A stretch of 64,000 nt of DNA from positions 1-64,000 of the IMG/VR virus record IMGVR_UViG_3300032770_000013; one strand, 5' to 3'. This DNA comes from a virus. Shown here piece by piece: positions 1 to 64,000 of the stretch. How positions within the stretch are numbered: the stretch's first letter is position 1; the number at the start of each line of letters is the position of its first letter. The translations under genes were made by a program, and so were the position numbers. A model generated the notes under the pieces. It searched no databases and was not told the origin of the DNA. It worked only from the letters and a program-made list of their open reading frames with translations.

Positions 1-76
1 GCGCCGATATAGCGCTTGCCGTTTATTTTGTTGGTTGCCATATAGACAGTGAAAGTGTGTTCTGTCACAATACAAC

Positions 77-757
77 CTATGCGCGAAAATAGTTCTGCAA
101 CCCAGGAGTGATATACATGGGCGATGACTCCGTCTGCTTGCAGGCGGTAGCGTAAGCTTCCTTTGCGTCAACTTTACGCTTGTCCTCGAGCGCAGGAGCG
201 TGATGGCGCGACAAGCGATAGGCGAGTTCTGCAACGTAGGCGTCCAGCCAGAAATATGGGATTGCCGCATTGCCCCCTTGCTGTGGCGTCGCGTCTTGGA
301 TCTGTTGGTAGTAGTAATATGTCATGACATAAGTGGCATTCGCATCCGGCACCGGCCACAGCATCAGCGTCTGCGTCAACAAACGATTATTCCAAAACGA
401 CGTCGGATAGCCTTCTTGGTTCGGCTCCGCGAGTGAAGCGTAGTCCGTGCGACTGAACGGGAAAAGCAAGCGATTGAAAGAGCCATTAACCGTTATGTAG
501 ACGTCCAAAACTGCGATCGCGTTGGCCGGCACGTTGTAGGTGGCTACGCCGGCAGAAAGCGGCTGCTGATACTCCGTTACCGTCCACCACGTAATCCCAT
601 CCGCCCCCCAGAAGGATTGCAGCAAATTCATCTCGAGGAACGCATTCTCGTGATGCTGTGGGGTCAACTCCGTCCTAGCGATTTGGCAACGGGAGAAAGC
701 GGCTAGGGTAAGAGAGCCTAGGGATGGTGAAAAGTTATAGGTGCCGCTGTTTGCCAT
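77..757 (-). CDS. Putative head-tail adaptor / tail tubular protein
   Basis: 226 aa; resembles podovirus adaptor proteins (LWPVPD...Y motif); structural gene context. Confidence 0.6.
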   Translation of the reverse strand: MANSGTYNFSPSLGSLTLAAFSRCQIARTELTPQHHENAFLEMNLLQSFWGADGITWWTVTEYQQPLSAGVATYNVPANAIAVLDVYITVNGSFNRLLFPFSRTDYASLAEPNQEGYPTSFWNNRLLTQTLMLWPVPDANATYVMTYYYYQQIQDATPQQGGNAAIPYFWLDAYVAELAYRLSRHHAPALEDKRKVDAKEAYATACKQTESSPMYITPGLQNYFRA

Positions 758-781
758 TGGGCTATTGTATCACAATACTCA

Positions 782-2221
782 TCAGCAACCACCTCCGGTG
801 CCGGCGTAGATCTCGTGGGTTGATGTGTCGATGCACATCGGCTGCTTGCCGGTTGGAGTTGTAGCTAGACTGGGAGCAAAAAGGTGACCTGACGTATCAA
901 TGTTCAAGCCAATGTTGCCATTGCCTTCAAGCCACATTCCAGCAGCAGCATTAATTGTGAAAGAATTTACTCCGTTACCGTTGGCGTTATTCGATCCATT
1001 CAACGCCATTGCCGCCTCAGAAACTGACGTGTTATTGCCAAATTGCAATCGTGTCGTTGCCGTAGAAGCCGAACTCGTTGAAGTATTTTGAAATGAAAAA
1101 TAGGTTCCCGCAGTCAATGCTGTCTCATAATACAGGCCGCCTTGAGCAAACTCGAAAGGCGTGCCATTGGCCGCAATCGTTGGGGTATTAGCCGCTTCCA
1201 GATATATGCCATTCGTCGGAGCGGTGCTGCTCGTTGGGATAAACGACCCGCCTGTTACGACGCCTGCGCCAGTAACGGAAAAATTAGCGTCTTTGAGAAA
1301 ATATCCCGAAATGGTATAGGCGGAGAGATCAATGCCAGTCGCAATCGTTTCCGAAATGCCGTCCGTGCAGACCACACAGCCGGTTGTAAGCAATGGTGCT
1401 GCGCCATTGACATTCTTCGCCAGCAACAGCGCCGTTCCCCAAGAAGCTGTGTTGCCAGATGCGGTCCCAACTTGCAGCGCGGCGTCGTTAACGGAACCAT
1501 TGACTTGACCCCATGCAACCAAACTCAAACCAAGCCGGTTGTTCATTGAAGAACCGGTCGCAGCAACTGCATCAATTTCGGCACCTTCGCAGGCGTACCA
1601 ATAGGTAGCGCCGTTATTGCAACGAACCACGATGTTTGCACCGAACGCCGAACCTTTGGCACTAGAGATCGTACCGTTGTCGCCCGAAGTGACCGTCATT
1701 TGGAGAACGCCACCGACGTAATTCCTGTTGGTGTTGCTAGGACTGGTTGGTGCATTAAAAGTCCCAGCCACATCCAGAACTTCGGCTACGCCAGTTTTTG
1801 TCGATCCGCCAATTCCTTCCTTGAAAAGCCAACCGATGTACGCGATTGGAGCGGCGATAGCATCTTGCGTAATCGTAAATGTGTTATACCCGCCATCAGC
1901 ACTGGACGCGCTTGATCCGGGTTGGAGTGTGCATATTCCATTAAAGGCAGGCGTACAGCCGCCGATGGACAAGCCGCTATCCGTCCATGTCGATCCATCT
2001 GGCATCGTCACCGTGCCGGTAAAGGTTGGCGAAGCAGAGGTGGAAAAATATGAAGCCAATACTTTCGCTGAAGCTCCGTTATGCAGCAGATACAGATAAT
2101 CCGAACTCAATGGGGATTGAACCGGGAGTCCATTCACATAATTGGAGAATGTCTCCTGTGCTGCTGCCGGGAGGGAAAGCAGGAGAAGAATTATGGCGGC
2201 TGAGATTGATTTGAGATTCAT
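782..2221 (-). CDS. Tail fibre/spike-like protein with N-terminal signal-like peptide
   Basis: 479 aa, G/S/T/N-rich, hydrophobic N-terminus. Confidence 0.5.
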   Translation of the reverse strand: MNLKSISAAIILLLLSLPAAAQETFSNYVNGLPVQSPLSSDYLYLLHNGASAKVLASYFSTSASPTFTGTVTMPDGSTWTDSGLSIGGCTPAFNGICTLQPGSSASSADGGYNTFTITQDAIAAPIAYIGWLFKEGIGGSTKTGVAEVLDVAGTFNAPTSPSNTNRNYVGGVLQMTVTSGDNGTISSAKGSAFGANIVVRCNNGATYWYACEGAEIDAVAATGSSMNNRLGLSLVAWGQVNGSVNDAALQVGTASGNTASWGTALLLAKNVNGAAPLLTTGCVVCTDGISETIATGIDLSAYTISGYFLKDANFSVTGAGVVTGGSFIPTSSTAPTNGIYLEAANTPTIAANGTPFEFAQGGLYYETALTAGTYFSFQNTSTSSASTATTRLQFGNNTSVSEAAMALNGSNNANGNGVNSFTINAAAGMWLEGNGNIGLNIDTSGHLFAPSLATTPTGKQPMCIDTSTHEIYAGTGGGC

Positions 2222-2290
2222 TTATGCCGCCTCATTCAAAAACGCCGGGCCGTCGTTGTCGTTGGCTGGGTTGAGGTCGCGGGCGGTCAT

Positions 2291-3760
2291 CTAGTTACAC
2301 GCCGATCCAGTCACGGCGCTGATATTGCCGCTATAGGTCAGATTGGTCCCACCGCCATTATGATACCACGATGTAGCTCCGCCAGAACTATCCAAGAAAT
2401 TCGTGAGAAAAGTTACGTTAGAGAGCGCACCGCCTTCCTGTTGGCCATCATACATAGCTGCTATCGCGGTATAAGTATTTCCGCCGCCGCCACATGACCC
2501 ATTCGGTCCTGGCATGAGAACGACATTATGATCCCAAGTCGTTCCATCAATGCTAGTCGTGTCTGCCTGTGGCGCAGCCAGCGCCGTTGGATTGGCGTAG
2601 TTCCCACCTGGACAATGGGTCGAATCGGCATCGACCGTGCAATGAAACGGATTCCAGAAAGTGTTAAATTCTGAAGTGTAGTTTACAGTACCATTCGATC
2701 CATAGAAGTACTGGCTCTCGCCGTGAGCGCATGGGCCGTGTGGGTTATTGGTCTGGCAATTCCCGATAGTGTCGTAGAGATTAAACTTTTCAACAATCGT
2801 TCCGCCGCCAGTCGTGCCGTAGAGTTGCCAACACTTGCTGTCTTGCTGATAGCAATAATTATATTCAAAGGTCAGCGAGGTTATTGGCCCACAGCAAAGC
2901 GAGCCATTCGGACCGCAGGTTGTTGAACCATCGCCGCATTGACCGCCGGGGCTGCCGATACCGCCAAGCACGGCACCGCCATTGAAGTCGTTAAACTTGA
3001 CAGTCCCGGAAGTACTGCTGTTGAGAGTCACGCTTTGACTATCTGAGGCAGGATCGCAAAATGAATTATTGCTGACTACATATCCAGTCACGCTACTTGA
3101 AATCACGAGCGTTGCGCTATGAGAGCAAAAGTCAAAGCCATTGAGCGTCACGTTGTTGCTGCCGATCGTGACCGTGGAACCCGAGACAGTAGCGCCTGAC
3201 GGCAGATTTCCTTGAATGGTGGGATCCTTCAGCGTCAATGTCCGATCATAACCGACCGGATAATCGACGCCTGGCATGTTCCATGTCGTTGAGGCGTTGT
3301 GCGGCGTTTGCTGGTAAACGACTGCGTGCATACTACCATTGGTGCCACCGGACGCTCCGGCAGGGATCGAGATCGTCGGGACCGACGTGCAGCCCGCACC
3401 GGGATTGCTGATAGTGTACGTGACGCCTGCTGCGCCACCGAGATAGCCGCTGGTGACCGTAACGGTACCCGATGCGTTGACTGAACAACCGCCGCCGCTT
3501 GAGGTCCAGGTGTATGGGCCCCCGCTGGTATAGCCGGAGCCAGTGAGGATCACGACAGAAACCACAGTCTGCGGCGTCAATATAGTCGTTCGTGGCGTTA
3601 TTCCACTTACCTGCGCACCCAAACACCCGTCAGAGAGCGCCGTGCCGAAAAGACACGAAGTCGGAACGGACGCATTGTTCAGCCCGAAGCTGACAAAAGC
3701 CGCATTCGCGTAACCGAGCCACATTCCGGCCAGCAAGATCCCGGCGATCAGTCTCAACAT
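2291..3760 (-). CDS. Beta-helix-like, Cys/Gly-rich structural or secreted protein
   Basis: 489 aa, signal-like N-terminus, beta-helix-like repeats. Confidence 0.5.
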   Translation of the reverse strand: MLRLIAGILLAGMWLGYANAAFVSFGLNNASVPTSCLFGTALSDGCLGAQVSGITPRTTILTPQTVVSVVILTGSGYTSGGPYTWTSSGGGCSVNASGTVTVTSGYLGGAAGVTYTISNPGAGCTSVPTISIPAGASGGTNGSMHAVVYQQTPHNASTTWNMPGVDYPVGYDRTLTLKDPTIQGNLPSGATVSGSTVTIGSNNVTLNGFDFCSHSATLVISSSVTGYVVSNNSFCDPASDSQSVTLNSSTSGTVKFNDFNGGAVLGGIGSPGGQCGDGSTTCGPNGSLCCGPITSLTFEYNYCYQQDSKCWQLYGTTGGGTIVEKFNLYDTIGNCQTNNPHGPCAHGESQYFYGSNGTVNYTSEFNTFWNPFHCTVDADSTHCPGGNYANPTALAAPQADTTSIDGTTWDHNVVLMPGPNGSCGGGGNTYTAIAAMYDGQQEGGALSNVTFLTNFLDSSGGATSWYHNGGGTNLTYSGNISAVTGSACN

Positions 3761-4899
3761 GCGCCGATGCCCAAGAGAGTGAGGGTGTGCGTCGTGCAGC
3801 CACCGCCGCCGGAGGTCGTGTAGATGATGACGATGATGCCCGGTTCTCCAGCGCCGCCGCCACTGGTCAAAACACCGCCTCCGCTAGTACCGCCAGAACC
3901 ACCGCCACCGCCATAGAGGCCGCCACTGCCGCCGTAACCAGGCAGGTCGCTTCCCGCAGCAGCACCACCGCCGCCCCCGCCCCCGCCGGGGCCGCCAGTC
4001 GGCCCAGCGGTCGACGTGTAGTCCGCGCCGGGGCCACCATTGCCACCAGGAGGGGGAACGGTCGTGCTGGTGGAGCTGCCTGAGCCTGACCCGCCGCCAC
4101 CGACTGTCCCCGCATTGCCCGCGACACCATCGCCGACTGTCGCGCCACCGCCAGAGCCCGCAGCGTTATTGCCACCTGCTGCGCCGGATGTTGAGGATGC
4201 GGCAGTACCGTTTGCGCCGACCGTCCCTGAACCGCCGCCGCCAGCGCCGCCGCCGCCAGAGCCACCCCAATTTGATGCGCCTGTTGCGCCGCCGTTACCG
4301 CCGTTACCATTCGCGCCGCCCGCAGCACCCCCGCCTGCGCCGTTGATATTGAAGTTCGCCGAGACGCCGCCGGTGCCCCCACTCTTGGTCGTCGTCCCGA
4401 CAGAGGATGCCGCCGCACCGCCCGCGCCGCCAACTGTTACCGTCGTCGAGACTTGACCGCCTTGCGCGCCACAGGAAAGACTCGAACCGTTGCTGACAGC
4501 ATTCGCGAGACTAGTGGCGTTGAACCAGGTATCGTTGCCTTTCGTCCCGGTTCCGGCCGTGACGGTGCTCTGACCGGTCGGACCGGCAGTCCCTCCCGCA
4601 CCAACACCGACGTTGACGTTTGCACCAATGCCGCCGAGCGTCGCAGCGGATATGTTGCTGATCGAGGCAAACGCACCCCCGCCGCCGCCCGGCAGTGATG
4701 TGCCGCCAGCGAATGAAGTGCCACCGCCGCCGCCAGCGCCGCCGGCGATACAGATGATCGTATTCGTGCTCGACCAATCGCTCGGGACTGCCCAAGTGCT
4801 CGATCCGGTAGCCGTGATGAAAATAGTCTTGACGGTCGCAAAGCACGGCGACGCAAACAGCCAGCAACCGAGAAGCGCGAGAAAAAGTCTACGGCGCAT
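3754..4899 (-). CDS. Glycine-rich phage protein
   Basis: 381 aa, GGGG/GAGG repeats, C-terminal LLGIG. Confidence 0.6.
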   Translation of the reverse strand: MRRRLFLALLGCWLFASPCFATVKTIFITATGSSTWAVPSDWSSTNTIICIAGGAGGGGGTSFAGGTSLPGGGGGAFASISNISAATLGGIGANVNVGVGAGGTAGPTGQSTVTAGTGTKGNDTWFNATSLANAVSNGSSLSCGAQGGQVSTTVTVGGAGGAAASSVGTTTKSGGTGGVSANFNINGAGGGAAGGANGNGGNGGATGASNWGGSGGGGAGGGGSGTVGANGTAASSTSGAAGGNNAAGSGGGATVGDGVAGNAGTVGGGGSGSGSSTSTTVPPPGGNGGPGADYTSTAGPTGGPGGGGGGGGAAAGSDLPGYGGSGGLYGGGGGSGGTSGGGVLTSGGGAGEPGIIVIIYTTSGGGGCTTHTLTLLGIGAC

Positions 4900-4900
4900 T

Positions 4901-7117
4901 TTAGTTCGCCGACGAATGCCCGGAGGCGTTGCAGATTACGCTCGCGCCGGTCGTCACATCTGCGGCGTAGAGCCCGTTGCCTGCTGTGGTCCACGTCAGC
5001 GCGTCGACGTCGCTTTCGGTATCGCCGCCACCGGCGGGGGCGATCAGCGTCATCAGGGTCGTGCCGCCACTGCCGTCTTGGATGCTGACCAGCGTAGCGG
5101 TGCCGCTGGAATTATTGCAACTGATGTGAGTCGGGTAGATGTGCTGGGAGGAAACAGCCGCAATGAGCTGCGTGCTCGACGTTCCCGTCATCGCCGCCGT
5201 GGTGCCCTTGACCAGCGTGTGGCTCAGGATCGAGCCGGGGGCGCCGATTGCTCGGCCTTGGTTGTCATATTGCGCGGCGGTTTGCTGGCCGTTAGTCGGC
5301 GACGGCAGTGTGGAGTTGTAGACACCCCCATCAAGGATCGAATCCGCCGCTGCCGTGCCCGCCGCTTTCGTTCCAGTAAGATTGGTCAGATCGACCACGG
5401 CACCGGAGGCAAGAGAACCGGAGGCATAAGCACCGGACGAGACGGCGCCCGAGGCAAAGGCACCGGATGCCACTGCGCCGCTGGCAATCGCTCCAGAAGC
5501 AATCGAAGCACTCGCCGCCTTGATCGCAACGGCGCCCTGGTCACTCGCGATGACGACAGGAGAGCTATTTGCACTCGTTGCAGACCCATTAGCATTCGAA
5601 TTGGTGACATACGCATTGACCGCAGGAACCGCAATTGCGCTCGGTGCCGTACCATAGTTCGAGGTCGCCGACCACGCGACCATGTTGGTGCCGTTGGTCA
5701 AGCCGATGGCGGTGCCGGTCGAGGGGAAGGCCGACCCGAAGCTTGACGACGTGCCGCCAGAACCCCCGCCCGCCTTTACGTTGACCTCAAGATAACCGGC
5801 CGAATCGGTCTGCAACGCAACGCTCTGGCCGTTCGAGGGCGTGACGCCACCGGAATTGTAGACGCCGCCGGCGACCTGCATATTCGTGGGGGCACTTCCA
5901 GCCGCGACGGTGGCAATGCCCCAGGTCGAGATCGTATTCGGATCGACCTTGCCAATGGCAGTCGAGCCGCTCGCTTGTAACGTCGCTTGCACGGCAAGCG
6001 TGCCAGTTCCGACGATGACAGGGTGACCGCTGGAATCGGTGGAGATATTGCGAACGTCCGTGCCGTCAGAGCCGCCGATGAGAACGGGATTGTTGCCGAT
6101 CGCCGATCCGCTGGCTACCTCGCCCGCGACTTGGAGCGCGCCGTTGCCATCAACGTGGGCCATAGCAACGGTGCCGCCCGAGTAGAAGCCAACGGCGAGC
6201 ATATTCGTCGGAATCGCGCTGCTTGTGAGGCCCCAAGTCGCGATGGTGTTTGGATCGACTTTGCCGATGGCGGTGGAACCGCTCGCCTGCAATGTAGCCT
6301 GCACGGCAAATGTACCAGTGCCGACCACAACGGCCTGACCAGACGAATTGGTCGCAAGTGAGCGCGCATCCGTTCCATCCGAACCCGCGATCAGAACCGG
6401 ATTACCTGCAAGTGCAGATCCGCTCGCAGCGGCGCCGGTCGCCAGCACATACCCAAGCCCGCTCGCAACCTTCCAGTTATCCACATTCCCAGATGCCGTG
6501 CCATCAACCGTGCCGCCCATCAGTACCGGAGGATTGGCCGCCGCCGTACCAGCGGCAGTCGGACCATAGACCGCGCCGCCGCCGCCAGATCCACCACCAC
6601 CGCCACCGGCACCAGTAGCCAAGCCGGTGCCACCTGACATCACCACCACATTCGAGGCCGAATCCCCGGCCTGGTTAATGCAATTCAGGTAAGTATTGGA
6701 GCCAACCGTAAAGGCAAACCATGAACTCGGCTGAATGACATCTTCATTGGCAACTGCGGTTCCAGACCCAACCGTCAGCTTGCACGATACCGCCGTAGTG
6801 CCGGTGTTGTAAGCAACAACAACCGCAGGAGATCCGCTCGGTAACGCATGACTGGCCGAGGCGGCACCGGAAGTCACCGTCGCGTAATTGCTCGAGGGAG
6901 CAAACCCACTGACCGAGGCCGAAACCGTAGCGTTGACGCAGAGCTTCCCGTTCGTATCGATCGTTACCGAGCCATAGGATCCGGCCGCATAGGTCGTAGC
7001 GGGACTGCCGCAGGAAGAAAGGATAAATCCCTGCGCTGCTCCCTGCGCAGAGGCACCTCCCATGGAGGCGAGAAGGCCGGCAATAACGAAAGAGAGAGCG
7101 GCAAAAATCCGGATCAT
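4901..7117 (-). CDS. Large A/G/S-rich structural protein with internal repeats
   Basis: 738 aa; duplicated NPVLIxGSDGTD...VQATLQASGSTAIGKVDPNTI unit. Confidence 0.55.
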   Translation of the reverse strand: MIRIFAALSFVIAGLLASMGGASAQGAAQGFILSSCGSPATTYAAGSYGSVTIDTNGKLCVNATVSASVSGFAPSSNYATVTSGAASASHALPSGSPAVVVAYNTGTTAVSCKLTVGSGTAVANEDVIQPSSWFAFTVGSNTYLNCINQAGDSASNVVVMSGGTGLATGAGGGGGGSGGGGAVYGPTAAGTAAANPPVLMGGTVDGTASGNVDNWKVASGLGYVLATGAAASGSALAGNPVLIAGSDGTDARSLATNSSGQAVVVGTGTFAVQATLQASGSTAIGKVDPNTIATWGLTSSAIPTNMLAVGFYSGGTVAMAHVDGNGALQVAGEVASGSAIGNNPVLIGGSDGTDVRNISTDSSGHPVIVGTGTLAVQATLQASGSTAIGKVDPNTISTWGIATVAAGSAPTNMQVAGGVYNSGGVTPSNGQSVALQTDSAGYLEVNVKAGGGSGGTSSSFGSAFPSTGTAIGLTNGTNMVAWSATSNYGTAPSAIAVPAVNAYVTNSNANGSATSANSSPVVIASDQGAVAIKAASASIASGAIASGAVASGAFASGAVSSGAYASGSLASGAVVDLTNLTGTKAAGTAAADSILDGGVYNSTLPSPTNGQQTAAQYDNQGRAIGAPGSILSHTLVKGTTAAMTGTSSTQLIAAVSSQHIYPTHISCNNSSGTATLVSIQDGSGGTTLMTLIAPAGGGDTESDVDALTWTTAGNGLYAADVTTGASVICNASGHSSAN

Positions 7118-7773
7118 CAGCCAGCCCCAGCCTCGAGGAATCTCGTTCGCAACTCTCCGGTTCCGGAGTTAATCAGAAGCCGGACCGCCTTAATCGGCGT
7201 AGTGTATGCCCCATCAATCGTTGCCGCAGCTCCAACAATGATGCTGCTGAACGGCAGCGGGTACAGAAGGCCAGCAACGAGATTATTGGGGTCATCGTAG
7301 GTATGCTGGATCGTGAAGTTTGCCGAACCCGACACGAGCTCGACTGCCACGCCAACATTCATCGGCGAATAACCGCGCCAGTTAAGCGACACCCAAGGTG
7401 AGGATCCGACACCATTCGTTCCCGCAGTCACGCCAGTCAAACCACCGCCGACCGGCGTAATGCTGGTCACGGTCACAAAATCAAGATTTGACTGTGCCGT
7501 ACCGCTACTGCCGATCGCGACGTCAGCAATCGGAGCGCCGCCGGCATTCGTACCGACAATCGTAAAATTGGTATCCGTGCCGGTATAGGAAATCGTGACC
7601 CGGCGCCCGATTGCGGAGTTAGCCGCAGTCGCCGTGTCAATCGTGGCTACACCGCTGGTGACCGCAGCGCCATTTAGCGTCAGCGGCGTGCCGGCACTGC
7701 CAGACTGGCTTGTGCAGATATTGTCAGAAGAAGCCGCCCCAAGCTGCTTGGTGAACGTCGTGCTTACACCCAC
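7117..7773 (-). CDS. Virion structural protein (hypothetical)
   Basis: 218 aa, GTG start, translationally coupled to the next gene. Confidence 0.55.
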   Translation of the reverse strand: MGVSTTFTKQLGAASSDNICTSQSGSAGTPLTLNGAAVTSGVATIDTATAANSAIGRRVTISYTGTDTNFTIVGTNAGGAPIADVAIGSSGTAQSNLDFVTVTSITPVGGGLTGVTAGTNGVGSSPWVSLNWRGYSPMNVGVAVELVSGSANFTIQHTYDDPNNLVAGLLYPLPFSSIIVGAAATIDGAYTTPIKAVRLLINSGTGELRTRFLEAGAG

Positions 7774-7781
7774 CGCTCACC

Positions 7782-8027
7782 TCAGCTGCTCTTGCGTGAT
7801 GGCCGGTCGGCCCTATGCTTCGCCGGCTCGCCCTCGACATGAATGTTCGGAAACTTGCGGCGAACCTTGGCTCTGATCTTGGCCTTGAGTTCCGGAGAAG
7901 CGTGCTGCGAAGCACGCGCAAGCGCATTACGGGCGTGGCTCTCGTCCTCGATTGGATAGGACCGGTCAGGGCCCGCGAAGGCAGAGTTCGGTAATGCGTT
8001 GCGCGTCTTTGCCTTGAGCTTTGCCAC
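7782..8027 (-). CDS. Small basic phage protein
   Basis: RNALPNSAFAGPDRSYPIxDxSHARNALARA motif, recurrent in phage head modules. Confidence 0.6.
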   Translation of the reverse strand: MAKLKAKTRNALPNSAFAGPDRSYPIEDESHARNALARASQHASPELKAKIRAKVRRKFPNIHVEGEPAKHRADRPSRKSS

Positions 8028-8032
8028 TGGCC

Positions 8033-8500
8033 TCAGTCCGAAGGCTCGCCCATTTCAGGTGTTTCTCCTGGCGTGACGTGTTTGACCTTGGCCGCGGTAG
8101 TCAGGGGAGTTTTGTCGGCGCCCATACCCTCGCCGCGGAGACGGCCGCCGCGGGCGCGGTGATGCGTCTTATGCTCATGCTCCACGGTCCCCTCATGCTC
8201 GTGGTGGACGGTTCCGTGATGCTTCACATGACCGCCGCGGGCGCGCTGCACGGCGTCGCCGGCCGCACGTTCATGCTCGTGCTCTTTGTGGTGCTCGACC
8301 TTGCCCCCACGTCGCCGACGATCAGCGCGATGCTTGGAGTGCTCGCCCTCGCCGTGCATATGCTCGGCCGTGCGTCCACCGTGACGACGCTCCTCGGCTT
8401 CCTTGGCCGCATTCTGGCCGCCGCCGGCATTCCAAACCGGCTTGCTGGACAGTCCACCGCCCGCGGCGCGCTTCTTTTCGTGGTGCCTAAGTCTGCTCAT
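8033..8500 (-). CDS. His/Arg-rich protein with RARGG repeats
   Basis: 155 aa ORF with RBS. Confidence 0.6.
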   Translation of the reverse strand: MSRLRHHEKKRAAGGGLSSKPVWNAGGGQNAAKEAEERRHGGRTAEHMHGEGEHSKHRADRRRRGGKVEHHKEHEHERAAGDAVQRARGGHVKHHGTVHHEHEGTVEHEHKTHHRARGGRLRGEGMGADKTPLTTAAKVKHVTPGETPEMGEPSD

Positions 8501-8562
8501 TTCAAAACCTCTTCACCCGGATCCGTGGGCTCGGCCGCGAGATTACCCTGCTCGCGATCAGG

Positions 8563-9882
8563 TTAGACTTGGGTGACTCCAACCAGACCGGCGGTCGTAG
8601 TCATATTGGCCACCAGCGGCGTCCAGAACAGCGTCAGCCGCTTTGTCCCATCGCTCGCCGATGGCGTACCAACCGTACCTCTGACGTCGCCGGTCAAAGC
8701 CGTTGCCGGGCTTGTAGTATCGGCCGCAGTGAACGATCCGCCGGACGAATCCGAGTTCAAGACGGTCAATTCCACAATACCCGAGCCTTCGGTAAACGCC
8801 GTGACGCTCGAGACGGAGAAGCCAATAGTCTGGCCGGCTCCGAAGGTATTGTTGCCCGTGATCGCACTGCCGGTCACCACATGGCCAACCGGCGTGCAAT
8901 TTGCCGAGGTCAGATTGACGATACCACCGGTAACCGCAGAGCCGTTGGCAAACGCCGTGAGTGTTGCCGCCTTGCCGCCGGTCGTAACCGCACTGCCATC
9001 GACACGGAAGTTGATCGACAGCAACGAGCCGTCGAACGGCATATCCACGGCAAACGTCTGACCGTTGGCAAGCGTCGCCAGCGAAACCGGAACCTCGACT
9101 ACGCTCTCGCCGCCGCTCAAGCCACCAGTTACCAGTTCCTGCGGGTTGCCCCACCAGGTCTGGAGATAGGAAGCGCGATCGGTTCGCAGCGGAATGCCAT
9201 AAGTGTCGGTCGTGCCGACGGTGATATTCGATCCACTCAGCGTGCCGGCCGGCGTGATCGACGCGATGTACTTGAAAGCTTTCTTCGTCACCGCAGCTGC
9301 AATGTTTCCACCCGTGACGGTCTGCGTCATCGGATAGAAATACTCGTCATAGCCAGCGACCACGAACGTTCCGCTGCTGTCATTGCCTGCGCTGACGATC
9401 TGAATGGCCCGCGCAATAGCCCATGCCGGATTCCAAAGCCTTTGTGACCCGCCACTGCCATTACCGCCGCTGCCAAAAGTGACCACAGGCTGCGGACTAG
9501 TCGCGGAATTAACGTCAATGCCGAGAAGGCCGGTAACAACCTGACCGGTATCGGCCCGGGTGATTGAGCAGCCAACCGTAATGCCGCTCCCAGACGATGA
9601 CACCAAAGTCAATGGCGTCGCCGCAACTGGAACCTGCGATGCCGCAATGTTCGACACGCTAATCGCAGATGGAACTTGGTCAATCAGCGGAATAGCGGTC
9701 GAGGTGTACCATCCATAGTTCGGTTGGTCAGCGCGTTGGCCAGGCTGATAGGTGTATGGCGCCCGAGGATCGAGCAGCATATCACCTTGATACCAGGCAT
9801 TAGGACCAGCCTGCGGATTGGAATCCGAAGTCTGTGCTTGTCCGAATGTAACCTGCGGGCCCTGTTCTGCGGTAACGCCCAT
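8563..9882 (-). CDS. Virion structural protein downstream of the capsid gene
   Basis: 439 aa; position and composition. Confidence 0.55.
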   Translation of the reverse strand: MGVTAEQGPQVTFGQAQTSDSNPQAGPNAWYQGDMLLDPRAPYTYQPGQRADQPNYGWYTSTAIPLIDQVPSAISVSNIAASQVPVAATPLTLVSSSGSGITVGCSITRADTGQVVTGLLGIDVNSATSPQPVVTFGSGGNGSGGSQRLWNPAWAIARAIQIVSAGNDSSGTFVVAGYDEYFYPMTQTVTGGNIAAAVTKKAFKYIASITPAGTLSGSNITVGTTDTYGIPLRTDRASYLQTWWGNPQELVTGGLSGGESVVEVPVSLATLANGQTFAVDMPFDGSLLSINFRVDGSAVTTGGKAATLTAFANGSAVTGGIVNLTSANCTPVGHVVTGSAITGNNTFGAGQTIGFSVSSVTAFTEGSGIVELTVLNSDSSGGSFTAADTTSPATALTGDVRGTVGTPSASDGTKRLTLFWTPLVANMTTTAGLVGVTQV

Positions 9883-9887
9883 GTCTG

Positions 9888-10982
9888 CTAGGCTCCAAAT
9901 CCAAGTGGGCCGTTGAACGCTGCGCTATCTTCAGCCGACGGTTCAGGCTGCTCTACAAGTTGGAAGCCAGAACGATCTGCCGTTGCTGGCGACCATGCCT
10001 CAATGATTCTCGTGACGGTTTCCACGTCTTTGATCCAGAACGGAACGCCGCGCTGATTCGTGATGCTGATGGCATCAACACGCTGGCCGCGCGCTTCTGT
10101 CGTATGCAACGTCAAACCGACGAAACGGCCGTCCCCAAGCGGGATTGCGCCGTCTTTGATCTCGTCAAATGTCGTGCAGCGGCCGAAGTTTTCGATCTCA
10201 GCCAGTAACCGCGCAGTGCGAGCTTCTGGCAAGGTTGCATGGCCTCCTAGATCAATGGCATTTTTCTGGATGTGGATTCGCGCGCGGTAGGCATCACCAT
10301 GAAGGTAGACGCCGTGATAACCACTGCGATTGGCACGATGAATTGGCTTATTGTGGCCGTTCTCACTTTTGGTCGCTGGACGAAGATTGCTCCAACGATT
10401 GTCGGCTTTATCGCCATTAATGTGGTCAACTTCGTGCTCTGGCCACTCGCCAGTCATGTAGAAAAAAGCAAGCGAGTGCTCAAGGTACTTTTTGTAATCA
10501 AGGCCGATCTGCCGATAACCAAGACCGTGATGACCCCCGGCGCGGTCGCCAATATTTGCAATCGATGAGTTCACGCGCCACGTAAACCAACCAGTCGCAG
10601 GTTCGTAGTGCAATAGCTCTTTAAGTCGCTCCTGCGTCAGCTGGCGCCTTTTGATGGCACCTTTGTGCTCATCCTGGACAAACAGATTCGCAATGCGATT
10701 GTCGGTCTTGCTTCCGTTGAGATATTTGATGCGGCCGCACGGCCATTCCCCCTTGACATAAAGCCAAGCAAGGACGCCGGCATTGTAGTTAGTCGCATCA
10801 ACAGAAATCATCGTGTATCCCAATGTGCTGATCCTGCCAGCACCAACTTTCCCGTGTTTGCGATCAGAGCCAGACCAAGTCCGTGGCTGTTGACGTCGAA
10901 CAAAAACGCCTGTCTCCGGATCGTAGTGAAACAACTCCTTCAATCGGTCCTGCGTTGGCCTAAGCCCAATTTCCTTTGCCAT
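9888..10982 (-). CDS. HNH homing endonuclease (tandem HNH modules plus AP2-like domain)
   Basis: Two TQxRLKELxHYxPxTG modules; VDHINGDKADNRWSNLR. Confidence 0.85.
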   Translation of the reverse strand: MAKEIGLRPTQDRLKELFHYDPETGVFVRRQQPRTWSGSDRKHGKVGAGRISTLGYTMISVDATNYNAGVLAWLYVKGEWPCGRIKYLNGSKTDNRIANLFVQDEHKGAIKRRQLTQERLKELLHYEPATGWFTWRVNSSIANIGDRAGGHHGLGYRQIGLDYKKYLEHSLAFFYMTGEWPEHEVDHINGDKADNRWSNLRPATKSENGHNKPIHRANRSGYHGVYLHGDAYRARIHIQKNAIDLGGHATLPEARTARLLAEIENFGRCTTFDEIKDGAIPLGDGRFVGLTLHTTEARGQRVDAISITNQRGVPFWIKDVETVTRIIEAWSPATADRSGFQLVEQPEPSAEDSAAFNGPLGFGA

Positions 10983-11049
10983 TTCTTTTCTCCACTTAAT
11001 CACCTATTCGGTGAATGTAGCATGAGAAAAGATAATCACAAGAGAAAAC

Positions 11050-11976
11050 TCAAGCAGTAGGTGCTGTGCCCCAAATGCTTCTCGGATCGTTATACGAAAA
11101 GCTGTATCTCTCCCAGCCTTTCACCAATAGGTTGTCCGTGGTGAAGTCCACCTGCATGTCGATCTCGAACGGCTCGCGCTCGAGATATAGAAGTCCCGGC
11201 TGATCGGTCTTGATGTACCAAGGATACGGGGAGGTGAAGAACACGTCCTTGACGTAATCCGTGATACCGCCGGCGGTGGACGGGATGACGTTGGGATCGT
11301 TCTGAGACGTTCCCGGCCGGAGTTCGGCGCGGAGCAGTCGGAGAGCGACCGGTTCGTTGTTCGGATGGATGACCAGCGTCTTGCCGGTTGCCATCATACG
11401 CAGACCGGCGTTGTCGTAGAAGCCGGTCTGGATCGAAATCATGCCGTTGAGCAGCGATGATTCGTTCAGGTCGACGTCAACGGTCGGCCGATTGGCCCAG
11501 GTCGACGGCCCACTGCCGCCCGCAGGAAGCGGGTGAGCGGTATTGATGAGCGACACGCCGTCGCCGCCGATGGTCTGATCGTAGACGGTCGAGTTATTGA
11601 AGACCGCGGCGCCATAGATTTCCTTGGTCTGCGCAAACGAACGCTGCAAGCCGAGGTTCGAGGGCCGGAACTGCGCCTTGTAGAGGTTGTCCGAGATCGT
11701 GTTGCGGGTGATGGCGTAGCCCAGACCGATGCCGGTATGAAGCTGGTTGTAGATGAACGCCTCGCCGGCGCCGTTGTCGAAGGAAGTCTGGCCGCCGTCT
11801 GTCTTCAACTGAGCCAGCGGCAGGAAGCGCATCGAAGGCGTGCGTTCCTGCGCCATCTCCGACTTGCCTTGGTCGAAGAGCTTGGGCCAGATCGAAGGCC
11901 ACTGCTTGTATTCGCCCGTGACGCCGCGGAGGCCGGGCAGGAGAAGGTCGCGAATCGCGGCAACGTTGATAGCCAT
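11050..11976 (-). CDS. Major capsid protein
   Basis: 308 aa, MAINVAAIRDLLLPGL start, ERYSF..DPR end, strongly GC3-biased codons. Confidence 0.85.
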   Translation of the reverse strand: MAINVAAIRDLLLPGLRGVTGEYKQWPSIWPKLFDQGKSEMAQERTPSMRFLPLAQLKTDGGQTSFDNGAGEAFIYNQLHTGIGLGYAITRNTISDNLYKAQFRPSNLGLQRSFAQTKEIYGAAVFNNSTVYDQTIGGDGVSLINTAHPLPAGGSGPSTWANRPTVDVDLNESSLLNGMISIQTGFYDNAGLRMMATGKTLVIHPNNEPVALRLLRAELRPGTSQNDPNVIPSTAGGITDYVKDVFFTSPYPWYIKTDQPGLLYLEREPFEIDMQVDFTTDNLLVKGWERYSFSYNDPRSIWGTAPTA

Positions 11977-11979
11977 GGT

Positions 11980-12597
11980 TCAGACCCCCAACAGCGACTT
12001 GTATTGCTGATTGTTCATCGACACGACGACGTAGTTGTAGGGCGTCGTCAGATCGGTGCCGTTCGCACCAGGCGGCGTGTTGATGACGTTGACCACCTTG
12101 AACGGAAGCGTGTTCGTGGTGGTTGGCGTCGAAAGCGACATGCCCGAAATACCGGTCGAGGTATTTCCAGTCGGCGCGGCTACGATATCCGCCGTTCGAC
12201 CGATACTGGTTTGGGTAATCGCGGAGCCGATACCGGCTTGAACCTTGAATTGCTGGTTTGGGTCGTCGATCACATAAGCGTTGACATCCCCGATGGCGTC
12301 CGAGCCTGCCGGGAAGTACCGCTTGAAGACCGTGCCGCCATAACTCGCCGAGTAGTAGGAGCACCCGACGAAGATGCCGACCAAGATCTGGGTGGCCGTC
12401 GATCCGTCACCATTCGCCCACTGCTCAATGTAGCCGGTCGGACCGGACACATTCATGCGAACAGCATCGCCAAAGAAGATTTGCGTGCCGTAAGCAGCAG
12501 CGATTCGATAAGGTGGATTGTGATTTTCCGCGAAATTAGGCGGACCACTGTTTGTCCCCCAAGCAGCAAAGCCAAAGGGAGCTAGGGTATTAGCCAT
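11980..12597 (-). CDS. Capsid decoration/stabilising protein
   Basis: MANTLAPFGF start, VGIFVGCSY and DDP motifs; immediately upstream of the capsid gene. Confidence 0.7.
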   Translation of the reverse strand: MANTLAPFGFAAWGTNSGPPNFAENHNPPYRIAAAYGTQIFFGDAVRMNVSGPTGYIEQWANGDGSTATQILVGIFVGCSYYSASYGGTVFKRYFPAGSDAIGDVNAYVIDDPNQQFKVQAGIGSAITQTSIGRTADIVAAPTGNTSTGISGMSLSTPTTTNTLPFKVVNVINTPPGANGTDLTTPYNYVVVSMNNQQYKSLLGV

Positions 12598-12850
12598 CGC
12601 AAATCGGCCCCAGTCTTGGCTTGGTCTGTGCCAGCGTGGCGCAGGTTCGGCCTAGAGGTCTGCCATCGCAGCGTGCGACAGCGCTCAAACTGTGTTGCGG
12701 ATTTGCCGTGCCCAGCCCGGGCTTGGCGCCTTCCCTTCAGCGGACCAATCCTGCGCGTGAGGATGGTTGCTGCTTCGACACACACAGCATGGTGTGTCGG
12801 TAATGGGCGTGCACGCTAATGGTAGTTCCGGGTGTTTGTCAAGCGGCAAC

Positions 12851-12880
12851 AAAAAAGCCGCCCCCGTTTCCGAGAGCGGC
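12851..12880 (-). terminator. Intrinsic terminator
   Basis: GCCGCTCTCG-GAAA-CGGGGGCGGC-TTTTTT. Confidence 0.8.
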
Positions 12881-12885
12881 AGCAG

Positions 12886-13413
12886 TTATCTTAGGTTTGT
12901 GAAGTCCCAGTAGCCATAGACGCACCGCCCGCCAATTTCAGTCCATACACCATTTTTATTTCGACCTTGATTGGCCTTCAGTTCTTGTCCGCGGTCTGGC
13001 TCAAACATCCAGCTTTTATCGCGCCGCGGGTCATATGTGTCGTGGATATTGCCGTCGATAACAGCCGTGTAATGTCTGCTGACGGACACTACGAGCCGCC
13101 CCATCGGCAATTCTCCATCGGCCAGATGAACCTTGCAGCCCTGACCGATCTTCATGCAGGAAACCCATCGCACTCTCGGGTTCAACTCATAAGCCAATTT
13201 GTGAGCCGTTGCCTTAAAGACCCCGGTTCTAGCTGCTGAGATTTTACGCTTGCGTTTGCCAAGCCGCTCCGACTTTGCCAACTCATTGATGAGGTCGTAA
13301 ACCTCTGAGTATGGCCGCTCGGCAGCTATGGCAAATGCTCGAGCACAACAGTCTCCCGTACTTCCTTGGAAGCCGCTTGCAGCACGGCCCCCATCGTCGT
13401 AAAGATGACGCAT
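12886..13413 (-). CDS. Conserved phage hypothetical protein
   Basis: 175 aa; GDCCARAFAIA and HYTAVIDG..HDTYD motifs; own promoter and terminator. Confidence 0.7.
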   Translation of the reverse strand: MRHLYDDGGRAASGFQGSTGDCCARAFAIAAERPYSEVYDLINELAKSERLGKRKRKISAARTGVFKATAHKLAYELNPRVRWVSCMKIGQGCKVHLADGELPMGRLVVSVSRHYTAVIDGNIHDTYDPRRDKSWMFEPDRGQELKANQGRNKNGVWTEIGGRCVYGYWDFTNLR

Positions 13414-13425
13414 TGGTTCTTCTCC

Positions 13426-13496
13426 ACAATGTCAAACAACCCGGCGGCTCCAACCGCCGGGTCACCCGGTCATCGAGTGACAATCGCATTATAGCA
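13426..13496 (-). promoter_or_regulatory. Extended -10 promoter, hairpin and boxA-like site
   Basis: TGcTATAAT (13488-13496); hairpin CCCGGCGG/CCGCCGGG; TGTTTGACATTGT. Confidence 0.55.
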
Positions 13497-13689
13497 AATC
13501 GACTTTTGGGATTTTCGGATTTGACGTGTCAGCGGCGCAAGTAATGCCGATGGCTTAAGGCTTTCTTTACGCGAGCCGAAAAACTTGACACGATAAAATC
13601 GTATCTAATCGCATCTATCTAACAAACTGCGAGCGCAGAAACCCGCGCCGTTGCGATGTAACATTTCGTGAAGCGCCCAGAAAAAAGGA

Positions 13690-13764
13690 TGGCAAGGGAC
13701 CGGAGATTTGAACTCCGACTGCATGGTTTTGGAGACCAGCCGACTGCCGTTATCTTAGTCCCCT
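13690..13764 (-). tRNA. tRNA-Trp(CCA)
   Basis: Cloverleaf, CCA end. Confidence 0.9.
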
Positions 13765-13765
13765 A

Positions 13766-13837
13766 TGGTACTGCGTGAGGGTTACGATCCCTCTTGAGCC
13801 GGATTCACAGTCCGTCCCCTGTCCAACAGCACGCAGC
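13766..13837 (-). tRNA. tRNA-His(GTG)
   Basis: Cloverleaf with short D-arm, A73, no G-1. Confidence 0.85.
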
Positions 13838-13842
13838 ATATT

Positions 13843-13916
13843 TGGTAGCGCGCCCCGGTGACGATCCGGGCCAACCATCCTTATGAGAGACAGCCGTTCA
13901 CCAGCGAACGCGCGCT
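13843..13916 (-). tRNA. tRNA-Met(CAT)
   Basis: Cloverleaf, atypical T-loop. Confidence 0.8.
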
Positions 13917-13923
13917 GTAAATT

Positions 13924-13999
13924 TGGCAGCCGAGGTAGGTCTCGAACCCACAACCTTCAGATTCAAAGTCTGCTGCGCTACCAATTACGCCACTCGGCC
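13924..13999 (-). tRNA. tRNA-Gln(TTG)
   Basis: Cloverleaf, CCA end. Confidence 0.92.
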
Positions 14000-14003
14000 G
14001 TAT

Positions 14004-14078
14004 TGGCACCCCGTGCGGGTGTCGATCCCGCTTCTCCGGTTTGAAGGACCGGGATTCTAGCCGGTAAACTAACGGGGC
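14004..14078 (-). tRNA. tRNA-Glu(TTC)
   Basis: Cloverleaf, C33. Confidence 0.88.
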
Positions 14079-14083
14079 AAAAA

Positions 14084-14157
14084 TGGTGCGGGCTCGGGGA
14101 CTCGAACCCCGAACCTCTGGTTGGAAGCCAGATACGTTACCTTTACGCTAAGCCCGC
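14084..14157 (-). tRNA. tRNA-Gly(TCC)
   Basis: Cloverleaf, CCA end. Confidence 0.92.
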
Positions 14158-14243
14158 GGCGGAAAGCTGAGAGCACGATTCTCACACCCGAAGGTGCCCT
14201 TCGTTTAGCAAACGAGGACGGGATCCCACCCGCTTAGCTTTCC
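14158..14243 (-). tRNA. tRNA-Ser(GCT)
   Basis: Long variable arm; ends GCC directly against tRNA-Gly. Confidence 0.85.
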
Positions 14244-14247
14244 GTAT

Positions 14248-14324
14248 TGGTGATCTCGGGAAGACTCGAACTCCCACACAATCGTTTAGGAAACGATGGC
14301 TCTGTCCAGTTGAGCTACGAGACC
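14248..14324 (-). tRNA. tRNA-Arg(CCT)
   Basis: Cloverleaf, CCA end. Confidence 0.92.
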
Positions 14325-14325
14325 G

Positions 14326-14396
14326 TGGTCTGGCGAGGACTCGAACCTCGATCCAACGCTTAGAAGGCGTCGCTTTATCCCGTTAAGTACCAGACC
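14326..14396 (-). tRNA. tRNA-Arg(TCT)
   Basis: Cloverleaf; full CCA not encoded after the discriminator. Confidence 0.85.
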
Positions 14397-14401
14397 GTAT
14401 T

Positions 14402-14475
14402 TGGAGGAACAGGGGAGAATCAAACTCCCATACGCGGGGTTGCAATCCGCTGCATCATCACTCTGCCACTGTCCC
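14402..14475 (-). tRNA. tRNA-Cys(GCA)
   Basis: Cloverleaf, U73. Confidence 0.88.
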
Positions 14476-14479
14476 GTAT

Positions 14480-14553
14480 TGGCACCCCTTGATGGAATCG
14501 AACCACCCTCTGCTGGTTCAGAGCCAGCCGTCCTGCCGATGAACGAAAGGGGT
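14480..14553 (-). tRNA. tRNA-Gln(CTG)
   Basis: Cloverleaf, CCA end. Confidence 0.9.
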
Positions 14554-14557
14554 AGAT

Positions 14558-14633
14558 TGGTCTGGGTGCGGTGTTCTGCCCACCGTCCTTCTGGTTCCAA
14601 GCCAGAGACTCTTCTAGCACGAGCTTCACCCAG
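14558..14633 (-). tRNA. tRNA-Pro(TGG)
   Basis: Cloverleaf, atypical D- and T-loops. Confidence 0.8.
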
Positions 14634-14639
14634 ATAAAA

Positions 14640-14718
14640 TGGAGCACACGGGGAGAGTCGAACTCCCATTTTCCAGTTACGGTTCCAATGATTCGTAGTC
14701 ATGGCCGATTACGTGTGC
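14640..14718 (-). tRNA. Atypical D-armless tRNA-like gene, anticodon ACG (Arg)
   Basis: 7-bp acceptor stem, T-arm, anticodon arm and CCA; no D-arm; about 20-nt extra region. Confidence 0.65.
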
Positions 14719-14719
14719 A

Positions 14720-14794
14720 TGGAGCCGCCAGCGGGTTCCGACCCCGCTTCATTTGGTTGAGAACCAAATATCCTAGCCACTAGACGATGGCGGC
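14720..14794 (-). tRNA. tRNA-Glu(CTC)
   Basis: Cloverleaf, CCA end. Confidence 0.88.
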
Positions 14795-14798
14795 AAGT

Positions 14799-14882
14799 TG
14801 GCTGGAGAGGGAGGGATCGAACCTCCGCCACGATGGGGACTCCGGTTAACAGCCGGGCACATTACCGCTCTGTCACTCTCCA
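14799..14882 (-). tRNA. tRNA-Asn(GTT)
   Basis: Cloverleaf with extended variable region. Confidence 0.88.
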
Positions 14883-14883
14883 A

Positions 14884-14955
14884 TGGTGGAGAAACGGAGA
14901 ATCGAACTCCGAACGGCAGCCTTGCAAGGGGTGCCTGTGTCCCAACACTTTCCCC
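14884..14955 (-). tRNA. tRNA-Ala(TGC)
   Basis: G3:U70 pair, short D-arm. Confidence 0.85.
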
Positions 14956-14959
14956 GAAA

Positions 14960-15035
14960 TGGTGCCCGGTCGTGGTTTCGAGCCACGCTCTCCTGCTCTT
15001 CAGGCAGGCGCTTTCACCAGATTAGCTTACCAGGC
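14960..15035 (-). tRNA. tRNA-Phe(GAA)
   Basis: Cloverleaf, CCA end. Confidence 0.9.
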
Positions 15036-15036
15036 T

Positions 15037-15110
15037 TGGTGCGGACACGGGGAGTCGAACCCCGGCCACTTCGTTGGCAACGAAGGAGACTGCCGTAATC
15101 CTTTGTCCGC
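15037..15110 (-). tRNA. tRNA-Gly(GCC)
   Basis: Cloverleaf, CCA end. Confidence 0.9.
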
Positions 15111-15111
15111 A

Positions 15112-15197
15112 TGGTAGGCGAGGCAGGACTCGAACCTGCGAAGACCGAAGCCGAGGGTTTTACAGACCCTTGTCGTTGCCGCTTGAACTACTCGCCC
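15112..15197 (-). tRNA. tRNA-Tyr(GTA)
   Basis: Long variable arm, CCA end. Confidence 0.92.
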
Positions 15198-15202
15198 TTA
15201 AT

Positions 15203-15276
15203 TGGTTGCGCAGGCCAGAGTCGCACTGGCGTCTTCAGGTTATGAGCCTGATATGGAACTCCTCCACTACCGCGCG
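15203..15276 (-). tRNA. tRNA-Met(CAT), initiator-like
   Basis: C1:A72 mismatch. Confidence 0.82.
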
Positions 15277-15282
15277 TCAGTT

Positions 15283-15371
15283 TGGCGGAAACGTGAGGTC
15301 TTGATCCCCAATGGCTTGCGCCATCCATCTCGCTTCGAACGAGCGCCGAGCACTTGCCCAGTTACGTTTCC
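15283..15371 (-). tRNA. tRNA-Ser(CGA)
   Basis: Long variable arm, G73. Confidence 0.85.
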
Positions 15372-15376
15372 GTATT

Positions 15377-15463
15377 TGGCGGAAGGCTGAGAACATGATT
15401 CTCATACGTTGCCGTACCAGCCGCTTTCCAAGCGGTGCCGGAGCCCTGTCCGGTTAACCTTCC
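15377..15463 (-). tRNA. tRNA-Ser(GGA)
   Basis: Long variable arm, G73. Confidence 0.87.
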
Positions 15464-15467
15464 GTAT

Positions 15468-15552
15468 TGGCGGATGGCTGAGGTGTCGATCCCCATACCT
15501 TGCGGTACTACGAGTATTCAAAGCTCGCTGCCGGGCCGCCGGCAAACCATCC
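15468..15552 (-). tRNA. tRNA-Ser(TGA)
   Basis: Long variable arm, G73. Confidence 0.8.
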
Positions 15553-15557
15553 GTATT

Positions 15558-15634
15558 TGGCGTTCCCTCGGTGATTCGAACACCGGGCCTCGGGCTTCGG
15601 AAACCCGCGCTCTTTCCTGCTGAGCTAAGGGAAC
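15558..15634 (-). tRNA. tRNA-Arg(CCG)
   Basis: Cloverleaf, CCA end. Confidence 0.92.
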
Positions 15635-15948
15635 AAAATTCCCGCCTTTTCAATAAAGACAATCTGCTTGTCGTCCTTCAAGATCGTCGGCCCGCGGCCG
15701 CACTTTCCGTCGAGCGCTTGAAACAGCGCCGTGATGAGGTTGTCCAAGTCCGGCCCGGTCGGGTCGATAAACAGCGCCGATAAGGAAATCTGGTGCTTCA
15801 GTTGCACAAGGCCAGCTTCCTGTGCTGCTTTCCACAATTCCTCTCGATAGCGCTTTAGCACCTCGCGATGAACGCGGCGGTGCGGTGCGCCATGCACATA
15901 GACCGTCAGCAGGCGCCGTGGATGATCGTACTGAACCTTGCAGCGCAT
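15625..15948 (-). CDS. rusA: RusA-like Holliday junction resolvase inside the tRNA array
   Basis: PDLDNL...DG...KDDKQI motif; GAGG RBS before ATG at 15948. Confidence 0.75.
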   Translation of the reverse strand: MRCKVQYDHPRRLLTVYVHGAPHRRVHREVLKRYREELWKAAQEAGLVQLKHQISLSALFIDPTGPDLDNLITALFQALDGKCGRGPTILKDDKQIVFIEKAGILFP

Positions 15949-15960
15949 AATCGCCTCGTT

Positions 15961-16035
15961 TGGTGCTTGCGCCGGGATTCGAACCCAGGTCAAACGGTTA
16001 TGAGCCGTCGGCACTAGCCACTGTGCTACACAAGC
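15961..16035 (-). tRNA. tRNA with CAT anticodon, probably Ile2 (lysidine type)
   Basis: Cloverleaf; third CAT tRNA in the array; Ile2-like arms. Confidence 0.8.
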
Positions 16036-16038
16036 AAT

Positions 16039-16115
16039 TGGTCGGGGTGGCAGGCTTCGATCCTGCGACCACTCGCTTCCGAAGCGAGGACTCTACCTGG
16101 CTGAGCTACACCCCG
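16039..16115 (-). tRNA. tRNA-Pro(CGG)
   Basis: Cloverleaf, CCA end. Confidence 0.92.
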
Positions 16116-16121
16116 TTGAAT

Positions 16122-16196
16122 TGGCGCGACTGGCGGGTGCTGACCCCGCGTCCTTTCCCTTGACAGGGGAGTGCTCCACCGTTGAGCTACAGCCGC
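16122..16196 (-). tRNA. tRNA-Asp(GTC)
   Basis: Cloverleaf, G73. Confidence 0.88.
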
Positions 16197-16200
16197 ATTA

Positions 16201-16276
16201 TGGTGTGCATGGGGCGAATCGAACGCCCACTGAACAGCTTCTCAAGCTGGTCCCTCTGCCGTTGGGGTACATGCAC
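16201..16276 (-). tRNA. tRNA-Leu(GAG)
   Basis: Cloverleaf, short variable loop. Confidence 0.88.
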
Positions 16277-16279
16277 GTT

Positions 16280-16355
16280 TGGTAGACCACCGGGGATTCG
16301 AACCCCGACCTCAGGGATTAAGAGTCCCGCGCTCTGCCGTTGATGCTAGTGGTCT
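16280..16355 (-). tRNA. tRNA-Lys(CTT)
   Basis: Cloverleaf, CCA end. Confidence 0.9.
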
Positions 16356-16360
16356 GTGAA

Positions 16361-16443
16361 TGGCGAACCCCGGTGGTTTCGAGCCACTTGGCGACGGGTT
16401 AAAAGTCCGGTCCCTCTCCATTCGGGTTTAAGCCTCGGGGTCC
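16361..16443 (-). tRNA. tRNA-Lys(TTT), atypical
   Basis: About 8 extra nt between acceptor stem and D-stem. Confidence 0.75.
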
Positions 16444-16490
16444 AAAGACCCCGCGTTTGAGTGGGTCACTCATTTTTCGAGTTCCTTATT

Positions 16491-16564
16491 TGGTGCGCCA
16501 GTGAGGAATCGAACCTCCGTCCCACGGTTATCGGCCGCGTTCTCTGCCATTGAGATACAAGCGC
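16491..16564 (-). tRNA. tRNA-Ile(GAT)
   Basis: Cloverleaf, C33. Confidence 0.88.
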
Positions 16565-16570
16565 ATTTGT

Positions 16571-16645
16571 TGGTGCGTCGTCGGTGAGTTGAACACCGGA
16601 CCTTTTGCGTGTCGAGCAAACGTTCCACCGCTGAACTAACGACGC
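16571..16645 (-). tRNA. tRNA-Val(GAC)
   Basis: Cloverleaf, C33. Confidence 0.88.
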
Positions 16646-16646
16646 A

Positions 16647-16721
16647 TGGTAGGCGCTGAGAATTACGATATCTCGACCTTCGCGGTGTAAACGCGACGCT
16701 CTTCCTCTGAGCTAAGCGCCT
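16647..16721 (-). tRNA. tRNA-Val(TAC)
   Basis: Cloverleaf, CCA end. Confidence 0.88.
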
Positions 16722-16727
16722 GTAAAT

Positions 16728-16804
16728 TGGTGCCCTAGGCAGGCCACGATCCTGCACTGAAAAGGGTTTAAGCCTTCTCCCTCTGCCAATTGGGGTACTA
16801 GGGC
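16728..16804 (-). tRNA. tRNA-Leu(TAA)
   Basis: Cloverleaf, short variable loop. Confidence 0.88.
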
Positions 16805-16805
16805 G

Positions 16806-16881
16806 TGGTGCACGTCTGGCGATTTGAACGCCGACTGAACGGGGTTTGAAGCCGCTGCCTCTGCCATTGGGCTAGACGTGC
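16806..16881 (-). tRNA. tRNA-Leu(CAA)
   Basis: Cloverleaf; register matches the other Leu tRNAs. Confidence 0.82.
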
Positions 16882-16885
16882 AAAT

Positions 16886-16962
16886 TGGTAGCCTCGGGGA
16901 GATTCGAACTCCCAACGCATGCCTTCTGAGGGCATCGTCTCTGCCAATTGGACTACGAGGCC
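16886..16962 (-). tRNA. tRNA-Leu(CAG)
   Basis: Cloverleaf, short variable loop. Confidence 0.9.
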
Positions 16963-16967
16963 GTAAA

Positions 16968-17041
16968 TGGTGCCCTCTACAGGTTACGATCCTGTGTCCG
17001 CTCCTTACCAAAGAGCAATTCTGCCATTGAACTAAGAGGGC
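16968..17041 (-). tRNA. tRNA-Thr(GGT)
   Basis: Cloverleaf, CCA end. Confidence 0.88.
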
Positions 17042-17046
17042 GCGAT

Positions 17047-17121
17047 TGGTGCCGGCTGGGTGAATCGAACACCCGCACTCTGCTTACAAGACAGAACCTC
17101 TGCCACTAAGGATAAGCCGGC
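17047..17121 (-). tRNA. tRNA-Thr(TGT)
   Basis: Cloverleaf, CCA end. Confidence 0.9.
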
Positions 17122-17122
17122 A

Positions 17123-17196
17123 TGGTGCTGGTTCCGTGAATCGAACACGGGCAACCTTCTTACGAGGGAGGTGGACTGCCACTATCCTAAGCCAGC
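17123..17196 (-). tRNA. tRNA-Thr(CGT)
   Basis: Cloverleaf, CCA end. Confidence 0.9.
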
Positions 17197-17210
17197 CTGA
17201 AAATTTACAA

Positions 17211-17500
17211 ATGGACGGGCGATCTGCTGAGCATCCCGAAGGAGGCAGTCGCACAACGCCGCGTCCAATTATTCTGGACGTTCACGATGTCAAAACATCC
17301 CGACGCTCTTTCGAGGTCGTCAGGCAGTTTGGATGGAGTGCGGCTCGCGGAGATTTTAGACTTTGGGGAACTTTGCGGGCCGTCTCGGTCCTCTCTGCCT
17401 GTGTTTGGCAGAGGGAGATTGACCCGCTGCCGTTTAGTCTTTCGTCCTTAACCCTTGTTCGGGCTTCATCACGCACGAATGCAACCAATCGCTTGGGCGA
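17211..17500 (-). promoter_or_regulatory. Structured leader of the tRNA operon with hairpin and boxA-like site
   Basis: Several stems; hairpin 17299-17324 followed by TGTTTTGACATCGT (17284-17297). Confidence 0.5.
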
Positions 17501-17586
17501 TTAAATCGCCGGGCGGCGGTTGTTAGTGCGGTATATGGGCGTATCGAAAGCATAGCTTCCTCTAAACGATGGTAGCCCATAGCAGC

Positions 17587-17613
17587 AAAAAAGCGGCCCC
17601 GCAAGGGGGCCGC
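17587..17613 (-). terminator. Intrinsic terminator
   Basis: GCGGCCCC stem followed by T6. Confidence 0.8.
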
Positions 17614-17639
17614 CCCTACAAACTAACGCTACGAAAGCG

Positions 17640-18059
17640 TTACGCCGAGACGGCGATTCTCTTCTGCTCCTCGGCTTCCGCCTCATTGCGAGGCGCCGCC
17701 GGCAATTGCAGGACTGTGGCCTTCTGCCCTTCGATGAGATCGTTGAGCATGACGATCTTGCCGTCGGGGAGTTCCAGCGCGTCGTGATGCTTGTGGGCGA
17801 TATGCTTGTCGATCTGGCGGAAGCGGGCGACCTTGTGCCCGTGGTCGATCGCCTCTGAACTCCACCACAGACCATAAGTCTTGGTCCGGATATTGTCGTC
17901 AAAGGCGAGTTCGCTGCCTGGAAGTAGGCAAACCGCGACGGTCTTGTCGTCAGCAGCAGCAAAGCCCTTGCTGGTTGAGCTCTCGAAGCCGGTGGAGACG
18001 AGCTTGTCGTCTACTGCGGCGGCACGAGATTTCACGCTAGCCAATGAGAAGTCGCACAG
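17640..18059 (-). CDS. Conserved rhizobial-type hypothetical protein (MCDYSL-like N-terminus), CTG start
   Basis: AAAGGA RBS then CTG TGC GAC TTC TCA TTG; AVCLLPGSELAF and HHDALELPDG motifs. Confidence 0.7.
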   Translation of the reverse strand: MCDFSLASVKSRAAAVDDKLVSTGFESSTSKGFAAADDKTVAVCLLPGSELAFDDNIRTKTYGLWWSSEAIDHGHKVARFRQIDKHIAHKHHDALELPDGKIVMLNDLIEGQKATVLQLPAAPRNEAEAEEQKRIAVSA

Positions 18060-18128
18060 GTTGAAGTGTCCTTTCGACCGGTTAGAGTTGAACCAAACGA
18101 ATCGGAAAGCCTGACTGCAACAATTCTA

Positions 18129-19046
18129 CTACAATTTCGCCATCGGCACTATGCCAAGCCGATCGAGCGCATTCCCAATGCAAGCGGCTGGCGTCAGAAT
18201 ATCTCTAAACCTCTCAAACTGCTTGGCATACAGCGCCTTCCAGAACGGCTTGTAGGATTCCGCCTCCCGGTAAAACCCGTCCAAGCTATCCGCAAAGCTG
18301 ATGATCTGATTCCAAGGCGCAGCCAATTCATGCGGCTCCGCAATGACCGGGCGTCCAAGGCTTAATGCCGACGCGCAGCGAGAGGACGACACCAGCCCCA
18401 TTTTCTCAAGGATCCGGATTTGCACGATAATCCGCGCACTCTGCATTTCCAGATCACGGGTCTCCTGCGCCGAAGCCGTTGGGTTATGCAAGGAAATCAA
18501 CTTGACCGTCCCGCGCCGACCAAGCTTCCTGAGAATTTTATATCGCCTGTTCGACACTGAGCCATAAAACCCGAAATCATGATCTGGCTGGCGGATTTGC
18601 GGCCGCATCATGCCGGGAGAATAGCCGAGTTCAATCTGCTCTGTCGGTGCATATTGCCCATACCAATGCGCTGTGTTCGGCACTAGAGCTAAGACGGCAT
18701 CGGCATATTTGGCGGCTTCGGGAAAAAGAGCCTGCCGCAAAACCATAAATCGATCGGCAGCATGATTAAAACCAACAAATCCAGGCTCCTCACAAGGCTC
18801 TTCAGTTGCAACAAAGATGAACCGACAATCATGTAATCTGCGCGCCTCTTTAAGCATGGCAATCGAAAGTAAATTAAATCCTTCAAAAATCAGATTTACA
18901 CCATCCTTTCCACGTAGAAATTCATCGTCCGAATGATCTATTTGATGACCTAAAGATCGGAGTTGATGGACAATAATTTGCGATGGGTCTTGTAATGACA
19001 GCCTGCCAATTTGTGAGTGATTAAAAAGATTTAACCGAAAGCGCAA
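18129..19046 (-). CDS. Glycosyltransferase-like protein (GT-B type)
   Basis: DFGFYGS...RR and VSSSRC...RPVIAE motifs; paralog of 53585-54772. Confidence 0.55.
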   Translation of the reverse strand: MRFRLNLFNHSQIGRLSLQDPSQIIVHQLRSLGHQIDHSDDEFLRGKDGVNLIFEGFNLLSIAMLKEARRLHDCRFIFVATEEPCEEPGFVGFNHAADRFMVLRQALFPEAAKYADAVLALVPNTAHWYGQYAPTEQIELGYSPGMMRPQIRQPDHDFGFYGSVSNRRYKILRKLGRRGTVKLISLHNPTASAQETRDLEMQSARIIVQIRILEKMGLVSSSRCASALSLGRPVIAEPHELAAPWNQIISFADSLDGFYREAESYKPFWKALYAKQFERFRDILTPAACIGNALDRLGIVPMAKL

Positions 19047-19048
19047 AA

Positions 19049-19139
19049 TCGCCTCGCCATACCAAACCGGGCCGATGCCAAAACATGCCTTACCTTTGCG
19101 AGCCGGGGCTTACCAAACTCCAGCATGCCGCACCATAAC
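19049..19139 (-). ncRNA. GGY-NN pentamer tract E (putative guide RNA)
   Basis: About 18 units, ending GGCGAGGCGATTTT. Confidence 0.75.
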
Positions 19140-19157
19140 TCAAAGCGATAAAAAAAT

Positions 19158-19254
19158 CCTCGCCGCGCCACACGCTGCCAGACCGTGCCGTGCCTCAGCA
19201 GACCCCGGCTCGCCCCGACAGGCCACGCAAGACCCGGCCGCAGCGTACCATGCC
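19158..19254 (-). ncRNA. GGY-NN pentamer tract D (putative guide RNA)
   Basis: 19 in-phase units, ending GGCGAGGA-T7. Confidence 0.8.
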
Positions 19255-19277
19255 TCCTTCAAAAATCGCCAAAATAT

Positions 19278-19410
19278 CCTCGCCTAATCCAAACCTCACC
19301 CGGCCTTGTCATACCTTGCCACAGCTCACTGAGCCAAGCCGGGCCGCACTTAACCTAACCTAGCCACGCCCCGCGTTGCCAAATCGCGCCCGGGATCGCC
19401 ATGCCCAACC
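19278..19410 (-). ncRNA. GGY-NN pentamer tract C (putative guide RNA)
   Basis: About 26 units, ending GGCGAGGATATTTT. Confidence 0.75.
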
Positions 19411-19421
19411 GCTCCGCAAAC

Positions 19422-20036
19422 CTACTTGAAGTTTACGATTCCAAAGCGGCCGAATGTCGGCCTAAAATCACCGATGCCGATCAAGCGACCAGCACTTTCA
19501 ATCGTTTCGCGCAAGGCATTGTGATCGACGTATTCCGGCAGCATCACGAGAAGATCAAACGTGACCTTCCAGCCGGCGCGCAAGGCAGGCCGCACGCGGT
19601 TGATACCTTGGCGCTGAATCATAACGCGCCGTTTATCCAAATAATCCCAATCCTTTACGCCGAGAGTGGCGAGCGGACTGGTGACGACAATGGCGGCCTT
19701 GAACAGGTCCATTGCGGACTTCCGCGGTGACCGCGGATCTTGCCGGAATTTCGCCGCGTTGATGATTGAGCCGCGAAGATACTCGCCGGGGACACAGATT
19801 TCACCGGCGTCGTTCCGATAGACGTAGGATTCTACGTCATCGGTCTTTTTGCCTTTGGAATTTTTAGCGGCGCGGGCTTTTTCATCGACCGCCTCGCTAT
19901 TCCATCTGTGCATTAAAAGATCGGCGGCCCCTTGAATCGTCACGCGAACCGGATATGGCTCGCTGTGAGAGATGACTTCGTTGCCACCGGAAGTCGGCTC
20001 AGAAATGTGGATAACTTTAGCTTTAGTTGCAGTCAT
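19422..20036 (-). CDS. Stand-alone RAMP/Cas7-like RNA-binding protein (Vipr-like)
   Basis: VTIQG..DLLMH, VPGEYLRGSI, RVRP and C-terminal G-loop GIGDFRPTFGRF; flanked by pentamer tracts. Confidence 0.75.
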   Translation of the reverse strand: MTATKAKVIHISEPTSGGNEVISHSEPYPVRVTIQGAADLLMHRWNSEAVDEKARAAKNSKGKKTDDVESYVYRNDAGEICVPGEYLRGSIINAAKFRQDPRSPRKSAMDLFKAAIVVTSPLATLGVKDWDYLDKRRVMIQRQGINRVRPALRAGWKVTFDLLVMLPEYVDHNALRETIESAGRLIGIGDFRPTFGRFGIVNFK

Positions 20037-20060
20037 TGTATTTGCTCCATTTTGGTTGAT

Positions 20061-20149
20061 GGAGACCTCACCGCACCGATGCTTGCCCTAGCTTGCCCAA
20101 CGCGACCTGACCAAGCCGCACCAAAGCGCGCCGTAAGCAAAAGGTCTCC
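20061..20149 (-). ncRNA. GGY-NN pentamer tract B closed by a GGAGACC/GGTCTCC stem
   Basis: About 14 units inside a 7-bp inverted repeat. Confidence 0.75.
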
Positions 20150-20269
20150 CCCGCGCTGAGCCTGCTAAGCCCGGAACGCGGTTCAGGGGTCACTTTTCAG
20201 CGACACTCAGACACGGGGAAGTTCGTGAGAGGTGCCGCGTTCTTCGCGTTAGCAGCCGCGAATGGAAAA

Positions 20270-20297
20270 ATAATACCGAAAATAAATCGAATGTCTA
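20270..20297 (-). promoter_or_regulatory. Sigma70-like promoter for tract B and the RAMP gene
   Basis: TAGACA-16nt-TATTAT. Confidence 0.5.
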
Positions 20298-20316
20298 GTG
20301 CCATTCACCAGCCCAA

Positions 20317-20332
20317 TGTTTCACGTGAAACA
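20317..20332. promoter_or_regulatory. parS-like ParB binding site
   Basis: Perfect palindrome TGTTTCACGTGAAACA. Confidence 0.7.
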
Positions 20333-20345
20333 TTTTGGTAATGTC

Positions 20346-20464
20346 GAACGGAGCCCGAAGGCCCCGTTCTCCCTTACCGAAACTCACCGCAGCCAACCGG
20401 ACCGGACAAGACCATGCCGAAGCCCACAACGGCAAACCATACCAAGGCCAGCACAAGCCCCACC
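20346..20464 (-). ncRNA. GGY-NN pentamer tract A with 3' hairpin
   Basis: About 18 units then GAACGGGGCC-TTCG-GGCTCCGTTC; TATAAT upstream at 20478-20483. Confidence 0.75.
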
Positions 20465-20517
20465 ACGTGAGGACAACATTATACAGTAATTCGTAACGTT
20501 CCAGTATATTTTCAGCT

Positions 20518-23500
20518 TCATGTTTTGCGATTCTCAACATGAGCGAACGGCTTGGTGGTCTTACCATGTTCAAGCCATTTTTTGAAATCCGGCAACGTCA
20601 TTTGGTGAATTGCGCCGACACGGTCCACTCCTCGTCCATCTGCAAATGCGCGGTGATAGACATTGGTGGCATGCTTGAGCGATGCCGCGCCAAGAATTAT
20701 TTTGTGCTCATCGAACTTCTTAGTGTCGGCGTCAACTTGATCCACGATGTAAACACATTTCGCTCGCGGGTGGTCGCACAAAAATACGTCTAGGTTATCA
20801 CCATCGGCACCATCGTGGCGTTTCAAATATCCGTAGTGGGCTGGAAGCACGCTCCGCCAAGGACGACCATCCTTATCGATGCCGCGACGGATTCCGCCTT
20901 TGCCATTTTCAATGGTGATCTGAAGTCCGAATTTGTGCAGATGGTCCTTTTTGTAATTCCCCGCTGCGATCTGCGCTTTGCTTGGATGCTTTTCGATATT
21001 CCGCACTTCGACTCTTCCCCCATGCGCCCGCTTTGGCGTCAAATTCTCGATTGCCTCATCCTTCGTCTTTCCGGTCGAGAGTAATTCGCCGTCCTTGTCG
21101 TAGACGCCCCATTTATTGAGCGGGATACCGGTAAACTCAGCCGTCAGACCTTGCGGTAATACTCGGCCGCCGCTGGCTCTTGCCTGCGCCTTTTCCTGCT
21201 GAGAGACCGTTGGCCTGCCCTGCAATTCATTCGATATATCGCTGATCCAGTTATCTTTTTGACCAGTGACGTTCATCATGAAGTTGTCGTACAGCTTTTG
21301 CGGTGTTGATTCGCTGCGCGCATCCTCCACGTTGGTCGACGGTCGAAAGTCCGCGTATGGGTCTGGTGCCGGACCGCCATCAGCTCGCTCAATTCTCTCG
21401 CGCGGCCCTATTGGATCGCTTGGATCGACGTCGGCTGTTTGCCGAGCCATCTGCCATTCGGCGTTGGATTGAGATTCGGGATGATCGTCTGGAGCGCAGA
21501 TAGAGCCGCCTTGGGCCATCCCTTGTGTATTGGTCTTTGCGAATGGATCGTAATCTACGGGAACGGTTTGGAAATGAGATGCACCCCCTGCAACCAATCC
21601 GGCGAGGCCGTATTTCTTGATGATGTCGATCAGCTTGTCGTTGAAGACGACGTAATTTCTGGTCGGATTCTCATATGAATTTATCTGCGCCTGAAGGTTT
21701 TTGATCACGCCTTCATCACCGCGCGCTTGGGCTTTTTCTAAAGCTGTCCGCAGTGCCTGCAATTGAGTCGGTGTCGCGCGAGAGCCTTGGTCTAGATATT
21801 TGATACCGGGGATTCCAGCATCGCGAAGTTGCTGCGCCACGCGCTGAACATCGGTGTGACCTTGGCCCGGCGTATGCAGACTGATTTCATTGTTGCGATA
21901 AATCTGCTCGCCGGTCTGATTCGCGTGCGCTTCTGGATGCGCGAGCCAAGCGTCTTTTAATTTTTGCTGGACAGCCGGACTCTGCTCACTCAGCGGCTTA
22001 TCCCAATCAAGGAAATGCTCGGGATCGGCGTTGATGTTGACTTCGTAGAGATTGCCAGCCTTTGATGGGTATGGTATTTCACTGCGAACATGAAGATCGC
22101 CCTTATCTGCGCTTCTTGCGGCAAGAGCTTCCTCAAGCATCGCAGTGCTTTGAGGCCCAATCAGCGGACGTTTTGCAGTCGCGAGTGCCACGTAAGGGGC
22201 CAGCATATCGACGGCCTTAACGCGGCTGGCTACAAGATTATTCGCGTTGGTAGGAAGCAAGTCTACGAGCATAGATGGATTATTGAGCAAAGCATCGGAC
22301 GTAAACTCCTTCCCACCGAGCATGTGCATCACATCAACGGGAAGAAGTCGGACAACCGCCTTTCCAATCTCCGGGTCTTGGAGGAGTCCACGCATCACCG
22401 GGAGCACGTCGCTCCTACTTTCGACATCGAGCGAGCGAAAGCCCTTTACGAGCAGGGGATTGGATACCGCAAACTTGCCGAAATTTTCGGCGTGGCTCGC
22501 CAAAACATCAGAGGGTGCTTCATACGTAGGGGCTGGCATGTTACCGGCCGTACCCGCCGTTCTATAACTCTCGGCAGTTGATGGATGCTCAGCCAGATAA
22601 ATTCCATGCCCATAAGCCTGTGCGCCTTCGCCGGTGCCGATCTTCGATAGATCGAACTTGTCGAAGTCGTAGGGGCTGCCGTGATAGGCGCGGATGCCTT
22701 GGGGTTGTGGAACTTCGGACAACAAAGGATGAATGAGCTTATCGCTTCCGACATTAGCGGGATCAAACGAATCAAAACGTGATCGCACTTGGCTCGGTTC
22801 AAAGACCATGATGTGCGGACGACCCGGCGTTCCAGTTATCTCCTTCTGCGGATCGCCAATGATCGCATCATATCCAGCGTCCCGAATGGCCTGAGCCTTT
22901 AGCGCCACAGGTGTGTCTTGACCAAGGCCGTGATAAAAAAGCGTGCTGCCGGTCCAGTATTTCAGCGGGCCACCTTCGATCATCTTTTTGGCCTGCTCGG
23001 TGCGGCCGGCGGCTTTCAAAACTTCTGCCGCTTGCTCGGCAGTTATCGGCTGGTCCATGCGAAACGGATTCTGCACTTTGAGCTTGACGGGCATGACGCG
23101 CGGAGTATCGCCGGACCAGGCGCCAGTGTGCTTATTGGCAAATTCAGCGGACGGCGTGAAATAAAAGTTGCCCCCGTATTGTATGTTGTCGCGGACCTTC
23201 ATCGGATCGAAAGCTTCGAACTCCTGCGAGCCAGTCCCGTGGAATGCGTCAATCGTCCAACCTTGCTGTGCGGCTCGCGCCATCCGGCTTGCTTCATCCA
23301 TTGGGAGCGCAGCGCGAGCGGCAGCAGTTAATTCCGGCGCAACCTTTTCGGCCGCCCCCATCGCCACCTTGGCTGCCCGCATTTCCGGCGTCAGCAACCC
23401 GGCAGCCGACATCAGCGCGAAGTTCTGCGCTTCATCGGGCGTCATCTGACCACGCAACGCGCTGATTGCATCATTGACGCCAGTCACATCGCCAGCAACA

Positions 23501-23649
23501 TTGGCGACCTTCCCGGGCATTGATGCTATATCTTGCCCTACAGTCGGTGGCGCAATTGTCTGCCCCGGCTTGGCGACTGGCCCTACCGCGAACGGATCAT
23601 GATCGACCGGAACGAGGTCATAATCAGGCTGCAATTGATCGTCGGGCAC
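20518..23649 (-). CDS. Polyvalent ejected protein: two ADP-ribosyltransferase-like domains and a C-terminal pyrophosphatase-like domain
   Basis: AFHGT..YFTP; AYHGSPYDFDKFD..GHGIYLAE; GNYKK..ITIEN..HYGY..GADGD..FDEHK. Confidence 0.7.
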   Translation of the reverse strand: MPDDQLQPDYDLVPVDHDPFAVGPVAKPGQTIAPPTVGQDIASMPGKVANVAGDVTGVNDAISALRGQMTPDEAQNFALMSAAGLLTPEMRAAKVAMGAAEKVAPELTAAARAALPMDEASRMARAAQQGWTIDAFHGTGSQEFEAFDPMKVRDNIQYGGNFYFTPSAEFANKHTGAWSGDTPRVMPVKLKVQNPFRMDQPITAEQAAEVLKAAGRTEQAKKMIEGGPLKYWTGSTLFYHGLGQDTPVALKAQAIRDAGYDAIIGDPQKEITGTPGRPHIMVFEPSQVRSRFDSFDPANVGSDKLIHPLLSEVPQPQGIRAYHGSPYDFDKFDLSKIGTGEGAQAYGHGIYLAEHPSTAESYRTAGTAGNMPAPTYEAPSDVLASHAENFGKFAVSNPLLVKGFRSLDVESRSDVLPVMRGLLQDPEIGKAVVRLLPVDVMHMLGGKEFTSDALLNNPSMLVDLLPTNANNLVASRVKAVDMLAPYVALATAKRPLIGPQSTAMLEEALAARSADKGDLHVRSEIPYPSKAGNLYEVNINADPEHFLDWDKPLSEQSPAVQQKLKDAWLAHPEAHANQTGEQIYRNNEISLHTPGQGHTDVQRVAQQLRDAGIPGIKYLDQGSRATPTQLQALRTALEKAQARGDEGVIKNLQAQINSYENPTRNYVVFNDKLIDIIKKYGLAGLVAGGASHFQTVPVDYDPFAKTNTQGMAQGGSICAPDDHPESQSNAEWQMARQTADVDPSDPIGPRERIERADGGPAPDPYADFRPSTNVEDARSESTPQKLYDNFMMNVTGQKDNWISDISNELQGRPTVSQQEKAQARASGGRVLPQGLTAEFTGIPLNKWGVYDKDGELLSTGKTKDEAIENLTPKRAHGGRVEVRNIEKHPSKAQIAAGNYKKDHLHKFGLQITIENGKGGIRRGIDKDGRPWRSVLPAHYGYLKRHDGADGDNLDVFLCDHPRAKCVYIVDQVDADTKKFDEHKIILGAASLKHATNVYHRAFADGRGVDRVGAIHQMTLPDFKKWLEHGKTTKPFAHVENRKT
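22090..22581 (+). CDS. HNH endonuclease with zinc finger and HTH, nested antisense within the polyvalent gene
   Basis: CASC..FCSREC; YEHR..VHHINGKKSDNRLSNL; C-terminal HTH. Confidence 0.8.
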   Translation: MKIALICASCGKSFLKHRSALRPNQRTFCSRECHVRGQHIDGLNAAGYKIIRVGRKQVYEHRWIIEQSIGRKLLPTEHVHHINGKKSDNRLSNLRVLEESTHHREHVAPTFDIERAKALYEQGIGYRKLAEIFGVARQNIRGCFIRRGWHVTGRTRRSITLGS

Positions 23650-25840
23650 GGCTGACTACCTTGAGATACTTTCCGGGACGATGAGGATCAGCCAAATAAT
23701 AATTGCCGTCCCTCGCCAGTCTAGCCCCCTTCGGTAACTGTGGATTATCGGCCTTCTGACGCTTCGAATCGGATGGCTCGCGTATCTTGCCACCTTGCGC
23801 TCGCGATTTCCCTTGCTGATCTATTGCGCCGCCGTGTTTTTGCTGGGCTGGTGGCCGTACAATGTTGTTCTGATTGGGTGCACCCTGTGCCGTCCCCGGT
23901 CCTTGCTGCGCAAGATTTTTAAGGTCAATCCCAAGCGGCGTAAGAGCGCGTTGCAAATTCATCGTAGCCGCGACCGCCGCCCGTTGCCGAATAGGATTCG
24001 GTGCCACTTGCAACGCTGATTTGGCGCGGTTCCACTGCTGCATTCTGTCGGCAACGATAGGCAGCTGCTTGGTGATACCAGAATGCAATCGCTCCAATGC
24101 TCGTTCCGTCTGACTGCCAGCAGCAAGTCCAGCAAGTTCGCCGACCAGCGGAATCGGCACGACAGCATGACCAATCAAAGCTCCAACGATGCCGCCTATC
24201 CGGCTTCTAATCGCAGCCATTGCCTGCTGTATCGGAGGAGCGGAAGGAAAGTAACTTCCCGGCGGCATCGTAATGCGCCGCATCAGATTGGCATAGGCGC
24301 GCAAGGTCTCCTGTTCCTGCGGCGAGTAAATGACACCAGCCATATCGCTATTAAGAAACTTGCTCATGCGTTGGGCTATTTGCCCCGTACCCAATGCAGT
24401 CTCGCCTTCTCCGGCTTGCATTAATTTTTGGGCGACACCCTGCTTCGTAGCTATCCATTCTGGCGACTGCTCGCCGAGAATCGATTTTAACCGATTGGCC
24501 ACGCCGATATTCAAGGTAGTCGGATTGGCTGATGAGCCGACAATTTGATCCATGACCTTCCCGGAAGTAAGAGGGTCATTAACATTGTCGCCGATTATCT
24601 TTTGAACGACACGGCCAACTGGATCATTTCTGCCTGCGGTAAAAGTGCTACGATAATCCGCATAGGCCGCGCGAGCATTGTTCCAAGCCGCAACCGCTGC
24701 TGGGTCTCCCGTATAGCGACCGCCGTTTACTGCTTGGTCAATTCGGTCGTCGAAAGCATCAATAACAGCCTGCGCCGCTCGGCCATCGGCGGCATTTCCA
24801 CTTGCGTAGGCGTCCTTTCTGAAAGACGAAAGGCGCTTCCGCATTTGGTCGACGCCATCCAGATTGATACCGGTTATGTTCTGCGGATCTGGAACCGGAG
24901 TAGCCTTCTGTAATTTCGCAACTCCGTTATTCAGATCATCAATCATCTTCGACGCAAACGGTGTCGTCTTGTCGTCAATAATGACCGGATTATCGCCAAG
25001 CGTGAGATCGTTTCTGATGCCTTGGCTTATATCCTGAAAAACGCCAGCATGAATCTCACCTGGCAACGCACGGGCCTGCGCATATGCCTGCGCAACTGCT
25101 GCTTTCCTTGCCGCCGCAGTGTTCTGCACGCCTTGGGAAACTAGCTGCCCAGCCTCTTGCGGAGTTTCAGCCAAAATCTGACGCGCTGGATCAAGTCCCT
25201 CTACCAGCGCATCCTTCGAGTCCTGCAACTGCTTCGCCCGCTGCGCCGTCCAAGCCTCGGTGCCTGGCACTGCATTACGAATCGCCGCAGCTTCCCGCTG
25301 GCGCAATGCTAGATCGTTAGCCGCCTCTCCCTTGCTCAGGGTCACTCCAAACGGAGCTTCGGGCAGTTCAACGGGCTTAGGAATGCCCTTCGGCACCGGC
25401 AACAAGAATGACGCGCCGATTTCTGCTGCTGTTCCAGCCGCAGGGCTTCCAGTAGCTTCGGCAATCGGCCTGCCAACGATAGTATGCAACGGAGCATTAA
25501 TCGGCGACGTAACGTAGCCAAGGCCGCCAAGAGCGACGTTGCCCAAGCCCTTAGCAACTTCCAACGGCTCGCCAGTTTCGATTTGCGAAACGCCCTGGCC
25601 CATCTGGCCAATGGATTCCTTCACCATCTTCTGATAAGTTGCAGGAATGCTCGTGATCGGCTCAATGGCTTTCGCCAGAGGCGATACCTTGTCGCTTGGG
25701 TCCGCGTCGCTCGGCAAAACGAATTTTGGTTCGTCCGCAGCCGCTTCTGGCGGCGTTCCGTTTACAGGAGGCGCAGTCGCAGTTGCCGGTGGAGGCGCGG
25801 CAGGAGCGTCGCTCGGCAGAACAAAATCATCGTCGCTCAT
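23624..25840 (-). CDS. Internal virion / DNA ejection protein
   Basis: 738 aa, helical A/Q-rich; position. Confidence 0.6.
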   Translation of the reverse strand: MSDDDFVLPSDAPAAPPPATATAPPVNGTPPEAAADEPKFVLPSDADPSDKVSPLAKAIEPITSIPATYQKMVKESIGQMGQGVSQIETGEPLEVAKGLGNVALGGLGYVTSPINAPLHTIVGRPIAEATGSPAAGTAAEIGASFLLPVPKGIPKPVELPEAPFGVTLSKGEAANDLALRQREAAAIRNAVPGTEAWTAQRAKQLQDSKDALVEGLDPARQILAETPQEAGQLVSQGVQNTAAARKAAVAQAYAQARALPGEIHAGVFQDISQGIRNDLTLGDNPVIIDDKTTPFASKMIDDLNNGVAKLQKATPVPDPQNITGINLDGVDQMRKRLSSFRKDAYASGNAADGRAAQAVIDAFDDRIDQAVNGGRYTGDPAAVAAWNNARAAYADYRSTFTAGRNDPVGRVVQKIIGDNVNDPLTSGKVMDQIVGSSANPTTLNIGVANRLKSILGEQSPEWIATKQGVAQKLMQAGEGETALGTGQIAQRMSKFLNSDMAGVIYSPQEQETLRAYANLMRRITMPPGSYFPSAPPIQQAMAAIRSRIGGIVGALIGHAVVPIPLVGELAGLAAGSQTERALERLHSGITKQLPIVADRMQQWNRAKSALQVAPNPIRQRAAVAATMNLQRALTPLGIDLKNLAQQGPGTAQGAPNQNNIVRPPAQQKHGGAIDQQGKSRAQGGKIREPSDSKRQKADNPQLPKGARLARDGNYYLADPHRPGKYLKVVSRARRSIAA

Positions 25841-28800
25841 TGCTGCGGCTCAGTCAGGAGCGTATCGGCGATGCCATTGCCATATTTTCTATTGATCGCC
25901 GCAATGGCCGCAGGGTTGTCACGATGAGCAAGTAACGCGGCCCGGTCCCGCGGATCCACAAGGCCGTTTGCAATCGCGCGCCTTGAATAAACTTCCGGCG
26001 GATTAGCCCTGTTAAATTCAATCTCAGCCCCAACCGTATCGCCGCCATGGGTCCGCATATAATCTCTGGCAAACTGGTAGTAGTCAGCTTGCCGCTGGAC
26101 CTGCTGTTCGATAGCCGAGGAAACCAGTCGGAAGCCTGTCGGCGTATTTTCGGCATTAGGCACCGAACTGGTCGCCTGCTGGACGATCATCATGGCCTCG
26201 CGGGAGCCGAGCGTCCGGGCGAGTTCAAAGCCCATTTGCGTCGTCTGCTTATTCAGGCTTTCCCAGCTTCCAACGGTCTTTGGGTCGAAAACCGGATTGG
26301 CCCCAAGCGTCGCGGCAATCGAGTTGATGGTCTTGGCCAGACCGACGCGGGCTGATTCGCCAGTGCCGGTAGTCGACCAGCCAGCCGCATTAAGCTGATC
26401 GGCATCCTGCCGCATGATGCCCAGCCGCATTTTAATGTCTTGGGCATTGGCGTAGGCATCACCAGCCTTTTCGAACTTCTTGGCCGCATCCTTCTGCATT
26501 TCCTCAATGGCAGGAGTGACCGACGAGGATACGCTGCCGTCTGGATTGCGGATCAGCCGGGGGGCAAATTCGCTAGGCTGGCCCAATGGGAGGACATTAG
26601 GCGGCGTAGGAGCGGCTGGAGCGGCAGCGGGGGCACTTGGGGTACCCGGCGCGGCAGGCGTACCAGTGACGCCCGGAAGCCTGCTAATGGCCCAATCCTG
26701 AGCCGCCCGAAGGGCAGGACTGGTATCCGCACCAGTTGTAACCACCTGATTCGGAGCGACCGCTATTGGCCTGCCGCCCTCTCGGATAGCCGCCTGAGCA
26801 ATATCGTAAGGGGCTTCGGCCTCCTTTTTGAGACCAGCGGCCCTAGCCGCTGCTTCTGCGGCACCCGGAACCGGAATGACGTTCCCATTCTGATCGGTTG
26901 TGATTCCTTTGGAAATCATCGTCTCGTACAGCGACATCATCTTTTCGCCAGCCGACTGGTAAGCCGGGACGCCAGATCGGATATACCGCTGTGCCGTGGC
27001 GAGGAGATGGTTGGGATTCATCACTGGCGTATTATTCGCATCCACCGCCACTGGACCCTGCGGCGTCTGTCGTATCGCCGCCACGTTGGACACGGCCTGT
27101 GTAGCTTGATGTAAAGTCGCTACCGGGTTTTCGGCAGGCGCAATGTTCGGAGTTGCGGCCTGTGGAGCAGGCGGCAAAACAGACGCAAGGCCAGAACGCG
27201 GAGTAGCGGTTACCGTCCCGGTATCCTCGTCCCGCATCTTCGTCAGCGCATCAAGATTTCTTGCCTCGGTCTCCGCTTCAATCGACAGCTTCCGAGCCTG
27301 AGCGTTTATTACCTTCTCGTTCATTTCCTGCTGGCGCTCGGTCGTATAAGTCTGCGCACCAGCCAGTGCACCTTCACCTAGCGCAACGCCCGGAAACGGT
27401 GATCGAGAAGCGAGCATTCCAGCACCGGCCGTGATTAGCGCGGGCCAGAGTTTGGAATTACTCGACCAATCAATACCTGATGTTGGAGCAACTCCCTGCG
27501 GCGCGGAGACCGACACGTTACCTATGTCTAGCGGTGCACCGGAAGTCGCTGCATTGATGGCCATTATTCCCGGCGCATTTGCTATGCCGTTTTGGTTAGC
27601 AAAGGCCAAAGCATGCACGCCATTGAATCTGCTATCCCAAAGATTCGTAAATTGACCAGCCGTCATTCCCGGCGCACCGCCATTCTGCACGACCGCATTG
27701 TGACCGACGATGCTTGATGCTGGCGCATCGGGATTTGTCAACAGAGCGAGCGCGCCATTCGCCCCCTGCTGATGAGCTAAATACAATTCAGCAGCAGTCG
27801 GATCGCGACCGAGACCAGCGCGCAATGTCTGGAAATTATCACGTCCCAAGCGACCAGCCGCATCCGTACTAGCTACCGGATCTGTAGGATCATCCAAACC
27901 ATATTGCCGCGCTGTGCTCGGTATGAATTGGAATAGCCCGGTTGCGCCAGAAAATTCGTTCCGAGCGTCGGGATTGTAGTTGGATTCAATCTTGGCGGTC
28001 TGCGAAAGATAGCCGGGAGGCAAACCGTACTTCGCCTCGGTCTTGTCAAACAACGTCGGGCTGCGACCGCTTGCAACTTCATCTGGCATTGCTGCGACAT
28101 CCGCCGCGATTGGCCGAGACTGAGGCAGCGGCACATCAGTCGGCGCGACACCGGCATTCGGCGGCGGCAATACGATGGCGTCACCCGTGGCAGGATTGAC
28201 GACGCTGTTCGACCAAGACGGCATATTGGTCACGTCGCCAAATTCTTGATTAAAGTCTGGCGAGCCACCATCGGCATATCCCTTCGGCATCACGATACGA
28301 TCATGCGTCGGCAGATTGGCAATACCGCCAGAAGCATATCGTCCGACCGAACCGCCGCGGTGATAGATGGCCTCGCTCGAGGAAGGCGGCGGAGCTACAC
28401 CTTCAGGAATAGGCACGATCGTTCCAGCGGGAGACGGCGTAAACGTGCTGCCGGGAGGCGAGATATTGGTCGGCTGGTTCAAGCCTAACTGAATCTGCTG
28501 ACCAAGCTGACCGATGCCTTTTGCCTGCTGGGCGATGCTGGGTTGCTGTTGTGCACCGAGGTTTGGCGGATAGCCCGGAGGGCCGCGGCCATGCGCCGGC
28601 TGCGAGGACGGCACATAGTTGACGCCGCCAGTATAGGGCAGACCGGATGACACAGGCGGCAGACTTCCCGGATAAGGCATGCCACCGGAATGCGGCGCCC
28701 ACGGATAAGCCATTGCCACACCGCCACCCGGCGCAAATCCCGGAACGCGATTCGCTACGCCGCCACTGGAGCGGCGGATCGCATCCTCAGTCGCACGATC

Positions 28801-29853
28801 ATAATCGACATGCTTCCAGCCGCCGATCTCGCGGATGGCATCAGGATGATGCTTCTGCACCTCCTGCGCTATCAAACCGATCCGGGTCGTCGGATCGCCC
28901 TTGTAGTTGAAACGATAGATCGTCTGACCATCAAAAAGCTTGCCGATCCTGCGGATGTTTTCTTTCGCCCGGCGATCAGAAAGAGCGCCGAGAGCGGGAA
29001 GATATGAAAGCAATCCAGCCTGGCCACCTAACCCGGTAGCAAGCGTGCCGAGGCCGGCAATCTGGCTGATCGGATTAGGCGGCGGCCCGACCGTCTGCGA
29101 CGTGCCGCCCATCAAGCTCCCAAGACCGCCAAGCTGGCTCGCTTCCCATCCCGTCGCCTGAAACGGATAACCAAGCTGAGCAAGGTATTGCTGATAGGCA
29201 AAGGTGTCGGCCGCCTGTTGGGTTTGCTGCGCCGTTGTGCCAAGGCCGAATTGCTGGCCGGCACCGGTCAAAGCTGCATTCTGACCGGCCACGCCAAGAC
29301 TACCGACCGAATAGGCTCCGGACGCCAAAGCCTGTTGCTCGGTCAATGCGGTATTGACGCCTTGGGTATAGCCTTGGCTTTCCAGTCCGGCGATGACCGG
29401 GGCCTGGGCAAGCTGTTGCTGGTTCGCCAATTCGGCCGCTGCAATGGCTTCTCGATTACCCCCCATCGCACCTTGCGCGATCGCATTGCCCTGAACTTGT
29501 TCCTGCTGCTGTGCGTTCTGATTGGCAAATTGAGCCTGCGTCGCATTGACTACTGCTGCCGTGTAAGGGTTCGTATATTGCGAAATATCCGCCGCAGTAA
29601 TTGGTTGTGCCGCCTGCTGCGCCATCGTCTCCGCAGTGTTCACATACGGAACGGCATAACCCGCGTATTGATTGGTGTTGGCGATGCCGGTGCGCTGCTC
29701 TGGCGTAAGCGGAGCCACACCTTGACCAGTGAACGCCGTGTAGGGTGTTTGCCCGATATTCTGGATGGTCGGGATGACCGAGCTATACGCCGCCATTGCC
29801 GCCGGGTTAGCGGAGGTGGTTTGCGTGGTCGTGTTTTTGTTAGTCCCACACAT
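25837..29853 (-). CDS. DNA ejection protein with peptidase S74-like chaperone domain and lytic transglycosylase domain
   Basis: SDRRAKENI..IYRFNYKG..GLIAQEV; IESNYNP..ATGLFQF..T..YGL. Confidence 0.75.
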   Translation of the reverse strand: MCGTNKNTTTQTTSANPAAMAAYSSVIPTIQNIGQTPYTAFTGQGVAPLTPEQRTGIANTNQYAGYAVPYVNTAETMAQQAAQPITAADISQYTNPYTAAVVNATQAQFANQNAQQQEQVQGNAIAQGAMGGNREAIAAAELANQQQLAQAPVIAGLESQGYTQGVNTALTEQQALASGAYSVGSLGVAGQNAALTGAGQQFGLGTTAQQTQQAADTFAYQQYLAQLGYPFQATGWEASQLGGLGSLMGGTSQTVGPPPNPISQIAGLGTLATGLGGQAGLLSYLPALGALSDRRAKENIRRIGKLFDGQTIYRFNYKGDPTTRIGLIAQEVQKHHPDAIREIGGWKHVDYDRATEDAIRRSSGGVANRVPGFAPGGGVAMAYPWAPHSGGMPYPGSLPPVSSGLPYTGGVNYVPSSQPAHGRGPPGYPPNLGAQQQPSIAQQAKGIGQLGQQIQLGLNQPTNISPPGSTFTPSPAGTIVPIPEGVAPPPSSSEAIYHRGGSVGRYASGGIANLPTHDRIVMPKGYADGGSPDFNQEFGDVTNMPSWSNSVVNPATGDAIVLPPPNAGVAPTDVPLPQSRPIAADVAAMPDEVASGRSPTLFDKTEAKYGLPPGYLSQTAKIESNYNPDARNEFSGATGLFQFIPSTARQYGLDDPTDPVASTDAAGRLGRDNFQTLRAGLGRDPTAAELYLAHQQGANGALALLTNPDAPASSIVGHNAVVQNGGAPGMTAGQFTNLWDSRFNGVHALAFANQNGIANAPGIMAINAATSGAPLDIGNVSVSAPQGVAPTSGIDWSSNSKLWPALITAGAGMLASRSPFPGVALGEGALAGAQTYTTERQQEMNEKVINAQARKLSIEAETEARNLDALTKMRDEDTGTVTATPRSGLASVLPPAPQAATPNIAPAENPVATLHQATQAVSNVAAIRQTPQGPVAVDANNTPVMNPNHLLATAQRYIRSGVPAYQSAGEKMMSLYETMISKGITTDQNGNVIPVPGAAEAAARAAGLKKEAEAPYDIAQAAIREGGRPIAVAPNQVVTTGADTSPALRAAQDWAISRLPGVTGTPAAPGTPSAPAAAPAAPTPPNVLPLGQPSEFAPRLIRNPDGSVSSSVTPAIEEMQKDAAKKFEKAGDAYANAQDIKMRLGIMRQDADQLNAAGWSTTGTGESARVGLAKTINSIAATLGANPVFDPKTVGSWESLNKQTTQMGFELARTLGSREAMMIVQQATSSVPNAENTPTGFRLVSSAIEQQVQRQADYYQFARDYMRTHGGDTVGAEIEFNRANPPEVYSRRAIANGLVDPRDRAALLAHRDNPAAIAAINRKYGNGIADTLLTEPQQ

Positions 29854-30506
29854 TAAGCAGCCGCCCCGTTTCTCTTAGGAGCCGCCCAAGTATCATCTAT
29901 CTCGCCGAGTGCTTCCGCTGCTTTTCGGAGAAGCGGAGCGATATTCTTGCGCACAGTATCAAAGTGGACGCGCTTATCGTTGCAAGTTTGAGCCCACTCC
30001 CGTAGTTCGTTTCGCAGCTCACCATGATCTTCCAGCGGCTGTGGCTTCCATTCGGCATTGTGAACAAAAAACGCTCCGGCTGGCTGCCCAAGCAAGCGGC
30101 GGTAAAGTCTGACTTTCCCAGCCATCTGTTTGTTGGTGATAATCCCAGTCAACAGCGGGCAACCCATCTTGTTGGCAAGAGACTTGCCAAACTCAATCAA
30201 TGCTTCTGCATTTCTTGAACGACGAAACTCTTTGTCGACAAAGTTCCAAAGCTCGGAAAGATGCCAATCATCACTGTAATAATATTCGTTTATGCAAAGA
30301 CACGTCGAGGCTTCTAAATCGCCTACTGGTCCGATCACTCCAACAATAGTTCCCTCGCGATTGAAATACCGCCGCAACTGATCGCGCACCTTATTCTCGT
30401 TTAGCGAAAACAGGCCATTTTCTTCCCAGAGACGGCGAGCCATCGCCATCACGGCTTCCTCGTCCGCCGGCTCCGCAAGTCTGACTGTTGGCAGTTCTTG
30501 CGCCAT
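29853..30506 (-). CDS. GNAT-like acetyltransferase
   Basis: VRLAEPAD start, FVDKEFRRS motif. Confidence 0.6.
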   Translation of the reverse strand: MAQELPTVRLAEPADEEAVMAMARRLWEENGLFSLNENKVRDQLRRYFNREGTIVGVIGPVGDLEASTCLCINEYYYSDDWHLSELWNFVDKEFRRSRNAEALIEFGKSLANKMGCPLLTGIITNKQMAGKVRLYRRLLGQPAGAFFVHNAEWKPQPLEDHGELRNELREWAQTCNDKRVHFDTVRKNIAPLLRKAAEALGEIDDTWAAPKRNGAAA

Positions 30507-30835
30507 CAGTTCGGCTTACCTCCATCGGCGCCGTTGCTGTGTATCACCTTCTCGATTGCGTCTGTGATCGCCGTCTCGTTGTGCCGCGCGGCGGCCATGG
30601 AGGCCAAAACCTCAGCCAGCGCATCACGCAACTGGATAGCGCACGGCTCCGTCAGGCGCAGACGCGAGACGATAGTGGGGTCTGGCGCGATGGTTGTGCC
30701 GTCAGAATCTGGTGTGAATAGGAACACGCCTAAACAGACGTTCAAGACTCCTTGGGCATACCCTCGACCAAGCACAAGATTACAAAACGTGACGCCAACT
30801 TCGTCTGCCGCTTTGATAAACTTTGGTTCTTTCAT
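30506..30835 (-). CDS. Hypothetical protein
   Basis: Translationally coupled ORF. Confidence 0.55.
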   Translation of the reverse strand: MKEPKFIKAADEVGVTFCNLVLGRGYAQGVLNVCLGVFLFTPDSDGTTIAPDPTIVSRLRLTEPCAIQLRDALAEVLASMAAARHNETAITDAIEKVIHSNGADGGKPN

Positions 30836-31035
30836 AACAGCATTCCTCTTTCCCGCATGAAGTCTACCGGATCTTTCGCACCTTTGCTTAAGTTGCAAGC
30901 CTCACAGGTGATCTGCAAATTTTTTCTGTCGTTGTGTCCGTGACGGCACGGAATATTAGTGAAAAAGAATCGCAATCCTTTATCACCAGCCTCTTTACGA
31001 GAAATAACAACATGCTTAGTCTCATCATCAGCCAT
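30832..31035 (-). pseudogene. Internally deleted HNH endonuclease remnant
   Basis: N-terminal FFTNIPCRHGH fused directly to C-terminal NLQITCEACNLSKGAKDP. Confidence 0.65.
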
Positions 31036-31109
31036 TTGAACCCCCTGCGGTTCATTTCGGTTAGAGGTTCGCAGGCGCAGCACACGCTTGCGAACCTCGT
31101 TGATTCATA

Positions 31110-32087
31110 TCATTTTTTCGCTGGCGGTGGAAGTTTCCGCAAAGTCTTGATTTCCTTTTTGCGCGTTTCCATTATCCACTTATCCAAGATGGCGTGGCCT
31201 TTCTTCAGGCTCCCAAATTTTTTGATGATGAGTTCGGGAGGGATGATGACCTCGCCACCACTAACGTTCACGTCGACAAGACCGCGTTTGTCTGCGCCTC
31301 TCGCGCCGCCTTCGCTCGCGTAGTGCATGCCATTACCAGCACTGCCTTGCATCAACCGATGGCCCATGCCGAACATTCTGGAAACAATCGCCATACCCGC
31401 ATTCGTGTTGCCTTGACCCAGAGCAGAGACGTGGGCGGCCGGCAGGACGTAGCTCGACGAGGGAACCTTAATTGGATGGTTGTCCCGCCTGCCTGGCACA
31501 ACCGATAATACCGGACCAACATGGAGATTCCTAAACTCCTGCCGCTGATACGGCGGCGGCCGGAGATTAGCGCTCTTGGCGACGTCAAAGCCGCCCATTG
31601 CCCGATTAGCTACTCCGCCGGTATTGAGAAGCTTTTGAGCGATTGGATTGGCGGGATTGAGATTCTGCTGCACAACTCCGGGTAGGGTGGATTGCATCGT
31701 AGTTGAAGTAGCGGCCGCAGCCGGATTCGTCCCGGGCGCAGCCACTCCGGCAGGAGGCGGCGCCGTCATTGCCGTTGCCGCGGTCGAGCTCGGTGCTGCT
31801 GGATTGCTTGAGTTTGGCGTCGTGCTTGGTGTGCTGGTTGTCCCGGGAGAACCTACGCCTGCTCCCGCGCCTTGCTGAAGTGCGGCTATAATTTGTTGAA
31901 CCGCTCCACCATTGTCAAAGTTTGCTACGCCGCCAGTGGCGCGACCAGAACCGCGCCGCTGAGTTTCAAGCGCGATTGCGATCGCCTGTTTGCGAGATTG
32001 AACGTGGGGAGACTTTCCAATCTCACCCATCAAGACGTGCATATTACGCTTGAGGGCACCGGGGCTGGATGAATGTTCAAGCGGCAT
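31110..32087 (-). CDS. Hypothetical virion-associated protein with xAxGG motifs
   Basis: 325 aa ORF in the structural module. Confidence 0.6.
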   Translation of the reverse strand: MPLEHSSSPGALKRNMHVLMGEIGKSPHVQSRKQAIAIALETQRRGSGRATGGVANFDNGGAVQQIIAALQQGAGAGVGSPGTTSTPSTTPNSSNPAAPSSTAATAMTAPPPAGVAAPGTNPAAAATSTTMQSTLPGVVQQNLNPANPIAQKLLNTGGVANRAMGGFDVAKSANLRPPPYQRQEFRNLHVGPVLSVVPGRRDNHPIKVPSSSYVLPAAHVSALGQGNTNAGMAIVSRMFGMGHRLMQGSAGNGMHYASEGGARGADKRGLVDVNVSGGEVIIPPELIIKKFGSLKKGHAILDKWIMETRKKEIKTLRKLPPPAKK

Positions 32088-32982
32088 GACTGTTGCTCAC
32101 AGGGAATATTGCTTCTTTTACCATGACACCGTGCGCAACCTTCGCCCCAAATGCCTTGTGGCAAGAGTAACATAAAGTCCGTCCATTTTCGAGAGAGTAT
32201 CTAAGTTCTGGGAAAAGCGAGAATGGCTTAATATGATCGGCGTTCAAAACGCCGCCTCTGATGCCGCAAATCGTGCATTTGTAATCGTCGCGCTCGAACA
32301 CAGCTACGCGCCAACGCTCAGCTTGCCTTGATTTTCTAGCTGCTTCGTTTTTCGTCGTTACACCGCCGCGCCAAAACGGATGATCTGGACCTCTTAATAT
32401 TTTTTTATTTGGTGGTTGAGGTATTTTCCCACCGAAAGCAGCCATTACTTTACGGCCAGTTTCACGACGTGCTGCAATAATTTCCGGCCGAGTTTGAACT
32501 TCTTTGATAGCGCAGGATCGACACCGTATGCCATGATTATCTATCCTACGCAGCCAGCTACACCCACAATCAATACACGTTGCCTGAACCATTATGCGGC
32601 GTTCATTTTTCTTATGGCGCTCTCCTCCTCGCCAATTAGGATGCTCCTTTCCTCTTAACACTTTTCTTCGGCGATAAGATTCCTTAACCTCAGGTCGCGA
32701 GCTAACCTCTTTCTGAGCGCACGACAAGCATCTACCTTTCCACTTTCGGATATTGCTTACATGCATCATCCAGGTATGACCGCAATCGGAACAAACGACT
32801 TGCCGTTTCTTATCTCTATTTGCCTCTCTGTTGCAGACACGAGAACACTCACAGCAGAGAGAACCGCTAGTCCATCGCAACCCCGAATGACCATAAGGAC
32901 ACGGACGACCTTGATATTGCTTCAAGCCAGCTGCCAAGGCAGCATTCCGCGCTTCAATTGATTCCCGTCTGACCGACATCAC
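32077..32982 (-). CDS. HNH endonuclease with multiple zinc fingers
   Basis: VFERDDYKCTICG..ADHIKPF..NGRTLCYSCH. Confidence 0.85.
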   Translation of the reverse strand: MMSVRRESIEARNAALAAGLKQYQGRPCPYGHSGLRWTSGSLCCECSRVCNREANRDKKRQVVCSDCGHTWMMHVSNIRKWKGRCLSCAQKEVSSRPEVKESYRRRKVLRGKEHPNWRGGERHKKNERRIMVQATCIDCGCSWLRRIDNHGIRCRSCAIKEVQTRPEIIAARRETGRKVMAAFGGKIPQPPNKKILRGPDHPFWRGGVTTKNEAARKSRQAERWRVAVFERDDYKCTICGIRGGVLNADHIKPFSLFPELRYSLENGRTLCYSCHKAFGAKVAHGVMVKEAIFPVSNSHAA

Positions 32983-33293
32983 TTACCTATGATGGTCCAC
33001 GCTGTCCCGTTAAACCAGCAAAGATAGGGCGTTGAATGTCCGCCCGAGGGGCTGGTCCCCCAGCTCGCTCCCGACGCCCCGTCCGTAATTCGTGCGATTG
33101 TACCTGCACTTGGGCTGCTCGGCAATGTAGCTACCGTATAGCTTTTAATCGGGATGACCGCCAATGCCTGTACGGCGGCGATTAGTACAAGCATATTCTG
33201 GTTGGCGGCCGAAAGCTGGCTGGTTACGCCCTTGATCTGCGTTGCTAGATCGGTACTACCGGCTGAGCCTTGGCCTACATCGTTTGCGGCCAT
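32979..33293 (-). CDS. Small tail-associated protein
   Basis: YTVATLPS..ITDG..WFNGTAW motif; follows the nozzle gene. Confidence 0.55.
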   Translation of the reverse strand: MAANDVGQGSAGSTDLATQIKGVTSQLSAANQNMLVLIAAVQALAVIPIKSYTVATLPSSPSAGTIARITDGASGASWGTSPSGGHSTPYLCWFNGTAWTIIGK

Positions 33294-33295
33294 CG

Positions 33296-35575
33296 TTAGC
33301 GTCTCCCCGCTGGAGCGTACCGGTACTTACACGAACCAAGGCGCCAAAAGCTGCCAATGTCCGCCGATTCCATCGTTATGCTCATCAATCGCCCACGAAA
33401 TCTAACGGACAGAAACTCAGTAGCAGATGTGCATGTGTACGGCCCGAAAACCGTTGGCGTATCGCCTGGATAATTGAGCACGTTAAAGCTTAATTGGATT
33501 TGCGCCGATGTCGCTCCATCAATCGTCTCCCAACGAAAGTCGGGTATGATCTGGTCGACGAAGACGTAGTCCTCGCTCTCCGCAAGATAAAAATATCCGG
33601 TGGTGAACGTAGCCACCAGTGGGTTACCGGCGGCATCCGCCGTCGTCTCATGCTGATAGACAATGCCATTGGACGCCGCACCGATCGGCATGCCAAGCAC
33701 GCTCTGATCGAGCCACGCCGAACGCTGTAGCGCATTGGCAGGTCCGTAATCCCATGGTGCGCCCGGCTCGAGAATGTTCATCTTGACGTAGCTGTCACAC
33801 TCGCCCGACACGCTCGCAGCACTCGGATAAAGCCATCCAACCTCGTTGTACGGCGTATTCGGCATTGCCCGCACGTTCTGCAAAAACTCACTGTTGATAT
33901 TCTGGAACACCTGATCCCAGATTGGGCACGGGATGATCGAGGCACCATTGCTCGTATAGGAACAGAAATTAGTGCGGTTCATCCAGTACAGGCTTCCCCA
34001 AACCGCCTGAATCGAATGCGAGGACACCGCTCCCATGCCGGCTCCGACCTTGTTGAAGCCGAATACATTGGGCGGTCCGATATAGTTCATCGCCCACAAA
34101 TCAAGATCGGTGATGATGATGTTCTGATTCGGTGCCGCCAGACCGGCCATAATCATCGAGCCGGTTGAAATGGTATAATTGCCCGCTTGGTCGGATGCCT
34201 CCGCATTCCACTGGAAGAAATTAGATACGTCACACCACGATACCAACAGCGGCTGCTTCTGCCAGCCGATTGCCTGGTGGATCGAGGAGCCATACGCCAC
34301 CATGATCTGCTCGGACATCGAGATAAACATGCCATTGTTAAACGGCGGAGCCGTCGCAATAACCTGTGCATTCTGAAAGCCCGAGGTAGGATCCCAGTAA
34401 TAAAGCGCGCCGCCGTAAGGATTGGCGGCAAGAATCTCGCCCCAGTTGTCAGTCGTCCAGTCTGATGCCGTAATTTCGGTGCCGGTCTGCACGCCTTGGA
34501 CGGACCCGGTGCCATAACCGCCCAAGCCATAACCGCCTAAGCCATAGCCCGTACCGCCAGGCGATGGACCTATGGCGATGTAGTAAACCAACTGCGCCTC
34601 GCCGCCATTCATCCCGAAGGTAGAGCCGGCTGTGGCAAGCGTATTGGTCGTTATCGTGAAATCATTTGCATCCAGCACCGCATTGACGTCGTAGCTCCCC
34701 GTAATCGTGACGCCATCTGCCGTGGTTGGAATGGCAAAGACCACAATATCCGCAGCTTCAGAACCGGAAGCCGCCACTACGCCGTTATCAATGAACGTGA
34801 CCTTGACCGAATTGCTGCCGTTTGTAGTGGTGAAGACCGGCACGCTGTTGAAGACGATACTGTCTCCCGAACCAACTCCAGGAGCGGCGACGTTCTGCGA
34901 TAGCGTAACCGTGGTGCCGCTGACGTTCTGGACTATCGTATTGGCCGGAATCGCAGTCGGATTGGTGAGGTCGAAGGCCACCATGCCGATGGTTATCCAG
35001 CTTGGAGTTCCGCCGGGATACTGAAGGATTTTGCTTCCCGCGCCGGTCGAGCCTCCCGTGGTTGTTGGGTTAGATACCGTCGCTGTGGCATTGGTCGGAG
35101 CCGTAATCTCGTAAGAGCTCGGCCCGGTAACCTGCGTAATCTGATAGAGGCCATCAAGAATAAGACCGCCAATCGAAACCGGCACATTGAAAAACACCGC
35201 ATCATCTACAGTCGGCCCATTGGTATTTGGATCGACAATGGTGACGACAGGACTGTTTATCGTCGTCGACATATTCGGCGGGAAATTGGAAATCAGTTGC
35301 TGCGGCGTGATGTCCTGCAATTGACCATTGGTCAGGACAATCAGCTTCGCCGTGGTTCCTACCGAAAGATGCTTGTTGTTGTTGAGGTCTTGCCACGCAT
35401 GGAGATCGCGCGGCAGGCCGGCGATTGGATAGGGATAGTACGGTGTCCAGCCGCCGTATTTTTGCACCAGACTATCGCGGAAGCGGATCAGGCTCGACGA
35501 CGAGAAGCCCGCACGCAACAGCAGCGGCGTGCGCAGAACGTTGACGCCCGGCACTAAGGTAACCGAGCCTTCCAT
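33296..35575 (-). CDS. Tail nozzle / DNA stabilisation protein (P22 gp10-like)
   Basis: 759 aa; RFR..QKYGGW start, RFRGRL..FWRLG..GRR end. Confidence 0.7.
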   Translation of the reverse strand: MEGSVTLVPGVNVLRTPLLLRAGFSSSSLIRFRDSLVQKYGGWTPYYPYPIAGLPRDLHAWQDLNNNKHLSVGTTAKLIVLTNGQLQDITPQQLISNFPPNMSTTINSPVVTIVDPNTNGPTVDDAVFFNVPVSIGGLILDGLYQITQVTGPSSYEITAPTNATATVSNPTTTGGSTGAGSKILQYPGGTPSWITIGMVAFDLTNPTAIPANTIVQNVSGTTVTLSQNVAAPGVGSGDSIVFNSVPVFTTTNGSNSVKVTFIDNGVVAASGSEAADIVVFAIPTTADGVTITGSYDVNAVLDANDFTITTNTLATAGSTFGMNGGEAQLVYYIAIGPSPGGTGYGLGGYGLGGYGTGSVQGVQTGTEITASDWTTDNWGEILAANPYGGALYYWDPTSGFQNAQVIATAPPFNNGMFISMSEQIMVAYGSSIHQAIGWQKQPLLVSWCDVSNFFQWNAEASDQAGNYTISTGSMIMAGLAAPNQNIIITDLDLWAMNYIGPPNVFGFNKVGAGMGAVSSHSIQAVWGSLYWMNRTNFCSYTSNGASIIPCPIWDQVFQNINSEFLQNVRAMPNTPYNEVGWLYPSAASVSGECDSYVKMNILEPGAPWDYGPANALQRSAWLDQSVLGMPIGAASNGIVYQHETTADAAGNPLVATFTTGYFYLAESEDYVFVDQIIPDFRWETIDGATSAQIQLSFNVLNYPGDTPTVFGPYTCTSATEFLSVRFRGRLMSITMESADIGSFWRLGSCKYRYAPAGRR

Positions 35576-36079
35576 TTAATTTGGCCTCGCAAACTCGCCA
35601 TGAGGCCGATTAGCAGCATCCACATACGCATGATGAGCCGCAATCTCGGTATCGAAAAGTCCCAAATGTATCCGTTTATTCTCGTGTTGTATGTTTGCGA
35701 GCCATTTCTGCGATGCTTTGTGCCAACTCACGCCCTTAAATTTCGAACTCTTCGGTCTAGACCATTGTTTCCGGTTATGCTGATTTTGCGATTTTGTCGC
35801 GGCACGAAGGTTATCAATTCGATTATCGTCTCTAACACCATTTTTGTGATCGACTTCAAATTCAGGCCATTCACCAGTCTCAAAAAGCCAAGCTATCCGA
35901 TGTGCCTGATAGACTTTGCCTCGCAGTTCAATCTCGCGATATCCTTGACCGTTTTTGTGACCTGCTTCAGCGCCGACCGAACATCTGCGTGCAGGAGCGG
36001 CCCTCCAATAAAAAAGGCCAGTCTCCGGTTCGTACCGAAGCCAAGACATGAGTTCGTTGCGAGTTAGACTTTCAGCCAT
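35576..36079 (-). CDS. HNH-AP2 homing endonuclease
   Basis: AHRIAW..VDHKNGVRDDNRIDNLR; FKGVSW..HLGLF. Confidence 0.88.
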   Translation of the reverse strand: MAESLTRNELMSWLRYEPETGLFYWRAAPARRCSVGAEAGHKNGQGYREIELRGKVYQAHRIAWLFETGEWPEFEVDHKNGVRDDNRIDNLRAATKSQNQHNRKQWSRPKSSKFKGVSWHKASQKWLANIQHENKRIHLGLFDTEIAAHHAYVDAANRPHGEFARPN

Positions 36080-36089
36080 GGCGATAAAT

Positions 36090-37058
36090 TTATGTCTTCA
36101 CTAATGGTAAGAAGGAAACGATTGTCGGCTGGACGTTCCCGGACGCGCCACTAAAAGCATTCCGGACGGTAACTGACGTAGTGATGTTGGCGTAACCTGT
36201 CGCGCTATTCAGTCCAGATCCACGGATGACGGGGGCTATGCCTGCGCTATACGGCGAAACTGAGGTGGTAAGTCCGAGATCATGTTGGTGCCCGCTATCT
36301 GTCGAGGTCGCAACAGCGGTATGGTTATGCAGTTGCGGATTATCATCGCCGCCGGCCGAGGCCATCGCACTGCCGTTAATGCCACAAACGCTAGGACTCA
36401 ATCGGCCCGTGCCGACACCATCATAGCCGACTCTCGCCCGCGCGAGCTCGTCCGGCACGGCAAAGGTTAATCCCGGTGTGCCTCCGAAGGCGTTTCCGAG
36501 AACTGAAGCCAGCGCCGGATATGTTGAATTGTTGTAAACTGCGCCGTTCTTGATGAGATAAGGAATGACCGTGCACAGCAGCATCCACTTGGGATAATAG
36601 GTTGCACCCTGTAAATCATATGCAGTGCCCGGGTCTGGCGCGTTGACAAAGTCCATATTCGTGCCATCGTTGAAGACGTGGCACTTCTTTCCATAGGGTA
36701 TCCCAATCGCATTCCCAGCCCCGCCGCTCAGCAGTTGCACGCCATGCGTCGTCGGTGTGCAAAGGTTCTGCACAATGAAGAAGCCAGCCCGTGGGAAAGT
36801 AACTTGGACGTCACCGGTAAGCACTCCGGTAAAGACAATCAGCGAGCTTTGCGATTGATACGGTCCGCTCCAAGCCGCTCCGCTATTCGGCGGCGTGCTC
36901 AGCGTCACCGGCCCGCTCGATAGGCTGATCGTCGCTACGTTGCCGAAGAGGCTGTCAATTGCTCCAAAGTTGGCATTATTGGGCAAATCCCAGGTGCCCA
37001 CGTCCGAGCCCCTTGTCGGCTGGTAGATTTGGATATTGGCTGTCTGTGGATCTGCCAC
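36090..37058 (-). CDS. Tail fibre / tail collar-domain protein
   Basis: YPALASVLG..FGG..TFAVPD collar motif; NVQPTIV..VKT end. Confidence 0.7.
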   Translation of the reverse strand: MADPQTANIQIYQPTRGSDVGTWDLPNNANFGAIDSLFGNVATISLSSGPVTLSTPPNSGAAWSGPYQSQSSLIVFTGVLTGDVQVTFPRAGFFIVQNLCTPTTHGVQLLSGGAGNAIGIPYGKKCHVFNDGTNMDFVNAPDPGTAYDLQGATYYPKWMLLCTVIPYLIKNGAVYNNSTYPALASVLGNAFGGTPGLTFAVPDELARARVGYDGVGTGRLSPSVCGINGSAMASAGGDDNPQLHNHTAVATSTDSGHQHDLGLTTSVSPYSAGIAPVIRGSGLNSATGYANITTSVTVRNAFSGASGNVQPTIVSFLPLVKT

Positions 37059-37070
37059 GGGTTATCCTTC

Positions 37071-37781
37071 CTAAGCGCGCGGCGGCGTGGCAATCGGGTT
37101 TGGTTGTTTTGGCGTCCAACCTTGCGACTGATACCGTTTGCGCATTTCCTCAGTGTTTGCAGATGCCCACAAATCCTGATAGTGTTTTGACCAACTCGAC
37201 GAACCTTGCGGATCGTCTGTAAGAGCGCCGAAGTCTTTCAAATAGCCATAACCAAATATGAGAGATTCTGCTAGGAAAAGGTCCGGCAGATACAAACTCA
37301 AATAAGTTTGCGGGTTAGTAGCACTCAATGGCGTTGGTCTAATTGTCCCGATAACCTCCATCGTGTATGCCGCATCTGGAGGTGGCCCTACAATGATTGT
37401 CTGGTCCGTTATCATCGCGTAGTATTGCGGGACCGATGGCGTTGTTGTTGCCGTCTCGTTGCCCCACATCCAATCGATGAACTCGCGCGAGGTCGGCACA
37501 AGCTGAACGCGATTGCTGGAGTTGAGCGGATAAAAGACATTCATGCTCTCAGTAACAACAAACCGTCCTTGGTCCTGAGGTAGCGTGAAGCTGCGACTAT
37601 TAGGTGTAAGAGTCGCGCTGGAATCTACAATTACAGAATTTAAAATATCTAATTCTCTGAGGATTCTTTGCTCGGAATCGTCGATCACATTCGGCAAAAA
37701 TGTTTGAAAATTCGGGTCATTCTGAGGAATGACCAGCATGTTGGCCAGCGACTGAACGTATGTCGTATAGGTAAGGCTCAT
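37071..37781 (-). CDS. Head-tail adaptor protein
   Basis: EQRILRELD, PQYYA..VGPPPD and PDLFL motifs. Confidence 0.7.
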   Translation of the reverse strand: MSLTYTTYVQSLANMLVIPQNDPNFQTFLPNVIDDSEQRILRELDILNSVIVDSSATLTPNSRSFTLPQDQGRFVVTESMNVFYPLNSSNRVQLVPTSREFIDWMWGNETATTTPSVPQYYAMITDQTIIVGPPPDAAYTMEVIGTIRPTPLSATNPQTYLSLYLPDLFLAESLIFGYGYLKDFGALTDDPQGSSSWSKHYQDLWASANTEEMRKRYQSQGWTPKQPNPIATPPRA

Positions 37782-37800
37782 ATAACTTCCCGATAAATAG

Positions 37801-37915
37801 GAAAGGCCGCCACGTTAGCGACGACCTTTCCACCCCTATCAGACCGGAACTCACCAGAACTCACCCGAGCTAACCATAACCGACCTGATCTCACCGCATC
37901 TCGTCTCACCATAAC
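37801..37915 (-). ncRNA. GNY-NN pentamer tract F with 3' hairpin (putative guide RNA)
   Basis: 17 in-phase units then GAAAGGTCGTC/GGCGGCCTTTC stem. Confidence 0.75.
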
Positions 37916-38103
37916 AAATGTTGACGAGAAAGAAATTTGGCGAGGATGCGCCGGACGGCCTCGGAACGGGTAGGCTTGTCCTCTTGAGTTTGCCTCCATT
38001 GATCGATCGCACCGCGTAATTTCACAGGCAATCTTATCGCGGTCACAGGGTCTTGACCTGTCTGCGGCCTTCCTCTTTTTCGTACTACAGGTATTGACCC
38101 CAT
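37906..38103 (-). CDS. Ribbon-helix-helix transcriptional regulator
   Basis: KRGRP.TG.DP..AIRLP..IDQW..PTRSEAVRRI. Confidence 0.7.
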   Translation of the reverse strand: MGSIPVVRKRGRPQTGQDPVTAIRLPVKLRGAIDQWRQTQEDKPTRSEAVRRILAKFLSRQHLLW

Positions 38104-38149
38104 AGCCTATTTGTAATACACTTATGCCGCTGAAACAAGACGGCAGAAG

Positions 38150-38581
38150 ATGACCTACGAAGAATACATCCGTTCGCCGCAATGGCACGCAAAACGCGAA
38201 CTTGCCCTTGCAAGGGACGGATTTCGTTGCCGAGCATGCGATGCAACCGAAAATCTTGAGGTTCACCATCGGCGCTATCCCAAAATTCTTGGCACGGAAA
38301 AAGTAGACGATTTGACAACGCTCTGCGGCGGCCAAAACGGCTGCCACATGGCCATCACTAATCTCCTTCGATCTCGCAGACATGCCTTGGCGACCATCGA
38401 GGCTTCCACAACAGTCCGAATCAGCATTGGACGCATAGAGGTATCTCATGAACTACAAGAACCTGAAATTTCGGATACGCAGCGTTGCACCCCTGCTCAT
38501 GCACAACGGGCAACTGGCGGACCCACTGAACCACCATGTGAAAGAAATGCGCAAGATTACGAGCAAGCGGATCAAAACTGA
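38150..38581 (+). CDS. HNH endonuclease
   Basis: YEEYIRSPQW..RDGFRCRAC..LEVHHRRY..LTTLC..CH. Confidence 0.8.
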   Translation: MTYEEYIRSPQWHAKRELALARDGFRCRACDATENLEVHHRRYPKILGTEKVDDLTTLCGGQNGCHMAITNLLRSRRHALATIEASTTVRISIGRIEVSHELQEPEISDTQRCTPAHAQRATGGPTEPPCERNAQDYEQADQN

Positions 38582-39014
38582 TTCCGACTTGGAACAACTT
38601 GCCAAGCTGGAATGGTTCGGCTCGCTTTACATCAGCAACGGCGTCCCATGCTTGCCTGGAGAACTCGTAGAGGCGACGTTTGTCAACGCCGCCAAAAAGA
38701 CCAAACGAGGCCAACAAGCTAAAGCCGGCATAATTTCGGACGGCTTTTGGCCAGTTGAATACGATGGGCCAAAAGACTTGGAAGAAATGTGGAAAGATGG
38801 ACGGTTTCGGCTCACTACCGCCGTTCGCGTATAGCGCAACAAGGTTATGAGGACACGACCGATCTTTCGACAGTGGGAATCCACTATCCAAATCGACTAC
38901 CTGCCGGATCAATTGGGCGTCAACGAGATCACAGATATCGTCGCCATCATGGGACGATTGATTGGCTTCGGCGATTGGCGTCCGCGTTTTGGACGCTTTG
39001 AAATCGTCTCTTGA
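38448..39014 (+). pseudogene. Second RAMP/Cas7-like gene interrupted by an in-frame TAG (38832-38834)
   Basis: PLLMHN..LPGE; frame continues RNKVMRTRPIF..GFGDWRPRFGRF to TGA at 39014. Confidence 0.75.
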
Positions 39015-39045
39015 CCGCATCGCCCCACGTCACCCTTAGCCCCGC

Positions 39046-39612
39046 TTATTCCTCGATCTGCATGGGAACCATGCGGCCGACCTCCTTAACCACGCGAGGC
39101 CGCACGCGGTCATCCTCCCGCGTCATCTCGCCCTTCGGCGTTTTGCCGAGGCGCTGTTCGGCTTCCCGGATTTGGCGGTTGGCGAGTTGCTCATTCTCGG
39201 TCCGGGCCTCATCGGTCAACTCTTTCGGCCGCTCCATGAGGATCAGGCCATCCTTGATGATGTGCGGCTTGTCGTAGCCCGGAGGCAACGGCACCCAATC
39301 CGGATGCTGCCGCGGGTCGACGGGCAACCAGCCCTGCTCTTCCATGCGGGAGAGATAGAACGGATCATCGGCGCCGACGTTGCTGAAGCGCTTCCATTCC
39401 ACCGATACGTCGGACGGAATCTTATCGAGATTGACCGCATCGAACGGATTGACCTGGACCGAGGCGCTACGCTGCCGGGTGCGTTTCCGCGGCGCATCGT
39501 GCTCGGCTACATGCTCGGTTTCCCGGGCATCGGGCGGCGGTGCTGCCGCATGTTCCGGTGTGCGATCGGCATTGCGACGCTGACGCCGCTGGGCAACTGT
39601 CTCGGGTTCCAT
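39046..39612 (-). CDS. Conserved head-module protein
   Basis: GW.PV..HP and GLILMERP motifs; follows the scaffold gene. Confidence 0.65.
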   Translation of the reverse strand: MEPETVAQRRQRRNADRTPEHAAAPPPDARETEHVAEHDAPRKRTRQRSASVQVNPFDAVNLDKIPSDVSVEWKRFSNVGADDPFYLSRMEEQGWLPVDPRQHPDWVPLPPGYDKPHIIKDGLILMERPKELTDEARTENEQLANRQIREAEQRLGKTPKGEMTREDDRVRPRVVKEVGRMVPMQIEE

Positions 39613-39624
39613 GATCTTTTCCTT

Positions 39625-40728
39625 TTAATATCCAACTCGGCCAATTTTTCCTTCAGCCGTAGCCTTCACAAGCTCGGCCGCATAGGTGCCAAAGGCCCGC
39701 TTGCGGTGTGCTGCCTCATCCTCGCCCTGCTTGGCCGGATAGGAGAACAGCGCGACTTCCTGCTGCTGCGGATTAAGCTGAACCCGCTGGCGCTGGCTCT
39801 GGCCGGTAGACGCAGACGGCGCCTCGCGCGTAACCGGCGCCGATGGCACCGCACGTTGCTGGGTCTGCCGCTGGACTGGTTGCTTGGTGGCTTGCTGGTG
39901 CGCCTCCTCGCCTGCCGGCTTGACATCAGCCGCAGCCGATACCGGCGCACGCGCGCCAATGCTTTCCTCGATCACCCTGAAATAATCCGGGGTATCTGTC
40001 GCAAATCCCTGTTCGATCGCCGCATAATGACCTTTCATCATCGCGGCGTTCTTTTTCGCATCGCCGCCGACTTGCACCGGAACACATTCAGGATGAGCCC
40101 GCAGCCACGCCTGAGAGGCCGGCGTGTATCCAGACACGTATTGCTCAAACGGTGAAAGGCGCGTTTCGACCTGAGTAGTCGTGCGCGTAGCATCTGCGGC
40201 CTGCCGCGCCGCCTTGTTCTCCAAGGCAACTTTATCTGCCTCCAACCGGTCGATCGCCGCGGCAAGCTTGGCGGCTTTGATCTGCGCCTTGGCTTCCTTC
40301 GCAATCTCGCCGGCTTCCTTGGCGTGGATGACTTCGGCTTCCACCGCCTCTAGTTCGCGGGTAGCCGCTTCAAGCCGCGCCGTGACGCCGTTCAACTGGC
40401 TGCTGGCGGCTTCCTCGACGGCTTCCTGCGCCCGCTGCTCGCTTTGCTGGGCCCGCTGTGCCGCTTCATTAGCTCGCAACCGCTCGGCTTGGGCGGTCTG
40501 CTGGGCGGCAATGCGATCCTGCTTTTCCTTTTCCAGCGCCGCCTTCAACGCATCCGCCGCCTCGTCCGCGGCATTCTTTGCCGGCGGCGCTACTGGAGTC
40601 TTTGGCTCAGGCTCCGGTGTCTTGGCCTCAGTCACCTTCGCCGGCTCGACAACCAGATCGCCGTCGACCTCGACCTCGATAACCGTGTCGTCCTCAATCT
40701 CGACTTCGCGTGTGCCAGATTCGGCCAT
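39625..40728 (-). CDS. Putative capsid scaffolding protein
   Basis: Acidic N-terminus, coiled coil, YA..K C-terminus. Confidence 0.65.
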   Translation of the reverse strand: MAESGTREVEIEDDTVIEVEVDGDLVVEPAKVTEAKTPEPEPKTPVAPPAKNAADEAADALKAALEKEKQDRIAAQQTAQAERLRANEAAQRAQQSEQRAQEAVEEAASSQLNGVTARLEAATRELEAVEAEVIHAKEAGEIAKEAKAQIKAAKLAAAIDRLEADKVALENKAARQAADATRTTTQVETRLSPFEQYVSGYTPASQAWLRAHPECVPVQVGGDAKKNAAMMKGHYAAIEQGFATDTPDYFRVIEESIGARAPVSAAADVKPAGEEAHQQATKQPVQRQTQQRAVPSAPVTREAPSASTGQSQRQRVQLNPQQQEVALFSYPAKQGEDEAAHRKRAFGTYAAELVKATAEGKIGRVGY

Positions 40729-40836
40729 GGCGCTATTTCCTTGCTAACATCATGATAATACACTAGATATAGCGAAGCCGCCAGACGTTCGAGCGCCCGA
40801 CGGCTTCTCGCCAACACCAAACCCCAGGAGGTCTAG

Positions 40837-41550
40837 GTGGCTAATTCCCGTATATGCTCGGTTGAAGGTTGCGGCAAGCCGCACGAGGCACACGGCTATT
40901 GCCCGATGCACTACACCCGTTGGCGCAAGCACGGCGATCCACTTTACGAGGTGCCGCTTAAAAACTACGGGCCAATTTGTTCGGTTGAAGGATGTGAAAA
41001 GCCGTCCCGCGAACGAGGTTGGTGCAGCATGCACTATGCCAGATGGCTTACGCATGGCGACGTAAACTACGCAGGCAAGCCGCGTCCTAAAACCAAGTTG
41101 CAGAAGTTCATCGAAGAAGCCGTAGCATACAAAGGCGACGATTGCCTTTACTGGCCGTGGCCGACAAAGAGCCGACGCGGCTCGATCTTTGTTGACGGCC
41201 GACTGGTCAAGGCTCCGCGCTATGTGTGCACTTTGGTTCATGGCGAGCCACCAACGCCAGAATACGAAGCCGCCCATTCATGCGGCCATGGCTGGGAAGT
41301 ATGTCTCAATCCAAACCACTTGAGATGGGCAACACCGATTGAAAATGCGGCCGACAGATACCTCCATGGAACAGATGCAAGAGGGGAGAACAATCCCGGT
41401 GCCGTGTTAACAGAAACCAATGTGCGCGAAATCCGAAAGTTGCTTCGGCGTGGCATGAAACAAAAAGACATCGGAAAGATATTTGGTGTTTCCAGAGGTG
41501 CCATCTTGTCGATCAATCTGCGCAAGTCATGGGGGTGGCTAGAAGATTAG
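40837..41550 (+). CDS. HNH endonuclease with zinc-finger repeats and HTH
   Basis: Two CSVEGC..C.MHY.RW repeats; AAHSCG..CLNPNHLRWAT..EN..D. Confidence 0.85.
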   Translation: MANSRICSVEGCGKPHEAHGYCPMHYTRWRKHGDPLYEVPLKNYGPICSVEGCEKPSRERGWCSMHYARWLTHGDVNYAGKPRPKTKLQKFIEEAVAYKGDDCLYWPWPTKSRRGSIFVDGRLVKAPRYVCTLVHGEPPTPEYEAAHSCGHGWEVCLNPNHLRWATPIENAADRYLHGTDARGENNPGAVLTETNVREIRKLLRRGMKQKDIGKIFGVSRGAILSINLRKSWGWLED

Positions 41551-41946
41551 GTCGGGAGCGGGAATCCTCATTGCGATGTCTTGATCTCTGACTATGCGGC
41601 AAAGTTGCCCGTTCACCACGATTTTTCTGCCGTCTACCGTATGAAGCGCAACCCAGTCTCCCGGCGAAACGGAATCGGGTCCGAAATCATATTGATCGTC
41701 GGATTTGAAAGCCGAATGGCCCAGCATCAGGACGCAGGCCGCCTTGCCTTGGAACTCGTCTTCTTTGATCGTGACGTCGGCCAAATGAATCCCAGATTTG
41801 GTAACTTTCGGCCGCTCATAGATGCCGACAAGGACGCGATTCCCAAACAATTCAAAGCCGGGCAAAACGCCTAGCTTCTTCATTCCGATCTTGTCGTAAA
41901 TGACCTTTCGCGGATCGTCCTTCGCCTGCATTTCCATATAAGGCAT
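41539..41946 (-). CDS. groES: GroES-like co-chaperonin
   Basis: GNRVLV..TKSGIHL..VLMLG..PGDWV. Confidence 0.75.
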   Translation of the reverse strand: MPYMEMQAKDDPRKVIYDKIGMKKLGVLPGFELFGNRVLVGIYERPKVTKSGIHLADVTIKEDEFQGKAACVLMLGHSAFKSDDQYDFGPDSVSPGDWVALHTVDGRKIVVNGQLCRIVRDQDIAMRIPAPDLIF

Positions 41947-41959
41947 TGTGGCGTGTTCC

Positions 41960-42445
41960 TTATTTCTTCGGTCCAAAGACCAATGTGAAAACGGCTGGCG
42001 GACCTTCGTATGCTTTCGTCTTGATGCCAGTAGCCGACGTCAGAGCAGCACAGAGAAATGCGCCGTCGCAGGATAATCCTGTACCAATCGGAATGTCGCG
42101 GTAAAGGAAACAATGGCTGAGCAGGTGCGCTTTCCACCCCGCTTCATTTAGCGCATCGACAATGTCCTCAGCCAATGGTCGGCAATCGGCATTGTCGCAT
42201 TCAACCTTCACTTCCTTGCTTGCCGTGACGCCTTTAAGCGTCGCCACAAACTTAGCATATTGGTTGTCGTTCAGTTCGTACCAATGCCATTTCCTGTAGC
42301 GTTCAAGTTGGCGGTTATTGGATTGGATGGTCGTCATGTTCGACGGAAGATAATAAGCGCCGTTCTTGTCGCTGATCCAGTCATCGGCAAACGCCGAGCT
42401 AACGAGCACGGTGACGAGTAATGCTACGCCGAGAAACGCCCTCAT
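41960..42445 (-). CDS. Hypothetical protein with signal peptide
   Basis: MRAFLGVALLVTVLVSSAFA. Confidence 0.55.
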   Translation of the reverse strand: MRAFLGVALLVTVLVSSAFADDWISDKNGAYYLPSNMTTIQSNNRQLERYRKWHWYELNDNQYAKFVATLKGVTASKEVKVECDNADCRPLAEDIVDALNEAGWKAHLLSHCFLYRDIPIGTGLSCDGAFLCAALTSATGIKTKAYEGPPAVFTLVFGPKK

Positions 42446-42449
42446 CCGG

Positions 42450-42674
42450 CTACCCTCTTTGATCTGAAATTGTCTCATAAAGCGTGCCGGCAATATCATC
42501 GCATTTCTGCATGATGACGTTGCAAGCCTCGATAAATCCTACCTGCCCGCGATAGGCCGGATAATCCTCAGCCGCACCTTGGGCAAGTGAAACCATCCGT
42601 TCATCAATCAACTCCAACAAAATCGGATAGAGTTGCCGATAGAACGGATCGTGGATATCTCGCGGACCAGCCAA
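42450..42674 (-). CDS. Small conserved head-module protein
   Basis: LAQGAAEDYPAYRGQVG motif, typical upstream of phage GroES. Confidence 0.6.
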   Translation of the reverse strand: MAGPRDIHDPFYRQLYPILLELIDERMVSLAQGAAEDYPAYRGQVGFIEACNVIMQKCDDIAGTLYETISDQRG

Positions 42675-42676
42675 GA

Positions 42677-43555
42677 TTACACCGCTTGCGCTTTGCCGGC
42701 CCCTTTGGGCTTCTCGCCGATCTTCTCCAATCTGCCCTCACCCGAAACAGCGCCAGCAGTCATGTGATGCTTCTGGCTCGGCAAGCGACCCTTCGGACCA
42801 GTGACGCCCTCGACATGGCCGCCCATGGCGCGACCTTCGATCGGCATCTTCTCGGCCTTGTTTGACCGGATCAAGCCTTCTTGCTTGAGCGTTTTCATAA
42901 TCAACTGCTTGTCTTGGAGTTCGTCCGGGTGGTTGACCTTACCCCCATGCTTCCGCGGAGGCACGACCCCCGGAGGCACCGCACCGGGCGCCATCATCGG
43001 CCGAGCCATCGCGCCAGGAGGCATCCCAGCGGCCCCCGGAGGCATCATGGGAGGCGGTGGTCCACCAGCCGGTGGAACCATAGGTCCGCCCGGAGGAACG
43101 ACAGGCGGCGGCCTCATGCCCATTGGACCGCCTCCGCCTTGGGGTGCAACGATCACATTTACATGCGTCGAGCCCTTATGCTTCGTCCGACCGCCGCGGG
43201 CACGGTTGGCCTGAGACTGATTGAGATTGGCTTCCTCGACCGGGGAATCCGCCGTTGTCGAGCCGCCGCTGTCCCGGTGATGAACCTTGCCGCCCCGGGC
43301 CCGCTTGACATGGCCGCCGCGCTTTAGGGTAGCCACCGGATTGGCTACCATCTGCTTGCGGCTGGCGCGATCGGCTCGAGAACGCGGGACTGTGGCATCC
43401 GCGCCAAGCCCTACCGCCTGCTCCGGTCCCTCGCCGCCCTTCATCCGCTCGGATGGGGCGAGGATGTCATTGGCCGGGCTTCCGACATATCCGTCCGTCA
43501 TCCTGCGCATTTTGGCGTTGTGTGACTCGGTCGATTCCTTCTTATGCGGGTGCAT
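42677..43555 (-). CDS. Pro/Gly-rich protein with RARGG motifs
   Basis: 292 aa ORF with RBS. Confidence 0.6.
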   Translation of the reverse strand: MHPHKKESTESHNAKMRRMTDGYVGSPANDILAPSERMKGGEGPEQAVGLGADATVPRSRADRASRKQMVANPVATLKRGGHVKRARGGKVHHRDSGGSTTADSPVEEANLNQSQANRARGGRTKHKGSTHVNVIVAPQGGGGPMGMRPPPVVPPGGPMVPPAGGPPPPMMPPGAAGMPPGAMARPMMAPGAVPPGVVPPRKHGGKVNHPDELQDKQLIMKTLKQEGLIRSNKAEKMPIEGRAMGGHVEGVTGPKGRLPSQKHHMTAGAVSGEGRLEKIGEKPKGAGKAQAV

Positions 43556-43573
43556 AGCCTCAGTTCCCTCTTC

Positions 43574-43825
43574 TTACGCCGTTTCGGGTCTAAGAGGGAA
43601 TTGGATCAACTTATCGCCAATCCCCTGCATGAAATAAACGTCTGATGCCACAACGGGGCCGCCATTTGGCGCGACCGCCGACAACGCAGCAAGTACAGAT
43701 GCTTCAGCTTGCCGAAGATCGACCGGGAAAACCACACGTAAGCCGGAAGTATCCTTGGCCGTCATAGCGCATTCCATGAATGCTAAGACAGCCTTGTCCA
43801 AGACAGCTCGATCAATCCGAAGCAT
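43574..43825 (-). CDS. Hypothetical protein
   Basis: ORF in operon. Confidence 0.45.
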   Translation of the reverse strand: MLRIDRAVLDKAVLAFMECAMTAKDTSGLRVVFPVDLRQAEASVLAALSAVAPNGGPVVASDVYFMQGIGDKLIQFPLRPETA

Positions 43826-43966
43826 GTCAGTCCTTTTCCTTTGGCTCTTTCGGTGGAGTTCCGTCGCTCTGCTTGTACGGTGTCGTGACTTCCTTCTCGC
43901 CCTTCATGGCGCGGTCTAGCCATGCTGGCTTGTGCTTGTACTCGGCGTCTTTCTCGGGATAAGCCA

Positions 43967-44173
43967 TCAGGCCGCCTCCGCTTTTGGCTTGTCTTGCAGC
44001 GAATAACGGCAACTATCAGCGTCGAACATAATCGCCTTAGAGCCGCCGTTCTCACGATAGAAGGTGATAAGTTCGTCGATGTCGTTCCAGTGCAGCGCGC
44101 CAAGCGCGTTCCGCGAAAGCCAGCGGACCGCAAATTCATCCTCGAACATTTCCACCGCGACAGTCGCGCTCAT
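43967..44173 (-). CDS. Hypothetical protein
   Basis: AGGAG RBS. Confidence 0.45.
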   Translation of the reverse strand: MSATVAVEMFEDEFAVRWLSRNALGALHWNDIDELITFYRENGGSKAIMFDADSCRYSLQDKPKAEAA

Positions 44174-44216
44174 GTTACGCTCCTATACCCGACTTTTCGG
44201 CCCTTGTCATGGTGGC

Positions 44217-46619
44217 TCATGGAGCCGCAGGCTCTACTGGTTGTGTCGCCAATTGATGCTGACGCTCCAAGGCATTCTGATTGGCCTCGTGCTGCCGATC
44301 CAGATGGCCTTGGATCATTTCGTGGGCCCGGGCAACACCAGCCTGCCTAGCCTCGTGAACCCTGCCAGCATGCGCCTCTGCGGCTTGCTGCGCGCCCTGA
44401 TTCGCCTGCGCCCGGTTCGCCGCGGTCGCCAAAGCCAGTTTATGAATGCGCTCCGCCGCCCGATTCTGATTGCTGATACCCAACTCTTCCCGCGCAGCCT
44501 GCTGATCGGCATTGTGGATTACGAGCTCGCGCGCCACCCCAAGTGAGGCAATTTTTTCCTTGCTGGCAATGGTTTGCGTGTCCGTGGCGGATTTAAGCTG
44601 CGCCTCTTTCGCTCTCGTCTGACTATCCGCCAATCGGGCTTCGGCAGCCAACAGCGTAGCTTGGGCAGTTATTGCACTCGGATCTGGCTGCGCTGCACCG
44701 GGCGGCGGAGCGGGCTTAAAGAATCTCTGACTGTCATCCACGCCCATAACCTGAAAGGCCCAGTCGTCGACTTCGTTCAGGTCTAAATTCGGATTGGTCA
44801 TTGCCATCTGCCGCGCGGCCACGACCTTCAGATACCGCTCGGTCTGGCTCGAGGTGTTCGGATCGGCCGCCGGCACCAATTCACAATCGCTCAATGCCGC
44901 AAGGAATAGCTCCCGGTGCCGCTCTTCGGCTTCGTCCTCAGCGTCTACCACTGGCTGCTGTCCGGCTTCGGCAGTCAGTAGAGCCAATACTTTGCTTTTC
45001 TTGTTATGCCTCCAAAGGGCCTCTGGGTCTTCCTCCAAGAGGCTCTTGAGCATATCAAATTCAGCCCCTTGCGCCTGATGTAGTCGCTTATGAACAGCCG
45101 ACATCAATTTCGTGGCCTGCTCAATCAGAGCAAGCGTAGTGCCCACCGGAGCATCTTGCCGACCCTCTCCGATCTGCAATTCCGCCGTTCCACCAACGCG
45201 CTGCGCTGTGGTGGCAATGTTCTCGATAAGCTGGATGAAAACCGCGCTCGGATCCTTGTACGGCAACGGCATTATCGCCTTGGAAATATCGTTTCCGACC
45301 GTATCGATCGCCATGCCGCCGCCTGGCGGAATGCGGAACTGGTTGGTTAATTGCTTGGCGAGGGATTTGAGATAGAGAAATCCGGGGAAGTTGGCGAACA
45401 TGCCGGCGTCGATCATCAGCCGCCATGCCGCCGTCACAGCCTTGGTGGCATTGCCGAGAACATTCAGCAGGCCGATGCCGTAGAACCCCAAGCCTGGAAT
45501 GAAGATGTAGGCGATGATACGATTGACGGCGAGGCAGAACGCATCGTCCTCATCCCAATTGCGGCGGATTTCAAGAATTTTCCGGGCTTCCTTGTCGATC
45601 GTCACCTTGTACGGCAGCGGCAGTCCGGTTTCCTTGCTCTCCAGTTTATGCTCGAAGCCCGGCAGGTCGTACTCGCAATAACACTCGTAGAGCTCGCGGT
45701 CCTGATCGGCGGTGTCGAGATAGGTGGAAGGCGCTATGCCTTGCGTCTGGTCAATCTTGATATCGACCGCATCGCGCGGTGCCGGCGTTCCCGGAGCGGG
45801 CAAGCTGATATCGCGGTAAACGCCCAACAGTTGCATACGCCGCAACACGCTTGGCCGCATCATGACGCGGTGGGTGACTCGGCCAGCACCGTCAATATCC
45901 GTCGCCGAGTTGCTGACGATTAAATCGTTCGCATCAATCGAGGCGATGACCGGACGTCGCTTGATCGGATCGTGACTGCCCTTCTTGAAGGAAATCCCGG
46001 AGAACCCGAGCATCAGCAGCATTCTATCCGTGTCGGGATAGTATTCTTTCGCTACCTTGGTCAGGTAATGGTTCAAATCCTTTTCGAGCGCTTGGGCCAG
46101 CCGTGCCGATAGCGAGTTCTCCTCGCCATCATTGCGGACCTTGACCGGCCCATCGGACGGCAAAAGCTCGCCGCGGGCATTCGCCTGAAAGCGCAGGACG
46201 GCCTCGAGCAGGAGCGGATGGTCGACGGTGGATACGCCTTCGGCCGGCGTGGCTCCCGAGGCCGCGGCGCCGCGGGGATTCTTGACTTGGAGGCCGAGCA
46301 ACGAAATGCCGTTGCTCATATTCTCCAGCCATTCCTGGCGGCTTTGCAGATCTTGCTCGATGCCGAATAGTAGCTTCTCAGCCATGAGGCTGAGTTCGGC
46401 TTCGCTTAGTTCTTCCGCTAGATTGGCCTTAAAGCCCTTGTCTTCTTTGCTTTCTTGCGGAGGCGGACCCCAAGTAATCTCGACATTGCCGTCAGGAAGC
46501 GGGACTTGTACGGTATTGGTCCCGATATCGTAATCAACTGCGTCCGGGTCATCGCTGGAGAGGGCGACAACCACGTCCGACATGGGCATAGAGCGATCTA
46601 ATTGGTAAACATTGCTCAT
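44217..46619 (-). CDS. Portal protein
   Basis: 800 aa; HPLLLEAVLRFQA..ELLPSDGPVK, PGLGFYGIGL, APVGTTLALIEQ. Confidence 0.88.
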   Translation of the reverse strand: MSNVYQLDRSMPMSDVVVALSSDDPDAVDYDIGTNTVQVPLPDGNVEITWGPPPQESKEDKGFKANLAEELSEAELSLMAEKLLFGIEQDLQSRQEWLENMSNGISLLGLQVKNPRGAAASGATPAEGVSTVDHPLLLEAVLRFQANARGELLPSDGPVKVRNDGEENSLSARLAQALEKDLNHYLTKVAKEYYPDTDRMLLMLGFSGISFKKGSHDPIKRRPVIASIDANDLIVSNSATDIDGAGRVTHRVMMRPSVLRRMQLLGVYRDISLPAPGTPAPRDAVDIKIDQTQGIAPSTYLDTADQDRELYECYCEYDLPGFEHKLESKETGLPLPYKVTIDKEARKILEIRRNWDEDDAFCLAVNRIIAYIFIPGLGFYGIGLLNVLGNATKAVTAAWRLMIDAGMFANFPGFLYLKSLAKQLTNQFRIPPGGGMAIDTVGNDISKAIMPLPYKDPSAVFIQLIENIATTAQRVGGTAELQIGEGRQDAPVGTTLALIEQATKLMSAVHKRLHQAQGAEFDMLKSLLEEDPEALWRHNKKSKVLALLTAEAGQQPVVDAEDEAEERHRELFLAALSDCELVPAADPNTSSQTERYLKVVAARQMAMTNPNLDLNEVDDWAFQVMGVDDSQRFFKPAPPPGAAQPDPSAITAQATLLAAEARLADSQTRAKEAQLKSATDTQTIASKEKIASLGVARELVIHNADQQAAREELGISNQNRAAERIHKLALATAANRAQANQGAQQAAEAHAGRVHEARQAGVARAHEMIQGHLDRQHEANQNALERQHQLATQPVEPAAP

Positions 46620-47158
46620 TGCGTGGCTGCGCCGTTACTAAAGACCGAAAATTCCTTAGCGTAACGAAGCGAAGCTTGCCTGTAGGCTAAAGCTGCATCA
46701 TCAATATTATTGAATAGTCCCAAACTGATCCTTCTTCCAAAGTAAATACTTGCTCTCCATTTTTTTGTTTTTGGATGCCAATCAACTCCAGTAAATCCAC
46801 TCGTGTTGTTTTTCTTCTTCTTAACGTTGTGGTTTTGTTGCGATCTGGTCGCCAGCCGAAGATTGGCAATTCGATTGTCGGCTGTATCTCGATTGACGTG
46901 GTCTAGCTCTGATTCTGGCAAAACCCCATAAACATAGAGCCACGCTAGGCGATGCGCTAAATATCTTTTCCCATCAAGCTGAATATACCAATAGCCATTT
47001 GGCTTTAGATCACCAGCTACCTTCCCGGCAAACCTTTTGTTCCAAGTCTTATCGAATCTATTGGTCTCTACGCGATGCAGCCAAGTAAATATGCCGGTCT
47101 CTGGCTCGTAATTTAGTCGGACCTTTAAAGTCGGCGCCTCGGTCAAGTAATCGAACAT
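46616..47158 (-). CDS. HNH-AP2 homing endonuclease
   Basis: AHRLAWLY..LDHVNRDTADNRIANLR; SGFTGV. Confidence 0.88.
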   Translation of the reverse strand: MFDYLTEAPTLKVRLNYEPETGIFTWLHRVETNRFDKTWNKRFAGKVAGDLKPNGYWYIQLDGKRYLAHRLAWLYVYGVLPESELDHVNRDTADNRIANLRLATRSQQNHNVKKKKNNTSGFTGVDWHPKTKKWRASIYFGRRISLGLFNNIDDAALAYRQASLRYAKEFSVFSNGAATQ

Positions 47159-47217
47159 TTAATATACCTTTGTATGGCCGCGAAGCTCATTCAGTCCCGC
47201 GCGAATCAGGCGCTATC

Positions 47218-47610
47218 TTACTGCTTTTGACTGGCTTCCGGTCCATTAGGCTCTATCCGTGGGCCGCGGCGGGACAAACCCAGGCGTTTAATAGTCTCAT
47301 CAAGCTTGGTGTCGGCATTGCCGTCAACGCGGACTGACTTTGCTATGCTAAAAAGCATCTCCTTGTCATAGCACGCCGCCATCAGCGCGTGCCATTGAGC
47401 CAAGCATTTCAGCAAGAAAGGAAAGGCGTGCTTGACCTGATTGATATGAAGATTGTCGGCCACTGAGTTGTATGTAACGGCAAAGCCAAGGACTTCATTG
47501 CCAATTACGATACTCGTAGCATCGCTATCTTTGCGAACGAAAAAACCTTCTGGCAGCGGCGGCAACGCGGCCTTGATTTCTTCAACTGCCTTGTCGAGAA
47601 GCGACGTCAT
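47218..47610 (-). CDS. Hypothetical protein
   Basis: Coupled ORF. Confidence 0.5.
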   Translation of the reverse strand: MTSLLDKAVEEIKAALPPLPEGFFVRKDSDATSIVIGNEVLGFAVTYNSVADNLHINQVKHAFPFLLKCLAQWHALMAACYDKEMLFSIAKSVRVDGNADTKLDETIKRLGLSRRGPRIEPNGPEASQKQ

Positions 47611-47888
47611 GGCCGCGCCCGCACGATGCTCGACATGGGCTTCGGGTTCACGATCTCGCCCAGCAGCCTAGCCTGTAGCATCCCGGCGCCGACGTACAGA
47701 TCACCATGAAGCATTCCCACATAAGCATTCGCCACTCCGCGCTGCTGGCTTATTGCCACGATGCCACAGGCGGCGAGATTGCCGGCCTTGGCCTGCGCGA
47801 GAAATTCTTCCAGCATCTGAACGATGGGATTCTTTAGCTGCGGGATTGGGGGTAGATCGTTGGCCGCTGGTTCGCCGTTCATGCTCAT
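47607..47888 (-). CDS. Hypothetical protein
   Basis: Coupled ORF. Confidence 0.5.
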   Translation of the reverse strand: MSMNGEPAANDLPPIPQLKNPIVQMLEEFLAQAKAGNLAACGIVAISQQRGVANAYVGMLHGDLYVGAGMLQARLLGEIVNPKPMSSIVRARP

Positions 47889-48088
47889 TGCTCTTCCTCT
47901 CTCACCCCAACCGGCCGCTCACTCTCCGGCACAAAGTCGGCCCGGATGGCAGACCGCGGAAACACACTCACTACACCGGGAACCTTGACGGCTTCCTGTT
48001 CCGCCTCGGCGGCGGAATAGGCTTGGGTCTCGACCCAGTCTTCAATAACCTTTTTTACCCGGACGCGCCAGATGTTAGGGCGTGGCAT
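47885..48088 (-). CDS. Hypothetical protein
   Basis: Coupled ORF. Confidence 0.45.
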   Translation of the reverse strand: MPRPNIWRVRVKKVIEDWVETQAYSAAEAEQEAVKVPGVVSVFPRSAIRADFVPESERPVGVREEEQ

Positions 48089-48423
48089 TCAAATATCGTC
48101 CCTGCATTCCTGCTCGCAGTCCGCGCAACAAGTGCAAAACTCTGCATTATCGTCGTCGTTGATCTCCCGCTGATACGGGCATGAATGCGGCGGCAACGCA
48201 TCGTTCGGCGCTTGCTCGCGGCCAAAGCGTCGACAGCGTTCACACTTTGGCATTTGGGTCACGGTCATCAGTCGTCAATCGATGCAAAAAACCTATTGCA
48301 TCTCGATTAGCACCCGGACGAAGCCTAGCGGTTAATGGTTCATCGTAAGTCGGGCGCACGATGGGTAAGCGTTTACATTCGTCCTGCCGGACAGGACGGC
48401 CGCTAGGATGTTTTGGCGGCGTA

Positions 48424-49650
48424 TTAATCTTTGTCGACATAATAAGATTTTACCTCATTAGACCCAGAATGACACGCGGCATCAATCTCGCCCTTCAGCC
48501 CCATCCGCAGTTTGTTCAGCCGCATCGCCTTAACGTGCTGGTCCGATGCTATCTCATTGTGCCGTCCGCCGGTAGCCTTTGGCACCATATCCTCAAGCAC
48601 GTCAAACGTCTCGGCGTGAATGTCCACCAGCGAACTCAGTAGCTTTGATAAGCCTGGCTGACGAAGCAGAAACCGTCCCGCTTCCGCATGACGCTGGTAT
48701 TCCCGCTCGATCAATGCCCGCTTTTCCGGGCCAAACCGCATCCGCTTCACGATCAATACCGCAAACCGGTCAAGGAAATCACCCGGCGTCAACGGCATCT
48801 TCACCGAGCAAATCGGCGAGGGATCATGCAGACGAAGCCGCCGCGCATTGGCCCCGTCTAGGATAAGCCCAATCAGCTCATCATGGTTGAGGTCCGTGAT
48901 CTTATATTCCTCGACGTCGAAATCAAACCCGGCAAACTTCGCCACCGAGGCATAGGGGAAAGTATCCTTTGCCCAATAGGCCGGCGCTCGGCCGCCATCT
49001 ATATCCGGTGTTGCCAAGGTCTTGCGACACGGCCATTGGCCGGTGACGAATACCGACATCAACCCGCATTGCGGCCCGATCACCCATTCGGTCGCGCACG
49101 CCTTCGCCAATAAATCATGCAGCCCAAGCTTCTTGTCGTTCACCCATACTTTGCGCCCGGCCGCATAAAGCGCAGCTACCAGCCGCGGATAGAAGCTCGG
49201 TTGCGTGTTCGGCCATGTTGTCGCTTCCACGATCATCACCGTATTCGGCTCAAACGGCGGCGCATTCGGTAATCGCGGAAGACTTAACGGCGCTTGCGGA
49301 TCCAGCCCGAGCACCATGCGGAACATATCGGCGTGGGTTACGTCATGCTGTGTGGGAAGATGATCGAGCTTGATCCTGTTCCGGACCATACACGGATGCG
49401 CGTAGAACGGCTGGCCGTTGCCGATGATGTTCTCGTATGATCGCTGAAAAGCCTGGTTTGCCTCCGTGCCGAATGTGGCAATGTCATCGACGCGGTATCG
49501 GACGCCCTTGAACAGATCGACCAAACCGACATGGCCGCTTTTAATAACCAGTTCAACGTTGTCTGTCCGATGCTGGCGGCAGAAACTCTCATAGAGCGAA
49601 GCGACCAAGTAGACATCGCCCAAGCCTCCGAGAACTACGATGGTCTGCAT
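48424..49650 (-). CDS. GT9-like glycosyltransferase with C-terminal helical domain
   Basis: GGLGDVYL and VIGPQCGL motifs; paralog of 54978-55763. Confidence 0.5.
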   Translation of the reverse strand: MQTIVVLGGLGDVYLVASLYESFCRQHRTDNVELVIKSGHVGLVDLFKGVRYRVDDIATFGTEANQAFQRSYENIIGNGQPFYAHPCMVRNRIKLDHLPTQHDVTHADMFRMVLGLDPQAPLSLPRLPNAPPFEPNTVMIVEATTWPNTQPSFYPRLVAALYAAGRKVWVNDKKLGLHDLLAKACATEWVIGPQCGLMSVFVTGQWPCRKTLATPDIDGGRAPAYWAKDTFPYASVAKFAGFDFDVEEYKITDLNHDELIGLILDGANARRLRLHDPSPICSVKMPLTPGDFLDRFAVLIVKRMRFGPEKRALIEREYQRHAEAGRFLLRQPGLSKLLSSLVDIHAETFDVLEDMVPKATGGRHNEIASDQHVKAMRLNKLRMGLKGEIDAACHSGSNEVKSYYVDKD

Positions 49651-49898
49651 CTGATTTATGGCGCGTAAGTTATTTCCGGAATCTTACCTCCGACTACGCG
49701 CTTGCAATGATCGCACATCAGATAAATGTCATCCATGTGGGTGACGCCTCCGCAACTTGGACAACGCGGTAAGTGCATGTCGCTGAACTCGCAAACGCCA
49801 TCTACGTGCCATGTCTTACACTTACACTCTTCGCAATGAAGAATCATGTCTGCAATCATCTGGCTAGCGTCTCGCGTTTATGAGTTCTCAATGCGTGC

Positions 49899-50384
49899 TC
49901 ACTCGGCGGCTTCTGGATAGCCAATTGTGGTGCAGGTTGATCGCTCCACAAATCGCAGTGCGATGCAGAGTTCGGTCGTGTTCGTGACAAAGCCTGAGCC
50001 AAGTAGATACATCAATTCCGGCTCAAACTGATCTTCGTTCAACATGAACACCACGTCCTTGCCTTGGCCGCAGGCGTAGCCAGCTTCCAAATGGGCGGAA
50101 CGCCCACACGGCAGAACAAGCACGCAGGTATCGCACCAGTTAAGCGCGTCCTTGTCGAGCTTGAACCCGGACGCCGCAATAGGATGGCGCTCGATCTCGA
50201 CGACGTATTTTTGTAGGGACCAGTCCTTCCATTCGCGATCTATGGCAGACCAGTGGAAGCCCTCGTTGCCATCGGCCGGATGCCGAAAGTCATAGACTTC
50301 GTGACCTTCAGCACGCAACGCCTCGACGACTTTCGGCTGTAGTTTGTTACGCCAAGACGATGCCACATAGATTTTGCGTTTCAT
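49899..50384 (-). CDS. Nucleoside 2-deoxyribosyltransferase-like protein
   Basis: KIYVASSWRN..EVYDF..CVLVLPCGRSAHLEAGY. Confidence 0.7.
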   Translation of the reverse strand: MKRKIYVASSWRNKLQPKVVEALRAEGHEVYDFRHPADGNEGFHWSAIDREWKDWSLQKYVVEIERHPIAASGFKLDKDALNWCDTCVLVLPCGRSAHLEAGYACGQGKDVVFMLNEDQFEPELMYLLGSGFVTNTTELCIALRFVERSTCTTIGYPEAAE

Positions 50385-50425
50385 TTTTCAGACCTCGCGT
50401 TAAGGAGCGGTTAGAGCGTGCTTTG

Positions 50426-50914
50426 CTATGGCGCGTCAGCGATGCCACCGCTGGCGCGGAGGTCCGCGTAGCTGGCCTCGTCAACGGCGCGATTAAGCTC
50501 AATCTGCAAAAGCGTCCCGACCACCGTATCTATCACCTGATACCAAGTTGGCGAGCTAGGCGTCTGGTTGCGAAAGACATTCATCAACTCGGTGAGTTCG
50601 TTCAAGCTCGCCATTTTGCTTCCTTCCTTGCGGCGACAAAGCTTGCAGCGGCCGTTGCCTAGGTTATGCTCCGCTTTGGATATTGGAGTATTGCAATCTC
50701 GACAAACGTGTCGCGGAAGATCGCTCGTTGCTTCGGCTTTTCTTAAAGCTTCGCCAGCGATCTTTCGACATGCTATCAGCCGCGCCGGTGTGTCTTTGTA
50801 CTCACCTTCGCCCCAGCCGATCTTCTCGATGGTCCATAGGGCTCTCTCCATTAAAGCCTCACGGCTAGGAGTTTTGCCGTCCTTGTAAAGATGTGCCGCC
50901 CAATGTGAAGTCAT
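50426..50914 (-). CDS. Hypothetical protein
   Basis: ORF with CxxC pairs. Confidence 0.4.
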   Translation of the reverse strand: MTSHWAAHLYKDGKTPSREALMERALWTIEKIGWGEGEYKDTPARLIACRKIAGEALRKAEATSDLPRHVCRDCNTPISKAEHNLGNGRCKLCRRKEGSKMASLNELTELMNVFRNQTPSSPTWYQVIDTVVGTLLQIELNRAVDEASYADLRASGGIADAP

Positions 50915-50979
50915 CGGTAAATCCTAAGCGTTCCCGGTGAAGGCATGGCGACGGCGAAGTTCATTTAGAGCGCACTTTG

Positions 50980-51357
50980 CTAAATCGTAATGACGGGAGA
51001 ACTGACCTCAGCCCGATCAGGCCAATATGGAAAACTGATCGCAGCCCGAGGTTCTGCTGCATCTATGTCATAGGCCAATTTGCCATCATGGAATCGCGAG
51101 TCTTTGAACACGGTGCCGCATCGCTTATTTTGGAAAACGCCGTCAGCGACCTTGACCCATTCGTCATCGGCGCCGGTCAATGGCGCAAGCGGCTTCCCAG
51201 CAATACACCGCATCAGAACCGGTGCGACAGCGTGGACAGCGCCTCCGCTGTCCCATTGACCGAAGAACTTTTCCAGTATCTCGATCATTACTCGGCTATC
51301 TTCTTCGCCGAAGTTGATTGCGGCGAGTTCGGTTTTAGCTTGGTCAACGATGCTCAT
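50980..51357 (-). CDS. Conserved phage hypothetical protein
   Basis: PLAPLTGADDEW..FQNKRC..VFKD. Confidence 0.65.
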   Translation of the reverse strand: MSIVDQAKTELAAINFGEEDSRVMIEILEKFFGQWDSGGAVHAVAPVLMRCIAGKPLAPLTGADDEWVKVADGVFQNKRCGTVFKDSRFHDGKLAYDIDAAEPRAAISFPYWPDRAEVSSPVITI

Positions 51358-51790
51358 AGTCCCTCCTCGCGTTTATAAGTCCTTAGAGCGCGCTCGCTCG
51401 ATCTCGCGACGCGCTATTTCACGGCATTTTCTTTTTGACCATTCCCTTCGCTGACGTGGACCCTCTGCTCGTTCCTCGCGGCGAAGCGTCAGAAATGCCC
51501 GGTGGATCGGATCGGGCCACCGTTGTGTTTTCATTTCGGAACCTCACGATTCTCAATGCGGCGATAGCAGTCTGGATGATATTTCCTATGATCGACCTGA
51601 ATCATCGGACCTTCGCCGAGCGGATTTCGACAAGCTGCGCATGGGATGGCGCTGATGATCGCTCCAAGAAAACACTCAAACCGCTGCACCGATGGCTCCG
51701 GCTCGTAATATCCATCCCTGTGCCTGCCGTAAATCATCAGAATTTGCCCTCGTCCTTACCTCGCTGTTTCACGCCGACGCGATGACTGGA

Positions 51791-52279
51791 TCACAGAAAC
51801 ACATCGAGGCGACCGGCCTCTATATTGGCGATGGCCTCTCGTAGCCTCTGAGCTTTGTCAGCGGCCATGCGTTCTTCGGATTCGGCACGCTCTAGCCTAT
51901 AGCGCGCCGATTGAAGCATTTTCGTCAGACTTCGCTTGGCGCCCTTGCGCAGATAGAAATTATCGCGACTCGAATTGGAATGGTTGAGGTTCACAATGTC
52001 CGCATCATCGTAGTAATCAGCCTGGTGCTCACTGGACTTTTCGAGGTCCGCGAGATTGCCCAAGTGCTCCAACGTCAACGCCGGCAGATCGGCTTCTGCA
52101 AAGGATCGACCGTCATTGCCGCTGCCCCAAAAGGTATCTCGCAGCCGACCATTCTTGACGACGGCTATGCAGGAACAACAATGGTAGCGACCCCATGAAC
52201 CGTCGCGCTCAGGGTCGGGTTCGCGAAAGCGCCAACGATAAATGTCGCCTTCCCGCAACTTCTCTGAAACTTCTGCCAT
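51791..52279 (-). CDS. Hypothetical protein
   Basis: 162 aa with RBS. Confidence 0.55.
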   Translation of the reverse strand: MAEVSEKLREGDIYRWRFREPDPERDGSWGRYHCCSCIAVVKNGRLRDTFWGSGNDGRSFAEADLPALTLEHLGNLADLEKSSEHQADYYDDADIVNLNHSNSSRDNFYLRKGAKRSLTKMLQSARYRLERAESEERMAADKAQRLREAIANIEAGRLDVFL

Positions 52280-52380
52280 CGCTCGCCTCTGTTTCGCCGC
52301 CTCGCGTCTAAGCGATAACTGACGGGCGCTTTGATTTCATTGATCTGCGCACACACACTGCCTTAGAGCGCACCCATCGA

Positions 52381-52530
52381 TTACCCGACTCCACGCCGCG
52401 CCGTTCCGAGGTCAGGATAACGTATTATCTCTTGATGCACGGACAAGTCCACTTCCTCAAGGTTAACGCGCCCAAGCCGATGAGGAATAAATCCCCGCCA
52501 CTCTATCGTGCCTATCCGGTTGTCGCTCAT
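52381..52530 (-). pseudogene. Displaced duplicate of the 3' end of the 53585-54772 gene
   Basis: IEWRGFIPHRLGRVNLEEVDLSVHQEIIRYPDL versus VEWGGFIYAVPHRSGRIYLEEIDLGKHPEIMRYSDL. Confidence 0.7.
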
Positions 52531-53588
52531 TGAGCTACACGTCCCCGGCTTCCCTCAACAGGACCCGCAGCACTACGGGCGAGAATGTTCTTTGCACTAT
52601 TGTGGTCACGGTCATGGACCGCACCACATTCATCACAAATCCATTCCCTTATTCGCAACCCTTTTTGACCTTTTGGGCCACTGCGCGCACCGCACGCAGA
52701 ACAGGTTACGGTCGTAAAACTCTCGTTCACTTCCTCATAACCTACTGATTTGTATTTCAGCATGGTACGGAAAGTAGACCAACTAGCATCCAGCACGGAC
52801 TTTGCCATCCGTGTCTGTGCAAGCTGCTTCGCATTGACGTTGCCCACGACGATTAGCGAGTATCGAGCCGCAAGCTCCGTCGAAAGTTTGTGTAGAAAAT
52901 CTTGGCGACAGTTTTGGATTTTGATCCACAGACGCCGCGACTTTCGCTGGTTATTGGCGCGCTGAGATTTAGCTATTCGCTGTTCATATTGCCGATAATA
53001 TTGCGGTGCTCCAATCCTGCGGCCATCGCTCAATGTGACGAATGATTTTAGACCGAGATCAATCCCAATAGCTGCATCTCCGCCAATCCGCTGCTCAACC
53101 TCAACATGAAAACAAACATACCAGCGACCCAAGCTATCTTCAACGAAGTAGCCGCCTTTAGCATTCTCAGGAAGCGGTCTGCCGCCTTCCCAAAATCGAT
53201 ATCTCTTACGAAAATAAGTAATAGTATTGCCTTCAATTTGACGACCTTGATTCTGAAATGGTATCCATCCCAAAGAACGTTTCGCACCAAAACTTGATCT
53301 GAAATTCGGAGCACGTTTAATCTTGTCTCGAGCAACAGCAAACTGCCGACAAACCTCGCCTACACTCTGCTGATTCAAATTCAATATTTTGCTGACTCCC
53401 TTGCAAAGCTTTTGTAGATCATAGTGAGTTGCCCATTTACGAGGCTTCTCACCAGCCCGATAGCGTGCTTGCACGTCAAGTTGTTGAGCACAGCAGTAAT
53501 TCCAAACCTGATTAACAGCATAAGCATGTCGCCTCAGCGTCTTTTTGGCTGAGCGATCTTTGATGCGATATTTATAAGTGAGAATCAT
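52527..53588 (-). CDS. tnpB: TnpB RNA-guided endonuclease (IS200/IS605 family), no tnpA
   Basis: TYKYRI; GIDLGLK; TTVTCSACG..WICDECG..HDRDHNSAKNIL. Confidence 0.9.
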   Translation of the reverse strand: MILTYKYRIKDRSAKKTLRRHAYAVNQVWNYCCAQQLDVQARYRAGEKPRKWATHYDLQKLCKGVSKILNLNQQSVGEVCRQFAVARDKIKRAPNFRSSFGAKRSLGWIPFQNQGRQIEGNTITYFRKRYRFWEGGRPLPENAKGGYFVEDSLGRWYVCFHVEVEQRIGGDAAIGIDLGLKSFVTLSDGRRIGAPQYYRQYEQRIAKSQRANNQRKSRRLWIKIQNCRQDFLHKLSTELAARYSLIVVGNVNAKQLAQTRMAKSVLDASWSTFRTMLKYKSVGYEEVNESFTTVTCSACGARSGPKGQKGLRIREWICDECGAVHDRDHNSAKNILARSAAGPVEGSRGRVAQ

Positions 53589-54772
53589 TTTGATGACATT
53601 AAGCGTCTGGCTTCTGACAGGTCGGAATAACGCATTATTTCGGGATGTTTTCCTAAGTCGATTTCCTCAAGGTATATTCGTCCTGATCGATGAGGGACGG
53701 CATAGATGAAACCGCCCCACTCTACAAGATTAGCTCCACCATAGGATTCAACCAATCGCGCCCGCGGCCCGCTATGCACAACATTTTGCGTGTGGCTGTT
53801 TACCCGGATCAGCTTCTTCGGCGGCCCTTTCGGCGTCTGCACCGCCGGCAGCACCACATCAGGCGGCTTGGGCAGAATAGCTATCGCTTCCGCTATTCTG
53901 CTCGGCTTGCGCTTTAATGCCGCCAATTGCTGCTCGTGCACCTCTTCCCATCGGTCGAGAACTTCCAGCGCAGCATCGTAAAACCCGCCATCCGGCGCAA
54001 ACCGAACTATCCTCGCCCATTCGCCTTGGACCCGCAGCGATCTGGCCTCAGCCACAACCGGCCGACCATACCCGATCGATGTCACATACCGGACCGACGA
54101 TACCAGATCCCACCACGGATATTGCTTAAGATCCAAGACTACACGCGAATACGGCAAGCGCCGATCCCGCTCGGCCAATGGCGTTGAATGCGGGATGACG
54201 TCGACCGAATGCCCGCGATGAATGAATTGGTCGAGCGTCTTGGTTCGGCGCCGGGTCAGGCTCCCGAAAAAGCAGAAATCATATCGCGGCATAACCTTGC
54301 CTCTTACCCTCGCCACGCTGGTCCGCGGCGGCACTATCGTCTTGAACCGCTTGCCCCAGACCATATCAATATCGGCCGCCCGAGGCACAAACCGCCTGAT
54401 AATCTTGGCGGTATCCGGTGCATAGCACCATGCCGCTGTCATATACGGTGCACTCTCAATGAAGCACTCCGCCCGCTCGATCCAGTCGTCCGAGGTGCGG
54501 TAGTTCCAGACCACGCCTTCATCGGTAACCAATGTCGGCTCTTCCGTCACCAGCACAATCATCTGGTAGCCAGCCTCGGCAAGTGATTGCACCAGCCTTG
54601 GATTATTGGTTACTTCGCTGACGCCTTCGGAGAAGATGTTAAACCACGGCGGAGGGAGGAATATCCCGCGATTGACGGCAAATTCATGCCCCAATGCTTC
54701 GATCTGGTCGCGGAGATCGTCTACTTGATCGCCAGCTTGGGCATCGATCGAGAGCATGTAGCTGAAGCGCAT
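53585..54772 (-). CDS. Glycosyltransferase-like protein (GT-B type)
   Basis: TEEP, YDFCFFGSLTRRR, VSSVRY..RPVVAE; paralog of 18129-19046. Confidence 0.55.
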   Translation of the reverse strand: MRFSYMLSIDAQAGDQVDDLRDQIEALGHEFAVNRGIFLPPPWFNIFSEGVSEVTNNPRLVQSLAEAGYQMIVLVTEEPTLVTDEGVVWNYRTSDDWIERAECFIESAPYMTAAWCYAPDTAKIIRRFVPRAADIDMVWGKRFKTIVPPRTSVARVRGKVMPRYDFCFFGSLTRRRTKTLDQFIHRGHSVDVIPHSTPLAERDRRLPYSRVVLDLKQYPWWDLVSSVRYVTSIGYGRPVVAEARSLRVQGEWARIVRFAPDGGFYDAALEVLDRWEEVHEQQLAALKRKPSRIAEAIAILPKPPDVVLPAVQTPKGPPKKLIRVNSHTQNVVHSGPRARLVESYGGANLVEWGGFIYAVPHRSGRIYLEEIDLGKHPEIMRYSDLSEARRLMSSK

Positions 54773-54977
54773 TCATGCCTCTATTTTTGTTTACGGTATT
54801 TATGACGATTGGCCGCGATATTGGCCATTAATCGTTGGTCGTAGCAAGGACCGCAATAAGTCTTTCTATTATCGTTCAAGCGCATTCCGCATTTAGCACA
54901 TTTTTTAGTAACAATTTTCGCACGGTTGCCCGCTTCAATCCGATGCCCAGCTTCCCATCCAATCGCTCTTGTCATTT

Positions 54978-55763
54978 TCAAATACCAACGGCAATCCTCT
55001 CGACGGCCTCTTCCCAATTGGTAGGAGATACCACGAAATGCCTGACGTCCGGATGGTCATTCCCTGCGAAGGTGGAACAATGGCCATACGGCATGGTTTC
55101 GGTCAAGCCAAAGAGATAAGGATTTGCCTTGCTCAATTCGCAAATAGCAAAGGTCTTGCGGCAAAAGAATAGCGCATCGCAGAGCACCGACATAACCCCA
55201 CATTGCGGACCAATGACATGCTCGGAAGCATCGCACTGATCGAACAACTCCCGTAGCGACCATTCCGGCTCGACTAGCCTAGCGTCCATGCGCTTTGCCA
55301 GCGCCTCCCAGAATTGAGGCGGCAGATTTGGCCACGACCGCGACGTATGGATTATCAGCGTGCCACTACCCCGCACGATCCTTCGTGGACCGAACGGGAC
55401 TTCCAGCGGCGCCCACGGCGAAAGGCCGAGTAATGCGCGGTACATATCCGCTTGGCTGACACGAGGCTTAACCGTCAGTTGGTCGATACGAACCGGTGTC
55501 CGAACGAAATGCGGGTGAACGTAGTAAAATCCGCGGTCGGCAATCTCGTTGGCATGGCTGAGTTGAAAGAACTGGCTTCCTTCCGCCGAGGCCACAACCT
55601 CATCGCTCGCCTCGTAATCCACGCCGAACATTTGCGGGATTGCGACCTGCGCCGATTTGACTACCACGCAAGCCTTGATGCTGTGTTCCTTTTCAAAGGC
55701 ACGGACAAGACCGCAGATGAGATAAGCATCCCCAACGCCATATAGAGCCACGAGGCGAATCAC
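54978..55763 (-). CDS. GT9-like glycosyltransferase
   Basis: YGVGDAYL and VIGPQCGV motifs. Confidence 0.5.
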   Translation of the reverse strand: MIRLVALYGVGDAYLICGLVRAFEKEHSIKACVVVKSAQVAIPQMFGVDYEASDEVVASAEGSQFFQLSHANEIADRGFYYVHPHFVRTPVRIDQLTVKPRVSQADMYRALLGLSPWAPLEVPFGPRRIVRGSGTLIIHTSRSWPNLPPQFWEALAKRMDARLVEPEWSLRELFDQCDASEHVIGPQCGVMSVLCDALFFCRKTFAICELSKANPYLFGLTETMPYGHCSTFAGNDHPDVRHFVVSPTNWEEAVERIAVGI

Positions 55764-55944
55764 GACAATCTCTTTCGCTTGGGCCGCACATTGTCCCGAG
55801 CTCGCTGACAAACTTCATGCCAGCAGCGCCGGCAGAATGCTTTGCCCGGACGCGTTGTCCTCATAATTCCCCGCCACGGATAAGCGGTCGATTGGATCTT
55901 GACCAGCATCGTGTCCGGATGACGTGGACAAAACCAATGGGCGA

Positions 55945-56343
55945 TCATCTGACTGCCGATGCAGCAGCAACGGACGCCCAGTATTTATCGTGCAGGCGAT
56001 CTGGCTGCAAAATACCTACATGACCAGCGGCCTTCGCTCTCCGAACCATGTCCGCCGTACTACGACCGCCAGTAAATGCCACCACCATATCCGGCTTGCC
56101 TTCATCTAACATGCGCTGATTCCGGATTGGACCAGCAGCGTTGCCATCCCGCTTCCATGCCGCTGGATAGGGCCACATACGTACACGGTGCTGATATGCC
56201 CATTCGTGAGCAAACGCATCAGCACCGCGCGCCGCACCGTGTATCACGTCCGTAATCGGACGATGACGATTCAGGTGGTCAAGCACAGCAAATACAAAAT
56301 CCTTGTCTTTGAAGTCTCGACCGCCGCATACAAGCACGCGCAT
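55945..56343 (-). CDS. SLOG/YspA-like (DUF2493) protein
   Basis: [29 protein letters not shown]. Confidence 0.85.
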
Positions 56344-56346
56344 AAC

Positions 56347-57147
56347 TCATCCCTGAACCGTGACGGCAAGCGGTTTGCCGTTCATCCTAGCCTGCATACG
56401 GACAGTCTGCGGCGGAGCCAGATCCGTCGTTACCAATAGTCGCAATGATTCTCTCAATCGCGGGTCTGACGGATAGCGGTCGCCAAGCTCGGATGCTGAT
56501 ATTGGCGAATTTTGATCCCACAAATACGAATCGGGCGGATTGCTTACGCACCACCTCCACCATGCGATTCCGCGCTCGCCATGAAGCGGCCGGCGCCCGC
56601 GGTGCTCATGACTGGTCTGGGCGAGAAACATTGTTCCGGCCGGGCCGTAAATCGTCCGCATAACACCGTCCGGTCCGATAATATCGTGCGGTCCCTGCTC
56701 ATCATTAAGCACGTCCGTCAGATAGACGAACATGGCGAGGAAGCCTGCCGGATCGTCCGCATCGCGGTGAAATTCCTGAATGTCAGGTCGCGTCGGACCC
56801 TGCGCTGGTCGTGTGTAAAAACTGTTCGCCGAGTAAGACAGTGCCGGATCGCGGCCGAGATAGCCGCTTACAAAGTCAGTCAACGCCATTGCCTTCTCGA
56901 GAATGACCGGCGTTAGGATGGCATCACGAAGCGAAATGCAGATTGCGCTATCGTTTGGCACGGTATCTCGTGAGACTGGGTCGAGAATGCCGCTGTTCTT
57001 CTGTGCTGCTACTCGGATGTGAGAGCCGGGGAATACCGGACGGGAAAGGAGATAGCCGAGCACTTCATTGCGCTCGGCATCGGTCAGCGGCGGCAGCATT
57101 ACGTATGCCGTAGCGCGGAGGCTTTGGTCGATAGCTGCGTAGTCCAT
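56347..57147 (-). CDS. 2OG-Fe(II) dioxygenase (PhyH-like)
   Basis: FHRD..FVYLTDV..GPH..GPAGT..HRG. Confidence 0.7.
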   Translation of the reverse strand: MDYAAIDQSLRATAYVMLPPLTDAERNEVLGYLLSRPVFPGSHIRVAAQKNSGILDPVSRDTVPNDSAICISLRDAILTPVILEKAMALTDFVSGYLGRDPALSYSANSFYTRPAQGPTRPDIQEFHRDADDPAGFLAMFVYLTDVLNDEQGPHDIIGPDGVMRTIYGPAGTMFLAQTSHEHRGRRPLHGERGIAWWRWCVSNPPDSYLWDQNSPISASELGDRYPSDPRLRESLRLLVTTDLAPPQTVRMQARMNGKPLAVTVQG

Positions 57148-57153
57148 TTTGAT

Positions 57154-58131
57154 TTACCCAAGCGACCGAAAGCCAGCGGCCCGACGCAAACCGCCGACAC
57201 CATCAGATTCAAGTTTTTGCTGACGCATTTGCCCGAGACGCTCAAATACCACGTCTTCGTCCTGACCAAAACATTTGATGGCAATAATCACTTCACGTAG
57301 ATGAGCTACGCTGTAGTCTTCAGTAAGTCGGACCCACCGTTCAAGTGTTATTTTGTCCAACGACGGCTCTTTGGCTTGGAAGTAAACGCGACGCGCATTC
57401 GCTGAAGGCATTCCAACGTGCATAATGGTATCAAAGCGCGATGGCCGATCTACGAAACGACGATCAAGGTATTCTGGATAGTTCGTTGTAGCCAAATGAA
57501 CGACATTTGAAATCTGCGTTTCACCGTCAAGTAAAGCCAAATACCCATGATCGCCGTACTGCTGCACGAGTGCATCCAAATCTTCCATGATTGTAATCAT
57601 GGGACGATCTGGTTCGATTCGCCTCAGCAAACTGATGCAATCTGTCGCGAGAGTAGGCTTCTCAATGAACACCACAACACCACGATGTAACCGCACTAAC
57701 TCCTGCGTCATCTGCCAAATTGCACTGGTTTTACCACTGCCGGGCGGCCCCCACATCAACAGCCCGCGCTTGAATGTAAAGCCGCGCTCAGAAAAATTAT
57801 TCCGCAGCGTCCAGAATTTCTTAAATTCTGCCATTAGCTTCTCAACCGCGCCATCAGGCAATGCGAGCAAACTATCAATTTGAATTGGCATTTTTTCTAA
57901 ATAAGGACCACGATTAGACAATTGCGGACGATAAGCGCCAGGCGGCAATTCATTCACAACTTCCGATACTGGGAAAAAAGCATCACCAGATTGCGCCCAA
58001 CAACGAGCACTAGCTGCAATCTGCGCCCAATTGCTATCTGGTGGCCCTTGTGCTTCTACGGCAGCGGTCGGATTGCCATAAGCAGCCCGCTCGCGAAGAA
58101 GAGAGCCAACCAATTCGTTAAAGTCGTTCAT
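57154..58131 (-). CDS. AAA+ ATPase
   Basis: Walker A GPPGSGKT, Walker B IMEDLD, RPSRFD. Confidence 0.88.
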   Translation of the reverse strand: MNDFNELVGSLLRERAAYGNPTAAVEAQGPPDSNWAQIAASARCWAQSGDAFFPVSEVVNELPPGAYRPQLSNRGPYLEKMPIQIDSLLALPDGAVEKLMAEFKKFWTLRNNFSERGFTFKRGLLMWGPPGSGKTSAIWQMTQELVRLHRGVVVFIEKPTLATDCISLLRRIEPDRPMITIMEDLDALVQQYGDHGYLALLDGETQISNVVHLATTNYPEYLDRRFVDRPSRFDTIMHVGMPSANARRVYFQAKEPSLDKITLERWVRLTEDYSVAHLREVIIAIKCFGQDEDVVFERLGQMRQQKLESDGVGGLRRAAGFRSLG

Positions 58132-58718
58132 TTCTGGAACCACCCAATTCCAAGCCTCTCCCCAATCACAGCCACATCTAGCCCATGCGCCCGCAGATCG
58201 GCAATGAAATGCCGGACCTCGTATTCCGGCGCGAATGCATCATGAAACGCCACAACCCCGCCGGACCGGACCAGCGGGGAATACCGCAGGTAATCGCTAC
58301 ACGCTTCCCGATAGCCATGATCGCCGTCGATGAACAGCATATCAAACGGCGCTTGCTGCCGCGCCTTCTCCAGCGTCTCCAGATCCCGGCTGTCCCCATG
58401 AATTATTGCGTGCGGGCCTGGTACGCTGCTTAGAAACGTCCCGATATTGTTTTCGTCCCGCTCGATCGTCCATGCCTGATCGAACATGAGCTCGAAGCAG
58501 CAATGAATGGCGCCGGCCGAGCCAAGGCCGATCTGCAAGCACTTGCCGTTGATGCCGAGCTCTTGGAGCACCTTGGCGAACGCCATGAACTCGCTGCGCT
58601 CCTGCTGAATTGCCGGGAGATAAGGCGTGTTGCTCTCGTAATCATTGTGCCATCCGGAATGTGGCGCGAATCGACCGTCGTAGGCAACGGCATCGAAGTC
58701 TTGCGGTTGGCAACTCAT
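58128..58718 (-). CDS. Class I SAM-dependent methyltransferase (Methyltransf_24-like)
   Basis: LQIG; FDMLFIDGDH.Y..GGVVAFHD. Confidence 0.8.
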   Translation of the reverse strand: MSCQPQDFDAVAYDGRFAPHSGWHNDYESNTPYLPAIQQERSEFMAFAKVLQELGINGKCLQIGLGSAGAIHCCFELMFDQAWTIERDENNIGTFLSSVPGPHAIIHGDSRDLETLEKARQQAPFDMLFIDGDHGYREACSDYLRYSPLVRSGGVVAFHDAFAPEYEVRHFIADLRAHGLDVAVIGERLGIGWFQK

Positions 58719-59021
58719 CGGACGAAATGCACCACGATTATCTCGACTTGCAGCACGACAATAGCAGCAATGAGGCAGAGGATGGCGAGAACTATTTTAT
58801 GGTGGGCGGACATCAATCGTTCTCAAGAAACATAGGATGCGCCGCGATCGATTCAGTGTAATGACTTCCGTCAGGTCGAACGCAGTCATACCACGGCTGA
58901 GGTGCTTTGCATGTTGGCTGTATATCGCAATACTGCTTGCCGTGATCGACTTCGCAGTGTGGCGGATCGGGCGCCAGACAGCTTAGTGTCGTTGCGAGAA
59001 CTAAGGTGCATACGTCCATGA

Positions 59022-59216
59022 TTATTCCCACTCCTCGCAACCAGCACGCCACTCAGCGTCGGCCGCTAGAGCCATCCGCTGTTCAGGCGTGAATGTATGC
59101 CACATCTCACGGGCACGAGCACCAACGTGATTGCGCCAGTCGTGAACGCGCCCCGCATCGGCCCATTGCGGATCGTCCACGTCAGATTGCTTTGAAGAAT
59201 TGCGATAGATGCTCAC
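59022..59216 (-). CDS. Hypothetical protein
   Basis: RVHDWRNHV..W motif; coupled ORF. Confidence 0.5.
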   Translation of the reverse strand: MSIYRNSSKQSDVDDPQWADAGRVHDWRNHVGARAREMWHTFTPEQRMALAADAEWRAGCEEWE

Positions 59217-59782
59217 GGCCGCCCCTGAAACGATTCGATGAACCGCCGCACATGCGGATTCTTACTCTGCGCCATCTCTTCCGCCGAGTTAAAAGTCTCA
59301 CCCCCGGCAGTATGGATCGGCCATACATCGCCGTGATGTGCAGTGGCTTGAGCAGCAGCGTTTACCTTGTCGGCCGCGTCCAATATCTCGCTGGCCTTGT
59401 TGGCAAAGATCGAAGAGATCGGCATGATTGTCATTCCCCCCATTGTGTAGTCGAAGCAAACCGCTTTCCGACCATCGATCGTGCAGACCGCGGCTTCTTG
59501 CCCTGGCATGCCGACGACAAAGTCGACCTCGTAGCCATTCTCTTCCATGAGCACCTTGGCGATCGCCATCCGCTTCTTGAGCACGGGATGACTCTCAACT
59601 GTTCGTTCCCATGTCTCGCGGATGTTATTGAGCCATGCGAGCCCCAGCGCAGACTGCATCGCGTGATTGCGCTCAAACCGAAAGCTAGCATCGGTATCGG
59701 CGCCGAACTCTTCCTCGACCAGCGAGGCGGCGTATTCAATGATCTTCTTGGCGACGTCGCGGTAATCAATGGCCATCGCCAA
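59213..59782 (-). CDS. Hypothetical protein
   Basis: 189 aa with GAGG RBS. Confidence 0.55.
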   Translation of the reverse strand: MAMAIDYRDVAKKIIEYAASLVEEEFGADTDASFRFERNHAMQSALGLAWLNNIRETWERTVESHPVLKKRMAIAKVLMEENGYEVDFVVGMPGQEAAVCTIDGRKAVCFDYTMGGMTIMPISSIFANKASEILDAADKVNAAAQATAHHGDVWPIHTAGGETFNSAEEMAQSKNPHVRRFIESFQGRP

Positions 59783-59805
59783 TCCTCGTTCTCTGCTAGA
59801 GGGTT

Positions 59806-60048
59806 CTAATAGCCGAACTCAGCTATCTCGTGAACCGTAACACCTTCCGTTGCTGCGGCATGACGTTTAGCCGCCTCGCGATCGTATCTGCCAGCTTCGT
59901 CAATCAACTCGGTATAGCCGCTCCATCCTGGCCGATAAAATAGACCGCGTTTGCGAATCACAACGCCGAGAGAAGATGGGGCGATATATGGATCGTCATG
60001 TTTAATCATCGTCGTTTCTAATTTGAGTTCCACCAGCGGGCCACTCAT
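59806..60048 (-). CDS. Hypothetical protein
   Basis: YRP..SGYT..EAGRY motif. Confidence 0.5.
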   Translation of the reverse strand: MSGPLVELKLETTMIKHDDPYIAPSSLGVVIRKRGLFYRPGWSGYTELIDEAGRYDREAAKRHAAATEGVTVHEIAEFGY

Positions 60049-60326
60049 AGTCGCTCCTTGCGGCCACCTCGATCTTGATAGCCGCGTATGCCATGTTGAG
60101 AAGGATCCAGACTTTGAGGGCTATGAACCAGTTCACGTCACCAACTCCACGCATTTCTCACAGCATAATCCCCAATAGTTATACGGCTCGGGGATAAACG
60201 CTATTCGCCAGCCATGCCGGGCAATTTCTGCGTTGGCCTCAGCATGCAATACGCTCGGCTTGAATACCAGTTCCGACTTGCATGGTACGCAGACGAAACG
60301 CATTATCGGAGGCTTTTTGGTTTCAG

Positions 60327-60584
60327 TCACGGCATACATCCCTTTTGTGCTGGCAATACCATTCTATTCCGACGAAGCCGCAGGAACGCATTTAGCATCG
60401 CGCTTACAGAACCCGGAACTTCTCCTGCCTTGTGCCATCGCACTAAAGTTCGCTCAACCACATTGCATCGCAGTCGCAATTCCTGACGCCATGCGAATGG
60501 ACCCCAAATCTCTTGGCTGATCGAAACAGCATCGTCCCACGAATAGCGATGGCCCGCAGGCATTAGGATCGAGTTATTGCGCAT
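60327..60584 (-). CDS. Small HTH-like protein
   Basis: W..EL..RCNVVERTLVRW..GEVP. Confidence 0.45.
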   Translation of the reverse strand: MRNNSILMPAGHRYSWDDAVSISQEIWGPFAWRQELRLRCNVVERTLVRWHKAGEVPGSVSAMLNAFLRLRRNRMVLPAQKGCMP

Positions 60585-61080
60585 AGCCTTTCTTCTCCAA
60601 CTTCTCCCGCCCGCGGTCCGTCAGCTTAATCCCGAACGCCGCTTCCGATTCAAGCTCTGGACTAGCCGCGCCTGCCCAGATCACGCCATGCACCAGCACG
60701 CCCATTTGAACGCAGCCCTTGGCCGAAAGCTGGTCGTAAACCGACATTGCCTGATTATCCTCTGGCGCTTTCTTCTTGCGCGATAGCACCATGAACCGAG
60801 AGGCATATTTGCCGGTCGTAGCTTCGTGCACCTCGGTCAACGCCGCCATTTCCTCACCGGTCAACGGGTCATCGAACTTGACCAGCGTATCTTGGTTCTC
60901 CGCTCGTTTGGCATTGCGCATGGCTGTGGCAAGCCGATCATGGGCTGCGGTGTAATCCAGATGCGGCCGGACGAACGGATCGGTCTTCCTCGCCGCCAAT
61001 GCGCCTTCAATCGCTTTGATTGCGGCTGTGGCGAATATGATGGTTTCGAGATCGTCGTGGTCGACGGTAACTTTGGTCAT
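60574..61080 (-). CDS. Hypothetical protein
   Basis: Coupled ORF. Confidence 0.5.
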   Translation of the reverse strand: MTKVTVDHDDLETIIFATAAIKAIEGALAARKTDPFVRPHLDYTAAHDRLATAMRNAKRAENQDTLVKFDDPLTGEEMAALTEVHEATTGKYASRFMVLSRKKKAPEDNQAMSVYDQLSAKGCVQMGVLVHGVIWAGAASPELESEAAFGIKLTDRGREKLEKKGYAQ

Positions 61081-61265
61081 GGCTTAATCAACTCCGGCTC
61101 GGCAAAAGCAGCATGCAGCAACTGGCGATCATTAAACCAACAGACATCATAGACCACTAATTGCTGCCGATCGCTGGATATGCGGCGCACCATATCAATC
61201 ACCATTGACGGGCCGCCAGACCGCAGCAGCACGATGTCGCCGACTTGGAATTTTGGTTCACTCAT
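61077..61265 (-). CDS. YodC/DUF2158 family protein
   Basis: FQVGDIVLLRSGGPSMV..CWF. Confidence 0.8.
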   Translation of the reverse strand: MSEPKFQVGDIVLLRSGGPSMVIDMVRRISSDRQQLVVYDVCWFNDRQLLHAAFAEPELIKP

Positions 61266-61445
61266 CGTATAATCTCCTATTTCACCGCAACAGCGTATTC
61301 CGCAGTTGGTCCTTCGAGAACCCGGGACCGTAAACCAAGTGATGCTGCACGATCGCTTGGCGCACCTCAGAGACTATGAAACCGATTATTATTCCGTAGC
61401 TGAAGAATACTACGGCAGGGGCTTTAAGGGTCGGAGCCTCGGCCA

Positions 61446-61685
61446 TCACACTTCGACGCCGAGTTCCCGAAGCTCGCGCTTGAGGCGGATAATCTCATCC
61501 TCCATGATTCCCTTCATGACACCAACTGGATCGCGGAGAAGATGACCGAGATATTCACCTGTTCTTTCCTCGCCACGTCGCAGACACATATTTTCCCATG
61601 CCGACTTCGGCAGTGCCAAATATGTTTCCACTCGCTCAATCCGACTTCGGAGAGTCGCAGCAGTCGCAATATCTGCGTATTTCAT
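61446..61685 (-). CDS. Hypothetical protein
   Basis: GAGG RBS. Confidence 0.45.
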   Translation of the reverse strand: MKYADIATAATLRSRIERVETYLALPKSAWENMCLRRGEERTGEYLGHLLRDPVGVMKGIMEDEIIRLKRELRELGVEV

Positions 61686-61941
61686 TTGAATGTTCCTCTT
61701 GATTGTGCCGTAGCCGATTCCGCACATCACTTCGCCTCCGCTCTCATCCACCTCGCCTGCGAGGGGCAGCTTTTATCCATCGTCAACACCGCTCCAACCG
61801 GACCAGGCTTAACGCCGATGTAGCCCTCGCCTACTCTTGTCAGGAGAGCGCAGGGATTCGTTTCCGCCGGCCAGAGCCACCATCCAACCGTTGCGGCTAG
61901 AATGCTGCCGAGGATTATGGCGCGGGCGTAGTTGATGAGGG

Positions 61942-62328
61942 TCATTCATCGCCCCACAACTCGATCTGCTCCTTCTTCCATTCTTCAAGTGCAGCCAAGT
62001 TACTCTCGGTTCCCAAATAGATTTTGCTCCAAGGGACGATCACCTCTTGATTCATCTCAGGAGAGGAAATCGAAATACCTTCCTCACACACGCTCATATC
62101 GAGGCCGAATGGTTCCTTAAAGAACACCTCAATCACTTCTGTAGCAATCTTGCGAACGGCACGCTCGAGCACTTCCGGCTTTAGATCGATGCTAATCTCA
62201 AATGAATTACCGTCCTTTTCGATATTCACTGAGATGCCTTTTTCCAAGTCGTCCGGCCAATCTCCCCATTCCCAATTGGAAAGATTGACGCGGACCTTCT
62301 TCTTTCGCTTCGTCGCTCGTTTTGCCAT
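61942..62328 (-). CDS. Hypothetical protein
   Basis: Coupled ORF. Confidence 0.5.
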   Translation of the reverse strand: MAKRATKRKKKVRVNLSNWEWGDWPDDLEKGISVNIEKDGNSFEISIDLKPEVLERAVRKIATEVIEVFFKEPFGLDMSVCEEGISISSPEMNQEVIVPWSKIYLGTESNLAALEEWKKEQIELWGDE

Positions 62329-63036
62329 CAGATTATCTCTTTCAGCCCATGCTGATTTTCGAGTATCTTGTTCTTGGCGCGTAATTGCTCGATCTCATCA
62401 GCAGCTTCCAGCATATCGCGCCGAGCGGTTTGTTCATCCATGATTGCGATTGCCGTTCCCGTCATGATCGAACCGCGCGCTATGCTGCCATCGGGCAAGA
62501 TTGATCCCAATGTCATCATTGGGTGGCGAAGCCGCTCGACTAAATCGCGGTGGTCGGTCATGGCAACCAATAAACTGTTGAGGATTCACCATACGGTGCC
62601 CAATAGCTTTTGAAACGGACATGCTGCCGCCAAACCCATCGCCTTTGGCCATTGCGCTTGTTAAACTCATGGACCGAAAGATAGGCTTTAACCGGGAACC
62701 AAGCCCACCAAAGCTCTCCGTCTTTCATTTCCGCTTCTCCACCACATCATCAGCAAATCGCAGGTCGGCAATCGCTTCGGCAATGAGCGTCCCGATTTCA
62801 TCCTGCGACAATGAACTAAGTTCTTTGCCTTCAGCTTGGATGCGAGCCAGAACGCAGGCCATGACCATGTTGCGGTCGATCATTTCCGCTTCTCCGCTTG
62901 CCGATTAGCTATTGGCCCAAATCTTTAATGGTATTCGGGACAATCCAAAAGCATTCTGAACCTTTTGAGCCGTTGCCATAATAAACGGCCCATCCCCAAG
63001 TAGTTCGCTTGAAGCGTATCCGCACGCATTGCATTT

Positions 63037-63453
63037 TCATGACTTCTTCTCCGCTTGCCGGCGATACCAAGTACGGCGCGACATCCCGAGCTTCTTCCAC
63101 GGTTCCTGCGCCGCTAAGGTTTTCGACCTGTCCTCGAGGCGAGGGCGCTTAAATGGTCGTGGCTTATGATCGAGGGTTCCCGTCTTTCCGGTCACGCGCG
63201 GCCGAGGATTTTTGACCGCAACGTTGTCACCCACAACCTTGTCAGCACCGTCCGCCCGGCGCGAGCCTACTGGGACTTCGACAACCCGCGGCATCCGAGA
63301 CCTCGCCGATGCCGCCAAGTCTCCATCCGTTCGCTTGGGATTGGTCCTCGTCTCAAACTTAGGGCACGGCCCTAACCGATGCCGTTCACCACAAGTCCTG
63401 CATTTCGGCAAATCCATGACACCGGATTGGCACAGAATTGGCACCGCAGTCAA
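63037..63453 (-). CDS. Hypothetical DNA-binding protein with C-terminal HTH
   Basis: PWKKLGMSRRTWYRR. Confidence 0.5.
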   Translation of the reverse strand: MTAVPILCQSGVMDLPKCRTCGERHRLGPCPKFETRTNPKRTDGDLAASARSRMPRVVEVPVGSRRADGADKVVGDNVAVKNPRPRVTGKTGTLDHKPRPFKRPRLEDRSKTLAAQEPWKKLGMSRRTWYRRQAEKKS

Positions 63454-63896
63454 GAGCCATCTTCCGGTTTCCTGTTCGCAACTCCCTGCGGCCCAGATAA
63501 CTGCGCCATGTCCTCGAATAAGCCGAGTTCCCGCATTTCCTCGAGGATCTCAGCCCGCAATTGATCCCGATCCTTGCCGTTGAGCGGATTGTCTTTGTCG
63601 CCTGAGACTTTGAGCGCCGAAAGCTTCGGATAATAATAGGGCGCAACCTTATCGGCTAAGGCCGCCGCATCTTTGACATACCCGTCGACCGTTTCATCAT
63701 CGATCCCATTCCGCAGGCAAATCATAGCCTTGCGCCTGAAATGCCACATCGCCTCCTTCATGATCGAGAGGCAATCGAGATTGGGCGTATCATCAGCCGC
63801 ATAGGAAAGAGCGGCCATCGCGCCGCCTGGACTATCGCGCAGTCTGGCTTCGCGGGCGAGCGTCCGTTTGTTCTTTGAGCCCTTTGGACGAGCCAT
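63450..63896 (-). CDS. Putative terminase small subunit
   Basis: RPKGSKNK start; APYYYPKLSA..SGDKDNPL. Confidence 0.6.
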   Translation of the reverse strand: MARPKGSKNKRTLAREARLRDSPGGAMAALSYAADDTPNLDCLSIMKEAMWHFRRKAMICLRNGIDDETVDGYVKDAAALADKVAPYYYPKLSALKVSGDKDNPLNGKDRDQLRAEILEEMRELGLFEDMAQLSGPQGVANRKPEDGS

Positions 63897-64000
63897 TTAC
63901 GACCGTATTTCCAATTTTTTCCTGTTGCCGCCCAAACATTTATCGTGAACGGCTGGAATATATCCGGGAAATACGAGTATTTCAATTATAGCTTCGGAGC

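Follow-up and report, generated by a model that had tools for sequence, protein, structure and literature searches.

Directly upstream of a glycosyltransferase-like gene in an uncultivated phage lies a short non-coding tract that spells, at two bases per codon, a homologue of a segment of that gene. Judged from its sequence, the locus to which the tract belongs is a VIPR system, a vipr RAMP gene flanked by five vrRNAs (A to E), and sequence comparison across the gene family identifies the decode of vrRNA E as a true homologue of the downstream gene. The explanation that we favour, and consider probable, is that E is a working vrRNA aimed at the allele of the glycosyltransferase family carried by an unsampled rival phage, with the resident gene being spared by nine mismatches.

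VIPR (Viral Interference Programmable Repeat) was first described in 2026 (bioRxiv 10.64898/2026.04.26.720920). The small RAMP-like protein Vipr polymerises on vrRNAs that consist of alternating GGY and NN units (2026 VIPR preprints, bioRxiv 10.64898/2026.04.26.720920; structures in bioRxiv 10.64898/2026.04.26.720927), and the resulting filament skips one base of the double-stranded DNA for every NN that it reads, forming a gapped R-loop triplex and silencing transcription (2026 VIPR preprints). In natural targets at least 80% of the NN positions match and the skipped bases lie at codon wobble positions; self-matches of at least 80% are absent, lower scores are those of non-targets, and perturbed NN pairing abolished silencing (bioRxiv 10.64898/2026.04.26.720920). 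Some vrRNAs, either solo or VIPR-borne, target the vipr genes or vrRNAs of relatives and have a lower self-match (bioRxiv 10.64898/2026.10.15.759431). Most of the natural targets known so far are those of coliphage SUSP1 and of Pseudomonas prophages.

The record is a 95,988-bp viral contig, complete by CheckV, and the window, by which we mean the whole stretch of DNA analysed here, is its first 64 kb. The 96-kb phage is tRNA-rich and encodes large virion and ejection proteins; ARAGORN finds 31 tRNA genes, all of them in one orientation, on the minus strand (window 13690-17196), where the initial annotation had claimed 39, and a 129-aa ORF (15625-16014) is found within the tRNA array. The non-coding DNA on either side of a 204-aa ORF, which sits between a polyvalent-protein gene and a 305-aa ORF, displays a strong 5-nt periodicity. 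Across the whole 96-kb genome this period-5 signal, with phased CC on the plus strand and GG on the minus strand, reaches array level only at 19076-19425, 20056-20165 and 20356-20445. Read on the minus strand, the three regions are runs of GGY+NN pentamers that make up five tracts, A to E, each of which ends in GGCGAGG and a U-rich stretch or in a hairpin. Rfam recognises no known RNA family besides tRNAs between 17000 and 21000. The features of the locus, from upstream to downstream, are the following:

20518-23649, minus strand: polyvalent-protein gene with ART and pyrophosphatase domains, the upstream neighbour of the cassette
20372..20464, minus strand: vrRNA A, about 18 units with a 1-nt bulge (sequence parse)
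20270..20297, minus strand: sigma-70-like promoter, TAGACA-16-TATTAT (from a consensus scan only)
20061..20149, minus strand: vrRNA B, 13 units, just upstream of vipr (sequence parse)
19422..20036, minus strand: vipr gene (P0003), encoding a RAMP-like Vipr of 204 aa with the C-terminal glycine-rich loop GIGDFRPTFGRFG (phmmer, profile, phrog_4652)
19278..19410, minus strand: vrRNA C, about 19-26 units, possibly after a short degenerate unit set (sequence parse)
19158..19254, minus strand: vrRNA D, about 18 units (sequence parse)
19049..19139, minus strand: vrRNA E, 16 NN+GGY units (sequence reading, period-5 signal, tail motif)
18129..19046, minus strand: P0002, GT-B fold glycosyltransferase-like gene of 305 aa with a TTG start (AF2/Foldseek, 128 homologues)
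18861..18908, minus strand: near-match site of vrRNA E in P0002 codons 47-62, peptide KDGVNLIFEGFNLLSI (23/32)

The extended -10 element TGTATAAT (20485..20478) precedes vrRNA A, and a 10-bp UUCG hairpin (20369..20346) follows it. The promoter-like site at 20270..20297 could drive vrRNA B, vipr and vrRNAs C to E, and the hairpin in the tail of vrRNA B holds the ribosome-binding site of vipr. Between the vrRNA A hairpin and this promoter-like site we noted a perfect 20-bp palindrome with the parS-type consensus TGTTTCACGTGAAACA (window 20315-20334). A separate period-10 run of GGTGAG-type units, in which GGT and GNT pentamers alternate, occurs on the minus strand at window 37830-37895, directly upstream of the gene starting at 37781; after it come a 14-bp hairpin and then a U-rich stretch, and the 223-aa ORF that covers it looks spurious. 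This run may represent an attenuator or else a solo vrRNA that has degenerated, and no target was found for its NN string (best score 18/26).

The one solved structure matched by the 204-aa protein is the "SUSP1 Vipr protein" (PDB 36pp). A single-sequence phmmer search gave E = 2e-7 over about 75 well-aligned residues, and a profile built from eight relatives of P0003 gave E = 1.2e-10 with a nearly full-length alignment (27-196 of 200 against 5-187 of 202). The AF2 model of this protein from the same number of aligned sequences had a pLDDT of 38.8 and is unusable for the fold. Arrays of at least four YNNGG (GGY/NN) units lie on both sides of vipr and on the same strand, and at the level of the locus one guide has a clear target in another phage (vrRNA B, discussed below), the best self-match of any guide being 72%. 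In nine loci with Vipr proteins that are 57-93% identical, vipr is preceded by a single array and followed by several; the NN strings vary from locus to locus, save for partial sharing in B and C, and the related cassettes occupy unrelated genomic contexts in which the flanks are not conserved. TRAP-like attenuators, G-quadruplex arrays, rut sites and centromere iterons were dropped as candidates after the Vipr match had identified the system.

The locus resembles Type II VIPR, as known from Escherichia phage SUSP1 and a Pseudomonas fulva prophage, in having a single small vipr that shares its strand with one vrRNA before it and an array of vrRNAs after it, in its GGY/NN pentamer units, in the 3' tail of each vrRNA and in the 1-nt skip rule with the skip at the wobble position. 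It is likewise phage-borne, and its guides are directed at other mobile elements, further VIPR systems among them. However, its Vipr is only distantly related to that of SUSP1; in place of the SUSP1 pseudoknots the tails, as read from the sequence, are short GGCGAGG and U-rich motifs; the guides reach 18-26 units compared to the 9-16 reported for Type II; and the inferred targets are the gene families that flank the cassette, instead of satellites and prophage regulators. We recognised no vap1-like gene beside vipr and no other vap accessory gene (for a DNA-binding protein, nuclease or helicase); there is no small ORF between vipr and the arrays, and the neighbours are the polyvalent virion protein and the GT-B enzyme. 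P0002 itself was rejected as a conserved vap-like partner; its homologue is absent from 9 of 9 related VIPR loci and from 5 of 5 of their contigs checked, and an array within 1.5 kb was seen at only one of 36 homologue loci.

Parsed as NN+GGY pentamers, the minus strand from 19139 to 19060 yields the 16 dinucleotides of vrRNA E, with an extra C after unit 13 that makes this a 6-nt unit; 11 units carry a canonical GGY and five are degenerate. Its 3' end, GGCGAGG with a U-rich tail, is a motif common to C and D and overlaps the ribosome-binding site and the TTG start of P0002. Read as NNx, that is with one base skipped per unit, the NN string agrees with the plus strand of 18862-18908 in 23 of 32 positions (72%, hand count), which reproduces the gapped match reported in the initial annotation. 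No other position on either strand of the whole 95,988-bp genome scores as high (the runner-up reaches 20), and skip rules of 0 and 2 nt or wrong pentamer phases give no comparable match at this site. The base skipped by E is the third codon (wobble) position of the P0002 ORF, and the decode is [IM][NK]G[IM][NK][IM][FL][FL][DE]G[FL][NK]P[IM]A[IM], to be compared with the resident peptide KDGVNLIFEGFNLLSI. The register survives the 6-nt unit, as unit 14 still decodes a Gly that is conserved in the family.

Both the NN string and the gene segment are AT-rich, and the similarity between them might be a matter of chance. The binomial with local base composition gives 2.8e-7 per site, which after Bonferroni correction amounts to about 0.05 genome-wide, and five guides were examined. 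However, unit-order shuffles of E scored at least 23 in only 3 of 300 and 3 of 200 trials (p of 0.01-0.015), the skip falls in wobble register, and the mismatches are conservative and consensus-like. A further argument against chance comes from the gene family. We fetched 36 homologue loci and located the matching 16 codons in 29 of them. Against these 29 sites and the resident site E scores 20.1/32 on average; at the same codons the family members score 21.5/32 among themselves, and the resident P0002 scores 18.9/32 against the family. None of 2000 shuffles of E scores above 17.0 (p < 1/2000), and the set includes GC-richer homologues. At codons 4, 6 and 13, which are among those that differ between E and the resident gene, the family sides with E in 21, 13 and 16 of the 29 sequences, whereas 2, 1 and 0 side with the resident gene; therefore, E encodes a distinct sequence that resembles a family member and not a drifted copy of the resident gene. 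Chance is effectively excluded as the source of the likeness between E and the family, and a fortuitous resemblance of two AT-rich strings is a very improbable explanation of the match at the resident site.

The initial annotation had described the downstream gene as glycosyltransferase-like and its 5' third as AT-rich. The first label is right because P0002 is predicted with confidence to have a GT-B fold (AF2 pLDDT 94.6; Foldseek matches to GT4-type GT-B enzymes with E of about 1e-8 and TM of 0.5-0.6); no Pfam family matches it. The family test bears out the proposed homology of the E decode. The AT-rich 5' third was confirmed as well, with a GC content of 0.37 at 18850-19046 compared to 0.55 for the genome, and a GC3 of 0.13-0.40 in codons 1-120 compared to 0.57-0.77 downstream. 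The 128 homologues of P0002 include many on phage contigs of 60-120 kb. Between P0004 and P0005, the homologues closest to it, identity is 63.5% over residues 1-100 and 93.6% over residues 101-305; on the basis of these identities and of the GC3 profile the N-terminal domain is a recombining module, and the N-terminal third, which holds the site of E, is mosaic among the closest relatives. This mosaicism fits escape from targeting, and it fits equally well an exchange of the domain with which a GT-B enzyme binds its acceptor.

The code of E spells codon positions 1 and 2 of a 16-codon stretch, GINI[L/F][L/F]EGF[N/K]P..., of the GT-B glycosyltransferase-like family. Its most likely target is therefore the allele of a competing, related phage. 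The resident gene differs at 9 of the 32 coded positions, and its match is below the published level for calling a target (an NN match of at least 80%), so the phage would spare itself. By analogy with SUSP1, Vipr protomers would polymerise along the E RNA, burying the GGY triplets and presenting the NN dinucleotides, and the filament would read double-stranded DNA as NNx, form a gapped R-loop and block transcription. Since no sampled homologue reaches 80%, we infer the susceptible rival allele, as we do the expression of E, filament formation and silencing.

The search for such an allele covered 29 DNA homologues and 120 protein homologues, none of which matches E at 80% or more. The best DNA matches, 24/32 (75%), are found in L021, L023 and L029, and for P0005, the homologue closest to the resident protein, the peptide bounds the score to at most 25/32. 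L029 reaches 21/26 (81%) only when the three units after the 6-nt unit are left out, and is located on a complete 111-kb phage without vipr. Exact NNx scans of viral contigs with E units 5-13 and 1-8 returned unrelated AT-rich matches or none, and no match in the glycosyltransferase family; no match in this family was among those listed for units 7-14 in viral contigs, and none was found with units 4-14 in metagenome contigs. Close relatives of P0002 were found neither in viral contigs with a single protein as seed, nor in metagenome contigs with an alignment of the three-member subclade as seed, nor in searches with N-terminal fragments of P0002.

An alternative explanation is that E is a relic, a guide that once fitted an allele of the glycosyltransferase family, then drifted or outlived its target, and silences nothing now. 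The lack of a target at or above 80% among the sampled homologues is what one would expect of a relic, as is the nearly equal distance of E from all sampled members of the family (63-75%), and the 1-nt bulge that gives rise to the 6-nt unit after unit 13, together with the five degenerate GGY triplets among 16, could indicate decay. However, guide B is similarly degenerate in its scaffold (4 of 13 units) and nevertheless has a 96% target, and the register across the 6-nt unit of E is preserved. Furthermore, only two relatives in the databases searched are more than 60% identical to the resident P0002, both on short contigs; therefore, the relevant rivals have barely been sampled. We consider it unlikely, on balance, that E is a relic, and return to a working guide as the preferred reading.

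Guide B provides the precedent for a guide with a partial self-match. On the vipr gene of L004, whose Vipr is 81% identical, vrRNA B matches at 25 of 26 positions (96%), in frame and with the skipped base at the wobble position; it scores 19/26 on the vipr gene of L003 and 18/26 (69%) on its own vipr gene (19891-19928). The 72% self-match of E is thus at about the level of the self-match of guide B, which clearly has an external target. This comparison bears on the possibility that E acts in cis, the 72% match giving weak Vipr binding to its own P0002 and thereby tuning its expression in a form of autoregulation. In favour of this, the resident site is the best match of E in the genome and belongs to the gene that follows the guide within one transcription unit, at a distance of 150-280 bp on the downstream side. 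Against this stand the external target of guide B at a similar self-match and the published observations cited above, in which scores below 80% were those of non-targets and perturbed pairing abolished silencing. In addition, the mismatched codons of E follow the family consensus, which would be unexpected for a guide tuned to the resident gene. Autoregulation through E is in our view improbable, and an external target for E is the better reading.

Searches with vrRNAs C and D yielded no target. A run of seven NN units (GT TA TA TA GC CC TT) is common to vrRNA C and a vrRNA of L004 (L004:3725-3809), which, from the sequence, indicates partial guide homology between the cassettes. Reciprocal targeting was not detected, as neither the vrRNAs of the relatives nor those of G006 match this genome at 80% or more. 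G006 is a complete phage of 111.9 kb that has very large and very regular GGT/NN arrays, the largest of 82 units, in which a GGGCTTTATTTGTAGATTTTCTGC tail recurs (L075:2879-10657, corresponding to G006 contig 99878-107656), a distant vipr homologue and a glycosyltransferase-like homologue embedded between the arrays. Its guides gave no match of at least 20/24 among the sequences compared.

The initial annotation had further proposed that the locus targets its own centre and both flanks in relatives. For the centre this agrees with the match of vrRNA B to the L004 vipr gene, and for the downstream flank with the family-like decode of E. The case for the upstream flank is less clear: the best genome match of vrRNA A, 22/36 at 20984-21036, falls in the upstream polyvalent-protein gene and its decode sides with homologue L076 at some mismatched codons, but the match is not significant alone. 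Given these three observations, the locus appears to point at homologues of its centre and flanks, and for three of the five guides the best genome-wide match falls in the locus or in its two neighbouring genes. The cassette of L003, whose Vipr is 93% identical, contains, as judged from its sequence, another guide with a likeness to the neighbouring gene. Its last vrRNA matches an adjacent, convergent 105-aa ORF at 26 of 38 NN positions (L003:4056-4266), with the skipped base at the wobble position and a conservative decode; none of 300 shuffles reached this score, and the binomial expectation for the locus is about 2e-4. The pattern is present in two independent contexts, that of E and the glycosyltransferase-like gene here and that of the final L003 guide and the gene beside it.

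The same annotation interpreted the layout as that of a homing or allele-exclusion element with immune flanks. The homing part is unsupported because the cassette, which consists of vipr and the arrays only, has no nuclease or recombinase (P0002 and P0003 have no Pfam or PHROG nuclease matches), and silencing of transcription is how the published VIPR systems with this layout act. The idea of an immune flank and susceptible relatives is not supported for E by the relatives sampled: none matches E at 80% or more (best 24/32), and they are as divergent from guide E as the resident gene, a result that counts against it by the refutation criterion of that annotation. The proposed exclusion of rival alleles resembles the marker exclusion exerted by the seg and mob homing endonucleases of T-even phages. 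In mixed infections these cassettes disadvantage the rival allele of a neighbouring gene through DNA cleavage and gene conversion, whereas their own linked allele is resistant. In contrast, the locus described here has no nuclease, and the expected outcome would be silencing and not co-conversion. A similar distinction applies to phage-encoded CRISPR-Cas, Cascade-type interference or CRISPRi (Class 1), in which a RAMP protein also polymerises on a guide RNA with periodic unpaired positions and which phages also carry and use against competing elements; however, the VIPR code is gapped 2-in-3 and not 5-in-6, and the locus has no repeat-spacer array, adaptation genes or nuclease.

Compared with the vrRNAs described in bioRxiv 10.64898/2026.10.15.759431, guide B behaves alike, fitting a rival's copy of vipr better than the one in its own phage (25/26 against 18/26), and E has a similar self-match; for E, however, the presumed target family is that of the neighbouring glycosyltransferase-like gene and not a VIPR component, and a non-self target above threshold was not found for it. 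A limited term search of the VIPR preprints found no mention of flank-directed guides, and this layout is possibly new, although VIPR itself is already known. We tentatively suggest, as a possibility more doubtful than the function proposed for E, that VIPR cassettes of this clade routinely carry guides against alleles of the flanking genes and against rival vipr genes, and that in mixed infections the cassette with its divergent, self-immune flanks acts as a linked allele-exclusion unit.

The locus extends VIPR to an uncultivated, tRNA-rich phage of 96 kb and adds one clean inter-phage target, that of guide B in the vipr gene of a relative. A further suggestion from it is that the targets of guides can include alleles of ordinary phage genes that adjoin the cassette; should this be true, VIPR would be a marker-exclusion device that shapes the mosaicism of phage genomes. 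Sub-threshold self-matches could also help to predict the purpose of orphan guides. If the cassette and its flanks do form an allele-exclusion unit, this unit would drive the cassette's spread and, in the targeted segments, in this case the N-terminal third of the glycosyltransferase, a rapid diversification into mosaics.

What the first reader, a model, noticed from the sequence alone, without database searches (positions are those of the whole stretch)
19049..20464. Solo RAMP/Cas7-like gene surrounded by five GGY-NN pentamer tracts: a candidate gapped-code RNA-guided system
Seen: five non-coding tracts (A 20372-20464, B 20061-20149, C 19278-19410, D 19158-19254, E 19049-19139) lie on the same strand as a 204-aa ORF. 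Each is 14-26 five-nt units with a near-constant GGY triplet and a variable NN (e.g. GGCAT GGTAC GCTGC GGCCG GGTCT). Each ends GGYRAGG plus a U-tract or a stem. There are no CRISPR repeats and no other cas genes. Known: the C-terminal GIGDFRP..GRF G-loop is RAMP-like, and Cas7-type proteins polymerise along RNA with a fixed period. Inference: one subunit binds each GGY and displays the NN, so the target is read as NN-x-NN-x. Decoding this way gives meaningful protein motifs for most tracts (next findings). This resembles what I recall being described as VIPR systems; that should be checked against the literature.
Basis: partly seen in the sequence, partly recalled or inferred. Interest (0 to 1): 0.97.

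Follow-up and report, generated by a model that had tools for sequence, protein, structure and literature searches.

The report
Phage VIPR RNA-guided silencing locus
This is a phage copy of the recently described VIPR system: a small Cas7-like protein and five guide RNAs built of GGY-NN five-base units. It is a clear new example of a kind already published in 2026, not a new kind, and one guide is aimed at the same gene in rival phages.

Summary
On the minus strand only, five period-5 GGY/NN tracts flank a 204-aa ORF (19422-20036), far above shuffled controls.

The ORF is a Vipr protein:
- It matches the solved SUSP1 Vipr by sequence (E 2e-7 alone, 1.6e-17 as a family profile).
- Its confident model (pLDDT 91.7) is a Cas7/Csm3 fold (Z about 12).
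- The residues that hold GGY in SUSP1 Vipr are conserved.

VIPR systems, with the NN-x (1-nt-skip) code, are described in three 2026 bioRxiv preprints.

New here:
- Tract B, read by that code, matches 27 of 28 NN bases in the vipr gene of related phages, wobble-aligned, and 82% or more in 23 of 81 loci. The phage's own vipr scores only 20/28, partly through synonymous Leu and Arg codon switches.
- Skip lengths 0 and 2 give nothing; skip 3 gives only two 22/28 rows, which I read as the related upstream tract of the closest relative.
- Tracts A and E probably aim at rival alleles of the two flanking genes. This is suggestive only.
- Targets of C and D were not found.
- No vap gene is conserved in this clade.

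Also seen: a covarying structured leader upstream of B, and a second vipr, interrupted by a TAG codon, beside an HNH gene.

Verdict: a new member of a known kind, of moderate interest. The scan's other first-reader notes on this genome had already proposed the A, B, D and E decodings.

The parts
20373..20464 (-). vrRNA A repeat tract: 18 units, 11 of them exact GGY. A TATAAT box lies just upstream at 20478-20483.
   Evidence: period-5 score 7
20337..20378 (-). 3' hairpin that closes vrRNA A: 10-bp core with a UUCG loop and no U-run after it.
   Evidence: whole-region z-score -3.2
20270..20297 (-). Promoter-like site (TAGACA, 16 nt, TATTAT; 10 of 12 matches) in front of the leader, vrRNA B and vipr.
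   Evidence: This is a consensus match only.
20139..20268 (-). Conserved structured leader (three-way junction). Its outer stem covers a GGAG Shine-Dalgarno-like motif.
   Evidence: It is 98% identical in L012/L013 and 75-82% in five other loci. 96% of cells are paired, against at most 49% when the partners are slid. Seven pairs carry compensatory changes.
20068..20137 (-). vrRNA B: 14 units, and the match runs on to 20058 in two targets. It is a guide against the vipr genes of related phages.
19422..20036 (-). vipr gene, 204 aa. It encodes the RAMP (Cas7-like) protein that binds GGY/NN guide RNA.
19258..19410 (-). vrRNA C: about 25 units followed by a short U-rich tail.
19135..19254 (-). vrRNA D: 19 units followed by a short U-rich tail.
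19020..19134 (-). vrRNA E: 16 units followed by a tail with two small hairpins.

Best explanation
The locus is a VIPR (Viral Interference Programmable Repeat) system carried by a complete tailed-phage genome of about 96 kb.

The proposed mechanism is inferred from the published SUSP1 system, not shown here:
- Vipr protomers polymerise along each vrRNA, one protomer per pentamer.
- Each protomer buries the GGY bases and presents the NN dinucleotide.
- The filament pairs with double-stranded DNA reading NN-x-NN-x, where x is a skipped base that usually falls on the codon wobble position.
- Binding blocks transcription of the bound gene.

vrRNA A has its own promoter and a closing hairpin. A second promoter probably drives the leader, vrRNA B, vipr and the C-D-E array as one transcript that is then cut into guides.

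vrRNA B is aimed at codons 37-50 of the vipr gene of related, competing phages. The phage's own vipr escapes through three amino-acid changes and two synonymous codon-family switches, plus a sixth changed codon shared with a weakly matched relative. A and E probably target rival alleles of the polyvalent-protein gene and of orf305, the genes on either side of the locus. C and D target elements not yet sampled.
For: Protein:
- phmmer matches the PDB chain 'SUSP1 Vipr protein' at E 2e-7. A family profile matches it at E 1.6e-17 over residues 5-189 of 202.
- The protein belongs to phrog_4652.
- The AlphaFold2 model has pLDDT 91.7. Its best structural matches are all Cas7-type: type VII Cas7 at Z 12.0 (rmsd 4.3 A, 160 aligned) and Csm3 at Z 11.7 (Foldseek E about 1e-7).
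- By the alignment, the SUSP1 GGY-binding residues H17, E71, R138, D177, W178 and R179 correspond to H43, E85, R149, D190, F191 and R192. These are invariant or nearly so in the family.

RNA:
- The period-5 GGY signal is confined to the vipr strand and flanks.
- The same layout occurs in all ten relatives first fetched.
- The closest relative (93% Vipr identity) shares only 20268-19450. Its downstream guides are entirely different.

Code:
- B matches 27/28 NN bases in six loci, 26/28 in four, and 23/28 or more in 23 of 81 loci. In two loci it matches 30/32 over 16 units.
- Skips 0 and 2 give no hit. Skip 3 gives only two 22/28 rows just upstream of vipr in L012/L013, which I read as the related upstream tract there.
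- Shuffled unit order reaches at most 20/28.
- My binomial estimate for 27/28 in the 2.24 million positions scanned is about 1e-9.
- The skipped bases fall on wobble positions.
- No self target reaches 80%, as the paper reports for its own systems.

Phage context: portal, virion and ejection proteins, 31 tRNA genes and a 139-bp terminal repeat.
Against: - Nothing here shows that the tracts are transcribed, processed or bound by the protein.
- One third of the units are not GGY, so some guides may be decaying.
- Targets of C and D were not found. A and E reach only 64-66% NN match, and only on the phage's own genes.
- The short U-rich tails show no significant fold, unlike the SUSP1 pseudoknot.
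- No vap gene was found.
- SUSP1 K33 has no clear counterpart in the alignment.
Confidence: 0.9

Rival explanations
1. The locus is a decaying or partly inactive VIPR. The protein is intact, but several tracts (A, C, E) are eroding remnants that no longer guide anything.
For: - Only 61 of 92 units are exact GGY, by my count.
- A and E each contain a six-base unit.
- C is unusually long (25 units, against 9-16 in the paper).
- No target at 80% or more was found for A, C, D or E.
Against: - B has five non-GGY units yet matches its target at 27/28, including at those units. The paper itself notes frequent internal degeneracy.
- The best self-hits of A and E fall wobble-aligned in the two adjacent genes.
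- The target searches were narrow: exact patterns, plus about 1.1 Mb of related loci.
Confidence: 0.15
2. Some tracts are not weapons. They are decoys or regulators that steer the phage's own or a rival's Vipr to harmless or host sites, as described for satellite-borne solo vrRNAs.
For: - Paper 10.64898/2026.10.15.759431 shows that solo vrRNAs redirect Vipr to host repeats.
- C and D have no target among relatives or in the phage's own genome.
Against: - The host is unknown and no host match was tested.
- The tracts sit inside a vipr-positive locus, not alone.
- B clearly has a rival coding gene as its target.
Confidence: 0.1
3. The locus is a minimal CRISPR-Cas (type III or VII-like) remnant, and the tracts are unrelated G-rich sequence.
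For: The best structural matches are Csm3 and type VII Cas7.
Against: - There is no repeat-spacer array.
- No other cas domain was found in the four neighbouring proteins scanned.
- The protein's direct sequence match is to Vipr, not to a Cas7 family.
- Tract B works as a gapped guide.
Confidence: 0.01

Closest known systems
SUSP1 / Pseudomonas fulva VIPR (type II), bioRxiv 10.64898/2026.04.26.720920 and 10.64898/2026.04.26.720927
   Same: - A Vipr protein of about 200 aa with the same G-loop and thumb residues.
- GGY/NN pentamer guides on the vipr strand, both upstream and in a downstream array.
- A 1-nt-skip, wobble-aligned code.
- No self-targeting.
- Phage-borne.
   Different: - Only distant sequence similarity to SUSP1 Vipr.
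- No vap gene.
- Longer guides (14-25 units).
- Short U-rich tails instead of a pseudoknot.
- A structured leader not mentioned in the papers' main text.
- The VIPR type (I-VII) could not be assigned without the authors' tree.
vipr-targeting solo vrRNAs of VIPR-null SUSP1-like phages, bioRxiv 10.64898/2026.10.15.759431
   Same: - The guide is aimed at a competitor's vipr coding sequence.
- It is wobble-aligned.
- The self-match is lower than the non-self match.
   Different: - Here the anti-vipr guide sits in a phage that keeps its own vipr.
- Its own gene must therefore escape, and does so partly through synonymous Leu (TTA) and Arg (AGA) codons.
Cas7-family RAMPs of class 1 CRISPR (Csm3, type VII Cas7, gRAMP)
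   Same: - The RRM core, thumb hairpin and glycine-rich loop.
- The protein polymerises along a guide RNA with a fixed period.
   Different: - The period is 5 rather than 6.
- The guide is built into tandem repeats rather than spacers.
- There are no Cas10/Cas11/Cas5/Cas6 partners, no repeat-spacer array and no adaptation genes.

Membership tests
VIPR | Protein homologous to Vipr | tested here: met
   PDB 36pp_D SUSP1 Vipr: E 2e-7 for the single sequence and E 1.6e-17 for the profile, covering 5-189 of 202.
VIPR | RAMP fold with RRM core, thumb and G-loop | tested here: met
   Model pLDDT 91.7. Z is 12.0 (rmsd 4.3 A, 160 aligned) to type VII Cas7 and 11.7 to Csm3. The thumb hairpin is at 132-152 and the G-loop at 187-198.
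VIPR | Residues that hold G1, G2 and Y3 of the repeat | tested here: met
   H43, E85, R149, D190, F191 (W in SUSP1) and R192 align to H17, E71, R138, D177, W178 and R179. They are conserved in alignments A1 and A2. K33 has no clear counterpart.
VIPR | Tandem YNNGG (GGY/NN) repeats, at least four units, beside vipr on its strand | tested here: met
   Five tracts of 14-25 units. The same layout is seen in relatives.
VIPR | NN hypervariable between close relatives | tested here: met
   The relative with 93% identical Vipr shares no downstream guide. Homology stops at the vipr end.
VIPR | Natural target matched at 80% NN or more under the 1-nt-skip rule | tested here: met
   Met for B only: 27/28 in six loci. 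Skips 0 and 2 give nothing; skip 3 gives only two 22/28 rows just upstream of vipr in L012/L013. Not met for A, C, D or E.
VIPR | No self-target at 80% or more | tested here: met
   The best own-genome matches are 52-71%.
VIPR | Conserved 3' tail capping each guide | tested here: inconclusive
   A U-rich tail starting GGAT is shared with the closest relatives, but no significant fold was found.
VIPR | Accessory vap gene | tested here: not met
   No neighbouring gene is conserved across the 82 loci of this clade. orf305 is absent from the flanks of the 81 related loci searched. The paper lists six vap genes for seven types, so I infer that vap is not universal.
VIPR | Guides expressed and bound by Vipr | not testable with these tools
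Class 1 CRISPR-Cas | Repeat-spacer array and further cas genes | tested here: not met
   No such array was found. The four neighbouring proteins scanned carry no cas domains.

The most novel reading that the evidence does not exclude
The locus behaves as a selfish cassette. Its guides A, B and E are aimed at rival alleles of exactly the three genes it sits among: the polyvalent protein gene, vipr and orf305. The resident copies are recoded to escape. A covarying three-way-junction leader that hides the ribosome-binding site controls vipr translation or guide processing. Neither feature is described for VIPR in the three preprints' main texts.
Probability: 0.3. Interest if true: 0.55.

Novelty: new member of a known kind. 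Interest (0 to 1): 0.33.

Why it matters
The locus gives independent, purely computational support for the 1-nt-skip VIPR code, in a Vipr clade far from the E. coli and Pseudomonas systems studied so far.

It is also a clean natural example of a vipr-positive phage carrying an anti-vipr guide. The phage's own gene escapes partly through synonymous codon-family switches, the one class of silent change that a wobble-skipping code can still see.

The family is large: 5847 homologues in the word-seeded search and 1562 clusters at 50% identity. In this clade it appears to lack any accessory gene.

The structured leader and the second vipr beside an HNH gene are leads for VIPR regulation and diversity.

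Tried and rejected
- **Pfam** gave no hit for the 204-aa protein.
- **Rfam** gave no credible family over 18900-20600, and no hammerhead or other ribozyme.
- **Exact NN-x patterns for D** gave 0 hits: units 1-10 and 10-19 in viral contigs, and units 5-16 in genome contigs.
- **A, C, D and E against 81 related loci** gave no match at 72% or more with any skip length.
- **An all-against-all gapped seed search** of relatives' guides found mainly vipr-directed hits.
- **Relatives of the polyvalent C-terminus** in viral contigs: none found.
- **Protein-level decoding.** E reaches only 8/16 on orf305 homologues, about what chance gives by my estimate. A reaches 11/18 on a conserved motif just before the pyrophosphatase domain of polyvalent proteins. 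That is suggestive but below the 80% rule.
- **D's best own-genome hits** are at the chance level (21-22/38). The one I translated lies in a 1771-aa ORF and shows no primase-like motif.
- **orf305 as a vap:** rejected, because it is not syntenic with vipr in relatives.
- **A profile query of 63 diverse Viprs** was too divergent for locus finding.

Full report
**Observation**

The window is the first 64 kb of a single 95,988-bp contig. It has a 139-bp terminal repeat, 55% G+C and 31 tRNA genes. Portal, virion and ejection proteins mark it as a tailed phage.

On the minus strand, a 204-aa ORF (19422-20036) is flanked by five tracts of five-base units. I counted in-phase GGY over 12 units along the whole genome. 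The count reaches 7-9 only at 19014-19435, 20038-20167 and 20344-20458, all on the minus strand. The plus strand never exceeds 4, and shuffles reach mostly 5 and at most 7.

By my count, with B's units as re-set, exact GGY fills 61 of 92 units. The remaining units keep the phase but are degenerate, so 'near-constant' is too strong. There is no CRISPR array in the window.

**The protein**

- Pfam finds nothing.
- phmmer matches the solved 'SUSP1 Vipr protein' (36pp) at E 2e-7.
- A profile of 63 family members matches it at E 1.6e-17 over almost its whole length.
- The protein belongs to phrog_4652, a family of unknown function.
- The AlphaFold2 model is confident, with pLDDT 91.7.
- All top structural matches are Cas7-type RAMPs. 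Type VII Cas7 gives Z 12.0 (rmsd 4.3 A, 160 aligned) and Csm3 gives Z 11.7.

The structure paper names the residues that hold the GGY bases. By the alignment they correspond to H43, E85, R149, D190, F191 and R192. These are invariant or nearly so in the family.

The family is very large: 5847 hits in the word-seeded search and 1562 clusters at 50% identity.

**What is known**

VIPR systems are described in three bioRxiv preprints of 2026. According to these:
- Vipr, a RAMP, polymerises on vrRNAs made of GGY/NN pentamers.
- The NN bases pair with DNA while every third target base is skipped, usually the wobble base.
- Binding silences transcription.
- Natural targets are satellites, prophages and other VIPR systems.

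**Relatives**

All ten related loci first fetched from viral contigs carry same-strand period-5 tracts next to vipr.

The closest relative has 93% identical Vipr. It shares only 20268-19450, which covers the leader, tract B and vipr, at 86% DNA identity. Its downstream array has different guides and a different number of them.

No neighbouring gene is conserved across 82 loci of this clade, so vipr is 'solo' here. The paper lists six vap genes for seven types.

**The code, tested here**

With a 1-nt skip, tract B (14 units, 20137-20068) gave:
- 27/28 NN bases in six loci;
- 26/28 in four loci;
- 23/28 or more in 23 of 81 loci.

Every match lies at codons 37-50 of vipr on the antisense strand, with the skipped base on the wobble position. 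In two loci the match extends to 30/32 over 16 units.

The controls were clean. Skips of 0 and 2 gave nothing at 72% or more. Skip 3 gave only two 22/28 rows, just upstream of vipr in L012/L013. A skip of 3 restores the five-base period, so I read these as the related upstream tract of that relative. Shuffled unit order reached at most 20/28. By my binomial estimate, 27/28 in the 2.24 million positions scanned has a chance of about 1e-9.

The phage's own vipr scores 20/28, and the 93% relative scores 21/28. Against the best-matched rival alleles, the resident gene differs at six codons:
- three changed residues;
- one further changed codon, which a weakly matched relative shares;
- two synonymous switches of codon family, Leu to TTA and Arg to AGA.

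Those synonymous switches are the kind of silent change a wobble-skipping guide can still see. No guide has a self-match of 80% or more.

One other family member (L084) also carries an upstream guide against other vipr genes, at a different site. Anti-vipr guides are already reported, mainly as solo vrRNAs in phages that have lost vipr.

**The other guides**

- **A.** Its best own-genome match is 23/36, wobble-aligned. It lies in the adjacent polyvalent-protein gene, just before its pyrophosphatase domain. Its decoded peptide fits the same conserved motif in homologues at 11/18.
- **E.** Its best own-genome match is 21/32, wobble-aligned, in the adjacent orf305. Homologues fit only 8/16.
- **Status of A and E.** These results are suggestive, not proof. 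Each own-genome hit alone has a corrected chance of about 0.15-0.25 by my estimate.
- **D and C.** Neither has a match in the phage's own genome or in relatives. Three exact sub-patterns of D found nothing.

**Layout and likely operation (inferred)**

A TATAAT box, tract A and a strong UUCG hairpin form one unit.

A promoter-like site at 20297-20270 precedes a 130-nt leader, tract B, vipr and tracts C-E. These are probably transcribed together and then cut.

The tails of C, D and E are short and U-rich. They resemble those of the closest relatives and have no significant fold.

**Seen in passing**

- **Leader.** The leader is more conserved than vipr itself. It is predicted to fold as a three-way junction, with 96% of cells paired and seven compensatory pairs. 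Slid controls give at most 49% paired and 0-2 such pairs. Its outer stem covers a GGAG motif that, in a relative lacking tract B, lies just before what appears to be the vipr start. No Rfam family matches it, and the first VIPR paper's main text has no occurrence of 'leader'.
- **Second vipr.** It lies at 38448-39014 on the plus strand. Both halves match SUSP1 Vipr at about E 1e-9, but an in-frame TAG interrupts it at 38832-38834. An HNH gene overlaps its start, and a G-N-Y period-5 tract lies nearby on the other strand.

**Verdict**

- The system is a new member of a known kind.

Noticed in passing
window 20139-20268 (-): A 130-nt leader lies between a promoter-like site and vrRNA B. It is conserved in seven loci, more strongly than vipr itself. 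It is predicted to fold as a three-way junction with compensatory changes, and its outer stem covers a GGAG ribosome-binding motif. There is no Rfam match, and the first VIPR paper's main text does not mention a leader.
   Followed up: partly
window 38448-39014 (+), with 38150-38581 (+): A second vipr paralogue. Both halves match SUSP1 Vipr at about E 1e-9, but an in-frame TAG interrupts it at 38832-38834. An HNH endonuclease gene overlaps its start. No suppressor tRNA is among the 31 tRNA genes.
   Followed up: partly
window 37826-37920 (-): A period-5 tract of about 16-18 units with a G-N-Y pattern (GGT alternating with GAY, GTT or GCT). It lies on the strand opposite the second vipr, directly upstream of the virion gene 37071-37781.
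   Followed up: partly
window 20058-20152 (-): vrRNA B is bracketed by a perfect 7-8-bp inverted repeat (GGAGACC / GGTCTCC). A second small hairpin after it includes the GGAG in front of the vipr start, so alternative pairings could gate translation.
   Followed up: no
window 13690-17196 (-): An array of 31 tRNA genes lies just downstream of the VIPR locus and orf305.
   Followed up: no
window 20518-23649 (-): A 1043-aa polyvalent protein with ADP-ribosyltransferase and pyrophosphatase domains lies directly upstream of vrRNA A.
   Followed up: partly
L084:9915-9969 (+): A distant family member also carries an upstream guide. It matches 20-21 of 22 NN bases in the vipr genes of seven other loci, at a site different from B's.
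   Followed up: partly

Follow-up and report, generated by a model that had tools for sequence, protein, structure and literature searches.

A VIPR guide tract in a metagenomic phage genome, probably directed at the primase gene of a rival element

A tract of GGY-NN pentamers, here called tract D, lies beside a homologue of the Vipr protein in a metagenomic phage genome, and it probably encodes a vrRNA aimed at the P4-type primase gene of a rival element in the same host. The two variable letters of each unit match codon positions 1-2 of a TOPRIM motif at the level of the gene family, and the code by which they are read operates at the same locus through a second guide, tract B, which fits the vipr genes of other phages. 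We infer that tract D is expressed and loaded onto Vipr and that its target exists today.

VIPR (Viral Interference Programmable Repeat) systems combine an early-branching RAMP protein, Vipr, with vrRNAs that alternate GGY and NN; they act on targets on either DNA strand, with PAM absent and transcriptional silencing as the outcome, and in nature they are directed at rival phages, satellites and other VIPR systems (10.64898/2026.04.26.720920, 10.64898/2026.04.26.720927, 10.64898/2026.10.15.759431; below, the 2026 VIPR preprints). The NN letters pair with dsDNA, with a 1-nt skip at the wobble position (10.64898/2026.04.26.720920). Cryo-EM of Vipr showed one protomer per repeat, sequestered GGY bases and an R-loop triplex, and biochemistry showed that specificity is set by the NN letters (2026 VIPR preprints). 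Natural targets were called by the authors at an NN match of at least 80%, a level that self-targets never reach (2026 VIPR preprints). The exemplars of type II VIPR are Escherichia phage SUSP1 and a Pseudomonas fulva prophage (2026 VIPR preprints; PDB 36pp). In SUSP1, vrRNA4 reads the active-site codons of a satellite recombinase, matching 89% of read bases in 119 satellites, and its silencing has been shown (10.64898/2026.10.15.759431).

The Vipr homologue and the layout of its locus

The source record is 95,988 bp long and complete according to CheckV; the window analyzed here is its first 64 kb. The minus-strand non-coding DNA between 19047 and 20480 is made wholly of five-base units, arranged in five GGY-NN tracts of 12-25 units each, all of them at the vipr locus and on the vipr strand (Table 1). 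Pooled over all 92 units, G makes up 83% of position 1 and 79% of position 2, and C or T makes up 88% of position 3, with close to uniform letter use at positions 4-5. This period-5 structure is far above chance, and no pentamer periodicity was found elsewhere in the 95,988-bp genome on either strand. All five tracts end in GGYRAGG, after which C, D and E have a U-run and A has a UUCG hairpin; the tails of A and B have only the GGYRAGG part (GGUAAGG and GGUGAGG, respectively) in common with those of C, D and E.

Table 1 Features of the VIPR locus (window coordinates)
Feature	Position	Strand	Remarks
vrRNA A guide region	20379..20443	-	13 units; TATAAT upstream, 10-bp UUCG hairpin downstream
Sigma-70-like promoter match TAGACA-16-TATTAT	20270..20297	-	upstream of tract B and vipr
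vrRNA B guide region	20073..20132	-	12 units and GGUGAGG tail; in the vipr 5' leader
vipr gene	19422..20036	-	204-aa RAMP (Cas7/Csm3-like), homologue of SUSP1 Vipr
vrRNA C guide region	19291..19415	-	25 units
vrRNA D guide region	19165..19254	-	18 GGY-NN pentamers
vrRNA D 3' tail	19135..19164	-	GGCGAGGAU, U7 and a short AU-rich spacer reaching tract E
vrRNA E guide region	19060..19134	-	15 units, 17 counting tail units
305-aa gene	18129..19046	-	directly 3' of the C-D-E array; possible accessory (vap) gene

The open reading frame between tracts B and C (19422-20036) matched no Pfam family, and its sole PHROG assignment is uncharacterised, yet its 204-aa product has more than 5,800 metagenome relatives. 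An AlphaFold model built from 16 homologues had a mean pLDDT of 74.7. The top Foldseek matches of this model were all Cas7/Csm3 proteins, with an E-value of about 2e-6, and VIA-align gave a Z of 11.2 to Csm3 (6ae2_B), with RAMP chains of the Cas7, Cas5 and Cas6 types occupying the top 43 rows. A profile of 16 homologues matched one solved structure, "SUSP1 Vipr protein" (PDB 36pp); the alignment covers residues 32-201 and has an E-value of 1.3e-10. The G-loop GD[FW]RPxFGRF is conserved, reading GDFRPTFGRF here and GDWRPRFGRF in SUSP1, and the histidine of the motif LFHRW aligned with H17 of SUSP1 Vipr, which contacts G1 of the repeat. Because this neighbour of the tracts has a predicted Cas7/Csm3 fold and matches the solved SUSP1 Vipr, the gene is, on homology and modeled structure, a vipr gene and the locus a VIPR locus. 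Nearly all of 96 loci with vipr homologues also carried GGY-NN tracts beside the gene and on its strand. The loci derive from prophage regions and from metagenomes of soil, peat, marine and groundwater origin, and they span many phyla.

No direct-repeat (CRISPR) arrays were found around vipr, where the flanking non-coding DNA consists of the pentamer tracts, and an Rfam search returned tRNAs only. No relative of the locus turned up by blastn among GenBank phages, and the 305-aa gene belongs to no Pfam, PHROG or NCBIfam family. Thirty-one co-oriented tRNA genes (ARAGORN) are packed into 3.5 kb at 13690-17196, 2 kb from the VIPR locus, and a 1043-aa polyvalent protein (20518-23649) with ART-PolyVal, DUF3990 and inorganic pyrophosphatase domains is encoded directly upstream of tract A. 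A perfect 16-bp palindrome, TGTTTCACGTGAAACA (20317-20332), separates the terminal hairpin of tract A from the promoter-like site preceding the vipr operon, and this palindrome is identical to the chromosomal parS consensus.

The gapped code in tracts B and E and in related loci

The NN string of each tract was scanned across the genome in the form NNx NNx... For tracts B and E, the best match among 192,000 genome positions fell inside an adjacent gene and in codon register. When other pentamer letter pairs, or spacing steps of 2 and 4, were used as controls, the scans returned glycine-repeat artefacts only.

Tract B carries the strongest case. It matched the vipr genes of three other loci (L014, L018 and L019) at 23/24 NN letters (96%), or 26/28 with the tail units, whereas its match to the vipr gene of its own phage (19891-19931) was 17/24 (71%), or 19/28 with the tail units. 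Since tract B fits the foreign vipr genes at 23/24 and its own at only 17/24, the code operates at this locus. The foreign sites, among them L003 3094-3134, L014 2467-2507 and L018 2695-2735, are matched in codon register, and the matches persist over differing wobble bases (TCC/TCG/TCA, CGC/CGG/CGA and similar). The own allele reads GAADLLMHRWNSEA where the alleles of the other phages read GSADFLFHRWNAEA. It uses TTA and AGA where guide B expects CT and CG, so that Leu CTG>TTA and Arg CGN>AGA, together with four residue changes, distinguish it from the foreign alleles at this site. The residue changes fall in the motif holding the histidine that contacts repeat G1. This arrangement looks like self-immunity by recoding, placed beside a guide against rivals.

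The best genome-wide match of tract E was the gene directly downstream of it, at 18865-18914, with 24/34 letters over 17 units and 21/30 (70%) over 15 units. None of 3000 local shuffles did as well; the matched stretch belongs to the first third (5') of this gene, which is AT-rich, and is read in codon register, and the match is below 80%. Tract E may be part of another pair of own and rival alleles. No homologue of the matched gene (18129-19046) was found. Searches for targets of the remaining upstream and downstream guides found none for tract C and no significant one for tract A. The best matches within the own genome were 69% for A, 71% for B, 52% for C, 58% for D and 70% for E, all of them under 80%.

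When the units of 170 non-redundant tracts were shuffled, the local match of 12 tracts proved significant at p <= 0.01, compared with 1.7 expected, and the locus-best match lay within the 400-nt zone in 21 of 124 cases, compared with 11 expected. Matches occurred in both orientations, and the matched codons were often those of catalytic motifs. In one Planctomycetota prophage, a sense guide upstream of a helicase gene (L053 4986-5110) spells the Walker A sequence AVLPTGSGKT of that helicase, and in another, a sense guide upstream of an AAA_24-like ATPase gene (L080 2420-2519) spells its Walker B sequence VVLDSLDWLE. Both guides fitted other loci better than their own (34/50 and 30/50, respectively, for L053; 31/40 and 25/40 for L080).

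Two explanations of the tracts that do not involve guides were considered and dropped. A TRAP-like or G-quadruplex leader with free spacer letters does not agree with the fit of tract B to foreign vipr genes (26/28). Regulation in cis, by antisense pairing with the neighbouring mRNA, is at odds with the sense matches in L053 and L080 and with the better fit of foreign alleles; furthermore, the five differences between tract B of the window and that of L002 are not accompanied by compensating changes in the target.

Tract D and the TOPRIM motif of primases

On the minus strand, beginning at 19254, units 1-9 of tract D are GGCAT GGTAC GCTGC GGCCG GGTCT TGCGT GGCCT GTCGG GGCGA, and units 10-18, ending at 19165, are GCCGG GGTCT GCTGA GGCAC GGCAC GGTCT GGCAG CGTGT GGCGC; unit 18 is followed by GGCGA GGATT and a T-run. 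The NN letters are AT AC GC CG CT GT CT GG GA GG CT GA AC AC CT AG GT GC, letter for letter the string given in a preliminary description made from the sequence alone, whose interval of 19158-19254 covers the guide region and, in addition, the first 7 nt of the tail. Taken as codon positions 1-2 in the standard code, these letters give (I/M)TARLVLG(D/E)GL(D/E)TTL(S/R)VA, and units 5-18 yield LVLGEGLETTLSVA, which is the first TOPRIM motif. That description had treated D as a guide with a 2-of-3 gapped code, which is the published VIPR rule and was found independently here through tract B at 23/24. It had also stated that the TOPRIM motif is absent from the window, and indeed no match to Toprim, Toprim_2, Toprim_3, Toprim_4 or DUF7146 was present, the whole 95,988-bp genome included. 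The best match of tract D in the rest of the genome, 21/36 (58%), is at chance level.

To compare tract D with sequences chosen without reference to it, it was scanned blindly against 119 loci fetched independently of D, comprising 1.26 million positions. The maximum score, 24/38, was reached at six positions, and three of these were one and the same gene (L076 = L097 = L117), which encodes a primase with a zinc ribbon, DUF7146 and Toprim_3 and is located, in another phage, at a distance of 3.4 kb from vipr. The match is in frame and in sense orientation, at MGICEGVETALSCA, the only Toprim_3 primase motif in the set, and 0 of 2000 unit shuffles of D were as good at this site.

Sub-pattern scans of IMG/VR gave higher scores in further primase genes. 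The primase of a provirus, L129, matched D at LVLGEGIETTLSVA with 27/36 letters overall and 26/28 in units 5-18, and the match at residue 233 is the first position of its Toprim_3 domain. Other primases also reached 27/36, at LVLGEGIETCLSVA (L147/L150), LVMGEGIETTLSVW (L139/L142) and LIIGEGIETALSVA (L126/L128). At the homologous site LVLGEGIETTLSLA, L148 matched 24/28 of the D core, and L076 matched 20/28. Pfam placed DUF7146 and Toprim_3 in L129, L147 and L097, and DUF7146 with a DnaG-type zinc ribbon in L148, which had no Toprim_3 match at E <= 0.001. No vipr gene was present in the best-match records checked for one (L126, L129, L131, L135 and L139). The motif LG[IV][AG]EG[VI]ETAL[SA] is general in 120 homologous primases, and because it is family-wide, the match of tract D names a gene family and not a particular rival. 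At the protein level, 2.5% of D shuffles equaled the best score against the 120 primases.

The TOPRIM reading of tract D is therefore supported by sequence comparison as real at the level of the gene family, in line with the preliminary description, which had the string spelling this motif: primases with DUF7146 and Toprim_3 match units 5-18 at 26/28, and another gene of this family shared the top score of the blind scan. The description had gone on to name the replication gene of a competing element as the target, with few mismatches expected. This part held for the gene family and for units 5-18; a competing element as the bearer of the gene is the probable reading, and over all 18 units the best match among the sites scanned was 27/36 (75%) and none reached 80% of NN letters. 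IMG/VR was scanned by exact sub-patterns only, by which a true target at 80-90% could be missed, or none may exist. The exact 20-letter core of D was absent from IMG/VR, and a search of 401 genomes from a single phylum, allowing up to 3 mismatches, did not find the core pattern. Ten matches to units 2-9 of D were rejected as chance sites.

By the published mechanism, one Vipr protomer would occupy each GGY-NN repeat, hiding GGY and presenting NN; the NN bases would pair with two of each three bases on one strand of dsDNA, and the resulting filament would silence the bound gene. The letters of D would thereby read codon positions 1-2 of a hydrophobic strand followed by E-G-x-E-T-x-L-S, in the family of P4-type primases (zinc ribbon, DUF7146, Toprim_3). 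D would pair with the template strand of the primase gene and skip its wobble bases, and because these are skipped, the primase target would not escape by synonymous changes. The sense orientation of D, as opposed to the antisense orientation of B and E, poses no problem since VIPR binds either DNA strand. As the phage itself has no TOPRIM gene, the primase would be that of a rival, which could be a provirus, a satellite, a plasmid or another phage. A more specific proposal is that VIPR shuts off the replication of the rival at the TOPRIM motif and that the 14 tail-proximal units of the 18 suffice to pair, which we regard as possible but rather doubtful.

Alternative readings and relation to known systems

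Tract D could be a genuine vrRNA whose TOPRIM match is a relic of a drifted guide or an extinct rival, with no effective target today. We consider this unlikely, although several observations lean toward it: the best full-length match is only 75%, units 1-4 (AT AC GC CG) never found a match beside a TOPRIM motif, and most tracts in the 96 loci have no detectable local target. NN letters also turn over fast: tract B alone is recognizable in a relative with 93% identity in Vipr, and no tract is recognizable at 80% identity. Neutral drift, however, would not scramble four units yet spare their 14 neighbours, and the 14 consecutive tail-proximal units are still clean and in frame (26/28 to L129); scans by exact sub-patterns, moreover, could easily miss a target at 80-90%. 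It is less probable still that D is aimed elsewhere, the TOPRIM motif being a coincidence of a degenerate two-letter code and the true target an antisense gene (S-A-T-L-(S/R)-V-V-S...) or a host or decoy site of the kind described for solo vrRNAs. Such a coincidence would account for the three unrelated sites that equaled the 24/38 of the primase motif in the blind scan, for three exact 16-letter matches to E-G-L-E-T-T-L-S, rejected as non-TOPRIM chance sites, and for the 20-aa peptide of D, which on its own matched nothing in Pfam or PDB and, by tblastn, nothing among plasmids and phages. It would have to place a single in-frame TOPRIM motif among about four top sites in 1.2 million, a chance on the order of 1e-5, in the face of 0/2000 shuffles. 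The antisense decoding of D also scored lower against the primases than the sense decoding (7 and 10, respectively), and the letters outside the search pattern fit too: 16 of the 28 core letters of L129 were fixed by the pattern, so that independent support for the TOPRIM reading comes only from the 12 free letters, of which 10 matched.

A last alternative, which we hold to be highly improbable, is that the tracts are only a platform for Vipr binding, a leader or trailer that titrates or nucleates the protein while the NN letters are free to vary. The near-uniform NN composition would be expected of such a platform, as would the lack of targets for C and A and of a target for D in its own genome. 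The 23/24 match of tract B to foreign vipr genes would be impossible without selection on NN; the excess of low-p local matches among the 170 tracts and the published biochemistry, in which the NN letters set specificity, speak against free letters as well. We therefore retain a guide against the primase of a rival as the probable reading of tract D.

The locus resembles the type II system of SUSP1 in having a lone, phage-borne small RAMP homologous to SUSP1 Vipr, with a single vrRNA ahead of the gene and an array behind it, all on one strand. The GGY-NN units and the skipped wobble base are likewise shared, as are a guide against the vipr genes of other phages and self-matches that are always below 80%. 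The Vipr described here is, in contrast, a distant relative rather than a close orthologue (profile E = 1.3e-10), and by sequence the vrRNA tail is a short GGYRAGG with a U-run, where the SUSP1 clade has a pseudoknot. As with SUSP1 vrRNA4, tract D is read wholly at codon positions 1-2 of a catalytic motif, in an enzyme needed for the multiplication of the rival; in this case the enzyme would be a primase and the target is deduced from sequence, while for vrRNA4 the target is known and silencing was demonstrated. Compared with the backbones of class 1 CRISPR-Cas systems (Cas7/Csm3/Cmr4), the RAMP fold is shared (Z 11.2 to Csm3), and in VIPR, as in class 1, one protomer binds each guide repeat and a thumb flips out bases regularly. 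The present locus has no repeat-spacer array, and a VIPR guide has a 5-nt period with two paired bases, reading two of three target bases, as opposed to 6 nt with five paired bases in class 1.

With the VIPR system already described in preprints of 2026, no new principle comes from this locus, and tract D plausibly adds a new target to a known system. The locus does show that the skip-one code can be recovered independently, by computation alone, in a distant Vipr clade from soil phage, and it clearly exemplifies a guide whose fit is 96% to foreign vipr alleles and 71% to its own recoded allele. The TOPRIM motif of P4-type primases would be a candidate new target class; neither "primase" nor "toprim" occurs anywhere in the main text of 10.64898/2026.04.26.720920 or of 10.64898/2026.10.15.759431. 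If this class is confirmed, VIPR would block the DNA replication of a rival, besides excision or the lysis-lysogeny switch, and if pairing by 14 of 18 units is true, long natural vrRNAs would work with a partly unpaired 5' end. Tract D, with 18 units, is longer than the 9-16 units reported for the vrRNAs of SUSP1. Tracts of some relatives are much longer still or more dispersed, including uninterrupted tracts of 117 and 138 units (L086 4574-5158 and L088 4579-5268, respectively) and, on a contig of an archaeal MAG, 15 tracts scattered over 5 kb of intergenic DNA (L092 2710-7486).

What the first reader, a model, noticed from the sequence alone, without database searches (positions are those of the whole stretch)
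19887..20149. Tract B decodes to a homolog of the RAMP gene itself
Seen: the reverse-complemented NN string is TC GC GA TT CT TT CA CG TG AA GC AA GC GT, compatible with S-A-D-L-L-F-H-R-W-N-A-(K/N)-A-V. The RAMP gene encodes AADLLMHRWNSEAV at 19887-19928 (20/28 matches), again using TTA and AGA where the guide expects CT and CG. Inference: the guide is aimed at rival copies of the same system, or provides weak autoregulation.
Basis: partly seen in the sequence, partly recalled or inferred. Interest (0 to 1): 0.88.

Follow-up and report, generated by a model that had tools for sequence, protein, structure and literature searches.

The report
VIPR guide RNA targeting rival vipr genes
A phage-encoded gapped guide RNA (a VIPR vrRNA, a system first described in 2026 preprints) sits just upstream of its own RAMP-like vipr gene. 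It is aimed at the vipr genes of related phages, and the phage's own copy is changed at that site so it falls below the published targeting threshold.

Summary
Tract B (20068-20137, minus strand) is 14 GGY-NN pentamers. Its reverse-complemented NN string matches codon positions 1-2 of the adjacent 204-aa gene at 19887-19928 in 20 of 28 places. That is the best hit in the whole 96-kb contig.

The string fits the family consensus SADFLFHRWNAEAV. Exact gapped-pattern scans found 17 loci (15 distinct sequences). All lie in frame in vipr homologues at 27/28, with the skipped base on the freely varying wobble position.

The locus is a VIPR system, described in three 2026 bioRxiv preprints. The protein matches SUSP1 Vipr (PDB 36pp; profile E = 3e-19) and folds like Cas7/Csm3. 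The published rule is a 1-nt skip, at least 80% NN match for targets, and no self hits above 80%. It fits: rivals score 96% and self 71%. Those papers already report vrRNAs that target other phages' vipr genes.

So the interpretation "aimed at rival copies" is supported, and autoregulation is unlikely. The modest new point concerns the resident target site. It carries 4 of the protein's 13 departures from consensus, plus the gene's only TTA and only AGA codon, which suggests self-avoidance. This is a new member of a known kind.

The parts
19422..20036 (-). vipr gene (204 aa), a RAMP/Cas7-like protein that should polymerise on GGY-NN RNA
   Evidence: No Pfam hit; matches phrog_4652. A single-sequence search hits PDB 36pp_D 'SUSP1 Vipr protein' at E=2e-7. 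The family profile A1 hits it at E=3.4e-19 over residues 5-189. The AlphaFold model has pLDDT 93.6. The top Foldseek hits are Csm3/Cas7 subunits.
20068..20137 (-). vrRNA B guide tract: 14 GGY-NN units whose NN bases specify the target
   Evidence: NN positions differ from the 93%-identical relative L005 at 6 of 28 sites, against 6 of 203 elsewhere (Fisher P=0.001).
20061..20072 (-). 3' end of vrRNA B: GGTGAGGTCTCC. This is the GGYGAGG motif shared by the 3' ends of tracts B-E (tract A has only GGTGAG). Its GGTCTCC is the 3' arm of a 7-bp stem.
   Evidence: the centroid fold keeps only this stem.
20143..20149 (-). GGAGACC, the 5' arm of the stem that closes the tract
20150..20265 (-). Leader between the promoter-like site and tract B. 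It is almost invariant between the window and L005.
   Evidence: Alignment A2. The fold is not better than shuffles (z=-1.45). No Rfam family matches.
20270..20297 (-). Sigma-70-like promoter candidate (TAGACA, 16 nt, TATTAT) upstream of vrRNA B and vipr
   Evidence: This is a consensus match only.
19887..19928 (-). The resident counterpart of the target site: codons 37-50 (AADLLMHRWNSEAV), 20/28 = 71% NN match. It includes His43, which aligns with SUSP1 H17, the residue that reads G1 of GGY.
   Evidence: The role of H17 is taken from 10.64898/2026.04.26.720927.
20374..20464 (-). vrRNA A tract, with a one-base register shift
   Evidence: Its best self hit is 18/28, in the polyvalent gene at 20995-21036.
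19286..19415 (-). vrRNA C tract (about 19-26 units); its first units overlap the 3' end of vipr
   Evidence: No self hit above 52%.
19160..19254 (-). vrRNA D tract (19 units), ending GGCGAGGA followed by a U run
19050..19134 (-). vrRNA E tract (12 units, then a one-base shift, then 5 units)
   Evidence: It scores 24/34 against the adjacent 305-aa gene at 18864-18914 (0 of 200 shuffles reach this).

Best explanation
The locus is a VIPR (Viral Interference Programmable Repeat) system in an uncultivated tailed phage.

Inferred mechanism, following the published SUSP1 and P. fulva systems: the 204-aa Vipr protein coats each GGY-NN RNA with one protomer per pentamer. It holds the GGY bases and presents the NN bases. 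These pair with double-stranded DNA that carries the complementary dinucleotides separated by one skipped base, and binding represses transcription.

Shown here by sequence: vrRNA B lies in the leader of the phage's own vipr gene. It is complementary in this gapped way to the sense strand of codons for SADFLFHRWNAEAV in the vipr genes of related phages (27/28). This is the first beta-strand of the RRM core, and it contains the histidine that reads G1 of GGY. The skipped bases fall on wobble positions, so synonymous drift in rivals does not break recognition.

The likely function is therefore to silence the VIPR system of co-infecting or resident relatives.

The resident gene and its clade mates (L005/L006) differ at 7-8 of the 28 informative positions. 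That puts them at 71-75% match to this guide, and L005's own guide scores 68% on its own gene. All are under the 80% level used for natural targets. I read this as self-avoidance. That reading is an inference; the divergence could also be ordinary.
For: Protein:
- The family profile matches SUSP1 Vipr (PDB 36pp) at E=3.4e-19, nearly full length.
- The GGY-contact residues align: H17/H43, R138/R149, D177/D190, W178/F191, R179/R192 (residue roles).
- The fold resembles Csm3/Cas7.

RNA:
- GGY-NN tracts occur only around this gene in the 96-kb contig, apart from one other tract near a second vipr.
- They flank the homologue on the same strand in all 10 IMG/VR loci and in phage DSL-LC04.
- NN bases are hypervariable while GGY bases and the flanks are conserved.

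Target:
- The 26-base specified gapped pattern has 6 exact hits in IMG/VR and 11 in metagenome contigs.
- All hits are in frame in vipr homologues at the same motif, each at 27/28.
- The wobble base varies at 13 of the 14 codons.
- A pattern with 26 fixed bases is expected once per 4.5e15 positions.

Self-avoidance:
- No self hit reaches 80% in the contig.
- The resident protein departs from the 70%-or-higher consensus of 119 homologues at 13 sites. Four of these lie in the 14-codon target (hypergeometric P=0.007).
- The gene's only TTA (1 of 13 Leu codons) and only AGA (1 of 18 Arg codons) are both in the site.
- The clade mate L005 carries a variant guide that scores 82% on rival vipr genes and 68% on its own.
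- Of the tracts of 9-16 units tested in nine loci, only those of this clade decode to vipr.

Literature: the VIPR code, the thresholds and vipr-targeting vrRNAs are described.
Against: - Nothing here shows that vrRNA B is transcribed or processed, that it binds this Vipr, or that it binds DNA.
- The mismatch tolerance of VIPR is not published in the texts I read. A 71% match might still bind weakly.
- This Vipr is only distantly related to the two systems studied experimentally, so the skip rule is carried over by analogy plus the target statistics.
- No vap accessory gene was found next to vipr.
- The guide has AA where all found targets have GA (Glu), so no perfect 28/28 target was seen.
- The excess of resident changes in the site has a twin cluster at residues 75-82 with no known guide. 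Clustering alone is therefore weak evidence for selection.
- No targeted relative was shown to share a host with this phage.
Confidence: 0.85

Rival explanations
1. Autoregulation. vrRNA B lies in the vipr leader and binds the imperfect site inside its own gene (20/28). This would damp vipr transcription as a feedback loop, and the match to relatives would simply reflect common ancestry of the site.
For: The resident site is the best self match in the whole contig. The guide is encoded directly upstream of the gene it resembles. Published VIPR represses transcription from either strand.
Against: The match is 71%, with never more than two consecutive perfect units. The discoverers used 80% or more for targets and found no self hits above that level. 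Rivals match at 96%. An autoregulatory guide should track its own gene, yet both this phage and L005 keep guides that fit foreign alleles better than their own. The site also holds an excess of resident-specific changes.
Confidence: 0.1
2. The guide does target rival vipr genes, but the resident gene's differences at the site are ordinary lineage divergence rather than selected self-avoidance.
For: More distant relatives also have LL rather than FL at this motif (DSL-LC04 AADLLFHRWNCESV; broad consensus LLFHR). A second cluster of four resident-specific changes lies at residues 75-82 without any known guide. The statistics are modest (P=0.007; two rare codons).
Against: Within the 76-85% identity clade the motif is close to invariant, for example F42 in 100% and F40 in 95% of homologues. 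The only TTA and only AGA of the gene both fall in the site. The anti-vipr guide and the divergent allele co-occur in the window and in L005/L006.
Confidence: 0.3
3. The tracts are protein-binding RNA of the TRAP type or form two-layer G-quadruplexes. Only the GGY triplets would matter, the NN bases would be meaningless spacers, and the resemblance to the gene would be chance.
For: This was my first reading, based on the 3+2 periodicity. The self match alone is only borderline significant.
Against: Seventeen exact gapped hits all fall at one motif of one gene family. The clade mate's variant guide hits the same motif. The published biochemistry shows that NN bases specify targets.
Confidence: 0.02

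Closest known systems
VIPR systems (Vipr protein plus vrRNA), bioRxiv 10.64898/2026.04.26.720920 and 10.64898/2026.04.26.720927; model systems are Escherichia phage SUSP1 and a P. fulva prophage
   Same: - A RAMP-like protein that matches SUSP1 Vipr.
- Tandem GGY-NN RNA tracts upstream and downstream of vipr on the same strand.
- Hypervariable NN bases.
- 1-nt-skip, wobble-aligned targets in coding sequence.
- No self hit at 80% or above.
- A phage carrier.
   Different: - The Vipr is only distantly related: single-sequence E=2e-7 over the C-terminal 74 residues, and it has an N-terminal extension of about 26 residues.
- Some tracts are longer (17-26 units, against the 9-16 reported).
- The 3' ends are GGYGAGG plus a U run or a stem, not the SUSP1 pseudoknot tail (not analysed in depth).
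- There is no adjacent vap gene.
- The VIPR type (I-VII) could not be assigned with the data at hand.
vipr-targeting solo vrRNAs of VIPR-null SUSP1-like phages, and vrRNAs of the P. fulva clade that target other VIPR systems (10.64898/2026.10.15.759431, section 8; 10.64898/2026.04.26.720920)
   Same: A phage-borne vrRNA is aimed at early codons of relatives' vipr gene. It is wobble-aligned and scores lower on self than on rivals.
   Different: Here the carrier keeps its own vipr. It must therefore spare its own allele, and that allele differs at 8 of 28 informative positions, including two synonymous six-fold-codon switches. The published vipr-targeting solos sit in phages that have deleted vipr. 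The published self-versus-rival score contrast was described for vrRNA-targeting guides.
Class 1 CRISPR backbone proteins (Cas7/Csm3) with crRNA
   Same: The protein fold is the same (Foldseek E about 1e-7). One protomer binds per repeat unit of guide, with periodic unpaired bases.
   Different: There is no CRISPR array and no other cas genes in the locus. The period is 5 nt, with three bases sequestered and two pairing. The target period is 3. The guide is hard-wired rather than acquired.

Membership tests
VIPR system | Vipr protein: a minimal RAMP (RRM core, G-loop, thumb) homologous to characterised Vipr | tested here: met
   Profile A1 against PDB 36pp_D (SUSP1 Vipr): E=3.4e-19, covering 5-189 of 202 residues. 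AlphaFold model pLDDT 93.6. Top Foldseek hits are Csm3/Cas7 with probability 1.0 and TM about 0.5.
VIPR system | Residues that read GGY in SUSP1 (H17, R138, D177, W178, R179) are conserved | tested here: met
   By HMMER alignment they correspond to H43, R149, D190, F191 (aromatic; P. fulva has Y here) and R192. R149, D190 and R192 are at least 90% conserved in A1.
VIPR system | vrRNAs of tandem GGY-NN pentamers flanking vipr on its strand | tested here: met
   Five tracts of 14-26 units lie at 19050-20464 on the minus strand. The same arrangement is present in 11 related loci.
VIPR system | NN bases hypervariable, GGY bases conserved | tested here: met
   Window against L005: 6 of 28 NN positions differ, against 1 of 42 GGY and 5 of 161 flank positions (Fisher P=0.001).
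VIPR system | Natural targets obey the 1-nt skip rule at 80% or more NN match, with the skip base on the codon wobble position | tested here: met
   Seventeen loci score 27/28 (96%), in frame, with the wobble base varying at 13 of 14 codons. Other skip lengths were not tested.
VIPR system | No self target at 80% or more | tested here: met
   The best self scores in the 95,988-bp contig are 71% (B), 71% (E), 64% (A), 58% (D) and 52% (C).
VIPR system | Conserved structured 3' tail after the repeat tract | tested here: inconclusive
   Tracts B-E end in GGYGAGG followed by a U run or a stem; tract A has only GGTGAG followed by a UUCG hairpin. Tract B is closed by a 7-bp stem. No covariation or pseudoknot analysis was done.
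VIPR system | Accessory vap gene next to vipr | tested here: not met
   vipr is followed directly by tracts C-E. The 147-aa ORF that overlaps the vipr stop codon in DSL-LC04 and the 152-aa ORF in Medea1 have no homologue in the contig. The paper says loci 'typically' include vap, so this is not strictly defining.
VIPR system | vrRNA is expressed, co-purifies with Vipr, and the complex binds dsDNA and represses transcription | not testable with these tools
TRAP-like RNA-binding attenuation system | Only the triplets matter; the spacer bases carry no information | tested here: not met
   The NN string specifies a single motif of one gene family, with 17 exact gapped hits.

The most novel reading that the evidence does not exclude
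A phage that keeps its own VIPR system while carrying an anti-vipr guide stays immune to that guide by recoding its own target. It uses conservative replacements (S37A, F40L, F42M, A47S) and the six-fold-degenerate Leu and Arg codons (TTA, AGA). If so, wobble-skipping guides can be escaped synonymously at Leu, Arg and Ser codons. VIPR-against-VIPR conflict would then be shaping the RNA-reading beta-1 strand of Vipr itself across a family of thousands of environmental phages.
Probability: 0.45. Interest if true: 0.55.

Novelty: new member of a known kind. Interest (0 to 1): 0.4.

Why it matters
This is an independent natural example, from an uncultivated environmental phage lineage, of VIPR's gapped code and of VIPR-against-VIPR targeting. 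The lineage's Vipr family has more than 5,800 relatives in metagenomes.

The guide is aimed at the codons for the strand that reads the guide scaffold, a site the rival cannot easily change.

It also offers a concrete case for two open questions. First, how does a VIPR-positive phage avoid silencing itself? Second, can six-fold-degenerate codons give a synonymous escape route from a code said to block mutational escape? Both are directly testable with the 42-bp resident and rival sites.

Tried and rejected
- My first model was a TRAP-like or G-quadruplex RNA with meaningless spacers. I dropped it.
- Rfam found nothing in the tracts or the leader.
- In phage DSL-LC04, none of the three tracts has a significant gapped match in its own 61.5-kb genome. 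Self-resemblance is therefore not general.
- An all-against-all scan of 43 tracts in the fetched loci found no reciprocal guide against this phage.
- At protein level, only the window's and L005's upstream tracts decode to Vipr; tracts from seven other loci do not.
- Exact gapped scans of IMG/VR with 11-12-unit cores of tract D and tract E found nothing.
- The tract B pattern has no exact hit in 185,579 reference prokaryote genomes, so no host or prophage was identified.
- The sliding-window divergence test against the targeted homologues is biased by how they were chosen. I replaced it.
- The leader fold is not better than shuffles.
- The VIPR type could not be assigned.

Full report
**What is in the sequence.** The window is phage-like, with nearly all long ORFs on the minus strand. 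The 204-aa ORF at 19422-20036 (minus) has no Pfam or NCBIfam match and hits only phrog_4652, of unknown function. Around it, on the same strand, lie five non-coding tracts with a strict 5-nt period of GGY followed by two variable bases. Tract B covers 20068-20137. It has 14 units and is closed by a 7-bp stem (GGAGACC at 20143-20149, GGTCTCC at 20061-20067). It sits 24 nt upstream of the ORF's start codon.

**Checking the observation.**
- The minus strand at 19887-19928 encodes AADLLMHRWNSEAV and matches the string at 20 of 28 informative positions, with TTA and AGA opposite CT and CG.
- This is the best gapped hit of tract B in the window and in the whole 95,988-bp contig.
- Shuffling the order of the units gives a score of 20 or more somewhere in the window in 4-6% of trials. 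Taken alone, the self match is borderline.
- Tract E has its best window hit in its own neighbouring gene: 24/34 at 18864-18914, reached by 0 of 200 shuffles. Tract A ties for its best hit in the polyvalent gene next to it.

**The decisive test: do homologues match better?**
- The protein has more than 5,800 relatives in metagenomes.
- In the 120 closest relatives, the segment aligned to residues 37-50 is SADFLFHRWNAEAV in 65 and within one or two changes of that in nearly all others. Only the resident protein has AADLLMHRWNSEAV.
- The decoded string is S-A-D/E-F/L-L-F/L-H/Q-R-W/C-N/K-A-K/N-A-V. It fits that consensus at 13 of 14 residues.
- At DNA level, an exact scan with the gapped pattern (unit 12 left open, 26 fixed bases) found 6 stretches in IMG/VR and 11 in metagenome contigs.
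- All 17 stretches (15 distinct sequences) lie in frame at this motif, in ORFs 65-82% identical to the resident protein. Each matches at 27/28.
- The skipped base varies at 13 of the 14 codons.
- A 26-base pattern is expected once in 4.5e15 positions, so these are not chance hits.

**What the system is.** A literature search found three 2026 bioRxiv preprints on VIPR.
- Vipr is a minimal RAMP protein. vrRNAs are tandem GGY/NN repeats.
- The NN bases pair with DNA that has one skipped base per unit, and the skipped base usually falls on the wobble position.
- Natural targets were called at 80% or more NN match, and no self hit passed that level.
- The cryo-EM paper shows one protomer per repeat. 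H17, D177, R138, W178 and R179 hold the GGY bases.
- The third paper describes solo vrRNAs that target early codons of relatives' vipr gene.

**Membership evidence.**
- The resident protein hits PDB 36pp 'SUSP1 Vipr protein' directly (E=2e-7) and as a 69-sequence profile (E=3.4e-19, near full length).
- The GGY-reading residues align with H43, R149, D190, F191 and R192.
- The model (pLDDT 93.6) resembles Csm3/Cas7.
- GGY-NN tracts flank the homologue in all 11 related loci examined.
- Between the window and its 93%-identical relative L005, NN positions changed at 6 of 28 sites, against 6 of 203 elsewhere (P=0.001).
- The best self scores in the contig are all 71% or less.
- No adjacent vap gene was found. 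The tail was not analysed beyond the GGYGAGG motif that follows tracts B-E.

**How tract B most likely works.** The target is the sense strand of the codons for the first beta-strand of the Vipr RRM. This strand includes the histidine that reads G1 of the scaffold (alignment; for the role). The site is strongly conserved in rivals, and the guide ignores their synonymous variation. I infer that Vipr loaded with vrRNA B binds rival vipr genes and represses them, disarming the competitor's VIPR. That step is carried over from the published systems and is not shown here.

**Self-avoidance.**
- The resident allele differs from the guide's target at 8 of 28 positions.
- The protein departs from the 70%-or-higher consensus of its 119 nearest homologues at only 13 of 204 positions. 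Four of these (S37A, F40L, F42M, A47S) lie in the 14-codon site (P=0.007).
- The two further mismatches are synonymous: the gene's only TTA among 13 Leu codons and its only AGA among 18 Arg codons.
- The clade mates L005/L006 share the divergent allele. They carry a variant guide that scores 82% on rival alleles and 68% on their own.
- Among tracts of nine loci decoded against 270 Vipr proteins, only those of this clade hit Vipr.
- This fits selected self-avoidance but does not prove it. A similar cluster of changes at residues 75-82 has no known guide.

**Autoregulation.** However, the guide fits foreign alleles much better than its own in two related phages, which is the opposite of what a feedback element needs.

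**Wider pattern.** Tract E decodes to G-I/M-N/K-I/M-F/L-F/L-D/E-G-F/L-N/K-P. Homologues of the neighbouring 305-aa gene read GINxxxEGFTP. They share the I and the P that the resident gene lacks. No target at 80% or above was found for tracts A, C, D or E. The locus therefore seems aimed at kin phages in general, with vipr as one target.

**Verdict.** The thing itself belongs to a kind described in 2026, including guides against other phages' vipr. What this case adds is a new lineage and a clear example of a VIPR-positive carrier whose own allele sits below the targeting threshold, partly through six-fold-codon switches.

Noticed in passing
window 38448-39017 (+), with 37841-37910 (-) and 38150-38581 (+): There is a second vipr-like gene on the plus strand, closer to SUSP1 Vipr (G-loop GFGDWRPRFGRF). 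It is interrupted by one in-frame TAG at 38832-38834. Both halves match PDB 36pp collinearly (residues 3-126 and 133-187, E about 1e-9 each). An HNH-like ORF precedes it. A 14-unit GGY-NN-like tract with alternating GGTGA/GAxxx units lies on the opposite strand, after a small RHH-like ORF (37906-38103). Tract B does not target this copy (14/28). This may be a decayed or read-through second VIPR locus.
   Followed up: partly
window 19050-19134 and 18864-18914 (-): Tract E matches its neighbouring 305-aa gene at 24/34 (0 of 200 shuffles reach this). It shares I and P with homologues of that gene where the resident has V and L. This is the same rival-allele pattern as tract B. No target at 80% or above was found, and the exact 11-unit core has no hit in IMG/VR.
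   Followed up: partly
window 19160-19254 (-): Read in the sense orientation, tract D's NN string decodes to ...L-V-L-G-E/D-G-L-E/D-T-T-L-S/R-V-A..., the TOPRIM-like motif another first-stage note mentions. An exact 12-unit core scan of IMG/VR found nothing.
   Followed up: partly
window 20150-20265 (-): The leader of about 115 nt between the promoter-like site and tract B is almost identical in the window and L005, while the guide itself has diverged. It matches no Rfam family and its fold is not better than shuffles.
   Followed up: partly
window 19794-19817 (-), Vipr residues 75-82: A second cluster of four resident-specific departures from the family consensus (N75, I80, C81, V82). It could be escape from another phage's guide.
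   Followed up: no
window 20313-20336: A palindrome, ATGTTTCACGTGAAACAT, lies between tract A's hairpin and the vipr promoter-like site. It resembles the chromosomal parS consensus (from my own knowledge).
   Followed up: no
window 20518-23649 (-): A 1043-aa polyvalent protein with ART-PolyVal and InPase domains lies directly upstream of the VIPR locus. Tract A's best self hit (18/28) is in its InPase part.
   Followed up: no
window 18129-19046 (-) and 53924-54772 (-): The 305-aa gene downstream of the vrRNA array has a 27%-identical paralogue elsewhere in the contig. Neither has a Pfam match.
   Followed up: no
window 17000-17196 (-): tRNA genes lie close to the locus (Rfam hits at 17050-17121 and 17126-17196).
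   Followed up: no
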